Source of the DNA: Candidatus Kaiserbacteria bacterium
GTDB lineage: Bacteria; Patescibacteriota; Minisyncoccia; Phycocordibacterales; UBA918
NCBI GenBank assembly: GCA_016204695.1
Contig: JACQKD010000001.1
Coordinates: forward strand, 68,976-132,975
Reading direction: 5' to 3'
DNA: 64,000 nucleotides
The position numbers and the translations under genes are program-made. Below the pieces are notes generated by a model, which ran no database searches, had not been told where the DNA came from, and saw nothing but the letters and a program-made list of their open reading frames with translations. Shown in pieces: positions 1 to 64,000 of the stretch; within the stretch, counting starts at the first letter, position 1, and every line of letters starts with the position of its first letter.

Positions 1-1
1 T

Positions 2-2833
2 CGTTTTCCGCAGATCATCGGCAGAAAGCCGCTGATCGACCTTGATGCGATTGCGATCGTGAAAGAGATCCTCGACGAGCTTCGCCCGGCACTTTTGCGT
101 CCGCACGGGAAACCAGATTTTTATGTGCGAGATATCTTGGGCAAGCTCTCTGAAGTCAAACGTGAGCACGTCACTCCTGCAGTTTTGAAAGAACGGATTG
201 CACAGGAGCGTACTCGCATCGAACACGAGCCCGACCTGTATCACCAAAAGGGTGCGTACAAAGGAAAGATGAAAGGCGCGTACGTGCAGGAGCTTCGTTC
301 GCTCGACAAGGCGGTGGAATTTGCCGATGTATACGAACGGTACGAACAAGCGCTTGCCGAAAAAGAATACTACGACTATGAAGACACGATCATCGCGGTG
401 ATCGAGACGCTTGCGAAAGACGAGGAACTGAAACTTATCATCCAAGAGGAGTACCAATACATTCTCGCGGACGAGCATCAGGACGCCAACGGCAGTCAGA
501 ACGAGCTGTTGATACTGCTCTCCGATTTTCATGAGTCACCCAATTTGTTCATCGTTGGAGACGAAAAGCAGGCGATCTATCGCTTCCAAGGCGCGTCGCT
601 TGAAAACTTTTTCTCGTTTCAACGGCGATACAAAGATGCGGTACTTATTCCGCTTGCCGAAAACTATCGCTCGACCCAGCGCATTCTCGATGCGGCGCAC
701 AGGATTATTGAGTCTTCGTACAGTGGCGATGGGGATGCGCCGGAGCGGGTGAGGCTCGCCGCGCGAGCGGGACACGAGGAACAGCAGGTGCGGTATCTGC
801 GCGCGCCGGACGAAGACGCGGAGCATGCGGCTGTTGCGGAAGGGGTTGCGCAGTGTGTGCGGGACGGCACGCCGGTGGGGGAGATCGCGATTCTTGTGCG
901 GCGCAACAGCGAGATCGGCGCGATCACCGACGCGCTCGTCCGAGCCGGCGTGCCGCACGTGGGGCATAGTGAAGATCCGGTGCTCGCGCATCCTGTGGTA
1001 CGGGGTCTGCTCGCGATTCTTGCCGCCGTCGCGCATTTTGGGGACGATGCATATCTCTATCCCGTACTTGTATTGCCGTACAGCGGTCTCTCAAATCTTG
1101 ATGTATATCGCCTCATGTCTGCTCCCCGTACGCGACACGGAGGCTTCTATGAGCTTCTGAATGATGAGGAGACAGTGAAAGATATCGGAGTGCGGGATCC
1201 GGCGGCGGCAAAAGCGTTGTATGCATTTCTTGACGCGACGGCTCGCACCGTGCGCGAGCCGTCGCTCGTCTCCCGTATCGAGCAAGTATACGTTCGCTCC
1301 GGTTGTCTCGCATACGTCCTCACACGAAAGGACGCGCTTGCCGCACATGATACGATACGCGCCTTTTTTCGGTATGTACGGTCGCTCATTGATGCACATC
1401 CGACATGGGGGCTGACGGATCTCCTTGCGCGACTTGAAGAGGCAAAGGAATATCGCCTTTCGGTTGCCTGCGCGCACCATCACTCGGAGAATGCGGTCTC
1501 GGTCATGACCGTACATCGCGCCAAGGGCATGGAATTCGATCATGTATTCATTCCGCATCTCTCCGACCGGCTCTGGGGCGCATACCGCCGGTCGGAGCAT
1601 CTATCTCTGCCTGTCTTTTCCTCTCTACCAAAGAGAATGCGTCAAAAAATCTCTCATATGCGCGGCGCCGAGGAGCGAGAACACGAGGCGTATACAACAT
1701 ACGATGAGGGTTCGAGTGACGAAGGCAACAAAGCAGATGAGGATTTTAGGATGCATTCTGCCGAAGACGACGAGCGGCGCCTACTGTATGTCGCCATGAC
1801 GCGCGCCCGGAAGACGCTGACGCTCTCGCATGCCGATATCGGCGCCGACGGCAACGAGCAAGTACCGTCTCGGTACCTTGCGGAACTCGAAGGGGAGCAT
1901 GTCACGCAAGTATTGGTCGCCCCCGCGGATGTGCAGACATTTGCGGCGGCTATCGGTGGAGAAACGCCGATCGGGCTTTCAGAGGAAGAAAAGGCGTTTC
2001 TGCGCAAGCGGCTCACGGAGCAGGGACTTTCCGTCTCAGGGTTGAATGATTATCTTGAGTCGCCATGGAAGTATTTTTTCCGGCATCTGCTTCGCGTCCC
2101 GGAGGTGCAACCGCCGCATCTGTCGTACGGCACGGCGATGGATGAGACATTGAAGTGGTATACCGATAAACGAAAGGACGGGCACGTACCGGCCGTTGAT
2201 GAAGTGATGCGACGATTTACCGGTGCACTGTCGCACCAGCCGCTCTCACAGAAAGATTTTGAAACGTATCGTGCGCGCGGCGAGGGTGCGCTTGCCGGGT
2301 ATCTCGCGCAGTATGCGGATGCGTGGCATGTCGACAGCGAGAGCGCGGTGCGCATCCGCGTCCCGTTTGAGACCGGTATTGAGGAGCTCCCCGTGATCAC
2401 CTTGCGCGGCGAACTCGATAAGGTTGAACGGCTTGATCCGCCGGCCGGCGGAGGCAGGGTCAAAATCGTGGACTACAAGACCGGTAAGCCCAAGACGCGC
2501 GGGGAGATAGAAGGAATGACGAAGACTTCGAACGGTAACCTCAAGCGCCAACTTGTTTTTTACACGCTGCTGCTCGAAACGGATACTGTCCGCGACTGGT
2601 GGGTTCATGAGACAATGCTGGATTTTGTTGAACCGGACAAGACAGGAAAGTATCATCGCGAGTCATTTATCACCACCAAGGACGATCTTGCGTCGCTCCG
2701 CGGGGTGATCTGTCAAACCGTTAAAGCGATTAATGACTTTTCCTTTTGGGACGACCCATGCGAGGTGGCAGACTGGGAGCTGAAAGGATGCGCGTTAGTC
2801 GAAGCTATCAAAAAAAGAAAAACATCTTTTTAG
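2..2833 (+). CDS. UvrD/PcrA-family helicase fused to a C-terminal PD-(D/E)xK (Cas4/AddB-like) nuclease domain; 5'-partial because the frame is open from the window edge
   Basis: UvrD C-terminal helicase motifs (VMTVHRAKGMEFDHVFIP, LLYVAMTRARKTLTLS). C-terminal RGELDKVERLD...VKIVDYKTGKPK resembles a PD-(D/E)xK nuclease. There is no stop between position 2 and the first Met, and no N-terminal Walker A is visible, so the N-terminus lies outside the window. Confidence 0.8.
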   Translation, partial: RFPQIIGRKPLIDLDAIAIVKEILDELRPALLRPHGKPDFYVRDILGKLSEVKREHVTPAVLKERIAQERTRIEHEPDLYHQKGAYKGKMKGAYVQELRSLDKAVEFADVYERYEQALAEKEYYDYEDTIIAVIETLAKDEELKLIIQEEYQYILADEHQDANGSQNELLILLSDFHESPNLFIVGDEKQAIYRFQGASLENFFSFQRRYKDAVLIPLAENYRSTQRILDAAHRIIESSYSGDGDAPERVRLAARAGHEEQQVRYLRAPDEDAEHAAVAEGVAQCVRDGTPVGEIAILVRRNSEIGAITDALVRAGVPHVGHSEDPVLAHPVVRGLLAILAAVAHFGDDAYLYPVLVLPYSGLSNLDVYRLMSAPRTRHGGFYELLNDEETVKDIGVRDPAAAKALYAFLDATARTVREPSLVSRIEQVYVRSGCLAYVLTRKDALAAHDTIRAFFRYVRSLIDAHPTWGLTDLLARLEEAKEYRLSVACAHHHSENAVSVMTVHRAKGMEFDHVFIPHLSDRLWGAYRRSEHLSLPVFSSLPKRMRQKISHMRGAEEREHEAYTTYDEGSSDEGNKADEDFRMHSAEDDERRLLYVAMTRARKTLTLSHADIGADGNEQVPSRYLAELEGEHVTQVLVAPADVQTFAAAIGGETPIGLSEEEKAFLRKRLTEQGLSVSGLNDYLESPWKYFFRHLLRVPEVQPPHLSYGTAMDETLKWYTDKRKDGHVPAVDEVMRRFTGALSHQPLSQKDFETYRARGEGALAGYLAQYADAWHVDSESAVRIRVPFETGIEELPVITLRGELDKVERLDPPAGGGRVKIVDYKTGKPKTRGEIEGMTKTSNGNLKRQLVFYTLLLETDTVRDWWVHETMLDFVEPDKTGKYHRESFITTKDDLASLRGVICQTVKAINDFSFWDDPCEVADWELKGCALVEAIKKRKTSF

Positions 2834-2863
2834 TCTTTTCTGCCGGAGGCGATGACTTTGCCG

Positions 2864-3667
2864 TTACTCGGCTGATGTCGTATCCGACGCGGTCGGCTGG
2901 TCGGGTACCTGCTTGGTGAGATTGGCGAGTATTTCGTCGAGTCCCGAGACCATTTCGCCGGTGCGCCCACGGTAATTTTCAAACGGAATGGCGCCCGGAA
3001 GTTCGGTGAGTATTTCGTTGCCGGCAACAATGAGCGTGTGCGGTGTACCTTCGCCGCCTGCGGCAATCGCTTCCGTCACCGCAGAATCTATCGTGCTGTC
3101 ATACTTGCCGCTCTTGAAACAGAGCTCGAAACGGCCGCGATCGGCTCCCGCCTGCTCGGCGAATTCGGGAAGGCGACCCATGTCGGTGAAGCCGAGGTAG
3201 TCCTGCATCGTGCCCGTTTCCGGATCCTTTCTTTGCTCGATCGGCTTTCCATCAAATACAAGGTCGGTGAATTTCCAGAATGCTTCATTGCCGCCTATCT
3301 CCGCGACGCACTCGCTGGCCGCGGCGATCTTGAATGCATTCGGATGCAGTTGCTTCAGCGGGAAGTGGCGATACACCCACGCGACCTTGCCGTTGGCGCC
3401 GTATTTTTCGATTGCGCGACGCATTGTCGTATGGAACTGACTGCAGAACGGACAGTCATAGTCGGAATACTCGACGACGACGATTGGTGCGTTCGGATTT
3501 CCTCGGACGTGATCCTTGTCATCGATGGGACGTACGGTAACTTCTTCTTTTGTCGGCGTGACGGTTGTCGAGGGGGTCTTGTTTCTGCCGTTGAGATAGA
3601 TCGCTCCGGCGATCAGTGCGGCGGCAACGACGATGGCGACAGGTACGGCAAACGAGCTTTTATTCAT
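2864..3667 (-). CDS. DsbA-like thiol:disulfide oxidoreductase with an N-terminal membrane anchor or signal
   Basis: CPFC active-site motif in a thioredoxin-fold context (VVEYSDYDCPFCSQFH). I moved the start to MNKSSFAVPVAIVVAAALIAG (ATG at 3667) rather than the long upstream ORF start. Confidence 0.75.
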   Translation of the reverse strand: MNKSSFAVPVAIVVAAALIAGAIYLNGRNKTPSTTVTPTKEEVTVRPIDDKDHVRGNPNAPIVVVEYSDYDCPFCSQFHTTMRRAIEKYGANGKVAWVYRHFPLKQLHPNAFKIAAASECVAEIGGNEAFWKFTDLVFDGKPIEQRKDPETGTMQDYLGFTDMGRLPEFAEQAGADRGRFELCFKSGKYDSTIDSAVTEAIAAGGEGTPHTLIVAGNEILTELPGAIPFENYRGRTGEMVSGLDEILANLTKQVPDQPTASDTTSAE

Positions 3668-3743
3668 ATGGAAAATTTGCTTACAATAGACGTTTCCCAG
3701 TATAGCATATCTGTCGGGGTGGTATACTGCCCGTGCAAAACCT

Positions 3744-4556
3744 ATGGAATTCATCGTCGCGGCAGTACTAGGGCTCGTGCAGGGCATTACCGAGTTTCTC
3801 CCGGTTTCCTCGACCGGGCATCTTATTCTCGCCCGGGCCTTCTTGGGAGTGGAAGGGGCGGGCAGTCTCGCATTTGACGCGATACTGCATCTTGCGACCG
3901 CGCTCGCGGCGGTCACGTACTTTCGTCGCGACATCTGGTTGCTCGTTCAGACGTTTCTTCGCTACGTGGGCATGCTTCCGGTCGGCGGACGGGATGTCTC
4001 GCTCCTCTTTGCGGTTATTTTCGGCACGATCCCGGCGGCGATTGCGGGACTGTTTCTTGAGGAGTTGATGGAAACGGTATTTCGCTCTCCGCTCATCGTG
4101 GCGGCGATGCTGGTCGCTGGCGCAGTCCTGCTCGGTGCGGCGGAGTATGTGCATGCGCGCAAGCATCTGTTCAAAAAACATGTCACCGTCCAAAGCGGGG
4201 TGATCGTCGGCCTCTTCCAGACGCTGGCGCTGATCCCCGGAGTGTCCCGCTCGGGCGCCTCGATTTCAGGAGGTCTGTTCACGGGTCTTACGCGCGCCGA
4301 TGCGACCCGGTTCGCCTTTCTGCTCGCGATTCCCGTACTTCTCGGTGCCGGCGTTAAAAAGACACTCGAACTGCTTTCTCATGGAGAAGATGTTTTCTGG
4401 GCCCCCATTCTTTTTGGTGCGTTGGTCGCTTTCGCGGTCGGTTTCGGCGCGATCCATTTTATGATCACCTACTTGCGCCGTCACACCTTCTGGCCGTTCA
4501 TCTGGTACCGCGTTCTGCTCGCGGCTGTTGTCGCTTTACTCGTATTTGCCGGGTAG
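3744..4556 (+). CDS. uppP: Undecaprenyl-diphosphatase (BacA/UppP)
   Basis: BacA signature ITEFLPVSSTGHLIL, about 8 TM segments, 270 aa. Confidence 0.9.
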   Translation: MEFIVAAVLGLVQGITEFLPVSSTGHLILARAFLGVEGAGSLAFDAILHLATALAAVTYFRRDIWLLVQTFLRYVGMLPVGGRDVSLLFAVIFGTIPAAIAGLFLEELMETVFRSPLIVAAMLVAGAVLLGAAEYVHARKHLFKKHVTVQSGVIVGLFQTLALIPGVSRSGASISGGLFTGLTRADATRFAFLLAIPVLLGAGVKKTLELLSHGEDVFWAPILFGALVAFAVGFGAIHFMITYLRRHTFWPFIWYRVLLAAVVALLVFAG

Positions 4557-4587
4557 TTCCGGATACCGAAATATTAAAACGAACGAA

Positions 4588-4610
4588 CCCACCATATCTC
4601 CAATGGTGGG
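4588..4610. terminator. Hairpin (cccaccat-atctcca-atggtggg) between convergent genes; the U-rich run is mainly on the minus-strand transcript
   Basis: 8-bp perfect stem seen in sequence between the uppP 3' end and the 3' end of the minus-strand gene. Confidence 0.4.
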
Positions 4611-4641
4611 TCGTGAAAACGGGTTATAGGTTGAGGAACAT

Positions 4642-5409
4642 TCACTCGAGGAACTTGACTTGGGTGCGAACTACTGCCCCACCCGAAACTCGGAATTGGT
4701 GGATGTCGTCCACCCCGTTGTAACCGGCTTGTAAAAAGGGACCAACTCGAATTTTCCCCTTTTTGGAGACTGGGAACAACAACTCGCCATTCAGTCCCCA
4801 AACCGGCCCGTCCCCCGGGGCAGTAGTATCGAGCCATTTCCAGACGCCGACCCCAAGCACTAGAGTCGGATCTCCCGGTAGGCCGAGTTTTGTCGATAAG
4901 GTTGCGCCTGTCGCGATTGACAACCAATTCTTGCCTGGGGTCAGCAGGCGTTGGTAGTCAACTTCACCCCAAAGATTCAAGTAACTGACGTCTTCCACGA
5001 GAGAAAAACCGCGAGAGACCTTCAGGCGGGCATCGAACGTGTGAAAGTTTCCAGCGCCTTCGATAACATACGCGTATCCTGCCCCGCTTACGGCGAAGGT
5101 CAAGCCAAGAGCTTCGAACTCGTCTCCTACGCGGAGATCGATCTCTCTCCCGCCTTTACCTCGCAGTGGTAGGAGTCCGAAAAAATCTACGAACAGGCCT
5201 GTTTCCTGGTGGAGGCAGCTGGCCACTGTCGAAAAGGCAGGACCCTTGCCAGCGAATGTCCCTGTGTTGCCAAATAACGCCTGTGAAGTCACTTTGCCCA
5301 GACCAAAGCAAGAGAGTCCCTTTTTGGCCTCCTGTGCGCTGACAATCTCAACGAGGGTGGACAGACCGAGCATGAGAGCAACAACCGTAGTCAGTACGTT
5401 CCGGTACAC
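4642..5409 (-). CDS. Hypothetical secreted beta-strand-rich protein (signal peptide, Gly/aromatic-rich)
   Basis: Start moved to GTG at 5409, preceded by GGAGGTG with a 4-nt spacer. The N-terminus YRNVLTTVVALMLGLSTLVEIVSAQEA looks like a signal peptide. Alternating hydrophobic pattern; no recognisable family. Confidence 0.5.
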   Translation of the reverse strand: MYRNVLTTVVALMLGLSTLVEIVSAQEAKKGLSCFGLGKVTSQALFGNTGTFAGKGPAFSTVASCLHQETGLFVDFFGLLPLRGKGGREIDLRVGDEFEALGLTFAVSGAGYAYVIEGAGNFHTFDARLKVSRGFSLVEDVSYLNLWGEVDYQRLLTPGKNWLSIATGATLSTKLGLPGDPTLVLGVGVWKWLDTTAPGDGPVWGLNGELLFPVSKKGKIRVGPFLQAGYNGVDDIHQFRVSGGAVVRTQVKFLE

Positions 5410-5532
5410 TGGACACCTCCTGTGGTGTTTTTTTGGTAATAGACAGATCAGCGTCTGAGACCAACGCCGATGCGATTTTAACACGACTTGATCTATGTGT
5501 CAAATAGTGTGGTGACCGGTACCACCAATGTA

Positions 5533-6111
5533 CTAGAACGGGAGGGAGTGGGTCATGGCAGTATTGTTTGTCTGCGGTTGCCAGCGGGAGGTGTCTATGG
5601 GGATGTCTCGTTTTTTGAGTCCTTCTTTGATGTGGAGCTTGTTGTTCGCGAGCGCGTATTCGAAGAGGCGTTTGGTGAGCTCGACATCCATCTGACAGTA
5701 TTTTTTTATCTTTTCTATCTCGCCTTGCTTCCACCATTGGATGGCTTGCAAGCCGTTCCCGCTTTTACCTGCGCCGAGTGTGGCTTGTGCGACGGAGTCG
5801 AGGCGCACGCGTCTGCCGAACGAATCTTTGATGGCTTCAAGGAGGTCAATGCTCTGGATATGGAGCAGTGAGCCGGGATAGTATTTATTTAACAGGGGAA
5901 TGTCGAAGTGATTGGAATTGTATCCGACGAGTGCGTCGGCGTGTTCGAAAATCGGCCAGAGCCGCTCAAGTTCGTGGATGCTCACTGTGGTGTATGCGTC
6001 TGTCCCGGAGTCGTACGCGGAGACGACGGAGATGTCGAGCATGGCCGGGTCGTGCGTGCCGATATCATCAAACATGTTTTGTGTTTCGACATCAAAAACA
6101 ACGTAGCGCAT
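5533..6111 (-). CDS. DEDDh-family 3'-5' exonuclease (DnaQ/RNase T-like)
   Basis: MRYVVFDVETQN (Exo I motif), YNSNHFDIPLL (Exo II) and a C-terminal YCQMDVELT (Exo III with H/Y). Start moved to ATG at 6111. Confidence 0.7.
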   Translation of the reverse strand: MRYVVFDVETQNMFDDIGTHDPAMLDISVVSAYDSGTDAYTTVSIHELERLWPIFEHADALVGYNSNHFDIPLLNKYYPGSLLHIQSIDLLEAIKDSFGRRVRLDSVAQATLGAGKSGNGLQAIQWWKQGEIEKIKKYCQMDVELTKRLFEYALANNKLHIKEGLKKRDIPIDTSRWQPQTNNTAMTHSLPF

Positions 6112-6374
6112 AAGGTAAAAGGAATGTTTGGGCCGCAACCGGCTCCGACTGCAAAGTATTTTGGAGCACGCGTCGGCTCGTCCTGCGACTCGCCGCGCTC
6201 CCGCCTTACAGGCGCTGTACACCTTGCGGATATTTTACCTCGACATTCGTCTCGTAAAATATCTCGCAAGGTCTTGCGCCGCTTCGCGGCTCACTCGCCG
6301 CCCCATCCGGTCTTCAGACCGGAACCATGCTGGGGCGGCTCCGAGAGTCTCCAAAATACTTTGCAGTCGGAGCC

Positions 6375-7607
6375 TTACCTGATTTTTTCGATAAGCTCGG
6401 CAATTGTACCACGTACCTCTTCGCCGGAAGACATATTGCGGAGGGTGTACGTGCCGGAGGCGACTTCATCGTCTCCGACGACGATAACGTATGGAATATT
6501 TCGCTTTGCGGCTTGGGCGATTTGGTCTTTGAGCTTTCTGCCGGAGAAGTCAAATGCGATGGGGATGTCGTGTCCCCGTATTTCTTCGCGAACGAGAAAT
6601 GCTTCGTCGATGGCGGCAGGCGAGGCGACAAGCAACATGACGCGCGGGCCGATTGCGAGGTTGGGCAGGAGTTTGTGTGTCTCCAAAAAATCGCGCATGG
6701 TGACATCTCCCATGCCGAAGCCGATTGCCGGGATGGAGTCGCCGCCGAACAGCGTGGTGAGATTGTTGTACCGGCCGCCGCCGAAAAGCGAGCGGTTGTT
6801 CTCAGGCGACGTGTCGAATACTTCAAAGACGATGCCGTCGTAGTAGTCGAATCCGCGGACGATTGAGGGTCTGAATTCGACATTGCGGACGCCAAGCTCA
6901 CCAAGCGCGGCAAGGCATGCCGAGAGGCGTTCGTTCATCAGGCCGTTGAGCTCGCGCTCATCAAGCGGCTTGCCGATGATCTCGGATGCTTCTTCCGCAA
7001 ACGTCGCGATTTTTTCCTTGCGGTCGAGGAGCTTGTACATCTTGTGGGTTTGTTCTTCGTTGAGCGCGAGCGTTTTCGAGAAGTATTCGTTCAGCAGCCC
7101 GCGGTCGTTGACGCAGATGACGAAATCGTCGTCTTGCGCGCCGAATTTCTTGAGAATGTGATAGGCGAGCGCGATGATTTCGGCGTCCGCGTATTGGTTG
7201 TCCGCACCGAAAATATCGCAGTTGAGTTGCCAGTGTTCACGCAGGCGGCCGCGCTGGGTGCGCTCGTAGCGGAAGAGGTTGGGAATGGAGTACCAGCGGA
7301 GCGGGAAGGAAAGCTCGCGGCGGCGCGCGGCGACCATGCGCGCGACGGTCGGCGTCATTTCCGGCCGGAGCGTGACTTCACGGTCGCCGCGGTCGCGGAA
7401 GGTGTATGTCTGCTCGTTGACGATTTCCTCGCCGGTCTTGGCGCGGTAGAGCTCGGCCGGTTCAAGTACGGAGGCATCGTATCGCTCAAAGCCATACGAT
7501 TCGGCGACATTCGCCCACGTGTCGAAGATATAACGCTGAATTGCCATATCCTCGGGATAGAAGTCGCGCACGCCTTTATACGGGTCTGTGGAAAGTTTGT
7601 CGGCCAT
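6375..7607 (-). CDS. hisS: Histidine--tRNA ligase
   Basis: Class II aaRS HisRS motifs over the full 410-aa length. Confidence 0.9.
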   Translation of the reverse strand: MADKLSTDPYKGVRDFYPEDMAIQRYIFDTWANVAESYGFERYDASVLEPAELYRAKTGEEIVNEQTYTFRDRGDREVTLRPEMTPTVARMVAARRRELSFPLRWYSIPNLFRYERTQRGRLREHWQLNCDIFGADNQYADAEIIALAYHILKKFGAQDDDFVICVNDRGLLNEYFSKTLALNEEQTHKMYKLLDRKEKIATFAEEASEIIGKPLDERELNGLMNERLSACLAALGELGVRNVEFRPSIVRGFDYYDGIVFEVFDTSPENNRSLFGGGRYNNLTTLFGGDSIPAIGFGMGDVTMRDFLETHKLLPNLAIGPRVMLLVASPAAIDEAFLVREEIRGHDIPIAFDFSGRKLKDQIAQAAKRNIPYVIVVGDDEVASGTYTLRNMSSGEEVRGTIAELIEKIR

Positions 7608-7657
7608 AATTCCAAGATGAGCTTGATTGTACTCTTTTTGCTTGTTTGTTCAATGGA

Positions 7658-8248
7658 TTATAGTCCGCCGCGGTGATCCTGGAACCCGGCCTCATGGAGT
7701 TCGGCATGTCGTTCGGCCACGATCTTGTCGGCGGCTTCAAGGATGAGCGCTTTGATGTCGCGCGGATTCGGCGCGCCGTTCATGCGGAAGTCCACCTCGT
7801 GGCCTGCGGTTTGCGCGCGGATGTTGCCAAAGTCGAGCATGGTCGGAATGAAGCCGTTGATTTCGATGCTGATGTCTTGCATGCGCTCGTAGCGGAAGCT
7901 GGCGATAATACGCCGGAAGAAGCCCTGCTGATCGATCGTGATGATCCGCTGGTCGGTGATAATCCACATGTCGAGGTAGTAGTCGGTCCAGACGAGAAAG
8001 AGCATCATCCATGCGATGAGTCCCCATGCGGACACGAGGAACAATGCGCCGGTATTGGCGTAGTGGAAATGCTGGAGCAGAGGGATCCCGAGCACGACGT
8101 CTCCCGCAAACAGATAGACGCTTGTCGGTACGATAAGGAGCAGGAGCGGCACGGCGGTATCGCGCATGAGGATGAACCAGTGCTTACGCACGATCTTGAT
8201 GATCTCTTCGTTTTGCTCCAAATGAATGCGTTCGGCGAAAGGTTTCAT
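7658..8248 (-). CDS. Membrane protein with a bacterial PH domain (YdbS/YdbT-like)
   Basis: Two N-terminal TM helices after the KHWFILMRD motif, then a bPH_2-like domain. Confidence 0.55.
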   Translation of the reverse strand: MKPFAERIHLEQNEEIIKIVRKHWFILMRDTAVPLLLLIVPTSVYLFAGDVVLGIPLLQHFHYANTGALFLVSAWGLIAWMMLFLVWTDYYLDMWIITDQRIITIDQQGFFRRIIASFRYERMQDISIEINGFIPTMLDFGNIRAQTAGHEVDFRMNGAPNPRDIKALILEAADKIVAERHAELHEAGFQDHRGGL

Positions 8249-8251
8249 ACG

Positions 8252-8464
8252 TCACAGGGTGGTTAGGACGGCAGTGCCCATGCCCGCGAAGAAACAGAGC
8301 GTACCGATAAGATAGACGGCGAGCGTCGGAGTGACAACGACACTGCTTTCCCCGTATGAGCGCCAGTGGTAGATAAGGAAGAAAGAAAAGAGCGTCGCCA
8401 CAAAAAGCATGATCAGAAAAAGGACCAACATGAGGGATGAAAAGGGGAGGGAAAACGCGAACAT
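8252..8464 (-). CDS. Small two-TM membrane protein, 4 nt upstream of the PH-domain gene
   Basis: 70 aa, two hydrophobic helices, tightly coupled to the downstream gene. Confidence 0.4.
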   Translation of the reverse strand: MFAFSLPFSSLMLVLFLIMLFVATLFSFFLIYHWRSYGESSVVVTPTLAVYLIGTLCFFAGMGTAVLTTL

Positions 8465-8549
8465 ACGAATGCTATATATTCTGCCATACCACAGCCGGTC
8501 TGTTTTGGCCAGTGGGGTATAGCTTCCGGTCGTGTACGGACGGACGTAC

Positions 8550-9311
8550 TCATGAGCGGGTCAGGACACTATATCGGTTTACGTTCCACTGATCGGGGAA
8601 GGTCTCGCACGAGGCGTATGTTGCTATGCAGGGGTGTGTATTGATGTACTCGGCTTGTTCCGGCTCGTGCTCGATGTAGAGCATGCCGCCGGGAGCGAGG
8701 TAGCCCAGCGCGTTCTCTAGGATGCGGGAAATATAGGTCATACCGTCGGTACCGCCAAGAATGGCTTGCGCCGGCTCATACTCCATGACACTTGCATCGA
8801 TCCGGTCGACCAATATCGGGTCAAGGTACGGAGGATTGGTAAGTATGAAATCGTACTGACTGCCCTGCGGTATTTCAGAAAAAAGGTCGCCGCCAAATAT
8901 GCGGATGCGGGAAGGGTCGATGCCGTTTTCTCGGATATTTTTTTCGATGGTCGGATGATGACGCGCGTCGATTTCTGCGAAATCGACGCGCGCCTCGGGT
9001 ACCGCGTGTGCTACCGCAACACCGATGCATCCCGACCCTGCGCAAAGGTCGAGGACGGAAACTCGCCCGTTTCTCTTTTTAATTTCAGCGATTGCGAGCT
9101 CCGTCCAGTACTCCGTCTCCGGTCTGGGTATGAGCGGCCGGGAATCCAGAAAAATAGCGGTGTTCAGAAAGGGGATGTGTCCGATGAGATAGGCAAGCGG
9201 CTCGCGCTCGAAGAGCCGCTTGCAGTCATCAAAAAAAGCCGGCGTTTCCACTCCGCCGTATTTCTCTCGGAGAAGCCATGCGCGTTCTTTTTGTTCGGTA
9301 TCTGTTTGCAT
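8550..9311 (-). CDS. prmC: Release factor glutamine methyltransferase PrmC (HemK)
   Basis: LIPRPETE, VLDLCAGSGCIG (SAM motif I) and the TNPPY catalytic motif. Start set at MQTDTEQKERAW (ATG 9311); the longer track ORF is an upstream extension. Confidence 0.85.
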   Translation of the reverse strand: MQTDTEQKERAWLLREKYGGVETPAFFDDCKRLFEREPLAYLIGHIPFLNTAIFLDSRPLIPRPETEYWTELAIAEIKKRNGRVSVLDLCAGSGCIGVAVAHAVPEARVDFAEIDARHHPTIEKNIRENGIDPSRIRIFGGDLFSEIPQGSQYDFILTNPPYLDPILVDRIDASVMEYEPAQAILGGTDGMTYISRILENALGYLAPGGMLYIEHEPEQAEYINTHPCIATYASCETFPDQWNVNRYSVLTRS

Positions 9312-9359
9312 GTGTACATCTTTTGGTATCCGCGTGCGCTCTGCTACACTATATGCGAT

Positions 9360-10385
9360 ATGGAGCACATTGAATACGTGCGCACAGTGGCGCGTTCCCT
9401 GCTCGTGAAAGGGAAGGGAATTCTTGCGGCTGACGAAAGTACGAAGACGATGGATACGCGGCTTGCGGCGGTGGGCGCGATGGCTACTCCCGACATGCGC
9501 CGCGAATACCGCGAGCTCCTTTTTACCGCTCCCGGCATTGAAGAATACCTTTCCGGCGTGATTCTCTACGACGAGACGATTCGGAGCGGGACTGCGGACG
9601 ACGGAGTGCCTTTTGCCGACCTCTTGATTGCTCGCGGCATCATACCCGGCATCAAGGTGGATAGAGGAACCGTGCCACTTGACGGCTTTCCCGACGAGGT
9701 CGTGACCGAGGGTCTCGACGGGCTTGCCGCGCGTATGAGCGAATACTACGGCATGGGCGCTCGTTTTACCAAATGGCGGGCGGTTATCACGATTGGTGAG
9801 AATCTGCCGACCGACCAATGTATACGGATGAACGCGGCGATGCTCGCGCGCTTCGCGTCGCTCTCGCAAGGAGCCGGCATGGTGCCCATCGTGGAGCCGG
9901 AAGTCATGCTTCACGGTGACCATGACATCGCACGAGCTCAAGACGTGACGACAAAGACGTTGGAGACGCTTTTTGAGACGCTCACGGAGTACCGAGTCGA
10001 CCTCGCGGGCCTCATATTGAAATCAAGCATGGTGCTCGCCGGAGACGGCTCCAAGACGCAGTCGACGCCGGAGGAAGTTGCGGATGCCACGCTTCGCACG
10101 TTTGCCGCGGCCGTACCGAAAGAGGTTCCCGGGGTCGTTCTTCTCTCCGGCGGACAGACGCCGAGGCGCGCCACCGAAAATCTGCAGGCGATGGCGCACC
10201 ACGGTGCGCAACCATGGCAGATAACTTTTTCGTACTCGCGTGCGCTCGAAGAGCCGGTGCTGACCGCGTGGCGTGGCGACACGGCCGCAAACAAAGACGC
10301 CGCTCAAGCGGCACTGCTTCATCGGCTTATGTTGAACGCCAAAGCGCAGACGGGGGACTACGAACCGGCACTTGAGGATGGATAG
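9360..10385 (+). CDS. fba: Class I fructose-bisphosphate aldolase
   Basis: Strong similarity to eukaryote-type class I aldolase (VKGKGILAADESTKT, Schiff-base Lys region, C-terminal FSYSRALE...Y). Start ATG at 9360; the track ORF start at 8766 is an antisense shadow of prmC. Confidence 0.9.
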   Translation: MEHIEYVRTVARSLLVKGKGILAADESTKTMDTRLAAVGAMATPDMRREYRELLFTAPGIEEYLSGVILYDETIRSGTADDGVPFADLLIARGIIPGIKVDRGTVPLDGFPDEVVTEGLDGLAARMSEYYGMGARFTKWRAVITIGENLPTDQCIRMNAAMLARFASLSQGAGMVPIVEPEVMLHGDHDIARAQDVTTKTLETLFETLTEYRVDLAGLILKSSMVLAGDGSKTQSTPEEVADATLRTFAAAVPKEVPGVVLLSGGQTPRRATENLQAMAHHGAQPWQITFSYSRALEEPVLTAWRGDTAANKDAAQAALLHRLMLNAKAQTGDYEPALEDG

Positions 10386-10418
10386 AAAAACCCCGCGGCC
10401 GGAGGCCGCGGGGTTTTT
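10386..10418. terminator. Bidirectional rho-independent terminator between fba (+) and rpmG (-)
   Basis: aaaaa-ccccgcggcc-gga-ggccgcgggg-ttttt: a 10-bp GC stem flanked by A5 and T5. Confidence 0.65.
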
Positions 10419-10427
10419 CTCATTACT

Positions 10428-10601
10428 TTATTTCTTCTCGGTGTACTTCGTGTGGGACTTCGAGACGGGATTGTACTTTTTGAACACGAACTTCTTGTCC
10501 GCAAGCTTACGGCGGTTTTTGGTGGTGTAGTAGACGTGACCTTTCCCGAGGCCGTTTTTGTCCCCTTCGGAGACAAGTCGTATGATTCTGTCTTGCGACA
10601 T
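10428..10601 (-). CDS. rpmG: 50S ribosomal protein L33
   Basis: RIIRLVSEGDKNGLGKGHVYYTTKNRRKLADKKFVFKKYNPVSKSHTKYTEKK fits the L33 pattern (YTTTKNKR...L.L.KY.P....H..Y.E.K). Start at MSQ (10601). Confidence 0.8.
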   Translation of the reverse strand: MSQDRIIRLVSEGDKNGLGKGHVYYTTKNRRKLADKKFVFKKYNPVSKSHTKYTEKK

Positions 10602-10659
10602 AGTGTGCATAGAGTACCAGAGCATCGCCGGAGGGTCAACAGAGCGGCGTTTGCATGCG

Positions 10660-10696
10660 AAAACCCGGCCGCCCGCAAAGCGGGCGGCCGGGTTTT
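10660..10696. terminator. Rho-independent terminator (13-bp GC stem cccggccgcccgc/gcgggcggccggg) downstream of the csp gene
   Basis: Perfect 13-bp stem with an aaa loop, A-run on one side and ttttcttttg on the other. Confidence 0.6.
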
Positions 10697-10709
10697 CTTT
10701 TGCGGCCGG

Positions 10710-10943
10710 TTAGGCGGCTGCGGGAAGATCTTGCGCCTGTGCGGTGGCGCGCATCACGTTCGTAGCGGCAGGGCCTTTCGGACCGTTCGCAATTTCGAAT
10801 GTGACCGCATCACCTTCGCGCAGTTCATCAAAGGAAAGTCCGTTCAGCTCGTTTGCGTGAAAGAAGATATCCTTTTCGCCGTTTTCCGGCGTGATGAACC
10901 CGAAACCGCGATCGGTGACTCGGGCAATAGTACCTTTCATCAT
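10710..10943 (-). CDS. Cold-shock protein (CspA family, S1-like OB fold)
   Basis: MMKGTIARVTDRGFGFITPENGEKDIFFHANEL carries the RNP1/RNP2 motifs. Confidence 0.85.
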   Translation of the reverse strand: MMKGTIARVTDRGFGFITPENGEKDIFFHANELNGLSFDELREGDAVTFEIANGPKGPAATNVMRATAQAQDLPAAA

Positions 10944-11144
10944 GTAGGTAGCGTTGTCTCTTACTCTAATACTAATGCAAAACCTCTTCTCCACAAGTCC
11001 GACCGTCTCTGGCTAAGCGTTTTGGTGCTGGTATGAAACCATGTTTTTGGTAAAAATGCAACCTGTCAAGAGCCGTGCCTGTGCATATCCCCGCGCAAGA
11101 TCGGCACGGAGAAGAGCCGTCAAGGGGCATGTTTCGCGGTTCTG

Positions 11145-11843
11145 TTATATGAGTATCTTGACGTCCGCAGATGCCCGCAGGTCCGCGATTATGCCCGTAA
11201 TCACCTCCTCTACTTTTTGTTGTTCGAGGTATGTCTGTATGTCCTGTGTTACGGCTTCAAGAGCGGTATCCGGGTTCTGCGGAGTAATCTGCGCATCATA
11301 GAATGCCTTTATTTCTTCGGGTGTCGTTGTACTTGGATGCTCGGCGGCGATCTTGTTTCGATATTGGTTTGTGATCAGTTGGCGAGCGATATTCGTCTTT
11401 AAGCTCTCTTTGTCGAGCTTTGCTCCAAGAAGCGCGGCTTCAAAGGCGGCGGTGTCGGCATACTGTCCGGTGATTTTCGAGAGCTCCGCAGAAACGGCCG
11501 CATCGTCGGCTGTGAATCCCTGCCGTTTGGCTTCTTCAAAAAAGAGTATGTTGCCCACCATCTGGTCAAGTACGAGACGTTCGAACGCGATCCGCTCGTC
11601 TCCCTCCTTCGGTACTTGTATCTGGGGATTTTGGGCGAGCTGTTCTATCTGTACGTCCAGTTCGCCCCGCGTTATTTTGGTTTCGCCGCCGCGGATCGTG
11701 GCGACTACGGTGTCGGCGCTTTGCGATACTCCCTCCTGTGTCTGCGTCGCCAGAGGATCGGCTCCTTTGAAATACCATATAACTCCTCCCGCTCCGGCCA
11801 ACGCAACGATGACAAGCGCGATAGTGATGTAACTGTTTTTCAT
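11145..11843 (-). CDS. Secreted or membrane-anchored protein with a SurA-N/PpiD-like chaperone domain
   Basis: N-terminal anchor MKNSYITIALVIVALAGAGG, then a helical region resembling the SurA N-terminal domain. No PPIase domain is evident. Confidence 0.45.
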   Translation of the reverse strand: MKNSYITIALVIVALAGAGGVIWYFKGADPLATQTQEGVSQSADTVVATIRGGETKITRGELDVQIEQLAQNPQIQVPKEGDERIAFERLVLDQMVGNILFFEEAKRQGFTADDAAVSAELSKITGQYADTAAFEAALLGAKLDKESLKTNIARQLITNQYRNKIAAEHPSTTTPEEIKAFYDAQITPQNPDTALEAVTQDIQTYLEQQKVEEVITGIIADLRASADVKILI

Positions 11844-11944
11844 ACGTACCGTCAGTATCGCATATTTTCTCCGAACGGCAAAAAATTCTCTGTCGATTAA
11901 AAACAGAACCGCCCGCGAGAAGCCGGACGGCTCTGCGGGCGTGG

Positions 11945-12292
11945 TCAGGGAGTGAGGGCTCTTGTGGTGGCCGCCAAGATCCCCTGGATCCTCAGCGGCT
12001 TTGACAGAAAGAGGGTCGCACCTGCAAACAGAGCATCCCCCCTATCTAGCTCTCCGCTCATGGCGATTGCCGGGAGCTTTGGGTGGCTACTCTTGAGTCG
12101 ACGGATAAACTCGAGTCCACCCATCACCGGCATATGGATGTCGGTGATGACGAGGGCGACTCCGTCGGTCAATATCTCCAATGCCTCCTTTCCATTTGAG
12201 GCCTCGATGACCTCATGTTCGAGCCATTCTAACATGTCTCGCAGGTAATCCCTTACCTGCGAATCGTCTTCCACAACTAGAATCTTTGCCAT
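11945..12292 (-). CDS. Single-domain response regulator (CheY-like receiver)
   Basis: MAKILVVEDD...ITDIHMP...K: the Asp pocket and phospho-acceptor D are conserved; 115 aa with no output domain. Confidence 0.8.
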   Translation of the reverse strand: MAKILVVEDDSQVRDYLRDMLEWLEHEVIEASNGKEALEILTDGVALVITDIHMPVMGGLEFIRRLKSSHPKLPAIAMSGELDRGDALFAGATLFLSKPLRIQGILAATTRALTP

Positions 12293-12390
12293 ATCTTCCT
12301 CCAGAGAACCAGTTGATTTTGGACCTACGCTAGTATAGTCTATAACACGAACTATTGATTATTGTCAAGTTCTGTGCGTAACAGGGCTTT

Positions 12391-13161
12391 ATGACAAGCA
12401 CTTTTAGTATACTGAATACAGTGATTGAAACTTCCTATAAGATCAAAAGTACGCCTTTGGTACTCGATAATACCGGCAAGCGATATGTGCTTACGGTGCG
12501 TGATTTGCCTGTCGAGGACAAGCCGCGGGAGAAGCTTGCGGTACACGGTCCGGGCACGCTCTCGCCGGTCGAGCTTCTTGCGGTTGTCCTTAGCGTCGGT
12601 ACGCGCAAGGAAGAGGTGCTGACGATGACCTCGCGCATCGTCCGCGAATACGGCGAGCGCAATATCTTCTCGCAGACTGATGCACACATCATGTCGCGCG
12701 ATCTCGATATTCCGCTTGGCAAGGCCGAGCAGATCGTGGCGGTGGGCGAGCTTGGTCGGCGGTTTTTCTCCCGTGAGCGCAACGGCGCGGCCGTGATCCG
12801 CACCGCGCTCGATACCTACGAACACGTTGCCGACATGCGTACGCTCGGTAAAGAGCATCTGCGCGGACTCTATCTCAACGCGCACTATCAGGTCGTCCAC
12901 GACGAAGTGATCTCGATCGGTACGGTCGACGCAAACATCGTCCATCCGCGCGAAGTGTTCCGGCCAGCGCTTTCATGCTCGGCCGCGGCCGTGATCCTCG
13001 TGCACAATCATCCATCCGGCGTGCTCGCTCCGAGCGCAGAGGACATGCTTGTCACCGCGCAGGTGCGTTCCGCGGGCAGGATGCTCGGCATTGAGCTTGT
13101 CGATCATGTTATCGTCGGCCGGGACGGTTTTATCAGTATTCCTTTTGAATCATGCCCATAG
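12391..13161 (+). CDS. radC: RadC-family JAB/MPN-domain protein (UPF0758)
   Basis: N-terminal HhH region (KPREKL...LSPVELLAVVLSVGT) and the C-terminal JAMM motif HNHPSG. Confidence 0.85.
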   Translation: MTSTFSILNTVIETSYKIKSTPLVLDNTGKRYVLTVRDLPVEDKPREKLAVHGPGTLSPVELLAVVLSVGTRKEEVLTMTSRIVREYGERNIFSQTDAHIMSRDLDIPLGKAEQIVAVGELGRRFFSRERNGAAVIRTALDTYEHVADMRTLGKEHLRGLYLNAHYQVVHDEVISIGTVDANIVHPREVFRPALSCSAAAVILVHNHPSGVLAPSAEDMLVTAQVRSAGRMLGIELVDHVIVGRDGFISIPFESCP

Positions 13162-13424
13162 CGATACGTGAATATCAGATTGTGTCGACATACTCCATCG
13201 TGCGCGATGCGCCCGATCCGTATGAACACCTGCGTTTCCATGTCTGGTCGGGCGATTGTTTCGCCATGCTCGCGACGGCGCTCGGCTTTGTCGAAGAAGC
13301 GCTTGAACGATATGAAAATAGCGTGACTCCTTCGCGCGAGCTCATGCTTCTGCGCGGCGTGAAAAAAGATCTGGTCTATCTCCACAAGAAATACGTCATT
13401 CGCGAAAAGGACGAGAGTTCTTAG
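13152..13424 (+). CDS. Hypothetical protein, 90 aa
   Basis: ORF overlapping the radC stop by 10 nt; no recognisable motif. Confidence 0.35.
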   Translation: MPIAIREYQIVSTYSIVRDAPDPYEHLRFHVWSGDCFAMLATALGFVEEALERYENSVTPSRELMLLRGVKKDLVYLHKKYVIREKDESS

Positions 13425-13450
13425 GGCTTGTTGAGAAATTTCCTACACCA

Positions 13451-13537
13451 GAGCCTCCTCCCGCACAGCAAAAAATGACGGCGCTCCGGGCCGCTAGGCC
13501 AAGTCTAACCGTCATTTTTTGCTGTGCGGGAGGGCTC
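13451..13537. repeat. Long near-perfect inverted repeat (about 25-29-bp arms, about 27-nt loop with an internal ggcc...ggcc mini-palindrome) between convergent genes
   Basis: The left arm ctcccgcacagcaaaaaatgacgg is the exact reverse complement of ccgtcattttttgctgtgcgggag; both strands give a hairpin followed by a T6 run. Confidence 0.6.
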
Positions 13538-13635
13538 CGAAATATGCTCTAAAAAATTTTGGAATCAAAAAAGTCGAGCGTATGCTCGACGTACTACGTC
13601 CTACCGGCCCGGGAACCACACACCGGGCCAGTCTT

Positions 13636-13809
13636 TTAGCTATATGGGGTATACCGTCGCCAACCACGTTCGGTATTTTGTCCCCTCTGCTCACGCCGAG
13701 GCGATGCTTCGACAATGAGCGGTTCCCGCACCGGTTCCTCACCTACCGAGGTGAAGAAAGGGGGGACCTTCTCACGATCTTTGGTGTCGACATGCTGATC
13801 TTCAGCCAT
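13636..13809 (-). CDS. Hypothetical small protein (57 aa) with a strong Shine-Dalgarno; absent from the ORF track because it is under 60 aa
   Basis: ATG at 13809 is preceded by GGAGGTG with a 4-nt spacer. Product MAEDQHVDTKDREKVPPFFTSVGEEPVREPLIVEASPRREQRGQNTERGWRRYTPYS, TAA stop. Confidence 0.4.
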   Translation of the reverse strand: MAEDQHVDTKDREKVPPFFTSVGEEPVREPLIVEASPRREQRGQNTERGWRRYTPYS

Positions 13810-13889
13810 CTTTCACCTCCGTGAAAAATGCCCTCTGCTAGGAAACTGCCCACAGAGAACCAATATATGAAGTATTTGTCAATCAAGTT

Positions 13890-15851
13890 TTGCACCGACA
13901 CTCCATATTCGGGTGGTATGTCAGAGTTTCTGTGGAGAGGTATACTTGTGCCATGGTTCACACTAAGTCTCGTAGCGCATCACGCACTGTTCCGTATAGA
14001 TCGTTGCTCTATGTCGCGCCGATAATCGCACTCGTGCTCTTTTTTGCGCACTACCTTTTTGTGAATGCGCTTCCGGCGATTGCTCCGGACTCGCCGTACA
14101 AAGACGCAGGCCGTCCGATCGAAGAGCGGACCGAGGATCTTCTGTTGCGGATGACACTCGAAGAAAAAGCCGCGCAGATGGCGCTCGTCGAGAAAAACAG
14201 CATTACGCCCGGCAACGCCGGCTACGCAGGAGTCGGCGGCGTGTTGAGCGGCGCCGGGGCGAAGCCCGAAGATAATACCCCCGAAGGATGGCGCGACATG
14301 GTAGCCCGCTACATGGAGGAATCTCGTTCGTCACGGCTCGGCATCCCGCTTCTCTACGGGCTCGATGCCGTACATGGCCATGGCAACGTCCCGGGTGCGA
14401 CGCTCTTTCCGCATTCGATTGGTCTCGGCGCCGCAAACGATCCGGAACTCACGCGCCGCGTCGCCGAAGCGACCGCAGAAGAAGTGCGCGCGAGCGGCGT
14501 CTTTTGGAGCTTTTCGCCGAATCTCGATATGCCGCAAGATATCCGCTGGGGGCGGGTATACGAGGGCTTTTCAAGTGATGCGCAGGTGACGGCGGATCTG
14601 GGTGCCGCATATATACGCGGCTTGCAGGGAGAGGGAAATACTCCCGCAATGCTCGCGACCGCAAAGCATTATCTCGGCACCGGCGGCATGCAGTGGGGGA
14701 CAGCGGTCAATCCTGACTACAGGATCGATCAGGGTACGACACAGGCGAGCGAGGAGGTAATCCGCGAGTTTTATCTGCCGCCGTTTCGCGCCGCCGTCGA
14801 GCAGGGAGCGCTCTCCGTTATGGTCGGACTCAATACGATCGACGGAAAGAAAATGTCCGCGAACAAGCATCTGATTACCGACGTGCTCAAAGGCGAGCTC
14901 GGCTTTCGCGGTTTTGTCGTATCGGACTGGTACGGTGTCTACGAGATCGGCGGGGGCGAGTACGCGGCCACAGTGGCGGCGATCAACGCCGGGGTGGATA
15001 TGGTGATGTTGCCGTTCGAATATAAACCCTTCGTACAAAATGTGGTTGCGGCCGTACAAAACGGCGACATATCGGAAGCGCGGGTGAATGACGCGGTACG
15101 GAGGATCCTCTATGCGAAGTTTGTCGTTGGTCTCTTCGACAACTCGGCGCCTTCAAATCTCGACGTGATCGGTGCGGACGCACGTCGAGCGCTTGCGCGC
15201 GAGGCGGTCGCCAGATCGCTTGTGTTGTTGAAAAATGAAAACGTCCTGCCGCTTTTTCGTTCTCCGACTCTGCGGCGGATCGCGGTTGCGGGGAGCGCCG
15301 CCGATAACACCGGCAGGCAAAGCGGGGCCTGGACCATTGAGTGGCAAGGGATAGACGGTAATGCCATCCCCGGCGCGACCTCGATACTTGCGGGTATCCG
15401 GTCAGCGGCGGGACCGGAGATGGAAATTCTATATGACGCGGCGGGAGATTTCGATCTTCCGGAGGACAGTGCGGACATCGGCATCGCGGTGGTCGGCGAA
15501 GGACCGTATGCGGAAGGTGTCGGTGACAACCCGTATCCTTCCTTGTCGGCGGAAGATCTGCAGGCAATCGAAGGACTGCGAAAAGTGAGCGGGGAAGTCG
15601 TCGTGGTGATCGTCTCCGGCCGTCCGCTTTTTATACAAAAAGAGCTTCCGAAATGGGACGCGCTCGTCGCGGCGTGGCTCCCGGGAAGCGAAGGTGCGGG
15701 GGTTGCGGACGTACTCTTCGGAAAGCGATCTTTCAGCGGCACACTGCCGCTCCCCTGGCCTGCAAGCATACGTCAATTACCGTTTACTCCATCCGGGCGC
15801 ACGGCCGACGGCGCCATGCCGCTCTTTCCGCGCGGTTTTGGTCTGCGTTAG
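13890..15851 (+). CDS. Glycoside hydrolase family 3 (beta-glucosidase / beta-N-acetylhexosaminidase-like) with an N-terminal membrane anchor
   Basis: GH3 N-terminal domain motifs (GIPLLYGLDAVHG, KHYLGTGG, SDW catalytic Asp region) plus the C-terminal domain. The start may be M at 13953 instead. Confidence 0.85.
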   Translation: MHRHSIFGWYVRVSVERYTCAMVHTKSRSASRTVPYRSLLYVAPIIALVLFFAHYLFVNALPAIAPDSPYKDAGRPIEERTEDLLLRMTLEEKAAQMALVEKNSITPGNAGYAGVGGVLSGAGAKPEDNTPEGWRDMVARYMEESRSSRLGIPLLYGLDAVHGHGNVPGATLFPHSIGLGAANDPELTRRVAEATAEEVRASGVFWSFSPNLDMPQDIRWGRVYEGFSSDAQVTADLGAAYIRGLQGEGNTPAMLATAKHYLGTGGMQWGTAVNPDYRIDQGTTQASEEVIREFYLPPFRAAVEQGALSVMVGLNTIDGKKMSANKHLITDVLKGELGFRGFVVSDWYGVYEIGGGEYAATVAAINAGVDMVMLPFEYKPFVQNVVAAVQNGDISEARVNDAVRRILYAKFVVGLFDNSAPSNLDVIGADARRALAREAVARSLVLLKNENVLPLFRSPTLRRIAVAGSAADNTGRQSGAWTIEWQGIDGNAIPGATSILAGIRSAAGPEMEILYDAAGDFDLPEDSADIGIAVVGEGPYAEGVGDNPYPSLSAEDLQAIEGLRKVSGEVVVVIVSGRPLFIQKELPKWDALVAAWLPGSEGAGVADVLFGKRSFSGTLPLPWPASIRQLPFTPSGRTADGAMPLFPRGFGLR

Positions 15852-15855
15852 GCCG

Positions 15856-17178
15856 TTATTGTTGCTTCGGGAGTTCGACGGAGAATATATTTTTCCCTCC
15901 CGTGAACGCGTACCGGACATCGCCGCCGTGAAGTTCAGCAATCCGTTTGACATAGTAGAGTCCGAGTCCCATGCCGCGGGCAGTCTGCGCGGCCTTCTGA
16001 TTCCGATAGTATTTTCGGAAGAGCTGGGAACGTTCGGCATTCGGCACTTCGGGGCCGGAGTTTTCGACAATCACTATGTGTGCATGCGGAGTTTCTTCAC
16101 AGCGGACATCGACCACGCCGCGCTCGGGCGAGTATTTCACGGCATTCGCGATAAGATTTGAAAACATCCGTTGTATCTTTGCCCGGTCGCCGCGAGCGGG
16201 AATGGAGGCGGGCATATCGGAAGCAAATACGATCGTGACCTGTTTCTGCCGGGCGGCCAAGGTGAAGACGGATGCCGCATCGGCGAGGACGGTTGCGAGA
16301 TCATAGGGCTCCCACACAACCGTTCGTTCTCCTTTTTCGAGCGTGAACGTCTCAAGAATGTCGTCGATTGTCCCGAGAAGTTTGGCGCTGGTGTCGCGTA
16401 TGGTTGCCAGTGTCCGCGGGGTGTTTGCGTCGCGAGTCTTTTGGAGGAGGGATTCGATCGACCAGTTGATGCCAACAAGCGGCGTGCGCAAGTCGTGCGC
16501 GGCGATGGACGCAAGTTCCGACTTGAATGCGAGCAGTGCGTCCTCTTTTTTTACAAGCCGGAATATGAAAAAGGCGAAGCTTGCAAGCAGGAGCGTGAGC
16601 AGGATCGGCACGGTCGTGTAGAGCGTCAGCGTGCGGTAGTAGTTGCGCGCGCTCACGTCAAGGCCCACGACGGCGATGATCTCCCCGGTCACGGGGTCGA
16701 GCATGGGGGACATGGCGCTGATCCAGGTGCCCCACCGGTCGACCACCGGCCCTTCAAGCGCGCTCTCCCCGGTGTCGAATACTCCGTGGAATACGGCGGT
16801 TGCTTCGTCGTAGACTTGGCCCGGCGGAGAGAGGTCGGGCGAATCCTCCGGTTCGGAATCGACGAGGAAGAAAATCTCGCCGTCACGCCGGCCGGTGAGA
16901 TACGCGAAGCGTATTTCGGGGTCGATCGCCACGATCGTCATGAGCTTGCTTTTCAGGTCGCGGTAGTGCGGCGCATAGAGGTCGTTTTCGGTGCCCGACA
17001 GAGCGCCGACCTTTGTTTCTTCAAGTGTTGAAGCGATGATGTTTGCGCGTTCAAGGAGCGAATGTTTCACCAATCGATCGGCGTGTATGTAGGCGTAGAC
17101 AGTCGCGAGTATGCCAAGCCCGATGATGATCGCCGTAAAAAACAGGAGAAGATTCCACGGACGGATGTTTTTCCACAT
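15856..17178 (-). CDS. Sensor histidine kinase (HisKA + HATPase_c), membrane-anchored
   Basis: H-box LASIAAHDLRTPL; N, G1 and G2 boxes (GMGLGLYYVKRIAELHGG); two TM segments. Start set at MWKNIRPW (ATG 17178). Confidence 0.8.
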   Translation of the reverse strand: MWKNIRPWNLLLFFTAIIIGLGILATVYAYIHADRLVKHSLLERANIIASTLEETKVGALSGTENDLYAPHYRDLKSKLMTIVAIDPEIRFAYLTGRRDGEIFFLVDSEPEDSPDLSPPGQVYDEATAVFHGVFDTGESALEGPVVDRWGTWISAMSPMLDPVTGEIIAVVGLDVSARNYYRTLTLYTTVPILLTLLLASFAFFIFRLVKKEDALLAFKSELASIAAHDLRTPLVGINWSIESLLQKTRDANTPRTLATIRDTSAKLLGTIDDILETFTLEKGERTVVWEPYDLATVLADAASVFTLAARQKQVTIVFASDMPASIPARGDRAKIQRMFSNLIANAVKYSPERGVVDVRCEETPHAHIVIVENSGPEVPNAERSQLFRKYYRNQKAAQTARGMGLGLYYVKRIAELHGGDVRYAFTGGKNIFSVELPKQQ

Positions 17179-17198
17179 AGTGTGTGATGTACTTGACG

Positions 17199-17348
17199 CT
17201 ATGTCTCCAGTGCTTCTCTGACTCGCCCTATGACTTTGAGAACGGCCCACTCTTTCTTTTCAAGGAAGTATGACGGCTCGTCTTTGGCGATGCCTCGGGT
17301 GATGTCGTCGTTTTCCACCACCGGCACCGTATGCGTTTGCGCGCCCAT
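17199..17348 (-). CDS. Possible small protein (49 aa) immediately upstream of the histidine kinase
   Basis: ATG at 17348 preceded by AAGAAGGA. Product MGAQTHTVPVVENDDITRGIAKDEPSYFLEKKEWAVLKVIGRVREALET. Not low-complexity; the stop lies 20 nt before the HK start. Confidence 0.3.
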   Translation of the reverse strand: MGAQTHTVPVVENDDITRGIAKDEPSYFLEKKEWAVLKVIGRVREALET

Positions 17349-17444
17349 GGTCCTTCTTGAGTATATGTTTTATAGAATCACACTTCTTCCGTCCGCACCA
17401 CCGTTCCGCCGTGCACATTTTGCCGTCACTTCGACCATGTCGTC

Positions 17445-17466
17445 AATCACTCCAAATGGAGTGATT
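17445..17466. promoter_or_regulatory. Perfect 9-4-9 palindrome AATCACTCC-AAAT-GGAGTGATT in a divergent promoter region, nested inside an outer 7-bp inverted repeat (ccgtgca at 17409 / tgcacgg at 17470)
   Basis: Seen in sequence; candidate transcription-factor operator or RNA hairpin between the divergently transcribed HK operon and the 17540 gene. Confidence 0.3.
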
Positions 17467-17539
17467 TGTTGCACGGTGTCATAATAATGCCGGTAACGCG
17501 TTATATACAGTGTACATTACCAAATCTTATACACGGTAT

Positions 17540-17788
17540 ATGACATACAGTATCCCTCTTCCGAAGACCATCATCGGTACTCTTCTTGTTGCGGCGGGAC
17601 TCATGCCCGTTTGGGCGCATGCGGCGACGTACGCATATGTGCATCAGACCGGTGAAGTACGTACTGTCGTTGCTGACGCACCTATGGTTGCCATTATGAT
17701 CGCTCCGGGCATAGATGAACACAGTGGTGTTCTCTTGCTTATCGATCCTTCAGATACGATTGTCGGCGACAAGGTGTCCGGTATGTAA
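17540..17788 (+). CDS. Hypothetical small secreted protein
   Basis: Signal peptide MTYSIPLPKTIIGTLLVAAGLMPVWAHAA; 82 aa from the internal Met. Confidence 0.4.
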   Translation: MTYSIPLPKTIIGTLLVAAGLMPVWAHAATYAYVHQTGEVRTVVADAPMVAIMIAPGIDEHSGVLLLIDPSDTIVGDKVSGM

Positions 17789-17879
17789 CTTCCGGTTTGT
17801 GAGAAAAGGAAGACTTCGTTCTCCCGGCGTCCGAGTCTTCGGGCGGTGGCGTGGTGTGTTAACACTCTAATCAACATCT

Positions 17880-18737
17880 ATGAAAACTCCGTACAGATAC
17901 CAACTGTCCGCACGCCTTGCTGTTGCGTTTGTCACGCTTCTGATGATCTCTGTGCCGCTCTCTGTTTCTGCCGCCCCGACGGGAAGCATCGATACTGATT
18001 CTCTTGCGACGACCTCATCGAAACCGATCATCACCGGCACCGCGTCCGGAACAAAAACCGTACGTATAACGGTACGCGAGGAAGGAGAATCAAAGACGCT
18101 GTATAAAAGTAAAACGATCAAGGTAAAAAAAGACGGGACATGGAAGGCGAAGATATTGAAGAAACTTCCGGACGGAACATACGACGTATCGGTATCTCGC
18201 AGTGGGAGCGCAACGTCTGTGGTGCTGGCGAGCGGGACATTGATTGTCGGAAAAGAAATCAGGGACAACAAACGGAACACAAGTAAAAAAGCAGACACCA
18301 CAATGGTCGTGGAGCCCGTGTTACTGCTCACCGGAGGCACGGTGTCCGCGGGCGCATCGGTGCCGGTCTCCTATCTCCAGATCACCAACACCGGCTTGAT
18401 GGAGGCGAAACTGAATGGCTTTTCCGTCAAACAGAACGGCTCCGCTGATCCGGAATCGGTCATCGGCCTTACGACCGTTGATGATGCGGGTGTCTCGCGC
18501 GGCTCCGTCGGGGGCGTGGAGCACTCGACCATATTCAAAAACGGCGTGGCCTTCGTGCCTGCCGTCGCGACGTTTGCGCCCGGCCAGATGCGCCTCTTCA
18601 CGATCAAAGCGGTCATGAGCGGAGATCTCTCCTCGTATCTCGGCGGACAGCTTGCCATCAGCGTCACGTCGGTCGATGCCAGCGCGAAAGTGAAAGGCAT
18701 ATTCCCGATACCCGGAACGACTTGGATCATCCAGTAA
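17880..18737 (+). CDS. Hypothetical secreted protein (beta-rich, Ig-like repeats)
   Basis: Signal peptide ...LLMISVPLSVSAAP; Thr/Ser/Val-rich beta pattern. Confidence 0.5.
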   Translation: MKTPYRYQLSARLAVAFVTLLMISVPLSVSAAPTGSIDTDSLATTSSKPIITGTASGTKTVRITVREEGESKTLYKSKTIKVKKDGTWKAKILKKLPDGTYDVSVSRSGSATSVVLASGTLIVGKEIRDNKRNTSKKADTTMVVEPVLLLTGGTVSAGASVPVSYLQITNTGLMEAKLNGFSVKQNGSADPESVIGLTTVDDAGVSRGSVGGVEHSTIFKNGVAFVPAVATFAPGQMRLFTIKAVMSGDLSSYLGGQLAISVTSVDASAKVKGIFPIPGTTWIIQ

Positions 18738-18961
18738 AACCGGCCGTTCGTCGATCCCCGCGGCAACAGAAAGCGCCGGGAGCGCTTTCTGTCGGAGCGT
18801 TCTGGCGTCCAACCAGTAAAAACAGATGTCCGCGAATACCCCGACGCTCTGCGTCGGGGTATTCGCGGACATCATCCGCGGTGCTTTTTCGATCTTTCTA
18901 CACGCCCACGATCACCTTGAAACCGTCGTACACGAGATGATAGTACAGTCGACAAGGGAGG

Positions 18962-19927
18962 TTATTTCTTGTTTGTGCCGAGAATGCCGCTCGTGACGAT
19001 CTTGAGCGTATCGGCGGGCATGTTTTTTCTGTTTTCTTCTGCTTGTTTCGCAAGATCGTCCGCGAGGATGGTTTCAAGAGAGCGGCCGGTGAGAGCCGTG
19101 AGCATACGGTCGACATATGACACCGTTATGGCGCGGAGCACGTGGCTTTTCTTTGCGGCGTTCTTGAGTGCGACGATGCCGGCAACCTCGCCGTTGTCGA
19201 CGACCGGTCCTCCCGACACGCCGAAACTTCCCACCGCCGACGATCCGAGCGTCAACATGTCGAGCTGGAGCGCTTCGGTGAGCGCGCCCGTGCGGGTGAT
19301 CATGGGCGAGGATGCCATGAGCATCAATTTTTTCCGTATTCCATCGAAGTCGAGGTCTCCGGTCGGATACCCCGCCACCGTGACGATCTCGCCCTCACTC
19401 GTCGTCCCGGAAAGATCAATCGGCAATGCCGGGAAGGAGGCGGGCAGAGATCCTTTTTTCGCACCGGTCACATAGAGCAGTGCGAAGTCATTGACGCCGT
19501 TTCCTCGAGAGCCGCCCTTTTTGAGCTCATCCTTGTTCTGCTCGGCCCAGATTGACGGGAAGTAGAGTATGGATGCGGTGTACCGCTCTTTTGCCGGTGA
19601 GCCGGTGCGGACACTGCAATGTCCCGATACCTTTCCTTCCGCGCCGTCGAGGAGGAAATATTGCGCGACATGCGCGTTTGTGAGAATGACGCCGTCATCG
19701 TCGATGAAGACGCCGGAGCCGGTGGTCGCGTAGGTCTTTTTTCCGGCCTTGATCCGGCAGTAGAGGTTGACGGTCGCATTCCGGATCTCTTCAGATATCT
19801 CCGCATCTGCGGGAGCGTCTTGCGCGAGCCAATGGAGCGCGAATGCCGTACGGGGGCTCGACGAGAACAGTGAGACGGCGATCAGCGCGGACATCAAGAA
19901 CAGCCGGAGTGGTTTTTTGGTTTGCAT
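18962..19927 (-). CDS. Secreted trypsin-like serine protease (S1 family; HtrA-like protease domain with no obvious PDZ domain)
   Basis: Catalytic triad context: TNAHV (His), D, and GxSGGPV (GVSGGPVVDNGEVAGIVAL). Signal peptide MQTKKPLRLFLMSALIAVSLF. Confidence 0.75.
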   Translation of the reverse strand: MQTKKPLRLFLMSALIAVSLFSSSPRTAFALHWLAQDAPADAEISEEIRNATVNLYCRIKAGKKTYATTGSGVFIDDDGVILTNAHVAQYFLLDGAEGKVSGHCSVRTGSPAKERYTASILYFPSIWAEQNKDELKKGGSRGNGVNDFALLYVTGAKKGSLPASFPALPIDLSGTTSEGEIVTVAGYPTGDLDFDGIRKKLMLMASSPMITRTGALTEALQLDMLTLGSSAVGSFGVSGGPVVDNGEVAGIVALKNAAKKSHVLRAITVSYVDRMLTALTGRSLETILADDLAKQAEENRKNMPADTLKIVTSGILGTNKK

Positions 19928-20041
19928 ATGCGGTCGAATGGTACTTGTCGTATCGGAGTAACGCGTCGTTTTCTTCATCATGTCTTATGTATCATATCAC
20001 TGCCGAGCGACCATTTCATGGAGGTTGCTCTTAGCATACGT

Positions 20042-21187
20042 TTACGGCAGTTGTTCCGGCAGTTCGGTTTCGCCGAAAATATCCAAGGCATACACATTGG
20101 CGGTTCCCAATCCTATACAGATCACGGCTACTATCGCCATCGCGCCGAATACCTTCTTTGCATGGATGCGATATGCGCTTGCTCGCGCCACGAGAGCGAG
20201 TCCCGCGGTTGCGCATGCCGCGAGCGCAAGTATGCCCATGGAGAAAGCCACCCGATTTGTCAGTATGCCGACCGCCGCGCTGATGACGGGGGTGGCCGCA
20301 GAGAGAGCGGCATTGTGAGCATATGTCTCGATCATGATGTTGACCGTCTCCTCCGGCAGGGGACCCGCTATGGCAACGGCGAGAGCACCCGTGCCAAGTC
20401 CGAGTATTCCCGCATATACGGCATACACGAACAGACGCGCGGTATCGGCGGGTATGAGCATGATACCGACACTCAAGAAAAGCAGGGTTATACCGGCAAG
20501 CACCAAAAGCGCGTTCGGCGCCGCCCGGTACGCGCGCTGAAACGGGCGCACGTGGACGGTCGCCTCCGGTGATATGGTCGTTTCCTCAAAGCGCACGCTC
20601 TTGATCCGCTCCCCGAGCATATCTATCGCTCTGTTCGCCTCGGCTATGTTGATGATTTGGGGTCGGCACGTGGCGGTGAACGCGTCAAAATCGTACTCCG
20701 CCGCAGTACCGCATACGGGAAGACGCTCCACTTTACTCTTGAGATACGCTGTGAATACGTCTCCCGCTTGTTCCATTCTCGAATCAAGCGACAGGGAGTA
20801 CGACAGTGTCTCCCGCTTACCTTCAAGGAAATCGTAGAACGCGTCGATCAGGCGTTCCGCTTGTTCCTCGATCCAATCCGGAGGGACAATTTCTTTCAGT
20901 CCTTTGCGCAAGTCTTCTTCCGCGACGCGATTACCCAATATCTCCTCGGTCGTCAGGTGTCGTCCCACGTCATTGGCGCTTTTCTTGAGTTCTTCAAAAT
21001 AGAGCGTCAGTGCCAGATCGGGACCGTATTCATATATCCGTGCATCTTTCAGGACGTCTTTTACCGTATCCCGATCACGCACCGTGGATACGACAGGGAA
21101 GAATACGAGCACAACAACGCCCGCCAAAAAGGCTGCGATCAAGAAGGGCATCGCCACGATCCATCGTATCCCGGAGATAAACGTCAT
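20042..21187 (-). CDS. Hypothetical integral membrane protein
   Basis: Multiple TM helices at both ends; the central soluble region has no recognised family. Confidence 0.5.
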   Translation of the reverse strand: MTFISGIRWIVAMPFLIAAFLAGVVVLVFFPVVSTVRDRDTVKDVLKDARIYEYGPDLALTLYFEELKKSANDVGRHLTTEEILGNRVAEEDLRKGLKEIVPPDWIEEQAERLIDAFYDFLEGKRETLSYSLSLDSRMEQAGDVFTAYLKSKVERLPVCGTAAEYDFDAFTATCRPQIINIAEANRAIDMLGERIKSVRFEETTISPEATVHVRPFQRAYRAAPNALLVLAGITLLFLSVGIMLIPADTARLFVYAVYAGILGLGTGALAVAIAGPLPEETVNIMIETYAHNAALSAATPVISAAVGILTNRVAFSMGILALAACATAGLALVARASAYRIHAKKVFGAMAIVAVICIGLGTANVYALDIFGETELPEQLP

Positions 21188-21246
21188 AATCCTGTCTATT
21201 GTACGTCACGCAACGGGTGTACGTCGCAGATTCTTATCAAGTCCGG

Positions 21247-21861
21247 CTACACGCCGAATCGGTCTTTGAAATATCCTTGCGGCGCAGTCGATGCATCGAA
21301 CAGTTCGTTCGCTTCTTTGTTGAGCGTCTCGATGTATTCAAAAAACCCTTGCTTCTCGAAGATCGGCAGATTTAGCTCGGCGCACACGTCGGCGATCTCC
21401 TTTGCCAGAGCGTCGGCGTCTTCATCATCGCGCGCCATTTTTTCCGCTTCGTAATAATAGCTGTGGCCCGGCACCTCGACGAGCGCGAATTCGATGCCTT
21501 TGTATTCGTAGACGTGGCTCTTGCGGACGCACAACATTCCCTTTTCATATCCCAGGGCGGCAAAGATTTCAGTGAGCGTATCGAACGTGTTCGACGTCGT
21601 CGTGACCGAAAGTTCTTTGCGCTTTTCAGTTCCGCCCCAGTCGCCGATCTTGACGATGATCTCCGGAACGCCGTTCGTTACCCGCAAACGGATATCGATC
21701 TGGCGCTCGCGGATGCCGCCGGGAAGAAACGTGGAGTAGTCGATCAGTATCCGATCTTTTTCGGTGATCTTCCGGGCATTCGCGTCAAGAAACGCTTTAA
21801 GTTCCGAATATTTCTCCGTCGTCAGCGGACCTCGCATCTCGATTTCAATATTACGTTCCAT
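21247..21861 (-). CDS. CYTH-domain protein (triphosphate tunnel metalloenzyme / class IV adenylate cyclase-like)
   Basis: N-terminal EIEMRG (ExExK-like) motif and the beta-barrel pattern characteristic of CYTH. Confidence 0.55.
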   Translation of the reverse strand: MERNIEIEMRGPLTTEKYSELKAFLDANARKITEKDRILIDYSTFLPGGIRERQIDIRLRVTNGVPEIIVKIGDWGGTEKRKELSVTTTSNTFDTLTEIFAALGYEKGMLCVRKSHVYEYKGIEFALVEVPGHSYYYEAEKMARDDEDADALAKEIADVCAELNLPIFEKQGFFEYIETLNKEANELFDASTAPQGYFKDRFGV

Positions 21862-22010
21862 ACGGTATCCGGTTTTTAATTTCGCTCATCATACCAGATC
21901 GTACGCCCGAAGATTCTGTAGAGTCTCTGCGAGCAAGAAGAGAATCACCAGCCGAACACCGTATGAAGCTTCACCGCGTGGTTTGTGTTGAGATGTGTCG
22001 AATGAAGGTT

Positions 22011-23279
22011 CTAATCATCCCACGGAGGGTCGATACAGCGGTTGGTGAAGAGACATTGCTCGAAACATCCGCCCTTTACCGGACTGTTCAGGTCGGCGTC
22101 GGTCTTGATGCCGCACGAGTCGTCGCAGGCATCCACGGTGTCGTTGGAGCAAAACGGCAGAGTTTTTGTGTCAACAATAGATATCGGGGTGGTAAGCGTA
22201 ACACCTTTCCCGAACGCGCGCAGAGCATTTTTATAGCCGAGCGCCTCTTGATGTTCGGTAGGCATGCGGCCGATAAGGTCGCGTGAAATTTTTATGAGTC
22301 GGTCGTATACGGCGGGTTCGAAACTGTAGTCCGGCCCCGCTTCCGTACCCCACATCACCTTGGTCGGCGCTCCCTCCACGAGCGGCTTGTAGTCCTTTAC
22401 CGCGCTCGCGAGTATTGCGTCGTAATCCTCGTCGAATTCGGCGATAAAACCGGATGATTTCTCATAGTCATAGAGTATGTCCATGTCATCATTGACGCGA
22501 TGGACAATGTGGGCGGCGTCAATGCTAAAGTACAGATTTGGATATTTTTTCAGAAGCGCTATCAATGTTTTTCTGCTTTCTTTCAGGTCGCTTCGGTACA
22601 TGTGGATGAGAAACGTAGTGTCCGGATACGCAGTGACGATTGCTTCGACATCTTTTATCTTCGATGCCACGGGGTGAAACATGACAGAGAGTCCATGCGC
22701 TTTTGCAAGATCGACGAGTTGCAATACCTTCGGGTCATTATGCCGAGCTTTCCACTCTTGCGTCTCCAACTCCCCGAACCCTTGTATGACCGATGTGCCG
22801 ACGATGGCTTCCGAAGAGGTAAGCGTCGCCTTGTACATGGCGGTGAGCTCCGAGCCGACAAGCTTCTCCACTTCATCTCCTCCTCTCCCCGGATTAAAGA
22901 AGGGGATGATGCGATTGGGGTACTTTTGCACTGCGTCGAGCATGTATCCCAGTCCCGAGTGATTGTGGAGAGTTGCGCGATTTTGGGCGCCTTCTATGGC
23001 GAAAAAGCCGATGAAATAATTGACGCCGTTCCGGTCGAGATTTTTGAAATATTTTTCAATCGGATAGCCGTCTCCGATCTGCTCGGACGTGGCGTACAGA
23101 GGACCGTTGTACATGCCCGGATAGGTGAGCGTGGGATTGAAAAGGGGAACGGCCGCGACTCCGAATCCCATCGTTTCCGTAAGCTTCGAATAGTAGTGGA
23201 TGCCGACAACCGCGCCGACGACGGCGAGCGCCAACAAGAGCGGGATGAACTTCACCGCACGATTTTTGAATGTGATCAT
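22011..23279 (-). CDS. Hypothetical secreted or anchored protein, possibly a TIM-barrel amidohydrolase-like fold, with a Cys-rich C-terminus
   Basis: N-terminal TM anchor, conserved His/Asp-rich segments, C-terminal CxxxC-rich tail. Confidence 0.45.
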   Translation of the reverse strand: MITFKNRAVKFIPLLLALAVVGAVVGIHYYSKLTETMGFGVAAVPLFNPTLTYPGMYNGPLYATSEQIGDGYPIEKYFKNLDRNGVNYFIGFFAIEGAQNRATLHNHSGLGYMLDAVQKYPNRIIPFFNPGRGGDEVEKLVGSELTAMYKATLTSSEAIVGTSVIQGFGELETQEWKARHNDPKVLQLVDLAKAHGLSVMFHPVASKIKDVEAIVTAYPDTTFLIHMYRSDLKESRKTLIALLKKYPNLYFSIDAAHIVHRVNDDMDILYDYEKSSGFIAEFDEDYDAILASAVKDYKPLVEGAPTKVMWGTEAGPDYSFEPAVYDRLIKISRDLIGRMPTEHQEALGYKNALRAFGKGVTLTTPISIVDTKTLPFCSNDTVDACDDSCGIKTDADLNSPVKGGCFEQCLFTNRCIDPPWDD

Positions 23280-23356
23280 ATACGCTGTATGGTACTGTGC
23301 GTCCTGTCGGAATCAACCTGCCGGTGCGGATAACTGGCATACTCATACAAACGCAT

Positions 23357-23385
23357 TTGACCCTGTGGATAATTTTATATAATGC
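23357..23385 (+). promoter_or_regulatory. Sigma70-like promoter (TTGACC-N15-TATAAT) giving a near-leaderless transcript for the YdeI-like gene
   Basis: ttgaccctgtggataattttatataat lies 5-6 nt upstream of the ATG at 23390. Confidence 0.35.
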
Positions 23386-23389
23386 TCGC

Positions 23390-23641
23390 ATGAACAAAAG
23401 AGAGATCGCAGGTGGCGTTGTGCACCGGATTCCGTCCGATTTGCGAAAAGTTCTTGCTTCAGCCCTGACCGCAGAAGCGGCATGGCACGATATCACCCCG
23501 CTCGCGCGCAACGAGTGGATTTGCTGGATTACATCCGCCAAGAAACCGGAAACGAGAAGTCATCGAATCAAGCGGGCGTGCTCCGAGCTCATGGAAGGCA
23601 TCCGTCGCCCCTGCTGCTGGGCCGGCTGTCCGCATCGGTGA
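23390..23641 (+). CDS. YdeI/OmpD-associated family small protein (DUF1905/YdeI-like)
   Basis: C-terminal EWICWITSAKKPETRSHRIKRACSELMEG resembles the YdeI C-terminal consensus. Confidence 0.5.
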   Translation: MNKREIAGGVVHRIPSDLRKVLASALTAEAAWHDITPLARNEWICWITSAKKPETRSHRIKRACSELMEGIRRPCCWAGCPHR

Positions 23642-23901
23642 GATAGTCAGTAAGGATGTCCCGTCACTGTCGAAGAATACCAATTTTGACTTTAGGTCAA
23701 TTGTAACGTATAACATTCGCGTGTTACCTATGATAACCAACCCACGGGAGAGTGTGGTGCGATCCACATGCAAGTGTCCCACTTGCGGGTGTTTTGTGTT
23801 GTCATAGTTTTCTACTCCTCTTCTAGAATTAGAATAATTTTGATACATACGCCCCGCAAGTGGGTGGTTTTCTGTTTTACTTGGAAATTAATTCTTCTAC
23901 T

Positions 23902-24329
23902 ATGAAGTCACATACATCTCGAAAACATAAACACGTTTTTCTCCGAATGAGGCGCCATTCCGATGCCTCAATTGTCACGTCGTGATTCCCAACACCACTT
24001 GGGGTACCATGCATCGTAATCACTGCCCACTGTGTCTTTGGTGCAAACATGTCGATCTGAAGATGCCCGGAGATCGTCGTTCTCTATGCCAGGGAAGAAT
24101 GAAACCGATCGGGTTGACGCGTAAGTCCAAGGGCGAACTGATGGTTGTGCACCAATGCCTGAAGTGCGGCAAATTGTCTCCTAATCGAATTGCCGGTGAC
24201 GATAATTGTGACGTGCTGTTGTCTTTGCTTGAAGAGCCGATCCAGCGAAGACGCATCACGATGATACCTTTGGCGGATCGCGATCAGGTACTGACAGCGT
24301 TATTCGGGTACGACCACCCGGATATTTAA
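23902..24329 (+). pseudogene. RNHCP-domain zinc-ribbon protein gene broken by a 1-nt frameshift at a T5 run (23936-23940); a sequencing indel, a programmed frameshift or a true pseudogene
   Basis: The downstream frame reads GTMHRNHCPLCLWCKHVD (the RNHCP motif). The first CxxC (RCLNC) lies upstream in the same frame in a stretch with no start codon. An ATG-initiated 27-codon ORF (MKSHTSRKHKHVF...) in the +1 frame overlaps at the T5 run; adding one T fuses them into a single 142-aa protein. Confidence 0.6.
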
Positions 24330-24334
24330 CCGAT

Positions 24335-24365
24335 AAAAAGTCCCACCCTACGGTGGGACTTTTTG
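24335..24365. terminator. Bidirectional rho-independent terminator after the RNHCP gene
   Basis: aaaaa-gtcccacc-ctac-ggtgggac-ttttt. Confidence 0.6.
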
Positions 24366-24425
24366 GCTCCATATGTTGCACAAAGTGAACGTGTCTGGTG
24401 TAAGCGATAAGTATGCTTTACTTGC

Positions 24426-25073
24426 CTATAGTGCGTCGAAAAACTGCTTGAGCTGTGTACCGACGGCGCGCATGCCTTTCTCGGTGAGGTGACAGCCGTC
24501 GTCGAGTACTTCCTCTGGCGCATGCGGAGCGAGCGTTGGTCCCGCATGCACATCGCCTTGCGCCGCAAGCTCGCGGACGAGCTCCTCACCGCGCGCGAGG
24601 CCCTCCGTGCCGGTGATCCTGCATACACCTGTCTGGTACGACGGTAAGGCGGAGACGTAAATTTCGACTCCCGGAATCCGGCCCTTGATACCTGCAATGA
24701 CCTTTTGCGCGTCGGCAAGGGTCGGCGTGTCGTCGCGCGGCACGCACAACTGCCACCAGATGACGCGAGTATTGGGATGTGCGCCGAGGTAGCGGTCGAA
24801 GGTATGCCAGAAGTCATTGTCGATATTCGCCCATTCTCTCACCGTGCCGCTGTCGAAGTCATGTTTGCGGTCGTCTGTCAGTTGCCAGAGGTCGTCTCCT
24901 CCCGCCATGTGGTAGCCCATCACCGATTGGGCTGTATTCGAACAGCCGATAAATCCGATGGTTGCGTCCGCGTTCGTTTCAAGAGGTTCGGGTGCGCGGT
25001 CTTTCCACAGATAACAGACCGCAAAACCCGCCGCAAATGCAAGAGGAATCAAGAGTATCCACAGATGTCTCAT
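24426..25073 (-). CDS. Hypothetical secreted protein (possible SGNH/GDSL-like hydrolase fold)
   Basis: Start at MRHLWILLIPLAFAAGFA (signal anchor, ATG 25073); IGFIGCSNT block near the N-terminus; GC-rich like the core genome. Confidence 0.45.
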   Translation of the reverse strand: MRHLWILLIPLAFAAGFAVCYLWKDRAPEPLETNADATIGFIGCSNTAQSVMGYHMAGGDDLWQLTDDRKHDFDSGTVREWANIDNDFWHTFDRYLGAHPNTRVIWWQLCVPRDDTPTLADAQKVIAGIKGRIPGVEIYVSALPSYQTGVCRITGTEGLARGEELVRELAAQGDVHAGPTLAPHAPEEVLDDGCHLTEKGMRAVGTQLKQFFDAL

Positions 25074-25152
25074 TGTCTCCACTATACACCGACCTTCGGT
25101 ATTCCGGTGGCATATCAGTGTATGGAATCTTGATAATGTATTATAGATAAAA

Positions 25153-26178
25153 ATGGATAGAAAAGTGCTAAAAATTCTTTTAGGGGTGGTGGCCGTCGTT
25201 GTGGTGAGCACAATTGTTTTCGCTAACATAAAACAAATAGACGATACAGAAACATTAACAGGAGGGATTGAGCAAACCACCACGGCGCCAGCTTCAAGTA
25301 TTGCGACAAATTCTAATCCGACAGAAGACAGTACAGAAAATTCAGAAGAATCTGAAATAGTTAAAAAAGAAACAATTGCGCAAAATGTTACGAGCGTGGA
25401 CACTGTAACGGCAAGCGAATCGGAATCCACGGAAGTACAGACTACGAAAAGGAGTGAAAGTATAGAAAATACTAATTGGTGGAAACCCCATCCAAATACA
25501 TCGTGGCAATGGCAACTGACGGGAACACTAAATCAAAACTATGCCGTTGATATGTATGACGTGGACTTATTTGATAATTCAAAAAAAGCGATACGTGCAT
25601 TGCAAACCAAAGGCATCAAGGTCATTTGCTATTTCAGTGCCGGAAGTTATGAAGATTGGAGAATCGACAAGGGTGATTTTCCAAATAAGGTCAAGGGAGA
25701 CACTCTTGAAGGATGGGCAAATGAGAGATGGCTTGATATTTCCAAAATTGACCTACTTGCACCGATTATGGAGAGCAGATTGGATTTGGCGGTAGAAAAA
25801 GGGTGTGATGGTGTTGAGCCGGATAATGTGGACGGTTATCTGAACGACACCGGACTTGCTTTGACTTATCAAGACCAATTGACATATAACAAATGGCTTG
25901 CGGGAGAGGCACACAAAAAGGGATTGGCTATTGGTTTGAAAAATGATCTCGAGCAAATTCCCGAACTGGTTGATTATTTTGATTTTGCGTTAAATGAACA
26001 ATGTTTTGAATATGATGAATGCGAAACGCTTTTGCCATTCATTGAGCAAAACAAAGCGGTGTTTGGAGTAGAATATGAATTACACACAAAGAAATTTTGC
26101 AACGAGGCAATCAAGTTGAACTTCGATTGGTTGAAGATGGAATACGACTTGGATGGCGGAAGAATCTCTTGCAGGTAG
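25153..26178 (+). CDS. Glycoside hydrolase family 114 (endo-alpha-1,4-polygalactosaminidase-like), membrane-anchored or secreted
   Basis: N-terminal TM anchor, acidic linker, then a GH114 TIM-barrel with the characteristic WQWQL motif and the FSAGSYEDWR / VEPDNVDGY segments. Confidence 0.7.
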   Translation: MDRKVLKILLGVVAVVVVSTIVFANIKQIDDTETLTGGIEQTTTAPASSIATNSNPTEDSTENSEESEIVKKETIAQNVTSVDTVTASESESTEVQTTKRSESIENTNWWKPHPNTSWQWQLTGTLNQNYAVDMYDVDLFDNSKKAIRALQTKGIKVICYFSAGSYEDWRIDKGDFPNKVKGDTLEGWANERWLDISKIDLLAPIMESRLDLAVEKGCDGVEPDNVDGYLNDTGLALTYQDQLTYNKWLAGEAHKKGLAIGLKNDLEQIPELVDYFDFALNEQCFEYDECETLLPFIEQNKAVFGVEYELHTKKFCNEAIKLNFDWLKMEYDLDGGRISCR

Positions 26179-26226
26179 TTTAAATTTGGCTCCCGAATTA
26201 AAACCTTCGCAAACCGTTGGAATTAT

Positions 26227-26913
26227 TTATAGAGCTATTTTCTGAGTTTGCGGAGATTTGAGAAAATCATTTATTTTATAAGTCATTTCTATGGTAACGA
26301 AAGGGGGTTTCTCTTGTGGAGCAAATAGTGGAGGTCTATTTTGCGCATCATTCAGTCTAACCGATGCTAAAACGAATTCATAAGGAGTTTCAGGCCTTAA
26401 ACTTTCACAAACCAATCTGTAAGTAGATACAATTCTAGTATTGCGTATAGGTATAATAGGTACGCTTTCTCCTTCTGTAGTTTCAAATGCGATTGCAGTG
26501 GTGGTCTGGTCTACTGGATAAAAGTCACAGCAAGGCATATCAATTACTTTGCCAACTCCAGCAATAAGATGGGGATTTTCGAATGTTATCCTCGAGTCAA
26601 AATCAGTTATTGTTTCGTTGCCATTGTTAATCAGAGTAAGTCGCGTCTCTGTCATGAATGTATTCCAATGGATACCGAAATACTCTCTTGTATAAGTGCT
26701 TGATGTGGCATATATCTCTATAACCACTGAATTCACTGGAGGGTGTATCCAATTTTTGATGTGTTTGAAAATACTGGGGTAATCGCGTAAAAAAGTCAGT
26801 AGAGAACAGATGGCAATAACCCCCATTAATACTGTTCCCAAGACTCCTCCCCCGAATGTTATTTTAAGGACTATAACTGCAATCAGTACAACAAATATCA
26901 TCGTGCTTATCAT
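26227..26913 (-). CDS. Hypothetical membrane-anchored protein (two N-terminal TM helices plus an extracytoplasmic domain)
   Basis: Low GC; no known family recognised. Confidence 0.45.
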   Translation of the reverse strand: MISTMIFVVLIAVIVLKITFGGGVLGTVLMGVIAICSLLTFLRDYPSIFKHIKNWIHPPVNSVVIEIYATSSTYTREYFGIHWNTFMTETRLTLINNGNETITDFDSRITFENPHLIAGVGKVIDMPCCDFYPVDQTTTAIAFETTEGESVPIIPIRNTRIVSTYRLVCESLRPETPYEFVLASVRLNDAQNRPPLFAPQEKPPFVTIEMTYKINDFLKSPQTQKIAL

Positions 26914-27047
26914 CTTGGCTCCCTACGTTGGACGAGTTCAGAACTATCAAATGGGACGAGTTTTTCAGAGAGGCAGAGTGGTTATCGGTCGCCGTGCCTA
27001 ACCTTGGCAATCTTGTTTCGGCATGAAAATAGCATATACTCCAATGT

Positions 27048-27554
27048 GTGCTGAACATACTCCATTTTGTCACTCCAGTTATTTTGTCGTTTGGCATTCT
27101 CATTACCATGTATTCCAAACTCATACTTGCTTTTGCTGTTGGGGCTATTGGCTCGGCCGCTTACATCACTGCACTTTATTTCAAGTTTATAGGTGAGACA
27201 GACGACCACAGGAGAATCATAATGATGCCGTTTCAGAACCTTGAGGGTATGTTGGACGGGACAACCATCAGAAAAATGAGTGTATCAAAATGTTTTTGGT
27301 ATTGTGTAGTGGGCGGTTGCATTGCTGTTATATTCCAATTTGATGTTCCTAATTTTGTCGCTGTACAGAGTTTGATACTTGGAGCGACATGGCCGGCGAT
27401 TGTGTCCCAGTTTCTGTCTGGCAGGATGGCAAGTCCTACATCTAGTGAGCTAGATTTGTTGAGAAGAGCGAGCTCCCCACTGTCTGTTGGAACTTCCTCT
27501 TTGGCAGAGCGTATAAGGAAAATAAAGGAACAAAGCAAACATGACAATCAATGA
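27048..27554 (+). CDS. Hypothetical polytopic small membrane protein (about 4 TM)
   Basis: 168 aa, hydrophobic helices, C-terminal polar tail; the stop overlaps the next gene's start by 14 nt. Confidence 0.45.
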   Translation: MLNILHFVTPVILSFGILITMYSKLILAFAVGAIGSAAYITALYFKFIGETDDHRRIIMMPFQNLEGMLDGTTIRKMSVSKCFWYCVVGGCIAVIFQFDVPNFVAVQSLILGATWPAIVSQFLSGRMASPTSSELDLLRRASSPLSVGTSSLAERIRKIKEQSKHDNQ

Positions 27555-27996
27555 ATTACTAAAAAAGCCGATTGAGATAATGTTAGAAAATAATGTCTCT
27601 GACGACATCGTTCAACCAAGCGATGTAGTTTCAAAATTACTTGAAAGGGTAGCGAGATTTTCTGACCAATCGGCCCTTGACTTTTTGATTGTTTATGCAG
27701 ACAAGGTGGACGGAAATTACTCAGCAAAAGCAGTAATCACACATAAGGAATTATCGGCACTTTTGGATTTAGTACAAGCACCAAACAATGCGGAAAAAAC
27801 CGTTCAGGAACTTGATTTAGAGGCTAAGTTTCCACTTAGATACTGGCTACATAAAAACGACCCCATTGAAAAAGCATACAATTTGTTTAAGGCAGACCTG
27901 ACCGATACCATAATCATCCTTGATGAGAAAGAAATATATGTTGGGAAAGTCAAACGGAATCCTTTTGTGGAGCGACTAAAAATACTACTTTCTTAG
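27541..27996 (+). CDS. Hypothetical soluble protein, translationally coupled to the upstream membrane protein
   Basis: 151 aa with no recognised motif; in an operon with 27048 and 28036. Confidence 0.45.
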   Translation: MTINELLKKPIEIMLENNVSDDIVQPSDVVSKLLERVARFSDQSALDFLIVYADKVDGNYSAKAVITHKELSALLDLVQAPNNAEKTVQELDLEAKFPLRYWLHKNDPIEKAYNLFKADLTDTIIILDEKEIYVGKVKRNPFVERLKILLS

Positions 27997-28035
27997 TGTC
28001 TTTGCTTTTCTTTACTCTGTAAAGTAAAGTAAAGC

Positions 28036-28824
28036 GTGATGGGTAGTACTCTCACGCAATCGGCACAACAAACTCTCAAGTTTTTTGAGGAGTTTATTAG
28101 GAGAAAAGAGGTTGCTGATTTTATTAAGAAATATAGGGCATATCTCAACTTACCTCCGAGTGGTCTATCTCTCACTAAAGAGGATGAGAGGGAACTGAAA
28201 GAAGGTGTACTACCACATTTGTATATTCCAACAAGAGCCAGAGAAGCATATCCAAAAGATGAAAAAGAGAAACCGTTTAGGGTAGTAAACACCTGTCTGG
28301 CTTTTACGGGGCAACAAGGAGTCAAACTATGGAGTGTAGGGTTGATGCTATTGCATTACCTATTTTTTAATAGAATTACCGCTATACCAGTCAACTTTTT
28401 AGGTACCAATAGAGACGACTTGCTTCGGTTGGAGTATTTGCCAGACGAGCTTTTATGGTTTGATAATGAGGACCACTTTCTTCTCAAATGTATGTACGAA
28501 CATTTTGATGAGGTAAGCAAGACACATCCGGTTGTTTTATACATAAACCCCGAAGTATCCCAGCGACAAATACAGGATTTCCTTGCTAAAAATTGGGCGG
28601 AGATTGAGCAGTACAGAAAGGATGTAAAAAGCCCCATTACCGGTCCGAGAAAGAAAAATAAGCGCACACAGGAGCGCAATGATTTCATTTATGAGCACCG
28701 ACAACTGCCGAGAAAGGAGATAATGCATCTCCTCTATGATAAATATGGAGCCGAGCTTGATATTGATTACGGATACATCGGCAAGATAATCTCGTTGGAA
28801 AAAAAGAGGCGTGAAAAGAAGTGA
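28036..28824 (+). CDS. Hypothetical protein with a basic C-terminal tail (possible nucleic-acid binding)
   Basis: 262 aa; C-terminal KKNKRTQERN...EKKRREKK is basic; no recognised family. Confidence 0.45.
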   Translation: MMGSTLTQSAQQTLKFFEEFIRRKEVADFIKKYRAYLNLPPSGLSLTKEDERELKEGVLPHLYIPTRAREAYPKDEKEKPFRVVNTCLAFTGQQGVKLWSVGLMLLHYLFFNRITAIPVNFLGTNRDDLLRLEYLPDELLWFDNEDHFLLKCMYEHFDEVSKTHPVVLYINPEVSQRQIQDFLAKNWAEIEQYRKDVKSPITGPRKKNKRTQERNDFIYEHRQLPRKEIMHLLYDKYGAELDIDYGYIGKIISLEKKRREKK

Positions 28825-28848
28825 TTGCGGATACTTTCCGCAATCACT
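28821..28848. terminator. Hairpin gtgattgcgg-N8-ccgcaatcac overlapping the stop of the 28036 gene (terminator or origin structure)
   Basis: Perfect 10-bp inverted repeat. Confidence 0.45.
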
Positions 28849-28881
28849 TATGTCTTATACAGACAGTTTTCTGACGGATAA

Positions 28882-28907
28882 CCTGTAGTCGCACGCTACA
28901 GGTTTTT
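28882..28907 (+). terminator. Rho-independent terminator cctgtag-tcgcacg-ctacagg-ttttt
   Basis: 7-bp stem followed by T5. Confidence 0.6.
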
Positions 28908-29088
28908 ATGTTTTCAGAGCCAGAAAACGAGTACAAAACGATAAGCCAAGACACCGATATTGTCCGGCGGGTTTTTGATGACTTTGAGGCACGGAGCAAC
29001 TTTGTTGGCTTCTTTGACCTTGCGTTCAAAGTTGCAAAGCGAAACCCGACGCTGTGGGCGGATATTAGCGGACAAGCACAACCACGCC

Positions 29089-30219
29089 ATGATTGATACT
29101 GTCATCCTCTCTGTTCCAAGAGATAAAGTAATTACGCTTGACGAAACGGCGCGCGGGGTTGCGCCGTGGGACCTGCACGAACGGACGCAGTCCTATAGCG
29201 TCTATGTGAAAAATCCGTCAAGCAAGGACAAGGCAACGGGTCTGTCTTTTCCGCGTCTTACTGGCTGGCGCAGAAGAAACTATGGCGGCATAGGAGGATG
29301 GACATCAGTCCTAAAGATTGAGTTTTCTGTCGCAAAACTCCTCTATAAAAACAATGTGGACGAATTAGAGGATGGGCAATTTGCGCTCGTGGTTGATACT
29401 CTATTGGACCGATTGGACCGGATGGGTGTGCGAATACAGAGGCAGGATATTGAACTGGCAGAGGTACGCGCCGTGCATTACGCGAAAAACATTGAACTTA
29501 CCAGTGGGTACACCTCGCTCTATGCGCTTGGCGAGCTTGGAAAGGTGAATATCACTAAACGATTGGACATGACGAAAACGCGGTTTGTAAACGATGGCGA
29601 GAGTTTGTGCTTTTACGCCAAGTCGCACTCGGTCGTACTGTATGACAAGATAGCCGACTTGCGGAAAAACCAAAAACGGGCGGTAGACCTTGAGCAAACG
29701 GCGTACCAGATGAGTTTGTTTCCCTCACTCAACAATGTGCGCGAGATTTTGCGTCTTGAGGTCCGGTTGAGCGAAAAACGAAAAATGAGCAGTGTCTTTC
29801 AGAAGCTCGGTATACCAGAAAACCCGACTTTCAAGGATGTGTTCTGTGCCAAGAAAAGCCAGATGGTAGTGCGGCACTACTGGGATACGATGATTGAGGG
29901 CAACAGCTTACTCCTGTTCTCGCATTCGCTCACAGCAAAAGACCTGCTCAAGCAAATACTTATCGCACGACCAGACGCAAAGGCGACAAAGCCCATTTAT
30001 CTTGCCGGTCTCGTGCTTCTCGCCCGCGAGGGCAACGGCTTGCGCGAACTGCGGACAATTCTTGCGAAGCGAAGCAATGACCGGCTATGGTATCGGTTAC
30101 GGACTGACCTTGCGGACACAACGGCTGGGCTGGACAGATTGCGACCGCGTGAGTGGTATGACCAAGTGAAAGGGGCACTGGAGAGTTATCAACCTGTGCA
30201 TTTGCACTGTAAAGAATAG
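29089..30219 (+). CDS. Rolling-circle replication initiator, Rep_trans family (pT181 RepC-like)
   Basis: The segment SVVLYDKIADLRKNQK...ILRLEVRLSEKRK matches the Rep_trans active-site region (RIYNK...WRVEIELKR). Start set at MIDTVILSVPRD (29089); the longer ORF starts at 28960. Confidence 0.6.
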   Translation: MIDTVILSVPRDKVITLDETARGVAPWDLHERTQSYSVYVKNPSSKDKATGLSFPRLTGWRRRNYGGIGGWTSVLKIEFSVAKLLYKNNVDELEDGQFALVVDTLLDRLDRMGVRIQRQDIELAEVRAVHYAKNIELTSGYTSLYALGELGKVNITKRLDMTKTRFVNDGESLCFYAKSHSVVLYDKIADLRKNQKRAVDLEQTAYQMSLFPSLNNVREILRLEVRLSEKRKMSSVFQKLGIPENPTFKDVFCAKKSQMVVRHYWDTMIEGNSLLLFSHSLTAKDLLKQILIARPDAKATKPIYLAGLVLLAREGNGLRELRTILAKRSNDRLWYRLRTDLADTTAGLDRLRPREWYDQVKGALESYQPVHLHCKE

Positions 30220-30228
30220 TCAAGTATT

Positions 30229-30438
30229 ATGAGGGATGTAAACATGGTGCAAAGTATGAAAAAATCAAACAAGGAGTTTTATACGGCCCAAGAACTTGCC
30301 GACAAGCTGTCACTCAATGTGATGACCATTTATCGGTACATAGATAGGGGCACACTGAAAGCGTACAAAATTGGCAAGGAGTTTCGGATTGAGAAAGACG
30401 AGTTTGAGAAGTTTCTGAATAAGGCAAAAATAAAATAA
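30229..30438 (+). CDS. Excisionase-family helix-turn-helix DNA-binding protein (candidate recombination directionality factor or regulator)
   Basis: YTAQELADKLSLNVMTIYRYIDRGTLKAYKIGKEFRIEKDEFEKFL matches the excisionase-family HTH consensus. Confidence 0.6.
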   Translation: MRDVNMVQSMKKSNKEFYTAQELADKLSLNVMTIYRYIDRGTLKAYKIGKEFRIEKDEFEKFLNKAKIK

Positions 30439-30441
30439 TTT

Positions 30442-31989
30442 ATGGCATCACTCAATTTCAAAGGAAAGTCGGCGGTTTGGAACCATCACTTATCGGTCCC
30501 GTATCACACGCTTGACTTAGACGTAAAAAAGTCCCGCAAGGGCGCGGACAGCGACGAGAACCTTATCATCCACGGAGACAATTTGCTTGCGCTCAAGGCC
30601 CTATTACCCAAATACCAAGGCCGTATAAAGTGCATCTACATTGACCCGCCTTACAACACTGGGAACGAGAACTGGGTGTATAACGACAAGGTAAACAGTC
30701 CGCTTATCAAAGAGTGGCTAGGCAAGACAGTCGCCAAAGACGACCTCACCAAACATGACAAGTGGCTCTGCATGATGACTCCGCGTCTCAAGCTCCTGCG
30801 GGACCTACTTGCCGATGATGGCGTGATTTTTGTGAGCATTGACGATAACGAGCAAGCACACTTGAAAAATCTAATGGATGAAATTTTTGACGAGGGCAAC
30901 TTTATTGGTGAGTTAATTCACCAAAGGGCAAAGGGTGGTGGTCAAGCGAAACAAGTTGTAAAAGGGCATGATTATATCTGTGCCTACGCAAAAAACATTG
31001 ATAGTGGAATAGTTTTAAGGAGAGCCAAAGTTATCCAACAGGATGTTGTGGAAATAGATGGAAAGGAGTATTTGCGCGACGACGATGTTGTAAGAAAACA
31101 GTTTGGTAAATACGACAAATCTCTCGGAGACAGAAGGTGTTTTTATGAGGAATTAGAGAAATATAAGGGACCAACCAAGAAAAAAGAAATTGACGAAAAA
31201 ATAAAGACCGGCGAACTGGTTTTAGAAAAACATCGGAATGGCATGCGTCTGATTGTGAGGTACACATTATTAGACGAAACATCATCAAAGTTATACTCAA
31301 TAATCAAGGTGCTTTCCGAAGACGGAAAAGATGATTTAGCAGACTTGGGTATCCAAGGGTTTAATTATCCAAAACCAGTTGAACTAATTAGACAACTTAT
31401 TCAGTCCGTCATTCTCAACTCCAACACTAAAAATGAAATTATTTTAGATTCTTTTGCTGGTTCCGGCACCACCGCTCATGCGGTCATCAACCTCAATAAA
31501 GAGGATGGCGGCAACCGGAAGTTTATTTTAGTTGAGATGGAGGACTATGCCGACAAAATAACCGCAGAGCGCGTCCGGCGCGTGATTAAAAAAGACAAGC
31601 TCAAGACCGGCTTCTCGTTCTACAACCTCGGACCGGCCATTGATGCCGAAACGATATTGACTGGTAAGCTCCCAACCTACGAACAATTTGCCAAGTATGT
31701 GTTTTATCTTGCTACTGGCAAGAATCTGAAAGACGAAAAGAAAATAAAAGAGAAAGAGTATTTTGTTGGTAAAGATGGCAACGAGACAATCTACCTGCTC
31801 TACAAACAGGACCCAGAAGCCCTAAAAACGCTCGCCATTACGCTGGACTGGGCGCAGATGGCCCATGGTAAGCACGCCGATAAGAAAATCGTTTACGCGC
31901 CCGCGTGCTACTTGGACGAGGAATCGCTGGATAAGTTCAATATCCAGTTCGTAAGCATTCCCTATAACCTCTTTGAAAAGACAACCTAA
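30442..31989 (+). CDS. Type III restriction-modification system methyltransferase (Mod), N6-adenine, beta-class
   Basis: Motif IV IYIDPPYNTGN comes before motif I DSFAGSGTTAHA (beta-class order). The gene sits directly upstream of the res gene. Confidence 0.85.
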   Translation: MASLNFKGKSAVWNHHLSVPYHTLDLDVKKSRKGADSDENLIIHGDNLLALKALLPKYQGRIKCIYIDPPYNTGNENWVYNDKVNSPLIKEWLGKTVAKDDLTKHDKWLCMMTPRLKLLRDLLADDGVIFVSIDDNEQAHLKNLMDEIFDEGNFIGELIHQRAKGGGQAKQVVKGHDYICAYAKNIDSGIVLRRAKVIQQDVVEIDGKEYLRDDDVVRKQFGKYDKSLGDRRCFYEELEKYKGPTKKKEIDEKIKTGELVLEKHRNGMRLIVRYTLLDETSSKLYSIIKVLSEDGKDDLADLGIQGFNYPKPVELIRQLIQSVILNSNTKNEIILDSFAGSGTTAHAVINLNKEDGGNRKFILVEMEDYADKITAERVRRVIKKDKLKTGFSFYNLGPAIDAETILTGKLPTYEQFAKYVFYLATGKNLKDEKKIKEKEYFVGKDGNETIYLLYKQDPEALKTLAITLDWAQMAHGKHADKKIVYAPACYLDEESLDKFNIQFVSIPYNLFEKTT

Positions 31990-31991
31990 CT

Positions 31992-34478
31992 ATGCTCAAG
32001 GACTATCAAGTGGATGTGGTCAACAAGGTCAAGGACTTTTTCGATACGCTAGATACCAAGCGCGCGACATTTGAAAATCTGCCAAACGACATAAAAGCCA
32101 GTCTTGGTACTGACTACTTATCGTTTGCATTTACCGGTACTCCCTACGCACAATTTGCGGACCGGCCGCGTTCGGGCGCAGGCGCGCTCTACCCGCGCGT
32201 GTGCATCAAAATGCCGACCGGCGGCGGCAAGACATTGATAGCGATTGAAACCATCCGCGCCTATCAAAACATTTTCGCAAAGCGCAAAACCGGTCTCGTG
32301 GTCTGGATAACACACCGCGAGCAAATATACCGCCAGACGATTGAAAACTTGCAAAACAAGAGCCATATCTACCGACAACTTTTGGACCAAGCGAGCGGCA
32401 ACCGCACCATCATCCTTGAGAAAGGCCAGCCGATACGCGAGCAGGATGTACGGGAAAACCTTGTTGTGCTAATGCTGATGATTCAATCGGCCGCCAGAGA
32501 CACGAATAAAATCTTTGAGGATAGCGGCGGATACACGGACTTTTTTCCTACGGATAATCGCTATGACTTACATAAAAAATTGATTGAGGCCGTTCCGAAC
32601 CTTGATAAAACACCGGAGAGCTTGTGGGACCAGATGCAAGTGAAAACGAGCTTGGGCAATGTGGTACGCACGCTCTCTCCGCTCATCATCGTGGACGAGT
32701 TTCATACTATGTTTACCGACAATGCACGGGCAACACTGGACGGACTCAATCCGAGCGTGATTGTCGGGCTGTCGGCGACTCCGAAGCGAGAAATGAATCT
32801 GCTCGTCAATATAACTGGCCAGCAGTTGAAAGCCGCAGAAATGATAAAGCTAGACATGCACCTCTTTGCGCCAACGCAAAACGGCGATTGGCGAGGGATG
32901 CTGGCGGGTATCAAGCAAAAGCGCGACCAGCTTGAGCGCAAGGCGCGGAAACTAGAACAGAACCAAGGCGCGTACATCCGACCGATTGCGCTTATCCAAG
33001 TGGAGCGCACCGGCCGAGACCAACGAGGGCGGGGATTGGTCCATAGCGAAGATGTCCGTGAGCATCTGGTGAGCTTGGGCGTACCGAGGCACGAGATAGC
33101 AGTCAAATCAAGCTCGTTGGACGAGATAAAACAGCAGAAGCTCCTCTCCAAAGAGAGCGAGGTGCGATATATCATCACGAGAGAGGCATTAAAAGAGGGT
33201 TGGGACTGCTCATTTGCCTACATTCTCGGCGTGATACCGAACGCGCGCAATAATTCGTCCATGACGCAACTAGTCGGTCGTGTTCTGCGCCAACCCTACG
33301 CGAAGAAAACCGGCGTTGCCGAACTAGACGAGAGTTACATCTACTTTGCGAGCGGACACACGCAGGAAGCGTTGGAGCGAGTGAAAAAGGGTTTTGACGA
33401 GGAAGGGTTAGGTGATGTCTCCGGCGGCATCCAAACGCTAGATAAGCGAGGACAAGTCGTGTCTGCGCCACGGGTAGTAAGAATCAAAAAAGATATTCTC
33501 AAGGATTATCCAGAATCGCTCTTTTTGCCGGTGTGGTTGATGAAACAGGGCACGACATATCGCCGCTTTGTGTATGAGGTTGATATAAAACCTGCTATTC
33601 GTTGGCAAGATGTCGTGCTTGAGGATTGGATGTCGCACATCATGCCATCCATCGGAACGACCCGCAGACGACAGACAGAAGTGATAGTAGGGCTGGAACC
33701 CGAAACGACAGCTCGGCAGTCAGAAGTGGACGAGGCCACAACCTTTGATGTGTTGTATCTGGCACGCCGACTCTACGAGACGATTGAAAATGCGTTTATT
33801 GCTTATGACATGGCCGCACAAGTGGTTGCCGCCTTGAGTGGACAGGTATCACAAGAATGGCTGGACCGAGATGCCGGATATATTGCGAGAGAGCTGGAAA
33901 TGCACCTCTTGACGCATCGCAAGACGGCAGAAAACACGATATTCAGTGAGCTGATGGAAAGCGGGCAGTTATGCCTTGCTGTGTCGGATGATGATGATTT
34001 GGGATTCACTATGCCGCGTACCGATGTAGTTGAAAACAATATCCGCTCGGCCTACGGCCTGACGCTGTACGAAGATGTTGATGTCGGCTCACTCAATCTG
34101 CTAGAACGAGAAGTGGCGCGCATTATTGAGGCCAGCCCGAAAGTGCTTTGGTGGGCGCGCAATAAGGTAGCGAGGGAATGGTATGCGATACAGGGCTGGC
34201 AGAGGGGCAAAGTGCGGCCGGACTTTATCATTGCGCGGAAAGATAAGAATGACGAGCTTGAGTTTGTGTATGTGGTTGAGAGCAAGGGCGAGCATTTGAT
34301 TGGCAACGCGGACACACAGTACAAGGACGAGGTTTTTGAACGGATGAATAACATGCGGGGTAAGATTAAAAAGTTACTGTTTCGCACCACGACAGTCCGG
34401 CTCAACGACCGTTTCGAGTTTGAGTTATTGCCGCAAAACGAGGAGGAGTTGCGATTACGCACTAAATTGAATGCATAA
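31992..34478 (+). CDS. Type III restriction endonuclease (Res): SF2 helicase-like ATPase with a C-terminal PD-(D/E)xK nuclease
   Basis: Walker A CIKMPTGGGKTLIA, DEAH-like IIVDEFHTM, motif III GLSATP, and C-terminal PDFIIARKD...EFVYVVESKGEH. Confidence 0.85.
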   Translation: MLKDYQVDVVNKVKDFFDTLDTKRATFENLPNDIKASLGTDYLSFAFTGTPYAQFADRPRSGAGALYPRVCIKMPTGGGKTLIAIETIRAYQNIFAKRKTGLVVWITHREQIYRQTIENLQNKSHIYRQLLDQASGNRTIILEKGQPIREQDVRENLVVLMLMIQSAARDTNKIFEDSGGYTDFFPTDNRYDLHKKLIEAVPNLDKTPESLWDQMQVKTSLGNVVRTLSPLIIVDEFHTMFTDNARATLDGLNPSVIVGLSATPKREMNLLVNITGQQLKAAEMIKLDMHLFAPTQNGDWRGMLAGIKQKRDQLERKARKLEQNQGAYIRPIALIQVERTGRDQRGRGLVHSEDVREHLVSLGVPRHEIAVKSSSLDEIKQQKLLSKESEVRYIITREALKEGWDCSFAYILGVIPNARNNSSMTQLVGRVLRQPYAKKTGVAELDESYIYFASGHTQEALERVKKGFDEEGLGDVSGGIQTLDKRGQVVSAPRVVRIKKDILKDYPESLFLPVWLMKQGTTYRRFVYEVDIKPAIRWQDVVLEDWMSHIMPSIGTTRRRQTEVIVGLEPETTARQSEVDEATTFDVLYLARRLYETIENAFIAYDMAAQVVAALSGQVSQEWLDRDAGYIARELEMHLLTHRKTAENTIFSELMESGQLCLAVSDDDDLGFTMPRTDVVENNIRSAYGLTLYEDVDVGSLNLLEREVARIIEASPKVLWWARNKVAREWYAIQGWQRGKVRPDFIIARKDKNDELEFVYVVESKGEHLIGNADTQYKDEVFERMNNMRGKIKKLLFRTTTVRLNDRFEFELLPQNEEELRLRTKLNA

Positions 34479-36009
34479 CAACACTATGAAAGCAGTCATT
34501 TTAGCGAGAGTATCAACCGAGGAGCAGAAAGATGCGGGCAATTCTCTGCCAGCGCAGATTGAGCGTATAAAGGCGTATTGTGCGCGCAGGGGGCTTGAGG
34601 TAGCGGAGACATTTAGCTTTGACGAGAGTGCGTATAAAACAAAACGGGACGAGTTTGATAAAATCCTCTCTTTTGTAAACGAGTCAAAAGAGAAAATCGC
34701 CATTTGTTTTGACAAGGTAGACCGGTTGTCCCGCAACATCTTTGATAAGCGGGTTGCCCTGTTGTACGAAAAAGCAGTTGCCGATGAGATAGAGTTACAC
34801 TTTGTCTCGGATGGGCAAGTCATCAATAATGCGATGAATGCGGGCGACAAGTTTCGTTTTGGAATGCAACTCGGGCTTTCCAAATACTACTCGGACGCGA
34901 TTAGCGACAATGTGAAGCGGGCGTTTGAGCAGAAGCGGCGCAACGGCGAGTGGACTGGTCCGGTGCGTATTGGGTACAAAAATGTCTCGCTGGATAGCGA
35001 GAAGCGATTGCGGAAAGACATTATGCTTGACCCAGAGCGCGCGCCCTTGGTGAAGAAACTTTTTGAGCTTTACGCTATGGGTAATGATTCCATTACGACC
35101 TTGTGGCGCAAGATAACCGAGATGGGCCTTAAAAGTCCGAACGGCAATATGCTCGCGCGGAGCAATGTTGAGCTGATACTCAAGGACTCGTTCTATTACG
35201 GCACGGCTCACTCGCACAGATATGGACTCTACGAGCATCGCTACCCGCGTCTTATTTCAAGAGAACTATTTGAGAAGTGTCAAGAAGTGCGCCTTGGCAG
35301 GAGCTGGAAACGGTCAAAACTTGCCTCTGCGATGGAGTACATTTTCAAGGGATTGCTTACCTGCAAACGCTGTGGCTGTTTGATGACACCAGAAATAAAG
35401 AAGGGCAAGTTTATCTATTACTCGTGCACAAACGCCAAGGGGATATGTAAACGGCTCTATGTGCCGGAAAAAACGCTCCTAGAGCGCGTCCATGCTATTT
35501 TTAGCGATTTTGAAAGTATCCCGAGAGATGTGCAGGAACGGCTAGTTGACGAACTCCGCGCGCTCAATGAGAGCGAGAAGGACTATCATAATAAGCAACT
35601 GGTACGAGTGAGAGCTGAATACGACCGCGTGCAGAAGCGAGTCAATGCTCTGTTGGATATGCGTTTGGACCAGAGTATTACCCACGCCGACTATGACAAA
35701 AAACTACAAGAGCTCAAAGATGAGCAGTACCATTTGGACATAGAAGCCGAGGAGTATACCAAGGCCGACCACGAGTACCATATCCATGTAGGTACTGTGT
35801 TCAACCTTGCCCGCCGTATGAAAGACATTTTTGAGAGTTCTGAAATTGTGGAAAAACGCGCCTTTCTCAACTTCCTACTTCAGAACCCGACCGTATCGGG
35901 CAAAAACCTAGAGTTTACCTTGCGAAAACCTTTCAATCTGATACATGAACTCGCTCTCAATCCTAACTGGCTCCGCGGGCTGGATTCGAACCAGCGACCA
36001 ACGCTTTAA
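34471..36009 (+). CDS. Large serine recombinase/integrase (resolvase domain + recombinase domain + zinc ribbon + coiled coil)
   Basis: Catalytic Ser context AVILARVSTEEQ, then DKVDRLSRN, the recombinase domain, zinc ribbon CKRCGC...YYSCTNAKGIC and a coiled coil. The last 42 nt lie inside tRNA-Asn. Confidence 0.85.
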   Translation: MHNNTMKAVILARVSTEEQKDAGNSLPAQIERIKAYCARRGLEVAETFSFDESAYKTKRDEFDKILSFVNESKEKIAICFDKVDRLSRNIFDKRVALLYEKAVADEIELHFVSDGQVINNAMNAGDKFRFGMQLGLSKYYSDAISDNVKRAFEQKRRNGEWTGPVRIGYKNVSLDSEKRLRKDIMLDPERAPLVKKLFELYAMGNDSITTLWRKITEMGLKSPNGNMLARSNVELILKDSFYYGTAHSHRYGLYEHRYPRLISRELFEKCQEVRLGRSWKRSKLASAMEYIFKGLLTCKRCGCLMTPEIKKGKFIYYSCTNAKGICKRLYVPEKTLLERVHAIFSDFESIPRDVQERLVDELRALNESEKDYHNKQLVRVRAEYDRVQKRVNALLDMRLDQSITHADYDKKLQELKDEQYHLDIEAEEYTKADHEYHIHVGTVFNLARRMKDIFESSEIVEKRAFLNFLLQNPTVSGKNLEFTLRKPFNLIHELALNPNWLRGLDSNQRPTL

Positions 36010-36042
36010 CAGAGCGCCGCTCTACCACTGAGCTACCGCGGA
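35968..36042 (-). tRNA. tRNA-Asn (anticodon GUU)
   Basis: I folded it by hand. The 7-bp acceptor stem TCCGCGG/CCGCGGA, the D arm GCTC-AGTGGTA-GAGC, the anticodon stem-loop GCGCT-CUGUUAA-AGCGT (GUU) and the T arm GCTGG-TTCGAAT-CCAGC are all present, with discriminator G and an encoded CCA; 75 nt. Confidence 0.9.
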
Positions 36043-36119
36043 ATGGGTTTGTTCTTTGAGAGAACACGGCCATTGTACCTGAAAAGCGTGCGGATTCAAC
36101 ATGGTATACTGACATTGGT

Positions 36120-36719
36120 ATGCGGACGGCATTCGGTATTTTCGCTCTCGTGGGTATCCTTGCGATGGTAGGTATGATCGTCGTTGTGCGTTATACACGT
36201 AGTACCGATCAGACGTCTTTTATTCGCCCAGCTAATACTTTCTCGCCTATGCTTACACTAACGAGTCCCGTGTTTGCGGAAGGGGGAACGATTCCTTCCC
36301 GCTGTACTTGCGAGGGGAAAAATATCAATCCGGAACTTCGCATCGAGGGTGTGCCGGAAGGCGCCGTCTCGCTCGCGCTTTTGATGGACGACCCCGACAT
36401 TCCGGAGTCGGTGAAACAATCGAGAGACATTGATGTGTTTGACCACTGGGTTGCTTTCAATATGCCTCCCGATACGGCGGTGATCGCCGAAGGCGCGACA
36501 CCGCCCGGCGTCGAAGGGAGAAACTCCGCCGGAGAGTCGGGGTATAAAGGGCCGTGTCCGCCGGACCGCGAGCATCGCTATTTTTTCAAGCTCTATGCAC
36601 TTGATCGCACGCTTGATCTCAACGCGTCGGCGACGAAAGCCGATGTGGAAAAAGCGATGGAGGGGCATGTTGTCGAAGAGACACAGCTTATGGGGGTGTA
36701 TGAGAAAGTGAATCCGTAG
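36120..36719 (+). CDS. YbhB/YbcL-family PEBP (Raf kinase inhibitor-like) protein with an N-terminal TM anchor
   Basis: DPD.P, HW and YKGPCPP...HRYFFKLYALD signature motifs of bacterial PEBP. Confidence 0.8.
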   Translation: MRTAFGIFALVGILAMVGMIVVVRYTRSTDQTSFIRPANTFSPMLTLTSPVFAEGGTIPSRCTCEGKNINPELRIEGVPEGAVSLALLMDDPDIPESVKQSRDIDVFDHWVAFNMPPDTAVIAEGATPPGVEGRNSAGESGYKGPCPPDREHRYFFKLYALDRTLDLNASATKADVEKAMEGHVVEETQLMGVYEKVNP

Positions 36720-36724
36720 GCGGT

Positions 36725-36946
36725 ATGTATGTGTATGTTCGTGTTACTCCGGGTGCGAAAAAAGAGCGAGTGGCGAAAGTCATGCCGGACCGCTTTGAAG
36801 TGGCGGTGCGGGAGCCGGCGGTGCGCAATCTGGCAAATACCCGGGTGCGCGAGCTCATCGCAGAAGTGTTCGAGGTCGGGGTGGGGGCGGTGCGGATTGT
36901 TTCGGGACATCGCTCTCCGACAAAAATTATAAGCGTAGACGTATAA
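36725..36946 (+). CDS. DUF167/YggU-family small protein
   Basis: VRVTPGAKKERV...AVREPAVRNLANTRVRELIAEVFEV...VRIVSGHRSPTKII fits the DUF167 pattern. Confidence 0.55.
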   Translation: MYVYVRVTPGAKKERVAKVMPDRFEVAVREPAVRNLANTRVRELIAEVFEVGVGAVRIVSGHRSPTKIISVDV

Positions 36947-36955
36947 GTATTTCGT

Positions 36956-37330
36956 ATGAACACGTTTCCATCGTTTAATCTGAAGACGACCAATTTTGAA
37001 CAGACGCCGATTATTGAAGATGTGCTCGGGAAGCGGCTCGGGACGCTCGAAAAATTCTTGCCCGACGGCGAGACGATGCTTGTCTGTGAGGTGGAGCTGG
37101 AGAAGCTCGCCGGACAGCAGACGGGCAAAATTTTTCGAGCGGAAATCAACCTGCAGGTCGGCGGCACGCTCCTGCGTGCGGAGGCGACTGCCGAGCGGAT
37201 GGAAGACGCGATTGAACAGATGAAGAATGAATTGAAATCAGAGCTTGTAAAAGCGGGCGGCAAGAAGCACAGCGTCTTCAAGCGCGGCGCAAAAAAACTC
37301 AAGGAGATGTTGCTGTTCGGCGGAGAATAA
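36956..37330 (+). CDS. hpf: Ribosome hibernation promoting factor / ribosome-associated inhibitor (HPF/RaiA, short form)
   Basis: Sigma-54 modulation protein/S30EA fold pattern (beta-alpha-beta-beta-beta-alpha), 124 aa. Confidence 0.75.
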   Translation: MNTFPSFNLKTTNFEQTPIIEDVLGKRLGTLEKFLPDGETMLVCEVELEKLAGQQTGKIFRAEINLQVGGTLLRAEATAERMEDAIEQMKNELKSELVKAGGKKHSVFKRGAKKLKEMLLFGGE

Positions 37331-37342
37331 ACACTTTTCCGG

Positions 37343-38206
37343 TTATTCGCCGCGAAGGAAATCTTCGTAGTTCATCTCTTTTTTCCCTTCGGGGATGACG
37401 CGGAGGATGCGGAGGGAGCCGTCGGGGGCGAGGTCTGCGTCGGTGACTTTTACGCGCAGTTGTTTTCCATTCCGTTCGTGCATGAAATAGGTGCCGGGCC
37501 AGCCGTCGTAGGCGCGGATTTTGAGGAGGTTTTGGTACGGGTCGTCCGCGAGGTCGAGACGGCCGTCCTCTTTCTCGATTTTTTTGGAAAATGTCGCTTG
37601 TGCGTGGTCTTGTTGTTCCGGTGTGATTGTGCCGTCGAGCCAGAGGGGGACGGTTTCTGCGAGAAGCTGGCCGCCCGCGTGCGCAAGAAGCGCTTCGAGC
37701 ATGGTTGCGCGCATGGGCCAATCTTCGGGCGCGATTTCGATGCGTGCTTGTGCGAGGATCGGTCCATGATCGACTTCCTGATCCATCAGCATGACGGAGA
37801 CGCCCGTCTCTCGCGCATCAGTGAGAATCGCCGTGCGTATGGGGCTCGGACCGCGGAGCAGGGGCAGGAGCGACGGGTGGACGTTGAGCGTGCCGTGCTT
37901 GGGGAGCGCGAGCAGACGTTTCGGCAGAATCTTGCCGTATGACGCGACGATAAACAGGTCCCAATCGGTGTTGAGAAGCGGCGCGACCTGGTCTTCGTCT
38001 TTGAGCGATGTCGGCTGGAGCGCAGGAACGCCGTGCGCCTCGGCCCATGCTTTGGCTTCGGGCGGCGTCAGGATATGCTTGCGACCTTTCGGTACGTCCG
38101 GTCCGGTGACGACAAGCGACGGCATGAGGCCGGCTGACGCAAGCTCATCAAGTACGCCGCCGGCAAGCGGCTCCGAACCGAAGAAAACCATTGATACTGA
38201 TTTCAT
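37343..38206 (-). CDS. fmt: Methionyl-tRNA formyltransferase
   Basis: Formyl-transferase N-domain (HGTLNVHPSLLPLLRGPSPI), a C-terminal domain, and the gene sits directly downstream of def. Confidence 0.9.
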   Translation of the reverse strand: MKSVSMVFFGSEPLAGGVLDELASAGLMPSLVVTGPDVPKGRKHILTPPEAKAWAEAHGVPALQPTSLKDEDQVAPLLNTDWDLFIVASYGKILPKRLLALPKHGTLNVHPSLLPLLRGPSPIRTAILTDARETGVSVMLMDQEVDHGPILAQARIEIAPEDWPMRATMLEALLAHAGGQLLAETVPLWLDGTITPEQQDHAQATFSKKIEKEDGRLDLADDPYQNLLKIRAYDGWPGTYFMHERNGKQLRVKVTDADLAPDGSLRILRVIPEGKKEMNYEDFLRGE

Positions 38207-38757
38207 ACGGCGGTTTGCGCGCGGCGATGTGTCGCTATTTCTTCCGGATGCAGGATCTCTTCGGCGCGGTCGACGAAGAGGATGCCGTCGAGATGATCGA
38301 CCTCATGCTGGAATATCTGCGCGAGGAGCCCGCTTGCGCCGCGCTCGTACGGTGTGCCGCGCTCATCGTATGCGCGGATCGTGGCATGCGTGGATCTTGT
38401 CACTCCTCCGTAGACATCTTTCACTGAAAGACATCCTTCATGCATGAGCTGTTTCTTTTTCGAGAGCCGAAGGATGCGGGGGTTTATGGCGACCAGAGAC
38501 GGAAGGTGCGGAGGATCCGCTTTTGCGGCGTCTTTTTTCTTCTTTTGCAAATCTTCGACGAGAAAAATTCGCAACGGCACGCCGATCTGCGGGGCGGCAA
38601 TGGCGAGGCCCACATATTCCGCCGCCTTGTACGAGTGAAGCGCGGCGCGCATGTCTTTGAGTATCTTTTGTATGCGTGGCGAAGTGATATCTTCGACAGG
38701 AACCTCCTCTGCAATCGCATGCAGGGCGGGGTGTGTCTGGGGGACGAGTTTTGCCAT
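38203..38757 (-). CDS. def: Peptide deformylase
   Basis: Motifs GVGLAAPQIG, EGCLSV and HEVDHLDG. Confidence 0.9.
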   Translation of the reverse strand: MAKLVPQTHPALHAIAEEVPVEDITSPRIQKILKDMRAALHSYKAAEYVGLAIAAPQIGVPLRIFLVEDLQKKKKDAAKADPPHLPSLVAINPRILRLSKKKQLMHEGCLSVKDVYGGVTRSTHATIRAYDERGTPYERGASGLLAQIFQHEVDHLDGILFVDRAEEILHPEEIATHRRAQTAV

Positions 38758-38828
38758 ACGACACTACCATACCACTCCAATCGAGCATGTTCAAAAATTT
38801 GCAGACGGTGGCAAAGCGGATGGAGATC

Positions 38829-40754
38829 TTACACGATGCGGTCGGGGTTGATGATTATGCGGACTGATGGCGGAAGCAAACGCAGGGCATCGACAAGCGC
38901 GTCTTGCGGCCATCCGCTCCGGCCGCCGGCGGATGTCGGAGCGCTCGGGACGCGAATAAGTCCGTACATGATGTGTGATCCGCCGGCGGCCGGAGCGGTT
39001 TCTGTCGCGGCCGGAGGATTATAGACAAGGAGGCCGAACGGATCGAGCCGCTCTTTGATCTCTCTTGTCAACGTGTCCTCCGGATTGCTTCGCCACGTCA
39101 GATGGACGAATACGCTATAGGGCGGATAGTTGAATTGTTCTCGCGCGGCAAGCTCGTCGGTGTAATATGCCGCGGTCGAGCCGTCGCGCGCATGTCCGAG
39201 GAGTTCGTCATCGGCGGTGCGGATTTGCGCGAAGACGTATCCAAGCGTCTTCTCTCGAAGCGCAAGCAATATGCCGAACGCTTCTTCCTGTCCCCGCCAC
39301 GAGGGGATGGCGCGCAGAGCGTCCATGCTGACGATGGCGCTCGTCTCTACGGGATCGTGGAGATAGGGCAAGGCAAGTAGGGTCCCCAGCAGGACCGTTT
39401 TTTTCTTTGCATAGAATGCGTCTCGGATTGCAACGGCTTTTCGGTGGGTCGACGCGGTTTGATAGTCGAAAAGGAATATATCATCATCTCCCAATTGTCT
39501 CACCATTTCGTCGTATACCTGCTGTATTCCGATGCCTCGCTCGCGCAGGCGCCAACTGCCGCAGTTGGGGCAGAGGTCGTCCGCCCTGCGACGGTAGCCC
39601 GAAACACTTGAAACAAGCCAGCGTTCTTCAACGCCGTCACGCATGACGCGATGGAGTGCAAGCGGCGAGCCGGAGCGCGGACACCGCAGAATGTGCCCGC
39701 AGTCTACGCACGTCACTACGGGCGAGAGCCCTCGCCGGGCGCACAAGAGAAATGTTCGTCCGCGTTCCCGGCGCGTCTTCAGGATGGTGTCGAGCAGGAC
39801 ATCGGAAAAGAGAGAAAACACTTTGCCGTCGGTTCTGTCTTTGATGGGGATGGTCTTGAGCTTGCCCGGCAACGAGAGCCGTTTGGGGTGTTCATCGAAG
39901 GGGACGGCGAGGCCTTTTCGCAGAAGAAACTCATCTTCGCTCTGTGGCAGAAGGTCGGCGCTTACCAATACCCGGCCGGTATGTCGAGCGTGGACCGCGA
40001 GCGCATGGCGAAAGTCGAGATACGGACGCGATCGCGCTCTGTATGCGGACGATCGCGCGTGTTCAAGCACGACCGTACCTACGTCGTCCCGCGCGATGCA
40101 TGCGTGCTGGGGAGTGGCGACGATGAGCACCGGCCGGGCGTTTGTCGCGAACTTTTGGTAGGCGAGGGCGAGCCGGCGAGCGCCGATGCCGCTGTGGAGG
40201 AGGTATGCCCGGCCGGGAATCCCTTCGCTCAATATGGGGAAAAGAAACTCGCCGTCTTCTCTTGTCGGCGTCACGATGACGATTGATTTGTTCTCCGCAA
40301 ATGACGTGCGGACCATGCTCTTATACGCAAGGAGTCGAGCATCTCGGGGCGCCTGGAGTATCCGATGGACGTACATGTCCCCTTGTCTGACAGTTACCGA
40401 TTCGGGGTTGATGGGGATCTTTCCGTTTTTGATCTCATTCGGCAGGAGCGCAAAAAGCACGGCTCCGGGCTGGGAGGCATAATATTCCGCGAGCTCGTCT
40501 GCGGTACGCAGAAGCGGGTCGGGAAGCTTGTGCGCGTGTTTTTGCGGCGGGAGTTTTCGAAGCAGAAAAGAGGCGCCGCGAAGCGCCGCCTTCGCGAGCG
40601 ACACTTCTTGCGAAGAGATCACGATACCTTGCGCCGACTGTTTGCGAAGCGGTATATCAAGCAAGGTTCCCCGCTCGTAGGGATGTTTTGAGAAATAGGT
40701 AAGGGCCGCACGCGACATGCCCCGACGCATCGGTATGACTTCGATGACGTACAT
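38829..40754 (-). CDS. priA: Primosomal protein N' (PriA helicase)
   Basis: DEAD/DEAH helicase motifs, the Cys-rich zinc-binding region (CVDCGHILRCPRSG...CPNCGS) and the C-terminal domain. Start moved to MYVIEVIP (ATG 40754), 6 nt after the murA stop. Confidence 0.85.
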   Translation of the reverse strand: MYVIEVIPMRRGMSRAALTYFSKHPYERGTLLDIPLRKQSAQGIVISSQEVSLAKAALRGASFLLRKLPPQKHAHKLPDPLLRTADELAEYYASQPGAVLFALLPNEIKNGKIPINPESVTVRQGDMYVHRILQAPRDARLLAYKSMVRTSFAENKSIVIVTPTREDGEFLFPILSEGIPGRAYLLHSGIGARRLALAYQKFATNARPVLIVATPQHACIARDDVGTVVLEHARSSAYRARSRPYLDFRHALAVHARHTGRVLVSADLLPQSEDEFLLRKGLAVPFDEHPKRLSLPGKLKTIPIKDRTDGKVFSLFSDVLLDTILKTRRERGRTFLLCARRGLSPVVTCVDCGHILRCPRSGSPLALHRVMRDGVEERWLVSSVSGYRRRADDLCPNCGSWRLRERGIGIQQVYDEMVRQLGDDDIFLFDYQTASTHRKAVAIRDAFYAKKKTVLLGTLLALPYLHDPVETSAIVSMDALRAIPSWRGQEEAFGILLALREKTLGYVFAQIRTADDELLGHARDGSTAAYYTDELAAREQFNYPPYSVFVHLTWRSNPEDTLTREIKERLDPFGLLVYNPPAATETAPAAGGSHIMYGLIRVPSAPTSAGGRSGWPQDALVDALRLLPPSVRIIINPDRIV

Positions 40755-40759
40755 TATCT

Positions 40760-42109
40760 CTATTCTACCAAATCGGTTCTCGTGGTGATTTTTGCGCCGA
40801 GTTCCGCAAGTCGTTCGGCGATGTTTTGGTAGCCGCGCTGGATGGTGTAGACATTGCGCAGTGTGGAGGTGCCTTCGGCCGCGAGCATGCCGATGAGGAG
40901 TATGGCGGCGGGGCGCAGTGCGGGCGGGCAGATGATGTCTGCGGCTTGCCACTCTGTCGGACCGGTGACAAAGACCCGGTGCGGATCGGCAAGAAGCACT
41001 TTCGCGCCCAGCTTTTCAAGCTCGGTGTAGTGCACTGCCCGACCGTCATATGTCCAGTCGTGAATCAGCGTTTGTCCTTCGGCTTGCGCGGCGATCACGA
41101 CGAAGAAGGGGAGATTGTCCTGGTTGATGCCCGGGTATGGCAATGCATGTATTTTGTCCTCAAGTGCTTTGAGCTTGGAAGGGTGGATAATGAGATCGAC
41201 GAGCTTTGTTTTGCCGTTTTTTGCGAGGTATGGCCCGGACTTCTCGTATCGCAGTCCCATCTTCTCGAGTTTCAAAAGTTCGAGTTCGAGAAATGCGATC
41301 GGCGCGCGGATGACGGCGAGTTTGGAGTCGGTCACAATCGCCGATGCGATAAAAAACATCGCGTCGATCGGGTCTTCCGAAAGGGTGTATTCGATTGTTT
41401 CGTTTATCTCTTCGACGCCATGCACGATGAGTGTTGATGTGCCGATGCCTTCGATTTTCACTCCGCATTGTTCAAGAAAAAAACATGTTTCTTGCACCAT
41501 GTAGTTGGCGGAGGCGAATTTGATGGTTGTGGTGCCGGGAATTTTCGCCGCGGCCATAAGCGCGTTTTCAGTCACGGTGTCGCCCGCTTCATAGAGGATG
41601 ATTTCGCGATCTTTCGCGAGGCCGCCGTGCGTCACATGAAAATAATTCTCCTCGGTCTCGACCGAGACGCCGAGCGGTTCGAGCGCGTAGAAGTGCGGAC
41701 GCACGGTGCGCTGGCCGAGATTGCATCCGCCGGACTGCGGAATGCGGAAATCTTGCAAATCGTGGATCAGTGGGCCGAAGTACATGATGATGCTTCGGGT
41801 CATTCGCGCGGCGTCCTCGTCGATCGTATCCATCGCGAGATGCGCAGGCGGCGTGATGCGTATGCTCGTGCCTTCCCATGTCACGCCGACGCCGATACTT
41901 TGCAAGACTTCAATAAGGCGATTCACCTCTTCGATCTTCGGTACATCGTGGAGAACAGTCGTACCTTTATTGAGGAGTACGGCGCACAACAGCGCGACCG
42001 CGCCGTTTTTCGACGTGCTCGTTGTCACGGTGCCCGAAAGCTTGTGACCTCCCTCGATTGTAAAATTGATAACCGGCCGCGTTTTCGGGGTAGCTTCCAT
42101 ATTCGCCAA
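40760..42109 (-). CDS. murA: UDP-N-acetylglucosamine 1-carboxyvinyltransferase
   Basis: EPSP-synthase fold; N-terminal I.GG.L.G.V..S.SKNG..AL; 449 aa. Confidence 0.9.
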   Translation of the reverse strand: MANMEATPKTRPVINFTIEGGHKLSGTVTTSTSKNGAVALLCAVLLNKGTTVLHDVPKIEEVNRLIEVLQSIGVGVTWEGTSIRITPPAHLAMDTIDEDAARMTRSIIMYFGPLIHDLQDFRIPQSGGCNLGQRTVRPHFYALEPLGVSVETEENYFHVTHGGLAKDREIILYEAGDTVTENALMAAAKIPGTTTIKFASANYMVQETCFFLEQCGVKIEGIGTSTLIVHGVEEINETIEYTLSEDPIDAMFFIASAIVTDSKLAVIRAPIAFLELELLKLEKMGLRYEKSGPYLAKNGKTKLVDLIIHPSKLKALEDKIHALPYPGINQDNLPFFVVIAAQAEGQTLIHDWTYDGRAVHYTELEKLGAKVLLADPHRVFVTGPTEWQAADIICPPALRPAAILLIGMLAAEGTSTLRNVYTIQRGYQNIAERLAELGAKITTRTDLVE

Positions 42110-42203
42110 TCATACTCCAGCCGCCTTCTGTCGCAAAATTGTCTTAAATAAAGACGGCCTGGTGCTCATCCCAGGCCTTGCCACGATACACCACCGACTA
42201 TTC

Positions 42204-42380
42204 CTATGGGGGAGAGTAGTTGGTGGTTGCTCCGCAGTCGAGGCACACGTAGCCGTTTTCGCGGCGTGCCATTGCGGCTCCGCACTCGCCGCACGAAGGC
42301 ACCTCATCTCTCTCGGTGTCTGGAACTACCGTTGTCGGTAGTCCATATGTGGCTGAAAGCTTCCGTCCCTCTTCGGCCAT
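42204..42380 (-). CDS. Small zinc-ribbon protein (58 aa)
   Basis: CGECG...CLDCG pair; ATG at 42380 preceded by GGAGG. Confidence 0.45.
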   Translation of the reverse strand: MAEEGRKLSATYGLPTTVVPDTERDEVPSCGECGAAMARRENGYVCLDCGATTNYSPP

Positions 42381-42573
42381 GTCGTTTCCCCTCCTAGACG
42401 AGACAAGGATCGTCCCACCTATTCGAGTGCGTCCCGATCGAGTACATACCTGCATTCGAACTCCTTTCGTACTTTATGCCGTGTGCAAAATATCATGCAT
42501 ACCAGGGCGATACAACTACGGCAAATGTTTACCAAGATGCGGTGTAAATTAAAACAAGGTATCATGCCCCTAC

Positions 42574-43596
42574 ATGTCATGGTTCTCCAATCTCTTTTCT
42601 CCAAAGGTTGGTATTGACCTTGGGACGACAAATGTACTCGTGTTTATTCCGGGCAAGGGCATCGTGCTCAATGAGCCGTCGGTGGTCGCGATCTCCGACG
42701 ACAATAAGATTCTCGCGGTCGGACAGGAAGCGAAACATATGATCGGCCGTACGCCGGACAACATCCGCGCGTATCGCCCGATGAAAGACGGCGTGATCGC
42801 CGATTATCGCGTGACCGAGGCGATGCTGCGGTATTTTCTTAAGAAAGCGCTCGGGCGGTGGAATATTTTTAAGCCCGAAGTGATGGTGTCAGTGCCTGCG
42901 GGCGTGACGTCGACCGAACGGCGCGCGGTGATCGAGGCGGCGCTCAAAGCGGGCGCACGCAATGCGTATGTGGTCAAAGAGCCGATCCTTGCCGCCATCG
43001 GCGCGGGTATTCCCATCTACGAGCCGCGCGGACACATGATCGTGGATATCGGCGGCGGCACGATCGACGTGGCGGTGATCTCGCTTGGCGGCATCGTTGC
43101 GGCCAATTCGGTCAAATGCGCCGGTAATCGCATCGACGCGGCGATTGTAGACTACGCGAAAAAACATTCCAATCTTTCGATCGGCGACAAAACCGCCGAA
43201 GACATCAAGATTACGATCGGTTCGGCGCTTCCGCTCGAAGAAGAGATGGTGCTTGCGATCAAAGGACGAGACACACAGTCCGGCCTGCCGCGTACGGTTG
43301 AGATGAAAAGCAATGAGCTGGTGAGTGCGATGGCCCGCGAGCTCCGCGAGATGATCAAGGCGATCAAGGATGTGTTCCAGGATACGCCGCCGGAGCTTGC
43401 GGCCGATATTATCGACCAAGGGATCATTCTCACCGGAGGGACCTCCCAGTTGCGCAACTTCGCCGAGCTCGTGCGTCGTCGTACCGGCGTGAAAGCGAAG
43501 GTCGCCGACAGCGCGCTCTTCTGTGTCGCCAAAGGCACCGGCATCGCACTTGAACATCTCAATACCTACAAACGCAGTATCATCACGAAGCGGTAG
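42574..43596 (+). CDS. mreB: Rod shape-determining protein MreB (actin-like ATPase), paralog 1 (standalone)
   Basis: GIDLGTTN, the DGVIADY phosphate-2 motif and DIGGGT. Confidence 0.9.
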   Translation: MSWFSNLFSPKVGIDLGTTNVLVFIPGKGIVLNEPSVVAISDDNKILAVGQEAKHMIGRTPDNIRAYRPMKDGVIADYRVTEAMLRYFLKKALGRWNIFKPEVMVSVPAGVTSTERRAVIEAALKAGARNAYVVKEPILAAIGAGIPIYEPRGHMIVDIGGGTIDVAVISLGGIVAANSVKCAGNRIDAAIVDYAKKHSNLSIGDKTAEDIKITIGSALPLEEEMVLAIKGRDTQSGLPRTVEMKSNELVSAMARELREMIKAIKDVFQDTPPELAADIIDQGIILTGGTSQLRNFAELVRRRTGVKAKVADSALFCVAKGTGIALEHLNTYKRSIITKR

Positions 43597-43611
43597 GGTA
43601 CAATGTGAAGC

Positions 43612-43878
43612 ATGAAGAAGGTGCTCATCGGCGTGGTCGCGGCATATCTTGCGATCGGACTCACTGTCGGGGGAAATGAATGGCTGAAAGATATGGCGAC
43701 ATTCGACTGTGGTTCGTATACGTATGGAGGCGGTAGTATATTCGAATCAGCCGGTCCGGGCTGTCGGCGCAGAGGCTTGGAGGCAGGCGGCATATTCTCG
43801 GCGGTTGTCGTAGGGGCACTATGGGGACCGCTGATTGTGCCGAGACTACTCTTCCCTGATTCGAGGGAAGAAGTTTGA
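43612..43878 (+). CDS. Small membrane protein (two TM helices)
   Basis: 88 aa; starts 16 nt after the mreB stop. Confidence 0.4.
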   Translation: MKKVLIGVVAAYLAIGLTVGGNEWLKDMATFDCGSYTYGGGSIFESAGPGCRRRGLEAGGIFSAVVVGALWGPLIVPRLLFPDSREEV

Positions 43879-43927
43879 TACTATCCTGATGTGCCGATGG
43901 AGAAACCGCGAATAACATCATCACAAA

Positions 43928-44275
43928 GTGATTATGGTGCACACTAAACCGCCTTCTTCACCTCGGAGTGGTATATACTGGAAGGGAATTAATGCTCATA
44001 CACATATGACCGAAGAACAAAAACAAAAATTAGTTGCCCTTTTTGAAGAGCAGAAAACTTCTGAAGACGACCAAGCGTTCTGGTTTACTCGTTTGTCGGA
44101 TGCCTCGCCGGTACTCTGCGAAAGTGTCATAGAAATGTTCGCATTATTTCCGGGCGAGATGGGGCAACTGCGCGGAATGCAGGAACGAAAAGAACAAGCG
44201 CTTGCAAGTGGAGATATGGACGCGTGGGGTGGAATCGTGGAGGATGAGACACGCCGACTTGCCGCGCTCGCATAG
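43928..44275 (+). CDS. Hypothetical protein, 115 aa
   Basis: Acidic, no motif recognised. Confidence 0.35.
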   Translation: MIMVHTKPPSSPRSGIYWKGINAHTHMTEEQKQKLVALFEEQKTSEDDQAFWFTRLSDASPVLCESVIEMFALFPGEMGQLRGMQERKEQALASGDMDAWGGIVEDETRRLAALA

Positions 44276-44301
44276 GAGATTACGCACTATATTTTACGAA
44301 T

Positions 44302-45405
44302 ATGAATGAAGGAGCACCTAAAGCCAAAAAGATTTCACCGGAACGATTGTCAATCAATACTGTTCAGGAGGAGGATAGCGACTCTACAGAGATGGCGCCC
44401 GATGAGGCCGCTACCGCAGTGCAAGAGGCGATGAAAAAGGGTCAAGAGGTACTGCCTCCTCAGCAAACAGAGATGATCGCGGAGGAAGTGAAAGGAACAG
44501 GCGGGGTCCTGCAGAGATTCGGCGGACGAACAAAGCGAACGATAATGTTCGGTCTTGTCGGCTTGTCACTTCTTGCCGCGTCTCCTCGGTGGTCGGAAGG
44601 CGCTGAAAAAAAAGGATCGGGGGAGCGTATCGAGGAAGTTGCGAAGAATCGTACCGAAGCTGACTATGCGAAAGCATGGAAAGTGCTTGAAGCTTACGGA
44701 GTAAAAAGATCTCCTGATGTAGAAAGAACCGAAAAGCTTGGAGAGCAAATTGCGCCAGGATCGCGCGCTATGAAAATCGAAGGGGAAGTGATGGGGGTCG
44801 CCGAAAAACTCGTACATACCTTGAATACGCTCGCCACCAGAGTGATAACGGGGATGGATAAAGTTAAACGGAGCTACGGGCTTCCTGAAGCGGCGCCCGA
44901 CTTCGAGCAGACAGTGGCAACATTGCAAAAACAACTGGAGTCGGCGGATTCGTTCGATGTCGCATTGAAGGATTTTTCTCGCGGTGATTCCGTATTCAGA
45001 TCATCGGATTCGCTGGATTTTGCGCGCGAACAGTTGCGCGCGGGAGAAGCGTTGATCGCATATTGGAAAGATCCCAAAAACAAGGCCATCCTGGACAAGA
45101 AGTCATCGGCAAAAAAGATTCTTGACCGGTTGGAACAGAAAGAAAAAACCGATCTTTTGAATCGGAACGAAACAGAGCTGAAAAAAGAAGCTCTACGCAT
45201 TCTGGGAGAAGAGTCGTTGCAATCATCCGGGTCCGGAAAACAGGGTGGGAGTGAAACACCGCAACAGCGCGGAGGCACTGAGTTGGACAAGGTGCCGGGT
45301 CAGCTCGAAAAATCCGGCAGGGAGTTGAGGGAGTCTGCCGATAATCTGGGGAGGATAATGCAGGAATATCGCAAGCAGGTTGAAGAGCTCAATAAGAAGA
45401 AGTAG
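44302..45405 (+). CDS. Hypothetical coiled-coil protein with one TM segment
   Basis: TM helix IMFGLVGLSLLAA and a Lys/Glu-rich helical remainder. Confidence 0.45.
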   Translation: MNEGAPKAKKISPERLSINTVQEEDSDSTEMAPDEAATAVQEAMKKGQEVLPPQQTEMIAEEVKGTGGVLQRFGGRTKRTIMFGLVGLSLLAASPRWSEGAEKKGSGERIEEVAKNRTEADYAKAWKVLEAYGVKRSPDVERTEKLGEQIAPGSRAMKIEGEVMGVAEKLVHTLNTLATRVITGMDKVKRSYGLPEAAPDFEQTVATLQKQLESADSFDVALKDFSRGDSVFRSSDSLDFAREQLRAGEALIAYWKDPKNKAILDKKSSAKKILDRLEQKEKTDLLNRNETELKKEALRILGEESLQSSGSGKQGGSETPQQRGGTELDKVPGQLEKSGRELRESADNLGRIMQEYRKQVEELNKKK

Positions 45406-45425
45406 AAAAGCGAAAGAGAGTAGCC

Positions 45426-48194
45426 ATGGAATCTCCTCCGATCAGAAAGTTTTCGTCTCCCGAAGAGGAGATCGCGTATCTGCGTGCACGCATTAATGAG
45501 CGGGAGCGCGACTCCGGGCAGAGTCCGGAGTCAGGTCCGCCGCGCGAAACAATCGCGCGGGAGGAACTCGGCACGTACAGCAGATTTACCCCGCAGTCGG
45601 TACTCGAAAAGGAATATCGGCTTGGTGCCCGCGCAGTCACGAGTGCCGCCGAACGCGTCCGTACATCGGAAGATCAGGTGACGGAAGTCGTCGAGCTTGC
45701 GCACACCAAAGGCATTCGCAATGCGCTTTCGGTCCTCGAAAAGCTCGACAACGCGTTCGTGACTGATGAGGCGCATCGGCGCCTCGTTCAAGATATACAG
45801 CAAGGTCGCGAAGTGATCGGTACGAAGGAGGGCGCACCGCTGTGGGGCGTGCTCCACATGACGCTCTTTGAAGTGACGCTTCCGGAAGAGCGCGAGAAAG
45901 AAGCCGGACAAGAAGCGGAGCTGAAGGGACTCATTTCCGCGATGGAGCAGTTTTACGCGGGCATGCAAGCCATCTCCGGAGAAAAGGGCCTGCCGCGGCA
46001 TTTCACCCTTGAGATCGCGGTATCCGACAAGAGCGACGACATCATTTTCTACGCCGCAGTGCCGACGATGCACATCGATCTTTTTGAAAAACAACTGTTG
46101 TCCCTTTTTCCGAACGCCCAGATTGTCGAACAGAAGAGCGACTACAACATCTTTGTCGACGGGGGTACCGCTTTTGTTTCCGAGATGACACTCTCGCGAC
46201 ATCCGGTGTATCCCATTCGCGGCTACGAGACGTTTGATCGCGATCCGCTCCACGTATTGCTCAATGCTTTTTCAAAAATCGAGCGCGAGGGCGGCGGTGC
46301 GGCGTTCCAAGTGGTCTTGCGGCCGCAGAAAGATACGTACCGCAAGCAGTACGAGCACATCATCAAGAAGGTCCGCGACGGCATGCCGATCAAAAAGGCG
46401 ATTCATATGACCACGATCGGCGGCCAGGCAATCGAGTTGTTCAAAGACATGTTCTCATCCTCGAAGAAAAAGAAGGATGAGGACGAAGAAGAAAAGCACA
46501 AGGTGGACGAGTCGCTTGTCGAGCTTCTCGAAGAAAAAGTCGCACGACCGATCATTCCCGCGAACATCCGCATCGCGGTGTCCGCCGGCGGTGAAGCGCG
46601 CGCCGTGCAGATACTCAATGATATTGAAGCGGGTTTCCATCAGTTTGAAAACACGAAAGGTAATCGCATCGTCTTTAAGAAGCCGAAAGGACGCGCATTG
46701 CGCCGTGCGCTTCGCGCCTTTTCCTTTCGTGAATATCTGAAGGCGGAAGAATTGCCACTCTCAATCACGGAGCTGTCGAGCATCATCCACTTCCCGGTGC
46801 AGGACGTGCGCTTCTCGCCACAGGTCAAACAGACGAGGGCGCAACAGGCGGCCGCGCCGATAGACATGCCTCAAGACGGGACACTCCTCGGCACCAACAC
46901 CTACCGCAACACGGAAACCCCGGTCTACATCACCGCCGACGACCGCCTGCGCCATTTCTACATCATCGGTCAGACCGGCACCGGCAAGACCACGTTGATG
47001 AAGAACATGATCATCCAAGACATCGAGCAGGGCAACGGCGTCTGCATGATCGATCCGCACGGCACGGACATCGTCGACGTGCTTGCCGCCGTGCCGCCCG
47101 AGCGCGAGCAGGACGTCATCTATTTCGATCCCGCGTATACCGAGCGCTCCATCGGCCTCAATATGCTCGAGTTTGATCCCGCGCATCCCGAGCAAAAGAC
47201 GTTTGTGGTGAACGAACTCTTCTCGATCTTCCAAAAGCTGTACGGTGCGGTGCCCGAGAGTATGGGGCCGATTTTCGAACAGTACTTCCGCAACGCGACG
47301 TTGCTCGTACTCGAAGATCCGGAAAGCGGCAACACGCTCATGGATGTCTCGCGCGTGATGGCGGACGCGAGTTATCGGAAACTGAAACTCTCAAAAACGC
47401 ACAATCCGGTCGTCAAACAGTTCTGGGAGGAAATTGCAACGAAGGCCGGCGGTGAAGCCGCGCTCGAAAACATCGTGCCGTATATCACTTCGAAGTTTGA
47501 TGTCTTTACGGCGAATGATTACATGCGTCCGATCATCGGCCAACAGCGGTCCTCGATCAACTTTCGGCGGATCATGGACGAGAAGAAGATTCTGCTCGTC
47601 AATCTCTCAAAAGGCCGCCTCGGCGAGATCAATGCAAACCTCATCGGTATGATCATCGTCGGCAAGCTCCTGATGGCCGCGCTCTCGCGCGTGGATGATC
47701 TCTCTCGTTCTCTCCCGCCGTTTTATCTCCATATGGATGAATTTCAAAACGTGACGACTGACTCCATCACCGCGATTCTCTCCGAAGCCCGTAAATACAA
47801 GCTCGGACTCACCATCGCCAATCAATACATCGCTCAACTCACCGACGAGATTCGCGATGCGGTCTTCGGCAACGTCGGCTCGATCGCGGCGTTCCGCGTC
47901 GGGCCGGAAGACGGTGAATTTCTTGAAAAACAATTTGAGCCGACCTTTTCCGCGCACGATCTGGTTAATATCGAAAATCAGCACGCATATGTGCGACTCT
48001 TGGCGAAGGGTACGCCGCAGAAGCCGTTCTCGATACATACGGTCGCGCCGCGCCCGGTGGATTACGCAAAGGCGCAGGAACGCATCGCGCGGCTCTATGC
48101 CGCGCATGGGCGTCCGCGTGAGGAAGTCGAAGCGGAGATCGCGGCGAGATATCAACGCCCCCCTGTTCCGGTGTCCGGCAGTGTGGTGGTATAG
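45426..48194 (+). CDS. FtsK/HerA-superfamily ATPase, VirD4/TraG/TraD-like (type IV coupling protein-like), with an uncharacterised N-terminal domain of about 470 aa
   Basis: Walker A YIIGQTGTGKTT; a C-terminal TraG-D_C-like region (HMDEFQNV...ARKYKLGLTIANQ); no TM segments. Confidence 0.6.
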   Translation: MESPPIRKFSSPEEEIAYLRARINERERDSGQSPESGPPRETIAREELGTYSRFTPQSVLEKEYRLGARAVTSAAERVRTSEDQVTEVVELAHTKGIRNALSVLEKLDNAFVTDEAHRRLVQDIQQGREVIGTKEGAPLWGVLHMTLFEVTLPEEREKEAGQEAELKGLISAMEQFYAGMQAISGEKGLPRHFTLEIAVSDKSDDIIFYAAVPTMHIDLFEKQLLSLFPNAQIVEQKSDYNIFVDGGTAFVSEMTLSRHPVYPIRGYETFDRDPLHVLLNAFSKIEREGGGAAFQVVLRPQKDTYRKQYEHIIKKVRDGMPIKKAIHMTTIGGQAIELFKDMFSSSKKKKDEDEEEKHKVDESLVELLEEKVARPIIPANIRIAVSAGGEARAVQILNDIEAGFHQFENTKGNRIVFKKPKGRALRRALRAFSFREYLKAEELPLSITELSSIIHFPVQDVRFSPQVKQTRAQQAAAPIDMPQDGTLLGTNTYRNTETPVYITADDRLRHFYIIGQTGTGKTTLMKNMIIQDIEQGNGVCMIDPHGTDIVDVLAAVPPEREQDVIYFDPAYTERSIGLNMLEFDPAHPEQKTFVVNELFSIFQKLYGAVPESMGPIFEQYFRNATLLVLEDPESGNTLMDVSRVMADASYRKLKLSKTHNPVVKQFWEEIATKAGGEAALENIVPYITSKFDVFTANDYMRPIIGQQRSSINFRRIMDEKKILLVNLSKGRLGEINANLIGMIIVGKLLMAALSRVDDLSRSLPPFYLHMDEFQNVTTDSITAILSEARKYKLGLTIANQYIAQLTDEIRDAVFGNVGSIAAFRVGPEDGEFLEKQFEPTFSAHDLVNIENQHAYVRLLAKGTPQKPFSIHTVAPRPVDYAKAQERIARLYAAHGRPREEVEAEIAARYQRPPVPVSGSVVV

Positions 48195-48204
48195 TAGTCA
48201 CGAC

Positions 48205-49737
48205 ATGGTTTCGAATCTTGCAACAGCAGAAAAACCGGAATTGTCGGGACCTGCCGATCTGAGCATTCCCGGGTCCGACGTCGAAAATACGATTCGCGGA
48301 CGCACGCAGCTGATTGAGATGGCCGAAAGAGCGGGGGAAGGAGATCCGACTGCGACGAAAGACATTGGGGAACTTCGTAACCTCATCACCACACTTGCCC
48401 GCAGTAAGCCCGAAGATCGACGTTCGTTGCTGGAAAAGATCCGTAGCAAAGCGTCATCATTCGGGATTGAAATTACCAGGGCCAATGACTACGAGGTTGC
48501 GGCCGCAAACGAGTATGAGGTGCCGAAGATAGCCCACGAAGCGGCAGTCGAGTTGAAAGGGGTGGAATCATCTGCAGTGATTCCCGAAGTATCAAAAACG
48601 GAAGCATCTGCAAATGAAGCGGAACAAGGACTCGGTCGCACGAGGCCGGCGCCGGAGATTGTCAGTCCGGTGTCCATGCCAACGCCTCCGGCGGAGACGG
48701 TGGCGCAGGTGGAGACGGTTACTGTCGCCGATACAATGCCCGATACGATACCCGCTCCCTCATCTGAAGTTGTCCCCGCACCGGCGGCCGTCGCTGAAGT
48801 TCCTGCCGCACCGGAGACTCCTGTTGTTCCGGACGCGGGGAAATTTGTCGAAGACATGAGAGCGCAACTTTCCGGAGCGCATGAATCCGTGTCTCCGGCG
48901 CCGGAAGGAGCCGTTCGCTGGGGAGAGCATATGGAAACTCAAGCCCCTTCCGCTGATGGTGTGCCAATTCCAGAGACAGATCCGGTGGACGCAGATGTGC
49001 GTCCGGTCGGGACACTTCCGCCACTTGCTCCCGTGCCTCACTATACGGAGGCCCCTGCTGTTGCCTCCGGTGAAGCGGCGGTGATCGCCGAAACACCGAT
49101 GCGAGAAGATGCGGAACGTGTTTCTCCGGGAAATGGGGGAGCGGGGAACGCGATCAATGAAGACATTTCTGCCGCAGAAGCACCGGTCCAACCTCCCGTC
49201 ATGGAGCAGGGACAGAGATCTGCGGAAACGCTTCCGCCGCAGACGGAAAAAGACTTCGTCGACTATCGCATGAAAATCGCTCCGGCGGACATGGTCATGC
49301 CGGGAGGTGTCGTATTGGGAACGCCGGAACGTCCTTCCGCCGATGTTGTGTCCGACACAGAGATTGCCCCGCAAGACTTGGACATGTCGCAGGAAGGGGT
49401 AGCGGCACCAGCGGCTGTTCCTGCCGAGGTGGCGGAGGCGCCGGTGGAAAGCTCTCCCGAAGAGCCGATGCTTGCGCCGGTGTCGGTCGAAACCGCGGCC
49501 CCGGCAAGCGATGTTGAATCGCCGACAGCCGAGCCGTCATACGACGAGGCGATACTTGAAGATCCCGAAGTCAGCGGAGGTCTTGCGGAACTCATGGACC
49601 GCTGGCCCGGGTTTGATAGGAGCGGCATACTTGGTTTCGGAGGACACGGCGTCAAGCATCCCGATTTTGAGAATACCAAGGATCGTCTTATGAGGGACAT
49701 TCTCGAACAAGCGGCGTCGCTCAAGGAAGCGGCATAG
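48205..49737 (+). CDS. Acidic Pro/Ala/Glu/Val-rich low-complexity protein (510 aa, predicted disordered)
   Basis: Long stop-free frame starting 11 nt after the ATPase stop. Start moved to ATG 48205; the first 348 nt of the track ORF overlap the ATPase gene. Confidence 0.45.
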   Translation: MVSNLATAEKPELSGPADLSIPGSDVENTIRGRTQLIEMAERAGEGDPTATKDIGELRNLITTLARSKPEDRRSLLEKIRSKASSFGIEITRANDYEVAAANEYEVPKIAHEAAVELKGVESSAVIPEVSKTEASANEAEQGLGRTRPAPEIVSPVSMPTPPAETVAQVETVTVADTMPDTIPAPSSEVVPAPAAVAEVPAAPETPVVPDAGKFVEDMRAQLSGAHESVSPAPEGAVRWGEHMETQAPSADGVPIPETDPVDADVRPVGTLPPLAPVPHYTEAPAVASGEAAVIAETPMREDAERVSPGNGGAGNAINEDISAAEAPVQPPVMEQGQRSAETLPPQTEKDFVDYRMKIAPADMVMPGGVVLGTPERPSADVVSDTEIAPQDLDMSQEGVAAPAAVPAEVAEAPVESSPEEPMLAPVSVETAAPASDVESPTAEPSYDEAILEDPEVSGGLAELMDRWPGFDRSGILGFGGHGVKHPDFENTKDRLMRDILEQAASLKEAA

Positions 49738-49747
49738 GTTCTATATT

Positions 49748-49936
49748 ATGGCAAAAGATCTTAAAGATATCGACCCGAAAATCCTCGCGAGCATCGCCGA
49801 GTATGTCGAAGGTTGGCGGACGGAGCACGGCATCACTCCCGATCCGAATGAAACATTCGAGCATTATCTCCGTCGAGTGATCGCGACGATTTTGGGCAAA
49901 ATTCCGCAATCGTCCGGACAAAATCAGGGACAGTGA
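49748..49936 (+). CDS. Hypothetical small protein (62 aa)
   Basis: ORF with no motif. Confidence 0.3.
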   Translation: MAKDLKDIDPKILASIAEYVEGWRTEHGITPDPNETFEHYLRRVIATILGKIPQSSGQNQGQ

Positions 49937-49987
49937 CAGTGGTGGCGGTGCGTGTCTTCCGTCTTTGCGTTATGATGGGACGTATCC

Positions 49988-50632
49988 ATGCCAAATCATC
50001 ATGCATTGTTGTCTGTCGGTCCGTACGAGGAATGTTTTGCACTGATTCCGCTTGCGCATCGAAGCGGTGTGGATGCCGAAGTGATCGTATGCGAATCGTT
50101 TGATATTGCGCAGGCGCGAGCTCTGGCGGAAAAGGCGGCGACACGTCCGATTGCGGGAGAGAAACGATATTTTGTCGTCTCGTGCGCGTATATTCCGCAC
50201 GAAGCGCAAAACGCACTTCTGAAACTTTTTGAAGACCCGCCTGCGACCGCGCAGTTTTACATCATCGTGCCGCGCGCGGAGCTGATTCTGCCGACTCTGC
50301 GCTCGCGTCTGCATGTACTGTATGAATCTCCGGTGGTAGGGCGCGCGCTCAATCCCGAGACGTCTGCCTTTCTGGGAGCGGCGTTTGCCGACCGTCTGGA
50401 ACAGATCGCAATGCTTGCCAAAGCAAAGGATGCTCATGCTATGCGCGTTCTTATAAACGGCATCGAGCGCGCCGCGGGTTTCGGCGTTGGAAAATATGTG
50501 CGGGAAAAACAAGATGTGTCGTATCTTGCCGACGTGCTCATGGCCTCCACCTACGCCGAAACCCGCGGCGCCTCCCACAAAATGCTCCTCGAACACCTCG
50601 CGCTGTCGATACCGGAAAAAGCCGGCAGATAA
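49988..50632 (+). CDS. DNA polymerase III delta/delta'-like clamp-loader subunit (degenerate AAA+)
   Basis: RYFVV...EAQNALLKLFEDPP...IIV...LLPTLRSR matches the delta' sensor/box motifs; no intact Walker A. Confidence 0.55.
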   Translation: MPNHHALLSVGPYEECFALIPLAHRSGVDAEVIVCESFDIAQARALAEKAATRPIAGEKRYFVVSCAYIPHEAQNALLKLFEDPPATAQFYIIVPRAELILPTLRSRLHVLYESPVVGRALNPETSAFLGAAFADRLEQIAMLAKAKDAHAMRVLINGIERAAGFGVGKYVREKQDVSYLADVLMASTYAETRGASHKMLLEHLALSIPEKAGR

Positions 50633-50720
50633 CATTTGCGTGCTTGTCGGAGGTGTTCGACAGTGGAATTCGCAAGGACGGACGTCTTGTTTTTACCGAG
50701 GTACCGGATACAATGCATGT

Positions 50721-51272
50721 ATGGCATATTCTTTCGCTCATTTCGATGGTCGGGCGCAGGAGGTGGTGGACTGGCTCGGCAAGGAGTTTTCCGGCATTCG
50801 CACCGGGCGCGCGACGCCGGCTCTGCTCGATAGCATCCAAGTGGAATCATACGGCGCACGCGTGCCGATCAATCAGGTCGGCAACGTGACCGTGGAAGAT
50901 GCGCGAACCTTGCGCATTTCTCCGTGGGACAGCACTTCCATCAAGCCGATCGAAAAGGCGATTACGGACGCGGACTTTGGCGTATCGGTGTCGGCGGATG
51001 ACAAAGGCGTGCGAGTAACCTTCCCGGAGCTGACGAGCGACCGTCGCACCCAGCTCCTCAAGCTCGCCAAGTCTCGCCTTGAAGAAGCGCGCGTATCATT
51101 GCGGAAGGCGCGCGATGAAATAGTGAAAGACATCGATCAAAAGGAGAGCGAAAGCGAGTTGTCCGGCGACGAGAAGTTTCGCACCAAGGAAGAACTCCAA
51201 AAACGCGTCGACCGGGCAAACGAACAGCTCAACGCGTTATTCGAAAAAAAAGAGAAGGAGATACACAGCTGA
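50721..51272 (+). CDS. frr: Ribosome recycling factor
   Basis: RRF motifs (GIRTGRATPALLD, LRISPWD); 183 aa from ATG 50721. Confidence 0.9.
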   Translation: MAYSFAHFDGRAQEVVDWLGKEFSGIRTGRATPALLDSIQVESYGARVPINQVGNVTVEDARTLRISPWDSTSIKPIEKAITDADFGVSVSADDKGVRVTFPELTSDRRTQLLKLAKSRLEEARVSLRKARDEIVKDIDQKESESELSGDEKFRTKEELQKRVDRANEQLNALFEKKEKEIHS

Positions 51273-51300
51273 TACGCGCCGCGCTTTTCATCACATAATC

Positions 51301-52410
51301 ATGTATATACTCATCTTTATAGTCGTACTCTTTGTCCTGGTGCTCGTGCATGAATGGGGTCACTTTTTTGTTGCCAAGAAGATCGGCATGCGAGTTGACG
51401 AATTCGGTATCGGGTTCCCGCCGAGGATCATGGGAATCAAGAAAGGGGAAACTCTCTATAGCGTAAATGCCTTGCCACTTGGCGGGTTTGTGAGAATTTT
51501 TGGTGAGGAAGCGTTGGAGGACGAATCGCAGGGAGAAGGGCCGACGTCCTACGAGAATGACAGGTCCTTCAATCGCAGGCCGAAATGGGCGCAGATCCTT
51601 GTACTTGTTGCGGGTATCGGCGCAAACATCATCTTCGCGTGGTTGCTTTTTACGCTCGCTTTGAGCACGGGCGTACTGACTAGTGTCTCTCCCGAGGAAG
51701 CGTCTCCGGCGGCGGAGCTTCATATTCTCGACGTATTGCCCGGAAGTCCCGCGGCGAAGGCGGGAATACCGGCTGGCGCCATTGTTAGCGGTCTTGCATC
51801 AAGAGGGGAAACTGTCGCACCTCGTACGCCGGAAGAATTCAGTACGTTCGTCGGCAGGTCGGGCGGCTCGCCGGTGGCCGTCTCCTATACGTATAACGGT
51901 ACTGATGCGCATGTGGAAATCGTTCCGGAGACGGGCGTGCTGGAGTCGGAGCCGGGAAAAGCGGCTGTCGGCGTGTCGCTCGGACTTGCGGAAATGCGGG
52001 CGCTCCCGCTCCACATCGCTCTCGCCGAGGGATTTATGATGACCGCGACCGGCGTGCGTGACATCGCGCAGGGCCTCTTTTCACTTATCGCGTCCGCGAT
52101 CGGCGGACAGGCCGACATTGAACAGGTCAGGGGTCCGGTCGGCATCGCGGTGCTCGTGCGCGATGCATCGAGTATGGGATTTTCCGCACTTTTGATATTT
52201 ACGGCGTTTATTTCCTTGAGTCTTGCGGTCATCAACATTTTCCCGTTTCCGGCACTCGACGGCGGGCGCCTCTTGTTTGTCATTATCGAAGCGATCAAAG
52301 GCTCGCCCATTCCGGCAAAAGTCGCCTACTACACCAACACCGCCGGCTTTGCCGTCCTAGTCCTCCTGATGATCGCCATCACCTACCACGACATTGCGAG
52401 GTTGGTGTAA
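51301..52410 (+). CDS. rseP: RIP metalloprotease RseP (site-2 protease, M50) with a PDZ domain
   Basis: HEWGHFFVAKK (HExxH), LPLGGFV and the LDGG motif. Confidence 0.85.
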   Translation: MYILIFIVVLFVLVLVHEWGHFFVAKKIGMRVDEFGIGFPPRIMGIKKGETLYSVNALPLGGFVRIFGEEALEDESQGEGPTSYENDRSFNRRPKWAQILVLVAGIGANIIFAWLLFTLALSTGVLTSVSPEEASPAAELHILDVLPGSPAAKAGIPAGAIVSGLASRGETVAPRTPEEFSTFVGRSGGSPVAVSYTYNGTDAHVEIVPETGVLESEPGKAAVGVSLGLAEMRALPLHIALAEGFMMTATGVRDIAQGLFSLIASAIGGQADIEQVRGPVGIAVLVRDASSMGFSALLIFTAFISLSLAVINIFPFPALDGGRLLFVIIEAIKGSPIPAKVAYYTNTAGFAVLVLLMIAITYHDIARLV

Positions 52411-52416
52411 GACGTC

Positions 52417-52437
52417 GTGTCCTTTCGTAAAGGACAC
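52417..52437 (+). terminator. Hairpin gtgtccttt-cgt-aaaggacac just after the rseP stop
   Basis: Perfect 9-bp stem; no clean U-tract. Confidence 0.35.
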
Positions 52438-52508
52438 ATATTACACATGCGCTATATGCTATGCTAGGAGAAGTGACAGCACGAACCCTTCTAGAATAGG
52501 GGAATCCT

Positions 52509-52616
52509 ATGAAGGATTCTAAGAAATTTCTAGGATGTATAGGATGGAGAGAACTGGGAATCGCGATATGTATAGTAGCAGGGTTCTTTTTATTGAAAGC
52601 CCTCCGGTTACTATAG
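52509..52616 (+). CDS. Possible small hydrophobic peptide (35 aa, one TM)
   Basis: ATG preceded by AGGGGAA; product MKDSKKFLGCIGWRELGIAICIVAGFFLLKALRLL; an alternative antisense ORF overlaps it. Confidence 0.25.
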   Translation: MKDSKKFLGCIGWRELGIAICIVAGFFLLKALRLL

Positions 52617-52674
52617 AATTCTGCAAGTCTCTTCTCTTTTCCGCGCGGCTTGGAACCCGCGCGTGTTTCGTCTT

Positions 52675-52702
52675 TTGACCGCATCCGATTTCGCGGTACA
52701 AT
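52675..52702 (+). promoter_or_regulatory. Sigma70-like promoter TTGACC-N16-TACAAT, 9 nt upstream of the proS ATG (leaderless or near-leaderless mRNA)
   Basis: Seen in sequence: ttgacc-gcatccgatttcgcgg-tacaat-gctttcgct-ATG. Confidence 0.45.
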
Positions 52703-52711
52703 GCTTTCGCT

Positions 52712-54010
52712 ATGCGGCAATCGCAACTCTTTACAAAAACACGGCGGGAAGCGCCGAAGGACGAGGTCTCGAAAAACGCTCAGCTGTTGATCCGCGCCGG
52801 GTATATCCATAAGGAAATGGCGGGGGTGTATTCGTACCTGCCGCTTGGCTTGCGGGTACTCAAAAACATCGAGCGGATCATCCGCGAGGAAATGAACGCG
52901 ATCGGCGGGCAGGAGATACAGATGGCGACTCTGCATCCGAGCGAAGTTTGGAAGCAGACCGGCGGCTGGGACGGCGTGGATGTCCTCTTTAAGATACAGA
53001 GCCGGACGGAAAAAGAATATGCGCTCGGGCAGAGCGAGGAAGAAATCGTAACGCCGATCGCACAGGAGTACGCGCTCTCGTACAAGGAGCTCCCGCTCGC
53101 CATATATCAGATCGGACAAAAATACCGCGATGAGCTCCGTGCGAAAAGCGGCATCATGCGTGGGCGCGAATTCGGCATGAAAGACATGTACAGCTTTCAT
53201 GAGTCCCAGGAGGATTTCGAGCGTTTCTACGAGGTCGCAAAAGAAGCGTATCTCAAAGTATTTTCGCGCGCGGGTCTCGACGCGAAGGTGACGGAAGCTT
53301 CAGGTGGCGCGTTCACGACGAAGCTCTCGTACGAATTCATGGTGCTCACCGACGCGGGGGAGGACGACATCGTGTATTGTGACATGTGCACGCATTGTGC
53401 AAACACGGAAGTAGCGGAAGCCGAGTCGGGCGGTACCTGCCCGAAATGCGGCGAAGGAACGCTTGCAAAAGCACGCGCTGCGGAAGTAGGCAATGTCTTC
53501 GATCTTGGACGCAAGTACCCCGAAGCCTTCGGTTACACCTACAAGGACAAGGACGACAAAGATCAGACACCGATTATGGGATGCTACGGCATCGGCACGA
53601 CGCGTCTAATGGGTGCGATCGTCGAGGTCCTCTCGGATGAGAAAGGTATTATCTGGCCGGAGAGTGTCGCGCCGTTTGCGGTGCATCTGGTCGCGCTCAA
53701 TGCCGAAAGCGCGGAACTGCGCGACTATGCCGATACCATCTACAGCGGCCTGTGCGAGCGCGGCATCGAGGTACTCTACGATGATCGTTCGTTGCGTGCC
53801 GGTGAAAAGTTCGCGGACAGCGACCTTATCGGTATTCCGTATCGCGTCGTCGTGAGCGAAAAAACGAAAGAGCAAAATACGTTTGAGGTCGTCAAACGCA
53901 GGACGGGAGAAGTCACGTATCATTCGGAAGAAGAACTGTATGCGAGTCTTCCGCCGGCCGGCGGACCGGAATCTTCGCTCTCCGGTACGGAACAAACGGC
54001 GACGATATGA
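52712..54010 (+). CDS. proS: Proline--tRNA ligase, bacterial type without the INS editing domain (432 aa)
   Basis: Class II motifs, TKLSYEF, a zinc-binding CDMCTHC...CPKCG stretch, and the anticodon-binding C-terminus. Confidence 0.9.
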   Translation: MRQSQLFTKTRREAPKDEVSKNAQLLIRAGYIHKEMAGVYSYLPLGLRVLKNIERIIREEMNAIGGQEIQMATLHPSEVWKQTGGWDGVDVLFKIQSRTEKEYALGQSEEEIVTPIAQEYALSYKELPLAIYQIGQKYRDELRAKSGIMRGREFGMKDMYSFHESQEDFERFYEVAKEAYLKVFSRAGLDAKVTEASGGAFTTKLSYEFMVLTDAGEDDIVYCDMCTHCANTEVAEAESGGTCPKCGEGTLAKARAAEVGNVFDLGRKYPEAFGYTYKDKDDKDQTPIMGCYGIGTTRLMGAIVEVLSDEKGIIWPESVAPFAVHLVALNAESAELRDYADTIYSGLCERGIEVLYDDRSLRAGEKFADSDLIGIPYRVVVSEKTKEQNTFEVVKRRTGEVTYHSEEELYASLPPAGGPESSLSGTEQTATI

Positions 54011-55071
54011 AGAAGTGGTTTTCCCGGCTGACAAACGGTCTGTCCACCGACATCGGCATCGACCTCGGTACCGCCAACACGCTTGTCTACGTCAAGGGCA
54101 AGGGGGTTGTCATCAATGAGCCGACCATGGTGGCCGTGAATCACAAGACGGGACAGCTTGTCGCGGTGGGCGCGGAGGCCAAGGGTATGCTCGGCAGGAC
54201 GCCATCGCATATCGAGGTGGTGCGGCCGCTCGTCGAAGGAGTGATTTCCGACTTTGAAGTGACCGAGGAGATGCTCACCTACTTCATCGGGAAGATCAGG
54301 GAGAGTAATCGCATGCTCATGCCGCCGCGCGTACTCGTCGGTGTGCCGTACGGCATCACGAATGTCGAGATGCGCGCCGCTCGCGACGCCGCCCGCAATG
54401 CGGGCGCTCGCGAAGTGTTGTTGATCGAGGAGCCGATGGCGGCGGCTATCGGGTCAAAACTGCCGGTGTCGAAAGCCATGGGTAATATGATCATCGACAT
54501 CGGCGGCGGCACGACCGACATCGCCGTCATATCGCTTAACGGCATTGTCACGGCGCGCAATCTGCGTACGGCCGGTGATCATCTCAATGCGGATATCATC
54601 GCCTATATTCGCGGCCAGTTTAAGGTGCTCATCGGGGAGCGTACCGCCGAAGAATTGAAAATCGCACTTGCATCCATCGCCGAAGATGGAGAGATGCACG
54701 AAGTAGTGGTGCGCGGTCGCGATGTCGTGACGGGACTGCCGCGCGAAGTGGCGATCACGGATGCCGATGTGCGCCATGCGATCGGACAGGCGATCGACTC
54801 CATTGTCGAATCGGTGCGGGACGTGCTCGAAGAGACGCCGCCCGAAGTGCTCGCGGATGTCATGCAGAGGGGAATCTACTTCTCCGGCGGCGGCGCGCTT
54901 ATCCCGGGGGCCGCGCGACTTCTCGAAGAGCTGATCGGCGTGCCGGTCGTCACCGTCCCGGATCCTCTGCGCGCAGTGATACGGGGGACGGGCATCGTGC
55001 TCGAGAATCTTGACGATTATGCGGATATTCTCATCACCAATGAAGACGAACTCACGCCGCAGTTCACGTAA
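54007..55071 (+). CDS. mreB: Rod shape-determining protein MreB, paralog 2 (heads the mreBCD-mrdA operon)
   Basis: IGIDLGTANT, EGVISDF, DIGGGT. Confidence 0.9.
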   Translation: MKKWFSRLTNGLSTDIGIDLGTANTLVYVKGKGVVINEPTMVAVNHKTGQLVAVGAEAKGMLGRTPSHIEVVRPLVEGVISDFEVTEEMLTYFIGKIRESNRMLMPPRVLVGVPYGITNVEMRAARDAARNAGAREVLLIEEPMAAAIGSKLPVSKAMGNMIIDIGGGTTDIAVISLNGIVTARNLRTAGDHLNADIIAYIRGQFKVLIGERTAEELKIALASIAEDGEMHEVVVRGRDVVTGLPREVAITDADVRHAIGQAIDSIVESVRDVLEETPPEVLADVMQRGIYFSGGGALIPGAARLLEELIGVPVVTVPDPLRAVIRGTGIVLENLDDYADILITNEDELTPQFT

Positions 55072-55966
55072 CGCGTGGCGTCGTGGCGCTCTCGTGTTCT
55101 TGTTTGCGTGCGTCGGACTCGGACTTCTTTTCTCTGTGCGCGGCGGCATGGCGGCTGTCGGCGGGGTGATATTCAGCCCTATCGTATCGGTGCGGGCGTG
55201 GCTGTGGGAATCAGGCGGCGCCGTTCCCGTATATTTCAGGACACGCCATTCGCTCGACGAACAAATTATCGCTCTCGAAGACGAATTGCGCCGGACCGCA
55301 GACGATGCGTGGCAGGTACGGCAGTTGCAGGCCGAAAATGAAGAGCTTTCGGCATTGCTCGGCTTCAGGAAGGAGACGTATATTACGGCAGGGGTACTTT
55401 CCCGTCCCAACCAAACTCCCTACGACACCTTTCTCATAGACCGAGGGATGGAGGATGGTATTGTCGAGAACGCCATCGTATACGTAGAAGACAACGCAGT
55501 CGGATCGGTGATCCGAGTGTATGCGCACAGCGCGCTCGTGCTCCTTGTGAGTGCGCCGGGCGTACATACGACCGCATACCTCACCGGACCGAAGATCTTT
55601 GTGCAGGGTGAGGGTAAGGGAGGGGGCGTACTGCGCCTGTCGGTACCGCAGGGCATACCGTTGGCCGAGGGGGATGTCGCACTGCTCCCCGGAGCAGGCA
55701 GGGGCGCGTACGGAAAAGTCGTGCATATGGAGTCGCTCTCTTCCAATCCCGAGCAGTATGCCTACGTGACTACCTCAATACCGCTTTCGGCCGTGCGTTT
55801 TGTACATGTGGCAAAGGAGCCGGCCTCGCACATATCCTATGAGGAAGCGCTTGAGGCGGTCACCGCCGCCCCGACAGCGCTCTTTCAGGTGGAGGTGCCG
55901 CCCGAGGCGCATGTCGCCGCCACATCAACACCGGAAGCGCCGCCGGAAGAAGCGCCCGCGCAATAG
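55040..55966 (+). CDS. mreC: Rod shape-determining protein MreC
   Basis: N-terminal TM, a coiled coil (LEDELRRTADDAWQVRQLQAENEEL) and a beta-rich domain with a Pro/Ala-rich tail. The start is uncertain (55010, 55019 or 55040) and overlaps the mreB 3' end. Confidence 0.7.
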   Translation: MKTNSRRSSRNAWRRGALVFLFACVGLGLLFSVRGGMAAVGGVIFSPIVSVRAWLWESGGAVPVYFRTRHSLDEQIIALEDELRRTADDAWQVRQLQAENEELSALLGFRKETYITAGVLSRPNQTPYDTFLIDRGMEDGIVENAIVYVEDNAVGSVIRVYAHSALVLLVSAPGVHTTAYLTGPKIFVQGEGKGGGVLRLSVPQGIPLAEGDVALLPGAGRGAYGKVVHMESLSSNPEQYAYVTTSIPLSAVRFVHVAKEPASHISYEEALEAVTAAPTALFQVEVPPEAHVAATSTPEAPPEEAPAQ

Positions 55967-55981
55967 CATATCTCCCGCACC

Positions 55982-56230
55982 ATGCGTCTCATTTGTTTTA
56001 CACTGTTGATCATCGTTTCCGTCGCCGCACCATGGTGGTTTGCTCTGCCGCTGTGGGCGGGCTATGTCTTTGTATTCAGAGGATACGAGATTATCGCACT
56101 CGGTCTGCTATGTGACGCATATTTCGGCGCGGGGGGATTCTATCAAGCCCTTTACACGCTGTCGGCGTCGGCTTTTTGTCTGCTCGCGGAAGTATTGCGT
56201 CCGCGAATCGCCTTTTATAAGGTAGAATGA
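55982..56230 (+). CDS. mreD: MreD-like small membrane protein
   Basis: 82 aa, three hydrophobic helices, positioned between mreC and mrdA. Confidence 0.5.
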   Translation: MRLICFTLLIIVSVAAPWWFALPLWAGYVFVFRGYEIIALGLLCDAYFGAGGFYQALYTLSASAFCLLAEVLRPRIAFYKVE

Positions 56231-56255
56231 TACGAACGGAATCACTCTCAAAACT

Positions 56256-57950
56256 ATGCGTTTGTCCCTTCTGAACATTTTCCGGAAAAAAAGACGCTCG
56301 ACGATTGAATTCGACGAAATATTTCTTGATGCGTCCAATCTTCCATCATTCAACACCGGGCGGCTCGAAGGCCGCCTTGCTCTGCCGCTTTCTCGCGCCA
56401 GCATCATCGGAGTCGGGATCGCGTTCATACTGATCGCACTCGTGTTTCTCGGACAGGCGTTTCGCCTGCAGATCGTGCATGGCGAGGAGTTTCGAGAGCG
56501 GAGTGAGAATAATCGTCTCGACACATCGCTTGTCATCGCGCCGCGCGGGGTCATCTACGATCGCCGCGGCGAACTGCTTGCGTGGAATACCGAGGATGCC
56601 GATATTTCGGATTTCTCCGCGCGCGCGTACACCGATCGCCGCGGCTTGGGTCAGCTTCTCGGACACGTGAGCTATCCCAAGAAAGACAGCTCCGGCGTCT
56701 ACTTTCGCACCGAGTATGAGGGCATCAGCGGTATCGAATCCGCGTACAACGGACAGCTTGCGGGGGAAAACGGAGAACAGCTTATCGAGATCGACGCGAC
56801 GCAGGAGGTCATCTCTCATCATGTCGCGCATCCTTCGCGGGCCGGCGAGCCGCTTACACTCTCGATTGATGCGGAGTTTTCCGAGGCGCTTCATGATGCG
56901 CTTGCGACCACTTCCGAAGAGTATGACTTCCGCAGTGGCGCGGGCGTGGTCATGGATGTGCATACCGGCGAAGTCATCGCACTTGCAAATTTCCCGTCGT
57001 ACAATCCCGGGCTTCTCGCCAAGGGTACTGATGCCGAGGCGATCCACGCACTCACGCAGGATGAACGTCTCCCGTTTCTCAATCGCATCGTGTCGGGGCT
57101 CTACACGCCGGGCTCGATCGTGAAGCCCTTCATGGCGTACGCGGCGCTTGCCGAAAAAATCATCGATCCGAGCAAGCAGATTTTATCGACCGGGTCGATT
57201 GTCATTCCCAATCTCTATAACCCAAGCAATCCTTCCGTTTTCAACGATTGGCGCGCTCACGGTCTCGTCGACATGCGCCGCGCGATTGCCGTCTCCTCAA
57301 ACGTATATTTCTACACGATCGGCGGCGGTTACGGCGGCCAAGCCGGTCTGGGCATCAGCCGCATCAACGATTACATGCATCGTTTCGGCTTCGGCGAGCC
57401 GGTACATACGCCGCTTGCCGAAGGTAAGGCCGGCACCGTGCCGAATCCGGAATGGAAGGAGGAGACGTTCGGCGAAGAATGGCGTCTCGGCGATACGTAC
57501 TTCACGTCGATCGGACAGTTTGGTTTTCAAGTGACACCGCTCCAGATGTTGCGCGCCTACGGCGCGATCGCCAACGGCGGCACCATGCTTACGCCGCATT
57601 TTATCCAAGGAGAACCGTCGTCTTCGTATGATCTCCGTCTTGATCCGGCATATCTTGCGGTCATACGGGAGGGTATGCGACAGTCGGCGACAGATGGCAC
57701 GGCGCGATCGCTCAATCGCGGCGACATCCATATCGCCGCCAAGACCGGCACCGCGCAGATCGGCGCAAACAACGAATTCATCAACTCATGGGCGGTCGGA
57801 TACTTCCCGTACGAAAATCCGAAGTATGTATTTGTGACGCTCCTTGAGCACGGGCCGCGCACCAATCTCTTCGGTTCCGCGCCGACCATGAGCCGTGTCA
57901 TCAACTGGCTCGCCCACAACCGCCCAGAGTATCTTGGTGACATACAATAG
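56256..57950 (+). CDS. mrdA: Penicillin-binding protein 2 (elongation-specific transpeptidase)
   Basis: PBP dimerisation domain plus transpeptidase motifs (SxxK: GSIVKP; SxN; KTGT). Confidence 0.85.
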   Translation: MRLSLLNIFRKKRRSTIEFDEIFLDASNLPSFNTGRLEGRLALPLSRASIIGVGIAFILIALVFLGQAFRLQIVHGEEFRERSENNRLDTSLVIAPRGVIYDRRGELLAWNTEDADISDFSARAYTDRRGLGQLLGHVSYPKKDSSGVYFRTEYEGISGIESAYNGQLAGENGEQLIEIDATQEVISHHVAHPSRAGEPLTLSIDAEFSEALHDALATTSEEYDFRSGAGVVMDVHTGEVIALANFPSYNPGLLAKGTDAEAIHALTQDERLPFLNRIVSGLYTPGSIVKPFMAYAALAEKIIDPSKQILSTGSIVIPNLYNPSNPSVFNDWRAHGLVDMRRAIAVSSNVYFYTIGGGYGGQAGLGISRINDYMHRFGFGEPVHTPLAEGKAGTVPNPEWKEETFGEEWRLGDTYFTSIGQFGFQVTPLQMLRAYGAIANGGTMLTPHFIQGEPSSSYDLRLDPAYLAVIREGMRQSATDGTARSLNRGDIHIAAKTGTAQIGANNEFINSWAVGYFPYENPKYVFVTLLEHGPRTNLFGSAPTMSRVINWLAHNRPEYLGDIQ

Positions 57951-57987
57951 ATCAGAGCAATAGCTTTTTGCGCGAGGATGTGTCAGT

Positions 57988-58015
57988 TTGACTTGCACTT
58001 GTGCGTACGTATAAT
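57988..58015 (+). promoter_or_regulatory. Consensus sigma70 promoter TTGACT-N16-TATAAT upstream of greA
   Basis: Seen in sequence; it is followed by a roughly 130-nt leader holding a 10-bp hairpin (gatttcttag...cttagaaatc) and a GC hairpin (cccgcc-ttcaaaa-gcgggcgg). Confidence 0.5.
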
Positions 58016-58153
58016 AGATTTCTTAGAGCGTAGCGACTTAGAAATCTTAGATACCCCGAAGCCCGCCTTCAAAAGCGGGCGGAGAGGGTATAATGAAGGC
58101 CACGATTTTTTGCAGAATACCGCCGCGTTTAAAAATTAATTTTTCCGAAGCAT

Positions 58154-58627
58154 ATGGATGATTCACCGCAAGCGTTTTTAACACCGGAAAAATTTGAGGA
58201 GCTGAAGCAGGAGCTTGAATATCTGAAAACGATCCGCCGCAAGGAAGTGGCGGAGCTTTTGGAATATGCACGGTCGCTCGGCGATCTCTCCGAAAACGCC
58301 GAATATCAAGAAGCGCGCGATATGCAGTCCGCGATCGAGGAGCGGATCGCCTATCTTGAGAAAGTCATCAAAGAGGTGAAGATCGTCGCGCACAGCAAAA
58401 AGGGCGACGTAGTAGGACTCGGCTCGGTCGTCACCATTCAGAAAGAATCGGACAAAGAGCCGCACACCTACACCATCGTCGGCTCCGAAGAGGCGAACAT
58501 TCAAGAACACAAGCTCTCATATCTCTCTCCGCTCGGCGAGGCGCTCATGGGAAAGTCCAAGAGCGACTCGTTTACCTTCAACACCCCAAACGGCAAGATG
58601 TCGTACAAGGTGATTGACGTCAAATAG
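58154..58627 (+). CDS. greA: Transcription elongation factor GreA
   Basis: N-terminal coiled coil with acidic tip (LGDLSENAEYQEARD) and the C-terminal FKBP-like domain. Confidence 0.9.
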   Translation: MDDSPQAFLTPEKFEELKQELEYLKTIRRKEVAELLEYARSLGDLSENAEYQEARDMQSAIEERIAYLEKVIKEVKIVAHSKKGDVVGLGSVVTIQKESDKEPHTYTIVGSEEANIQEHKLSYLSPLGEALMGKSKSDSFTFNTPNGKMSYKVIDVK

Positions 58628-58756
58628 AAAGTATCCCCGATGAGCGCCGCTCCGCAAAAGCAATTTTTGGAAGCAACCCCCACGGCCACAGCCCTTCTCA
58701 AAAATTGTTTTGCTCCGCGGTGCGGTGTTCGTGTGTGTTATATTTCATAATGTCTT

Positions 58757-60223
58757 ATGTCCTCACTCGAAGAAATACGCAGAGAGCGGGAGGAGAAGCG
58801 CGATGCCCTTGTTGCGAAAGGGATTAACCCGTATCCGGCAACATCAGGCCGCACCCATCGCATAGCGGATGCGCAAGAGGGTTTTGACATGCTCGCCGGG
58901 GCGAAGACGCCTGTCATACTTGCCGGACGCATCATGTCGCTTCGGCGTCATGGCGGCTCCACGTTCGCCGACATCTTTGACGGCACCGACCGCATGCAGG
59001 TCTTTTTGTCTCGTGATGCGGTCGGGGAAGAGGCGTACGATCTTTTTGGTGCAACCGTCGACCAAGGTGATTTTATCGAAACGTCGGGAACGCTGTTTGT
59101 CACCGGTCGCGGCGAGCGCACGCTCGCCGCGACGTCATGGCGCATGCTGACGAAGGCGCTTCAGGCCATCCCGAGCGAATTCTACGGCATCAAGGACGAG
59201 GATGAACGCTATCGCAAGCGATACATCGACCTCTTGCTCAACGAACAAACGCGCGACCTTGTCGAAAAGCGCGCGAAATTTTGGAAAGCGGTACGCCGCT
59301 TCCACGAAGACCACGGCTTCGTCGAAGTGCATACGCCAACTCTTGAAGTAACGACCGGCGGCGGGGATGCGCGGCCGTTCGCGACGCACCACCATGCGCT
59401 CGATATCGACGTATACCTGCGAATATCGGCGGGCGAGCTCTGGCAGAAGCGGCTGATGGTTGCCGGTTTTGAAAAAACATTCGAGGTTGGACGCATCTTC
59501 CGCAACGAGGGTATGTCCGCCGAGCATTTTCAGGAATACGAGCAGTGCGAGGCCTACTGGGCGTATGCCGACTACAAGCAGATGTATGAATTTTTGCGCG
59601 AATGTTACCGCTATGTGGCGCAAGAGACATTCGGCACGCAGAAATTTTCCATACGGGGATTTGAGATTGACCTCGCCGGAGAGTGGCCGTGTATCGACTA
59701 TACCGAAGTGATCGAGCAAAACACCGGTGTCAATATCTGGAAAGCGAGTGTGGAAGATATTCAGAAAAAGCTTGCGGAATTGAAGGTGGACTATGACAAG
59801 GAGACCGCCGGACGCGAACGCCTTATCGACACGCTCTGGAAATATTGCCGCAAGTCGATCGGCGGTCCCGCAATTCTCATAAACGAGCCGAAGATCATGT
59901 CACCGCTTGCAAAATCAAAGCCGGACAATCCCGAGCTTACCGAGCGTTTTCACTTTGTTATCGCCGGGTCGGAGCTTGGGCAAGGGTACAGCGAGCTCAA
60001 TGACCCGGCCGACCAGCGTGCGCGTTTCGAGACGCAACAAGCCATGCGCGACGCCGGAGACGAAGAGGCGCAGATGGCGGACATGGAATTCGTCGAGGCG
60101 CTCGAATACGGCATGCCGCCGACTGCCGGCCACGGCTTTTCGGAACGAACATTCGCCTTTCTCATGAACCAACCCGCCCGCGAAGTCCAACTCTTCCCGC
60201 TCATGCGCCCGAGGAAGGAGTAA
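58757..60223 (+). CDS. lysS: Lysine--tRNA ligase (class II)
   Basis: OB-fold N-domain, class II motifs 1-3 (FVEVHTPTL, FRNEG, GMPPTAGHGFSER). Confidence 0.9.
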   Translation: MSSLEEIRREREEKRDALVAKGINPYPATSGRTHRIADAQEGFDMLAGAKTPVILAGRIMSLRRHGGSTFADIFDGTDRMQVFLSRDAVGEEAYDLFGATVDQGDFIETSGTLFVTGRGERTLAATSWRMLTKALQAIPSEFYGIKDEDERYRKRYIDLLLNEQTRDLVEKRAKFWKAVRRFHEDHGFVEVHTPTLEVTTGGGDARPFATHHHALDIDVYLRISAGELWQKRLMVAGFEKTFEVGRIFRNEGMSAEHFQEYEQCEAYWAYADYKQMYEFLRECYRYVAQETFGTQKFSIRGFEIDLAGEWPCIDYTEVIEQNTGVNIWKASVEDIQKKLAELKVDYDKETAGRERLIDTLWKYCRKSIGGPAILINEPKIMSPLAKSKPDNPELTERFHFVIAGSELGQGYSELNDPADQRARFETQQAMRDAGDEEAQMADMEFVEALEYGMPPTAGHGFSERTFAFLMNQPAREVQLFPLMRPRKE

Positions 60224-60238
60224 GCTCTGCATTTTCAT

Positions 60239-60907
60239 ATGAAAAAACACCCCGAGATCGACTGGATCTTTTTCGACATGGGCGGGGTGTTGCTGGATGA
60301 TGCGAGGGCGATCCGGATGTCGCACGAGTTTTTGCTTGCCGCCATGCGACGGGAGGACCCATCGCTGACTCTTGATCATATTACGGAAGTCTTTCCGGAG
60401 GCGAGCGGCAGGCTGGGTGACGTCAATCGGCATATAGTTTCGTTGTTGATTCCCGAAGAAGACAAGCGGGAAGCGATTCTGAAAGAGGTACAAATGCAGA
60501 ATGAAGCGATCGACTATTTCACCCTCTCGTCTGTGCCTCCGGAGACGCGGGAAGTTCTTGAGGTTCTCTCACGAGAGTACAAGCTTGGCATCATCGCCAA
60601 TCAGTCGATCAAGGCGCGACAAAAGTTGACTGAAGCCGGCATCTTCTCCTATTTCGATTTTGTTGGCATTTCCAATGAATTAAATCTTTCAAAACCCGAT
60701 CCGCGCATTTTTAAAGCGGCATTTGAGGCAACGGGAGCCGCACCGGAGAAGTCAGTCATGATAGACGACAATATCGAACGGGGGCTTGCACCGGCAAAAA
60801 AACTTGGCATGAAAGTTGTTTGGTATGACCTTGGCACGAGAAAAGATTCGCCGGATTGGATCGATTTTAAAATCAGCCGACTAGACGATCTTTCAAGAAT
60901 CTTTTAG
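60239..60907 (+). CDS. HAD-superfamily hydrolase (subfamily IA)
   Basis: Motif I FFDMGGVL (DxG), then motifs II-IV (IIANQS, K, MIDDN). Confidence 0.7.
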   Translation: MKKHPEIDWIFFDMGGVLLDDARAIRMSHEFLLAAMRREDPSLTLDHITEVFPEASGRLGDVNRHIVSLLIPEEDKREAILKEVQMQNEAIDYFTLSSVPPETREVLEVLSREYKLGIIANQSIKARQKLTEAGIFSYFDFVGISNELNLSKPDPRIFKAAFEATGAAPEKSVMIDDNIERGLAPAKKLGMKVVWYDLGTRKDSPDWIDFKISRLDDLSRIF

Positions 60908-60932
60908 TCTTTGGTTGAACGAGCGGGATATG

Positions 60933-60968
60933 AAAACCCCGGAATCGCGGAGCGATTCCGGGGTTTTG
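60933..60968 (+). terminator. Rho-independent terminator (12-bp stem ccccggaatcgc/gcgattccgggg followed by tttt)
   Basis: Seen in sequence downstream of the HAD gene. Confidence 0.65.
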
Positions 60969-60999
60969 GGTGTTTGCTCTGTGGATAAAGTGTCTCCTG

Positions 61000-61055
61000 G
61001 TGGGATGGAGTGGTATATACTGTCATTGGGGTGGGAGGAAGTGGGTAACCGTGGT
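61000..61055 (+). promoter_or_regulatory. MraZ operator: five GTGGG/GTGGT direct repeats at 10-bp spacing flanking a -10-like TATATACT
   Basis: Boxes at 61000, 61010, 61031, 61041 and 61051. This matches the known MraZ binding architecture (GTGGG repeats with 10-bp periodicity) upstream of mraZ. Confidence 0.5.
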
Positions 61056-61077
61056 ATTCTCTGAGGAACAAATACAT

Positions 61078-61512
61078 ATGCTCATCGGCGAATACACACA
61101 CACCCTCGACCCGAAGAAGCGCCTGTCGGTGCCATCAAAATGGCGGCGTGAGCTCGGCAAGTCGGTGGTGGTGACGCGGGGTCTCGACAACTGCCTCTTC
61201 GTCTATCCACTCAAGGCATGGGGGCAGATTACGGAGAAAATCGGCCGCCTGCCGCTCGGACAAGCGGACACCAGAGGATTTAATCGCTTCTTTCTCTCCG
61301 GGGCGGTTGAGACCGAGGTGGACGGCGCCGGACGCATTCTCGTTCCCGATTTCTTGAAGGAATTTGCGGGGCTCGACAGCAAGGTCGTACTCGCGGGCAT
61401 TCACGACCGCGTGGAGATTTGGGACGAGAAAAAGTGGACCGAGTACAAGCGCAGGATAGAGAAGCAGGGGAATGCGCTTGCGGAAAAGCTCGGCGAGGTT
61501 GGTGTTCTTTGA
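61078..61512 (+). CDS. mraZ: Transcriptional regulator MraZ
   Basis: Tandem MraZ/SpoVT-AbrB-like halves (LDPKKRLSVPSKWR ... DGAGRILVPDFLKE); start ATG 61078. Confidence 0.85.
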   Translation: MLIGEYTHTLDPKKRLSVPSKWRRELGKSVVVTRGLDNCLFVYPLKAWGQITEKIGRLPLGQADTRGFNRFFLSGAVETEVDGAGRILVPDFLKEFAGLDSKVVLAGIHDRVEIWDEKKWTEYKRRIEKQGNALAEKLGEVGVL

Positions 61513-61517
61513 AGAAT

Positions 61518-62552
61518 ATGTCCGAGGAAAATACCAAGGACAGCACGCGGCACATACCGGTCTTGCTCGCCGAGACGGTTGCGGGACTCGCACTTCGGGC
61601 GGACGCGACGGTCATCGACGCGACGCTCGGGAACGGGGGACATTTCTCCGCGATTCTTGAAAAGCTCGGTCCGAAAGGAACGCTTTTCGGCATCGATGCC
61701 GACCCGATAGCGGTCGCGCGCGCGGCGGAGCGGGTCGCCCTGAAAGATGTGCCGTATGTGCGAGTGCTCTTTGCGACGGGCAATTTCAGAAACATTGCGG
61801 CGCTGGCGAAGACGCAAGGGCTGACGTATGCCGATGCCATTGTCGCCGACCTCGGGTGGCGCATGGAGCAGTTTTCAGGAGAACGGGAGCTTGGCGGCGG
61901 CAAAGGATTTTCTTTCAGCGCCGACGAACCGCTCGCGATGACGTTCGGCGACCCCGAGCACTATCCGTTCACGGCCGCCGACATCGTGAACGAATGGAAA
62001 GAGGAGGACATCGCAAATGTCATCTTCGCATACGGAGAGGAGCGGTACTCGCGGCCGATTGCTCGCGCAATCGTGCGAGCGAGAGCAGAGAAAAGGATCG
62101 AGACCGCACGCGAGCTCGCCGAGATTATTTCCGAAGCGGTGAGAAAGCGCGGGGCGCTTTCGCAAGACCTTGCGAGCTCTTTTGGGAGCGAAGCGAACCA
62201 AAAGAGCCACAAGGTGTACAGCACCGGTACGGTGCCGGAGAGATACCGTCACGGTCGCATCCATCCGGCGACCAAGACCTTCCAAGCCCTCCGCATCGCG
62301 GTCAATGACGAGATTGATGCGCTCAAAGAGTTTATCGCCGCGGCTGTCGATCTACTCTCCCCGGGCGGGATCCTCGCGATCATCAGCTTCCATAGTATTG
62401 AGGATCGCATCGTCAAACACGCGTTTGCGGGACTGGAAACGGAAGGGAGGATGCGGCGGATCACCAAAAAACCGATTATTCCCGCAGAAGAAGAGTTGAG
62501 CCGCAACCCGAGAGCCCGGAGTGCCCGGCTGAGGATTGTACAAAAGATATGA
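61518..62552 (+). CDS. rsmH: 16S rRNA (cytosine1402-N4)-methyltransferase RsmH (MraW)
   Basis: HIPVLL, DATLGNGGHS-like and SFHSIEDRIVK motifs. Confidence 0.9.
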   Translation: MSEENTKDSTRHIPVLLAETVAGLALRADATVIDATLGNGGHFSAILEKLGPKGTLFGIDADPIAVARAAERVALKDVPYVRVLFATGNFRNIAALAKTQGLTYADAIVADLGWRMEQFSGERELGGGKGFSFSADEPLAMTFGDPEHYPFTAADIVNEWKEEDIANVIFAYGEERYSRPIARAIVRARAEKRIETARELAEIISEAVRKRGALSQDLASSFGSEANQKSHKVYSTGTVPERYRHGRIHPATKTFQALRIAVNDEIDALKEFIAAAVDLLSPGGILAIISFHSIEDRIVKHAFAGLETEGRMRRITKKPIIPAEEELSRNPRARSARLRIVQKI

Positions 62553-62866
62553 CACAGAAATTGACAACACCATACCATCAGACACAGCGACTGTTTTTCG
62601 TCGCACTCTCGATATTTTTAATACTGTTTGGACTCTATGTGTATTTCATAAGCGCTTCGGTCGTACATGTTATCGCGCGCAAAGAAGTCGACCGGGAAAT
62701 CACCTATCTTCATTCTCATATCAGCGACCTTGAATCGTCGTATATCGACGCAAAACAAGCGATTGGCGAGGATACTATCGGACAATATGGATTTGTTCCC
62801 GCTCCGAAAAAGGTGTATGTAGTGAAGGCGCCGGACAATCTGGTGCTCCTCACGCATGAGAACTAA
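62549..62866 (+). CDS. ftsL: FtsL-like cell-division protein (single TM)
   Basis: Small bitopic protein sitting between rsmH and ftsI. Confidence 0.5.
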   Translation: MTQKLTTPYHQTQRLFFVALSIFLILFGLYVYFISASVVHVIARKEVDREITYLHSHISDLESSYIDAKQAIGEDTIGQYGFVPAPKKVYVVKAPDNLVLLTHEN

Positions 62867-64000
62867 CGCCATCGGACGAATCAGAATCATTACCGTCGTG
62901 GTGTTTTGCACGGCGCTTGCGCTTATTGCGCGGCTGTATCATGTGCAAGTCGTCCACGGCAGTGAGTACCGCGAACATGCCGAGCGGCAGTACGTGCATA
63001 CCGTAGAAGATTTTTTTAATCGAGGTTCCATTTTTTTTACCACGCGCCACGGCGAGGAGGTCTCGGCCGCTACGGTGAAAACAGGTTTTTTGCTTGCTGT
63101 GAATCCGAGTATCGTGGGCGACAACCGGGAAGCGGTCTATGACGCTCTGGCCCGCATCGTACCGATCGACAAAGAAACATTCTTAAAAAGGACGGAAGAT
63201 ATCCGGGACTCGTACTATGAAGCGGCGACGCATCTCACCCGCGAGCAGAGCGCCGCAATCGAAGCACTCGACCTCAAGGGAGTATCGCTCTATCGCGATC
63301 AATGGCGGCAGTATCCCGGAGGTGCGCTCGCGGCCCATACGGTGGGCTTTGTCGCATACGACGGAGACGAGCTTGTCGGGCGCTATGGTCTCGAACGCTA
63401 CTACAACGATATGTTGTTGCGTCAAGACGACAAGCTCTCCGTCAATTTTTTTGCCGAAATATTCAGCAATATCGGACAGGCGATTTTTCCTGCGGATAAG
63501 AGCCGGGCGGGCGATCTGGTCACGTCCGTAGAGCCGACGGTCGCTCGCACGCTTGAGGGCGAACTCAAGGGCATCCACGAGGCATGGGAAAGCAAACTGA
63601 CCGGCGGCATCATCATCAATCCTCGTACCGGCGATATATACGCGCTCGGCGTTTATCCTTCCTTTGATCTCAACGATCGTGCCGATGCGGGCATCGAGCA
63701 GTTCAAGAATCCGCTCGTCGAGAGCGTCTATGAGATGGGGTCGATTATCAAGCCGCTCACGATGGCGGCGGGGCTGGATGCCGGAGTCATTACGCCGTCT
63801 TCGACATACTACGACGCGGGATACCTTGATCTCGACGGCTATACGATCAAAAATTTCGACGGCAAAGGCCGCGGCACGGTGCCCATGCAGGAAATCTTGA
63901 GCCAGTCGCTGAATACGGGTGTCGCGCACATCGCCGCACTGCTCGGCGGCAAGCGTTTCGGCGACTATTTCAAGAAGCTTGGACTCGGCACGGAAACAGG
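62856..64000 (+). CDS. ftsI: Penicillin-binding protein FtsI/PBP3 family (3'-partial; it runs off the window)
   Basis: Stop-free frame from ATG 62856 to the window end; N-terminal TM, the LYHVQVVHGSEYREHAERQY dimerisation-domain signature and the SxxK active site (GSIIKP). It is absent from the track because there is no stop in the window; the minus ORF 63183..63929 is its antisense shadow. Confidence 0.8.
   Translation, partial: MRTNAIGRIRIITVVVFCTALALIARLYHVQVVHGSEYREHAERQYVHTVEDFFNRGSIFFTTRHGEEVSAATVKTGFLLAVNPSIVGDNREAVYDALARIVPIDKETFLKRTEDIRDSYYEAATHLTREQSAAIEALDLKGVSLYRDQWRQYPGGALAAHTVGFVAYDGDELVGRYGLERYYNDMLLRQDDKLSVNFFAEIFSNIGQAIFPADKSRAGDLVTSVEPTVARTLEGELKGIHEAWESKLTGGIIINPRTGDIYALGVYPSFDLNDRADAGIEQFKNPLVESVYEMGSIIKPLTMAAGLDAGVITPSSTYYDAGYLDLDGYTIKNFDGKGRGTVPMQEILSQSLNTGVAHIAALLGGKRFGDYFKKLGLGTET

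Follow-up and report, generated by a model that had tools for sequence, protein, structure and literature searches.

The window analysed here, a stretch of 64,000 nucleotides from a Kaiserbacteria (CPR) genome, contains an element of 9,052 bp (26916–35974) inserted at the 3' end of a tRNA-Asn gene by a large serine recombinase (Table 1). All genes of the element lie on one strand. Of the 82 loci in the initial comparison, most keep the order of rep, HTH_17 gene, cargo, serine recombinase and tRNA. The recombinase gene overlaps the tRNA at one end and att cores are present at both ends, which is the arrangement expected of an integrative element. Among related loci the recombinase adjoins a tRNA in 44 of the 61 that could be judged (tRNA-Asn in 35 of those 44), and the pattern TGGCTCC + N7-8 + GTGGACGxxTTCAGAAC lies 1.5–3.4 kb upstream of rep in about 28. 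No long repeat of the tRNA 3' half was found as a left end, the true attL sharing the 7-nt core only; a 14-nt near-match at 24928 is inside a high-GC host gene and was taken as chance. An Rfam scan returned the tRNA alone.

Table 1. Features of the integrated element and its target, in window coordinates
Feature	Position	Strand	Remarks
attL core TGGCTCC, left end of the element	26916–26922	+	7-mer identical to tRNA-Asn 3' end 35968–35974
Detached 3' end of recombinase gene (WLPTLDEFRTIKWDEFFREAEWLSVAVPNLGNLVSA, then stop)	26916–27026	+	Continuous with the gene in the circular form alone
ORF, 168 aa, hydrophobic stretches; left-arm cargo	27048–27554	+	No Pfam match
ORF, 151 aa	27541–27996	+	No Pfam match
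Three tandem GTAAAG repeats before the 262-aa gene	28019–28034	+	One match against 0.01 expected by chance
ORF, 262 aa	28036–28824	+	No Pfam match above threshold; phrog_668 ‘HTH DNA binding protein’, E 0.12
Hairpin 1, perfect 13-bp stem, 5-nt loop TACTT	28819–28831 / 28837–28849	+	Terminator-like
TCTTATAC, candidate -10 box of small-ORF/rep promoter	28853–28860	+	Putative promoter role
Hairpin 2, perfect 9-bp stem (10 pairs with one G.U), loop TCGCACG	28880–28888 / 28896–28904	+	Followed by TTTTT and ATG at 28908
Small ORF, 62 aa, motif NxVGxFDLxxKxxKRNP	28908–29096	+	Translationally coupled to rep; stop overlaps rep start codon
Rep-like protein, 376 aa	29089–30219	+	gpII (Phage_CRI)/Rep_trans superfamily homology
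Promoter-like site TTGCAC-N17-TATTAT	30202–30230	+	Two GTAAAG-like repeats in spacer; overlaps rep stop codon
HTH_17 (excisionase-type) DNA-binding protein	30244–30438	+	PF12728, E 1.3e-13
Type III-like R-M cargo pair	30442–34478	+	N6_N4 methylase 30442–31989 (PF01555, 6.1e-34); ResIII helicase-nuclease 31992–34478 (PF04851, 1e-16)
Large serine recombinase, integrated form, 512 aa	34471–36009	+	Resolvase 1e-21, Recombinase 4.9e-14, Zn_ribbon_recom 2.4e-8
tRNA-Asn (GTT), integration target	35968–36042	-	ARAGORN; Rfam 73.2 bits; attR core TGGCTCC at 35968–35974

Integration splits the recombinase gene, the last 12 codons of the integrated form being derived from the antisense of tRNA-Asn. Splicing 34471–35974 to 26923–27026 in silico yields an ORF of 535 aa with one terminal stop; a circular form of this length with a conserved tail (..LDEFRTxxW..) would stand against the integrated form of 512 aa with its tRNA-antisense ending. 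Natural unbroken ORFs with the same tail occur in related loci L004, L009, L016, L055, L060, L094, L147 and L158. The last of these is a contig of 8,981 nt in which attP is intact and the two ends share a direct repeat of 123 nt; because of this repeat, the absence of a tRNA and the uninterrupted recombinase gene, we read it as the circular form, of about 8.9 kb. The same attP junction is seen in L094, L147 and L165. L158 is a relative and not the window's own element, and a tandem array could assemble alike. The split gene could act as a built-in switch setting the direction of recombination, which brings in the idea of serine integrases sensing their own state.

Species-representative genomes carrying the backbone of rep and serine recombinase number 156, and metagenome stretches 441, which does not bear out the original prediction that such a pairing is uncommon; comparable combinations of recombinase and replication genes are found in actinomycete integrative elements and in phage phiRSM1 (PMC3218068). 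Our literature search found no description of this element family, and a paper on gene transfer in Patescibacteria (PMC12455944) mentions neither integrases nor recombinases. The cargo slot between the HTH_17 gene and the recombinase varies by locus and often holds R-M genes. The HTH_17 gene itself follows rep in nearly all loci, and its product is likely a recombination directionality factor or a regulator; the ATG at 30229, given as the start in the ORF list, sits in the -10 box of the preceding promoter-like site. Of the 82 loci, 47 match the family consensus of this site, TTGCTATGTAAAGnnnnGTAAAGTATAAT, exactly over 12 nt, and the site always falls between rep and the HTH_17 gene. The highly conserved 12-mer GTAAAGTATAAT after rep was considered as an origin and rejected: being part of TTGCTA-17 nt-TATAAT directly before the HTH_17 gene, it is better read as a promoter. 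The GTAAAG hexamer is repeated both in the promoter-like site after rep and before the 262-aa gene, where its tandem copies are likely a regulator-binding site. The C-terminal ~100 residues of the 262-aa product are matched by tblastn upstream of rep in about 30 loci, a subset of the related elements, and its sequence bears a weak HTH-like similarity.

The original prediction proposed a Rep_trans rolling-circle initiator, and the ORF it pointed to, its YDK...LRLEVRL segment and two upstream hairpins are all present. The protein begins with MIDTVILSVP, contains VVLYDKIADL and carries ILRLEVRLSEKRK at residues 220–232. None of Pfam, NCBIfam and PDB offers a sequence match to the protein itself; a comparison with PF02486 (Rep_trans) gives nothing even at E <= 1, and PF05144 (Phage_CRI) likewise gives no match. 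Its family, confined to Patescibacteria, is large: clustering at 50% identity leaves 1,200 clusters, all of them full-length and without annotation. One homologue, P0251, aligns with the window protein over its full length (32% identity, BLASTP 6e-48) and matches PF05144 with 41.4 bits against a Pfam cutoff of 21.7 (E 1.8e-10, profile positions 1–216 of 232). P0251 passes the threshold and the window protein does not; the latter would belong with Phage_CRI by transitive homology. Phage_CRI matches were obtained for 7 of 40 diverse family members and sub-threshold Rep_trans (PF02486) matches for 3 of the 40 (best 1.2e-7) and, in another set, for 12 of 36 homologues. The window protein also matches phrog_702 ‘replication protein’ at 8.7e-5. 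Its AlphaFold model (pLDDT 88, pTM 0.84) is matched by Foldseek to five viral models in BFVD (E 1.1e-9 to 7.8e-7, probability 1.00), which are themselves predicted structures, one of them named Replication-associated protein G2P [Inoviridae sp.]. Foldseek against the PDB gave no match to the solved Rep structures (RepD/RepDE/RepSTK1), and PDB sequence and profile searches gave no Rep structure. An hhalign comparison with single RepC aligned 28 columns only, and neither the window protein nor P0251 had a tblastn match among 72,556 plasmids or 50,697 phage records. The window protein appears to belong, as a divergent branch, to the gpII (Phage_CRI)/Rep_trans superfamily, nearer to filamentous-phage gpII and Phage_CRI than to PF02486; the proposed Rep_trans identity thus survives for the superfamily and fails for the family.

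The active site argues in the same direction. Across 40 diverse homologues Asp3, Tyr185, Lys187 and Glu224 are invariant, and Asp190, Arg222 and His130 nearly so; Tyr185 is the predicted catalytic residue, with Asp3 and Glu224 as predicted metal ligands. Rep_trans proteins, defined by motifs that include III (YxKxxE) and IV (W/LxRxE), have the catalytic tyrosine in a beta-strand, unlike HUH enzymes (PMC5714925). Motif III is present as Y185-D-K187-I-A-D190, with Asp in place of Glu, and the AlphaFold model has a strand at 180–186, so Tyr185 is in a beta-strand. Motif IV is present as I220-L-R222-L-E224, the counterparts being L-W-R-V-E214 in RepC and L-V-R-F-E245 in gpII. The Asp of motif N' is represented by Asp3, and gpII likewise opens with MID. 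For motif I (RxD, which supplies a second metal-binding Asp) the family has no conserved counterpart; the strand aligned to gpII S-R-I-D reads A-x-V-x-A-V-H130. As a candidate for motif II (T/SxY/ExG; T-K-Y-F-G in RepC) the family has F-x-N168-D-G170 with invariant Gly. Alignment by hhalign with single-sequence M13 gpII is colinear over 255 columns with a weak statistic (P 0.036), and it places Glu224 on Glu245 and Tyr185 on Tyr197 (LVAYLKH), the catalytic residue of gpII. The original prediction was to fall if a Rep_trans match was lacking and the context of the catalytic tyrosine was not conserved. A PF02486 match is indeed absent, so half of this refutation applies; it is not completed, because the tyrosine context is conserved.

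What could be the role of the hairpins? The first, predicted as a perfect 10-bp inverted repeat at 28821–28848, exists with a longer stem of 13 bp, whose 5' arm takes in the TGA stop of the 262-aa ORF. In loci with an upstream gene of this type, similar stems occupy the equivalent place (L042, L075, L054, L012). Hairpin 1 probably terminates the 262-aa gene, and it may double as an operator covering the -35 region of the promoter of the rep operon. The stretch from the hairpins to rep, in which the original prediction named no gene, is coding: the small ORF stays open (43–67 aa) in 43 loci, and its stop overlaps or abuts the rep ATG. In 11 loci CTTATA precedes hairpin 2 by exactly 25 nt. The 116-nt stretch 28810–28925 folds to -43 kcal/mol against -22.9 +/- 3.1 for shuffled sequence (z = -6.5, with 0 of 200 as good). 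A covariance model of hairpin 2 gives a single match in each of 44 loci, in every case on the + strand and 150–200 nt before rep, with no match elsewhere in 1.18 Mb. In the alignment 93% of cells are paired and six pairs show compensatory changes; U.G, which on the opposite strand corresponds to C.A, is the commonest state at one pair. Such sense-strand wobble pairs suit a hairpin in a nicked DNA strand equally as one in RNA. The T-run and start codon follow in 45 of 45 copies, while loop sequences differ between relatives, and the combination of hairpin, T-run and ATG marks 75 of 149 loci, compared with 12 of 666 control segments. More divergent loci have the same combination at the same spot with an unrelated stem sequence. 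Hairpin 2 stays constant even as its 5' flank differs from one kind of upstream gene to another.

The features of a terminator or attenuator, namely a stable stem, a T-run on the sense strand and structure kept over sequence, are thus all present. The features kept in relatives suggest that hairpin 2 is most likely a transcription attenuator or terminator in the leader, or a translation-control stem, limiting the dosage of Rep. The original prediction had allowed the hairpins to be a nick site or origin, terminators, or both; their terminator-like character holds up, and the origin role finds no support in their loops. A CT'AA nick motif in the loop of a G/C-rich hairpin defines Rep_trans/MOBT origins (PMC9371924), and this motif is absent from both TACTT and TCGCACG. 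Hairpins with a CTAA loop have no positional conservation anywhere in the elements of the 82 loci. A YTNTAATAG sequence at 28365, within the 262-aa ORF, was discarded as a nick site, occurring once in the window against 1.56 expected by chance.

Hairpin 2 is nonetheless the best origin candidate among the sites considered, and it could, with or without hairpin 1, be the double-strand origin, nicked in or beside the loop, with the variable 5' repeats as the site of Rep-binding specificity. It belongs to the rep module, being kept where upstream genes differ; its 9–10 bp stem, its 5–11 nt loop and its place about 190 nt upstream of rep are reminiscent of the M13 origin, with the nick sequence TTCTTTAATAGTGGACTC about 220 nt upstream of gene II, and the size of hairpin 2 is also like that of pT181 IR-II. 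Most loops hold Y-A-A (ACAA, ATAA, TAAT), a loose echo of T'AA; gpII and RepC nick the strand that bears the wobble pairs; and the adjacent variable repeats (GTCTTAAG and similar) recall a layout of conserved nick and variable binding sites. What makes this origin doubtful in our eyes is that CT'AA, conserved across Rep_trans and MOBT, is in no loop, that the loops vary and the window's own lacks AA, that divergent relatives keep structure, T-run and ATG and not sequence, as is typical of terminators, and that a T-run, superfluous for a nick site, accompanies every copy. The opposite simplification, in which both hairpins are ordinary terminators of the upstream operon unrelated to rep, draws on their terminator-like form on the + strand directly 3' of the 262-aa gene. 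A terminator scan flagged both on that strand, but with 3 terminator-like sites against 3.1 expected its result is no evidence by itself. For hairpin 2 this explanation is contradicted by the persistence of its sequence and position beside unrelated upstream genes, and the hairpin adjoins the start codon of an ORF coupled to rep; we hold it to be improbable.

Two further alternatives concern the protein. It might be a MOBT-like relaxase that nicks an oriT for transfer of the excised element, with vegetative replication secondary, given that Rep_trans relatives serve as relaxases in Tn916, ICEBs1, ICESt3 and streptococcal mobilizable elements, and that L158 encodes a membrane-anchored HerA/FtsK-type ATPase (DUF87, E 1.5e-12) that could translocate DNA. 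This ATPase was found in L158 only, and in the window element the ORF list and Pfam scan showed no TraB-type ATPase, coupling protein, secretion genes or oriT. The family is moreover closer to phage gpII than to PF02486, opens directly with the catalytic MIDT strand where MOBT has an N-terminal HTH, and has no MOBT nick motif, all of which makes a relaxase unlikely. Inovirus G2P gives the top HMM and fold matches; CPR are among the reported hosts of inoviruses, which can employ serine recombinases (PMC6813254), and the filamentous phiRSM1 shares the mode of integration. The element could accordingly be a defective or satellite filamentous prophage whose Rep makes single-stranded circles packaged by a helper inovirus. 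We consider this very unlikely: neither the scanned ORFs of the window element nor L158 include a Zot/pI-type ATPase or recognisable coat cluster, 2.9 million IMG/VR contigs contain one partial relative, the tblastn search of phage records found no matches, and R-M cargo makes up nearly half of the element.

We regard as probable a joint reading in which a tyrosine nicking-joining Rep serves a cycle of excision and rolling-circle replication and the hairpins are regulatory rather than an origin. No origin or nick site was located, so we infer replication from homology alone; rolling-circle replication after excision, as originally predicted, is plausible, with indirect support from the circular relative. 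The post-rep promoter-like site would drive the HTH_17 protein, the R-M cargo and the recombinase. The element would leave as a circle, thereby restoring the full-length recombinase gene; Rep would cut one strand at the origin, remain attached via Tyr185 and prime rolling-circle copying, which would keep or amplify the circle until re-integration or arrival in another cell. Hairpin 2 with its T-run would meanwhile act as a sense-strand structure in the leader of a two-gene operon of the small ORF and rep. More tentatively, these might be self-replicating episomes specific to CPR/Patescibacteria, with an unclassified gpII/Rep_trans clade, an origin type of their own (possibly hairpin 2) and an attP-spanning recombinase gene as a possible direction switch.

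To our knowledge, almost nothing is known of plasmids or self-replicating elements in CPR/Patescibacteria, most of which are uncultured and difficult to manipulate. A small, widespread family with a recognisable initiator, an integrase for a conserved tRNA site and, in a relative, a free circle offers a start for shuttle and integration vectors, as well as a route to understanding the spread of R-M and other defence genes among CPR. The Rep family widens the gpII/Rep_trans superfamily to a clade missed by current Pfam models, which is why its genes are annotated as hypothetical everywhere.

Among known systems, Ff gpII (G2P; PF05144) offers a close likeness. Its 410 residues compare with 376 here, both proteins begin with MID...L..P, a colinear alignment puts Tyr185 and LRxE opposite Tyr197 and VRFE, inovirus G2P fold models are matched, and structured DNA lies about 200 nt upstream of either gene. 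The window protein differs in lying below Pfam detection and its element in lacking morphogenesis genes, having a CPR host and integrating by a large serine recombinase. Neither hairpin contains a counterpart of the M13 nick sequence TTCTTT'AATAG. With pT181 RepC/RepD the protein shares motif III as Y-x-K-x-x-(E/D), motif IV as L-x-R-x-E and the tyrosine in a beta-strand, and some of its relatives match PF02486 weakly. The terminator-like stem before the start codon of the rep operon is placed like the attenuator of the pT181 repC leader, which belongs to countertranscript control. RepC/RepD differ in the PF02486 match, the solved-Rep fold and the RxD of motif I, all lacking here, and the pT181 origin is inside repC (CTCTAATAGCCGGTT at 4366–4380, with the ORF starting at 4289) with CT'AA in its loop, which is likewise absent here. 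The MOBT proteins (NicK of ICEBs1, Orf20 of Tn916, RelSt3 of ICESt3) are Rep_trans-superfamily nickases of elements that excise as circles, and some also drive rolling-circle replication of the excised circle; they differ in their N-terminal HTH, CT'AA nick hairpin and conjugation apparatus, none of which were found in the window element.

The AICEs, such as pSAM2, are similarly small elements integrated at tRNA 3' ends that excise and then replicate by rolling circle, and some of them use serine recombinases targeting tRNA-Leu (PMC3218068). They are set apart by HUH-type initiators (RepSA), a TraB-type transfer ATPase and a different host phylum. Filamentous phages carry a replication initiator of the gpII type. 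One of them, the Ralstonia phage phiRSM1, integrates at a tRNA 3' end via a serine recombinase described as resolvase-like (PMC3218068). phiRSM1 is a complete virus, whereas the window element is without virion genes. Its recombinase, being resolvase-like, would be a small enzyme, unlike the large recombinase of 512–535 aa with which the element described here enters its tRNA-Asn target.

The gene at the centre of the original prediction is real: rep encodes a 376-aa protein that starts with MIDTVILSVP and includes the YDK-containing stretch VVLYDKIADL as well as ILRLEVRLSEKRK. The Rep_trans identity proposed for it holds at the level of the gpII/Rep_trans superfamily and not for PF02486 as currently modelled, since the protein has no Pfam match at E <= 1; it likewise has none in NCBIfam or among PDB sequences, and its only direct match is phrog_702 'replication protein' (8.7e-5). 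A hypothetical protein 100% identical to it is present in a Candidatus Kaiserbacteria genome, hundreds of full-length, unnamed homologues occur in Patescibacteria, and an exhaustive profile search yields a family of 1,200 clusters at 50% identity. Its homology to known initiators follows from family members and the predicted structure. The homologue P0251 (32% identity across the full length, BLASTP 6e-48) matches Phage_CRI (PF05144, 'Replication-associated protein G2P N-terminal') above the Pfam gathering score (41.4 bits, E 1.8e-10) across profile positions 1-216 of 232. Among 40 diverse members, seven match Phage_CRI and three Rep_trans, the best at 1.2e-7, and the AlphaFold model (pLDDT 88, pTM 0.84) resembles five predicted viral structures (E 1.1e-9 to 7.8e-7), including one that is named as G2P of an inovirus.

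What does the active site of this family look like? Rep_trans proteins have five motifs according to the review PMC5714925, which cites Carr et al. 2016: N' (Asp), I (RxD), II (T/SxY/ExG), III (YxKxxE, which contains the catalytic Tyr and lies in a beta-strand) and IV (W/LxRxE). The review adds that Phage_CRI proteins share them. The 40 diverse homologues keep Asp3, Gly170, Tyr185, Lys187 and Glu224 invariant and His130, Asp186, Asp190, Arg222 and Arg226 almost so. Asp3 corresponds to motif N', motif III reads Y-D-K-I-A-D in the window protein, with Asp replacing Glu, and motif IV reads I-L-R-L-E; Tyr185 falls within a predicted strand (180-186) of the AlphaFold model. Motif II is matched only partially in the family, and there is no conserved RxD for motif I, the corresponding strand carrying a conserved His. 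In M13 gpII and pT181 RepC, taken from database records, the catalytic Tyr and motif IV Glu lie at 197/245 and 191/214, respectively. In the hhalign comparison with gpII the family is colinear across 255 columns, with Tyr185 opposite Tyr197 and Glu224 opposite Glu245, albeit with a weak statistic, and the comparison with RepC aligns a short stretch only. We conclude that the protein represents a divergent clade within the gpII/Rep_trans superfamily that is closer to gpII and lies outside PF02486 as currently modelled. It is probably an initiator of this type serving an excising element.

The window shows a low-GC island that ends at tRNA-Asn; the element itself measures 9,052 bp, with every gene on the plus strand (see the table). 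Downstream of rep follow an HTH_17 excisionase-type gene, an N6_N4 methylase, a ResIII enzyme and a large serine recombinase whose final codons extend into the tRNA. The order of rep, HTH_17 gene, variable cargo and recombinase is nearly universal among 80 loci from species-representative genomes, and the recombinase adjoins a tRNA gene in 44 of the 61 loci that could be judged (Asn 35, Gln 5, Asp 2, His 1, Leu 1). In about 28 loci the left end is marked, 1.5-3.4 kb 5' of rep, by TGGCTCC followed after 7-8 nt by GTGGACGxxTTCAGAAC. The cargo slot, flanked by the HTH_17 gene and the recombinase, is frequently occupied by restriction-modification genes, including an HpaII-type system in the contig L158 and other methylase/ResIII pairs elsewhere, and the family seems to be a vehicle for defence genes in CPR bacteria. 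Outside the left end, the window holds a second TGGCTCCC and a low-GC membrane-protein ORF between it and attL, possibly the scar that an earlier insertion at this tRNA-Asn gene left behind. Several relatives (L079, L035, L025, L013, L014) likewise carry, 200-350 bp beyond the true attL, an outer copy of 14-19 nt from the tRNA 3' end.

Features of the element and its left flank in the window
Feature	Position	Strand	Remark
GH114 glycosidase gene	25153-26178
Second TGGCTCCC	26189-26196		directly follows the GH114 gene
228-aa membrane-protein ORF	26227-26913	minus	start codon abuts attL
attL core TGGCTCC	26916-26922		repeats tRNA 3' end at 35968-35974
Recombinase tail segment	26916-27026		in frame once joined
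Inverted CTTTAC	28010-28015		near the tandem GTAAAG units
Three tandem GTAAAG units	28019-28034		directly before the 262-aa gene
262-aa gene	28036-28824	plus	stop codon overlaps hairpin 1
Hairpin 1	28819-28831 / 28837-28849		perfect 13-bp repeat, loop of 5 nt (TACTT)
CTTATA site	28853-28860		TCTTATAC
Hairpin 2	28880-28888 / 28896-28904		perfect 9-bp repeat, loop TCGCACG, then TTTTT
Small ORF	28908-29096		62 aa
rep	29089-30219	plus	376 aa
Promoter-like site	30202-30230		TTGCAC...GTCAAGTATTAT; overlaps rep stop codon
Restriction-modification cargo	30442-34478		type III-like
Serine-recombinase ORF	34471-36009	plus	spans the attachment site
tRNA-Asn	35968-36042	minus

Evidence on the excised form comes from 441 metagenomic relatives; IMG/VR holds one partial relative only, and phage and plasmid collections hold none. 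The contig L158 (Ga0074195_1005837) is 8,981 nt long, has a terminal direct repeat of 123 nt and the backbone of the window element, and contains no tRNA. It carries an HpaII-type restriction enzyme with a C5 methylase and, on the opposite strand, a 710-aa membrane-anchored HerA/DUF87 ATPase. Its recombinase gene runs uninterrupted across the att core into a conserved tail, a junction with the left arm also seen in L094, L147 and L165. These features are the standard signature of a circular molecule, which a tandem array could imitate. In its integrated form the window recombinase has 512 aa, the last 12 codons being tRNA-Asn antisense; joined across TGGCTCC to the left-end segment, it continues in frame to 535 aa with the conserved tail ..WLPTLDEFRTIKWDEFFREAEW.. 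About 28 integrated relatives have the tail motif at their left end, and at least eight loci (L004, L009, L016, L055, L060, L094, L147 and the circular contig L158) contain it within uninterrupted ORFs. Integration thus swaps the C-terminus of the enzyme, which could act as a directionality switch.

Both hairpins upstream of rep exist: the first, originally described as a perfect 10-bp inverted repeat, is a longer one enclosing it, and the second is followed by the T-run as described. The 116-nt stretch that contains them folds at -43 kcal/mol against -22.9 +/- 3.1 for shuffles (z = -6.5), so the original observation is confirmed. The stretch from hairpin 2 to rep codes for protein: a small ORF, conserved in relatives, opens with the ATG closing the T-run and finishes in a stop codon that overlaps the start codon of rep. 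In 43 related loci it encodes 43-67 aa with the core (N/R)LVGxF(D/A/V)(L/W)L(I/L)xxDK(K/R)xNP, unmatched in Pfam, NCBIfam and PHROGs; the product may be an accessory factor of Rep.

Are these hairpins an origin? Rep_trans/MOBT origins are defined by a G/C-rich hairpin whose loop contains the nick site CT'AA (PMC9371924). Both window loops lack CT'AA, and no conserved CTAA-loop hairpin occurs at any place in the elements. In database records the pT181 sequence CTCTAATAGCCGGTT falls within repC, and gene II of M13 is preceded at about 220 nt by TTCTTTAATAGTGGACTC. The sole window copy of the nick sequence YTNTAATAG lies inside a gene and is a chance-level match. A covariance model of hairpin 2 built from 21 copies finds 44 matches in 82 sources, all on the plus strand 150-200 nt before rep, and none elsewhere in 1.18 Mb. 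Pairing is kept in 93% of cells, with compensatory changes at six pairs, and at one pair U.G is the commonest state, where the other strand would give C.A. Behind each copy come a T-run and the ATG of the small ORF; under strict criteria the combination of hairpin, T-run and ATG was counted in 75 of 149 loci, compared with 12 of 666 control segments, and in more divergent loci that position is taken by stems of unrelated sequence. On its 5' side the loci show several unrelated sequence types, which track the type of upstream gene, and hairpin 2 itself stays constant; these patterns indicate that it is more than a casual terminator.

Its conservation, strand, wobble pair and downstream T-run and ATG make hairpin 2 part of the small-ORF/rep module, acting on the sense strand, and because of this we read it as a putative leader terminator, attenuator or translation-control stem. 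In the window's subtype CTTATA stands exactly 25 nt 5' of it, which, if this is a -10 box, would put hairpin 2 at the 5' end of the rep-operon transcript. Hairpin 1 is read as terminating the 262-aa gene, with a possible second role as an operator. That hairpin 2 is instead the nick hairpin of the origin appears less likely; in favour of this reading, it lies on the correct strand, Y-A-A occurs in most of its loops, and its conservation beside a variable repeat region resembles a nick-plus-bind origin. We lean slightly towards regulatory or terminator structures rather than an origin, and the original interpretation as a whole is partly supported.

Between rep and the HTH_17 gene lies a very strongly conserved promoter-like site, TTGCTA-TGTAAAGnnnnGTAAAG-TATAAT, with two GTAAAG repeats in its spacer and an exact 12-mer shared by 47 of 82 related loci. 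Given its position, the start of the HTH_17 gene should be 30244 or 30256 instead of 30229. The GTAAAG units before the 262-aa gene are common to this site, which suggests that one regulator could control both. Repeats of other kinds precede hairpin 2: two or three direct GTCTTA(A/G) copies in loci with a different upstream gene (L001, L005, L016, L022, L025, L045, L058, L069), partly palindromic (GTCTTAAG...CTCAAGAC) and iteron-like, and CTTAAG-containing iteron-like repeats in other subtypes.

We found no description of this element family in the literature. The original remark that pairings of a serine recombinase with a rolling-circle module are uncommon does not apply within CPR, where 156 species representatives carry one. 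Actinomycete integrative elements such as pSAM2 integrate at tRNA 3' ends, then excise and replicate by rolling circle, and some use serine recombinases at tRNA-Leu; the filamentous phage phiRSM1 has a serine recombinase acting at a tRNA 3' end (PMC3218068). By function the nearest systems are pSAM2-type elements, phiRSM1, and ICEs or mobilizable elements with Rep_trans-type relaxases. The window element differs from these in lacking virion and transfer genes and the canonical nick motif, in belonging to another host phylum, and in its initiator clade, which Pfam misses.
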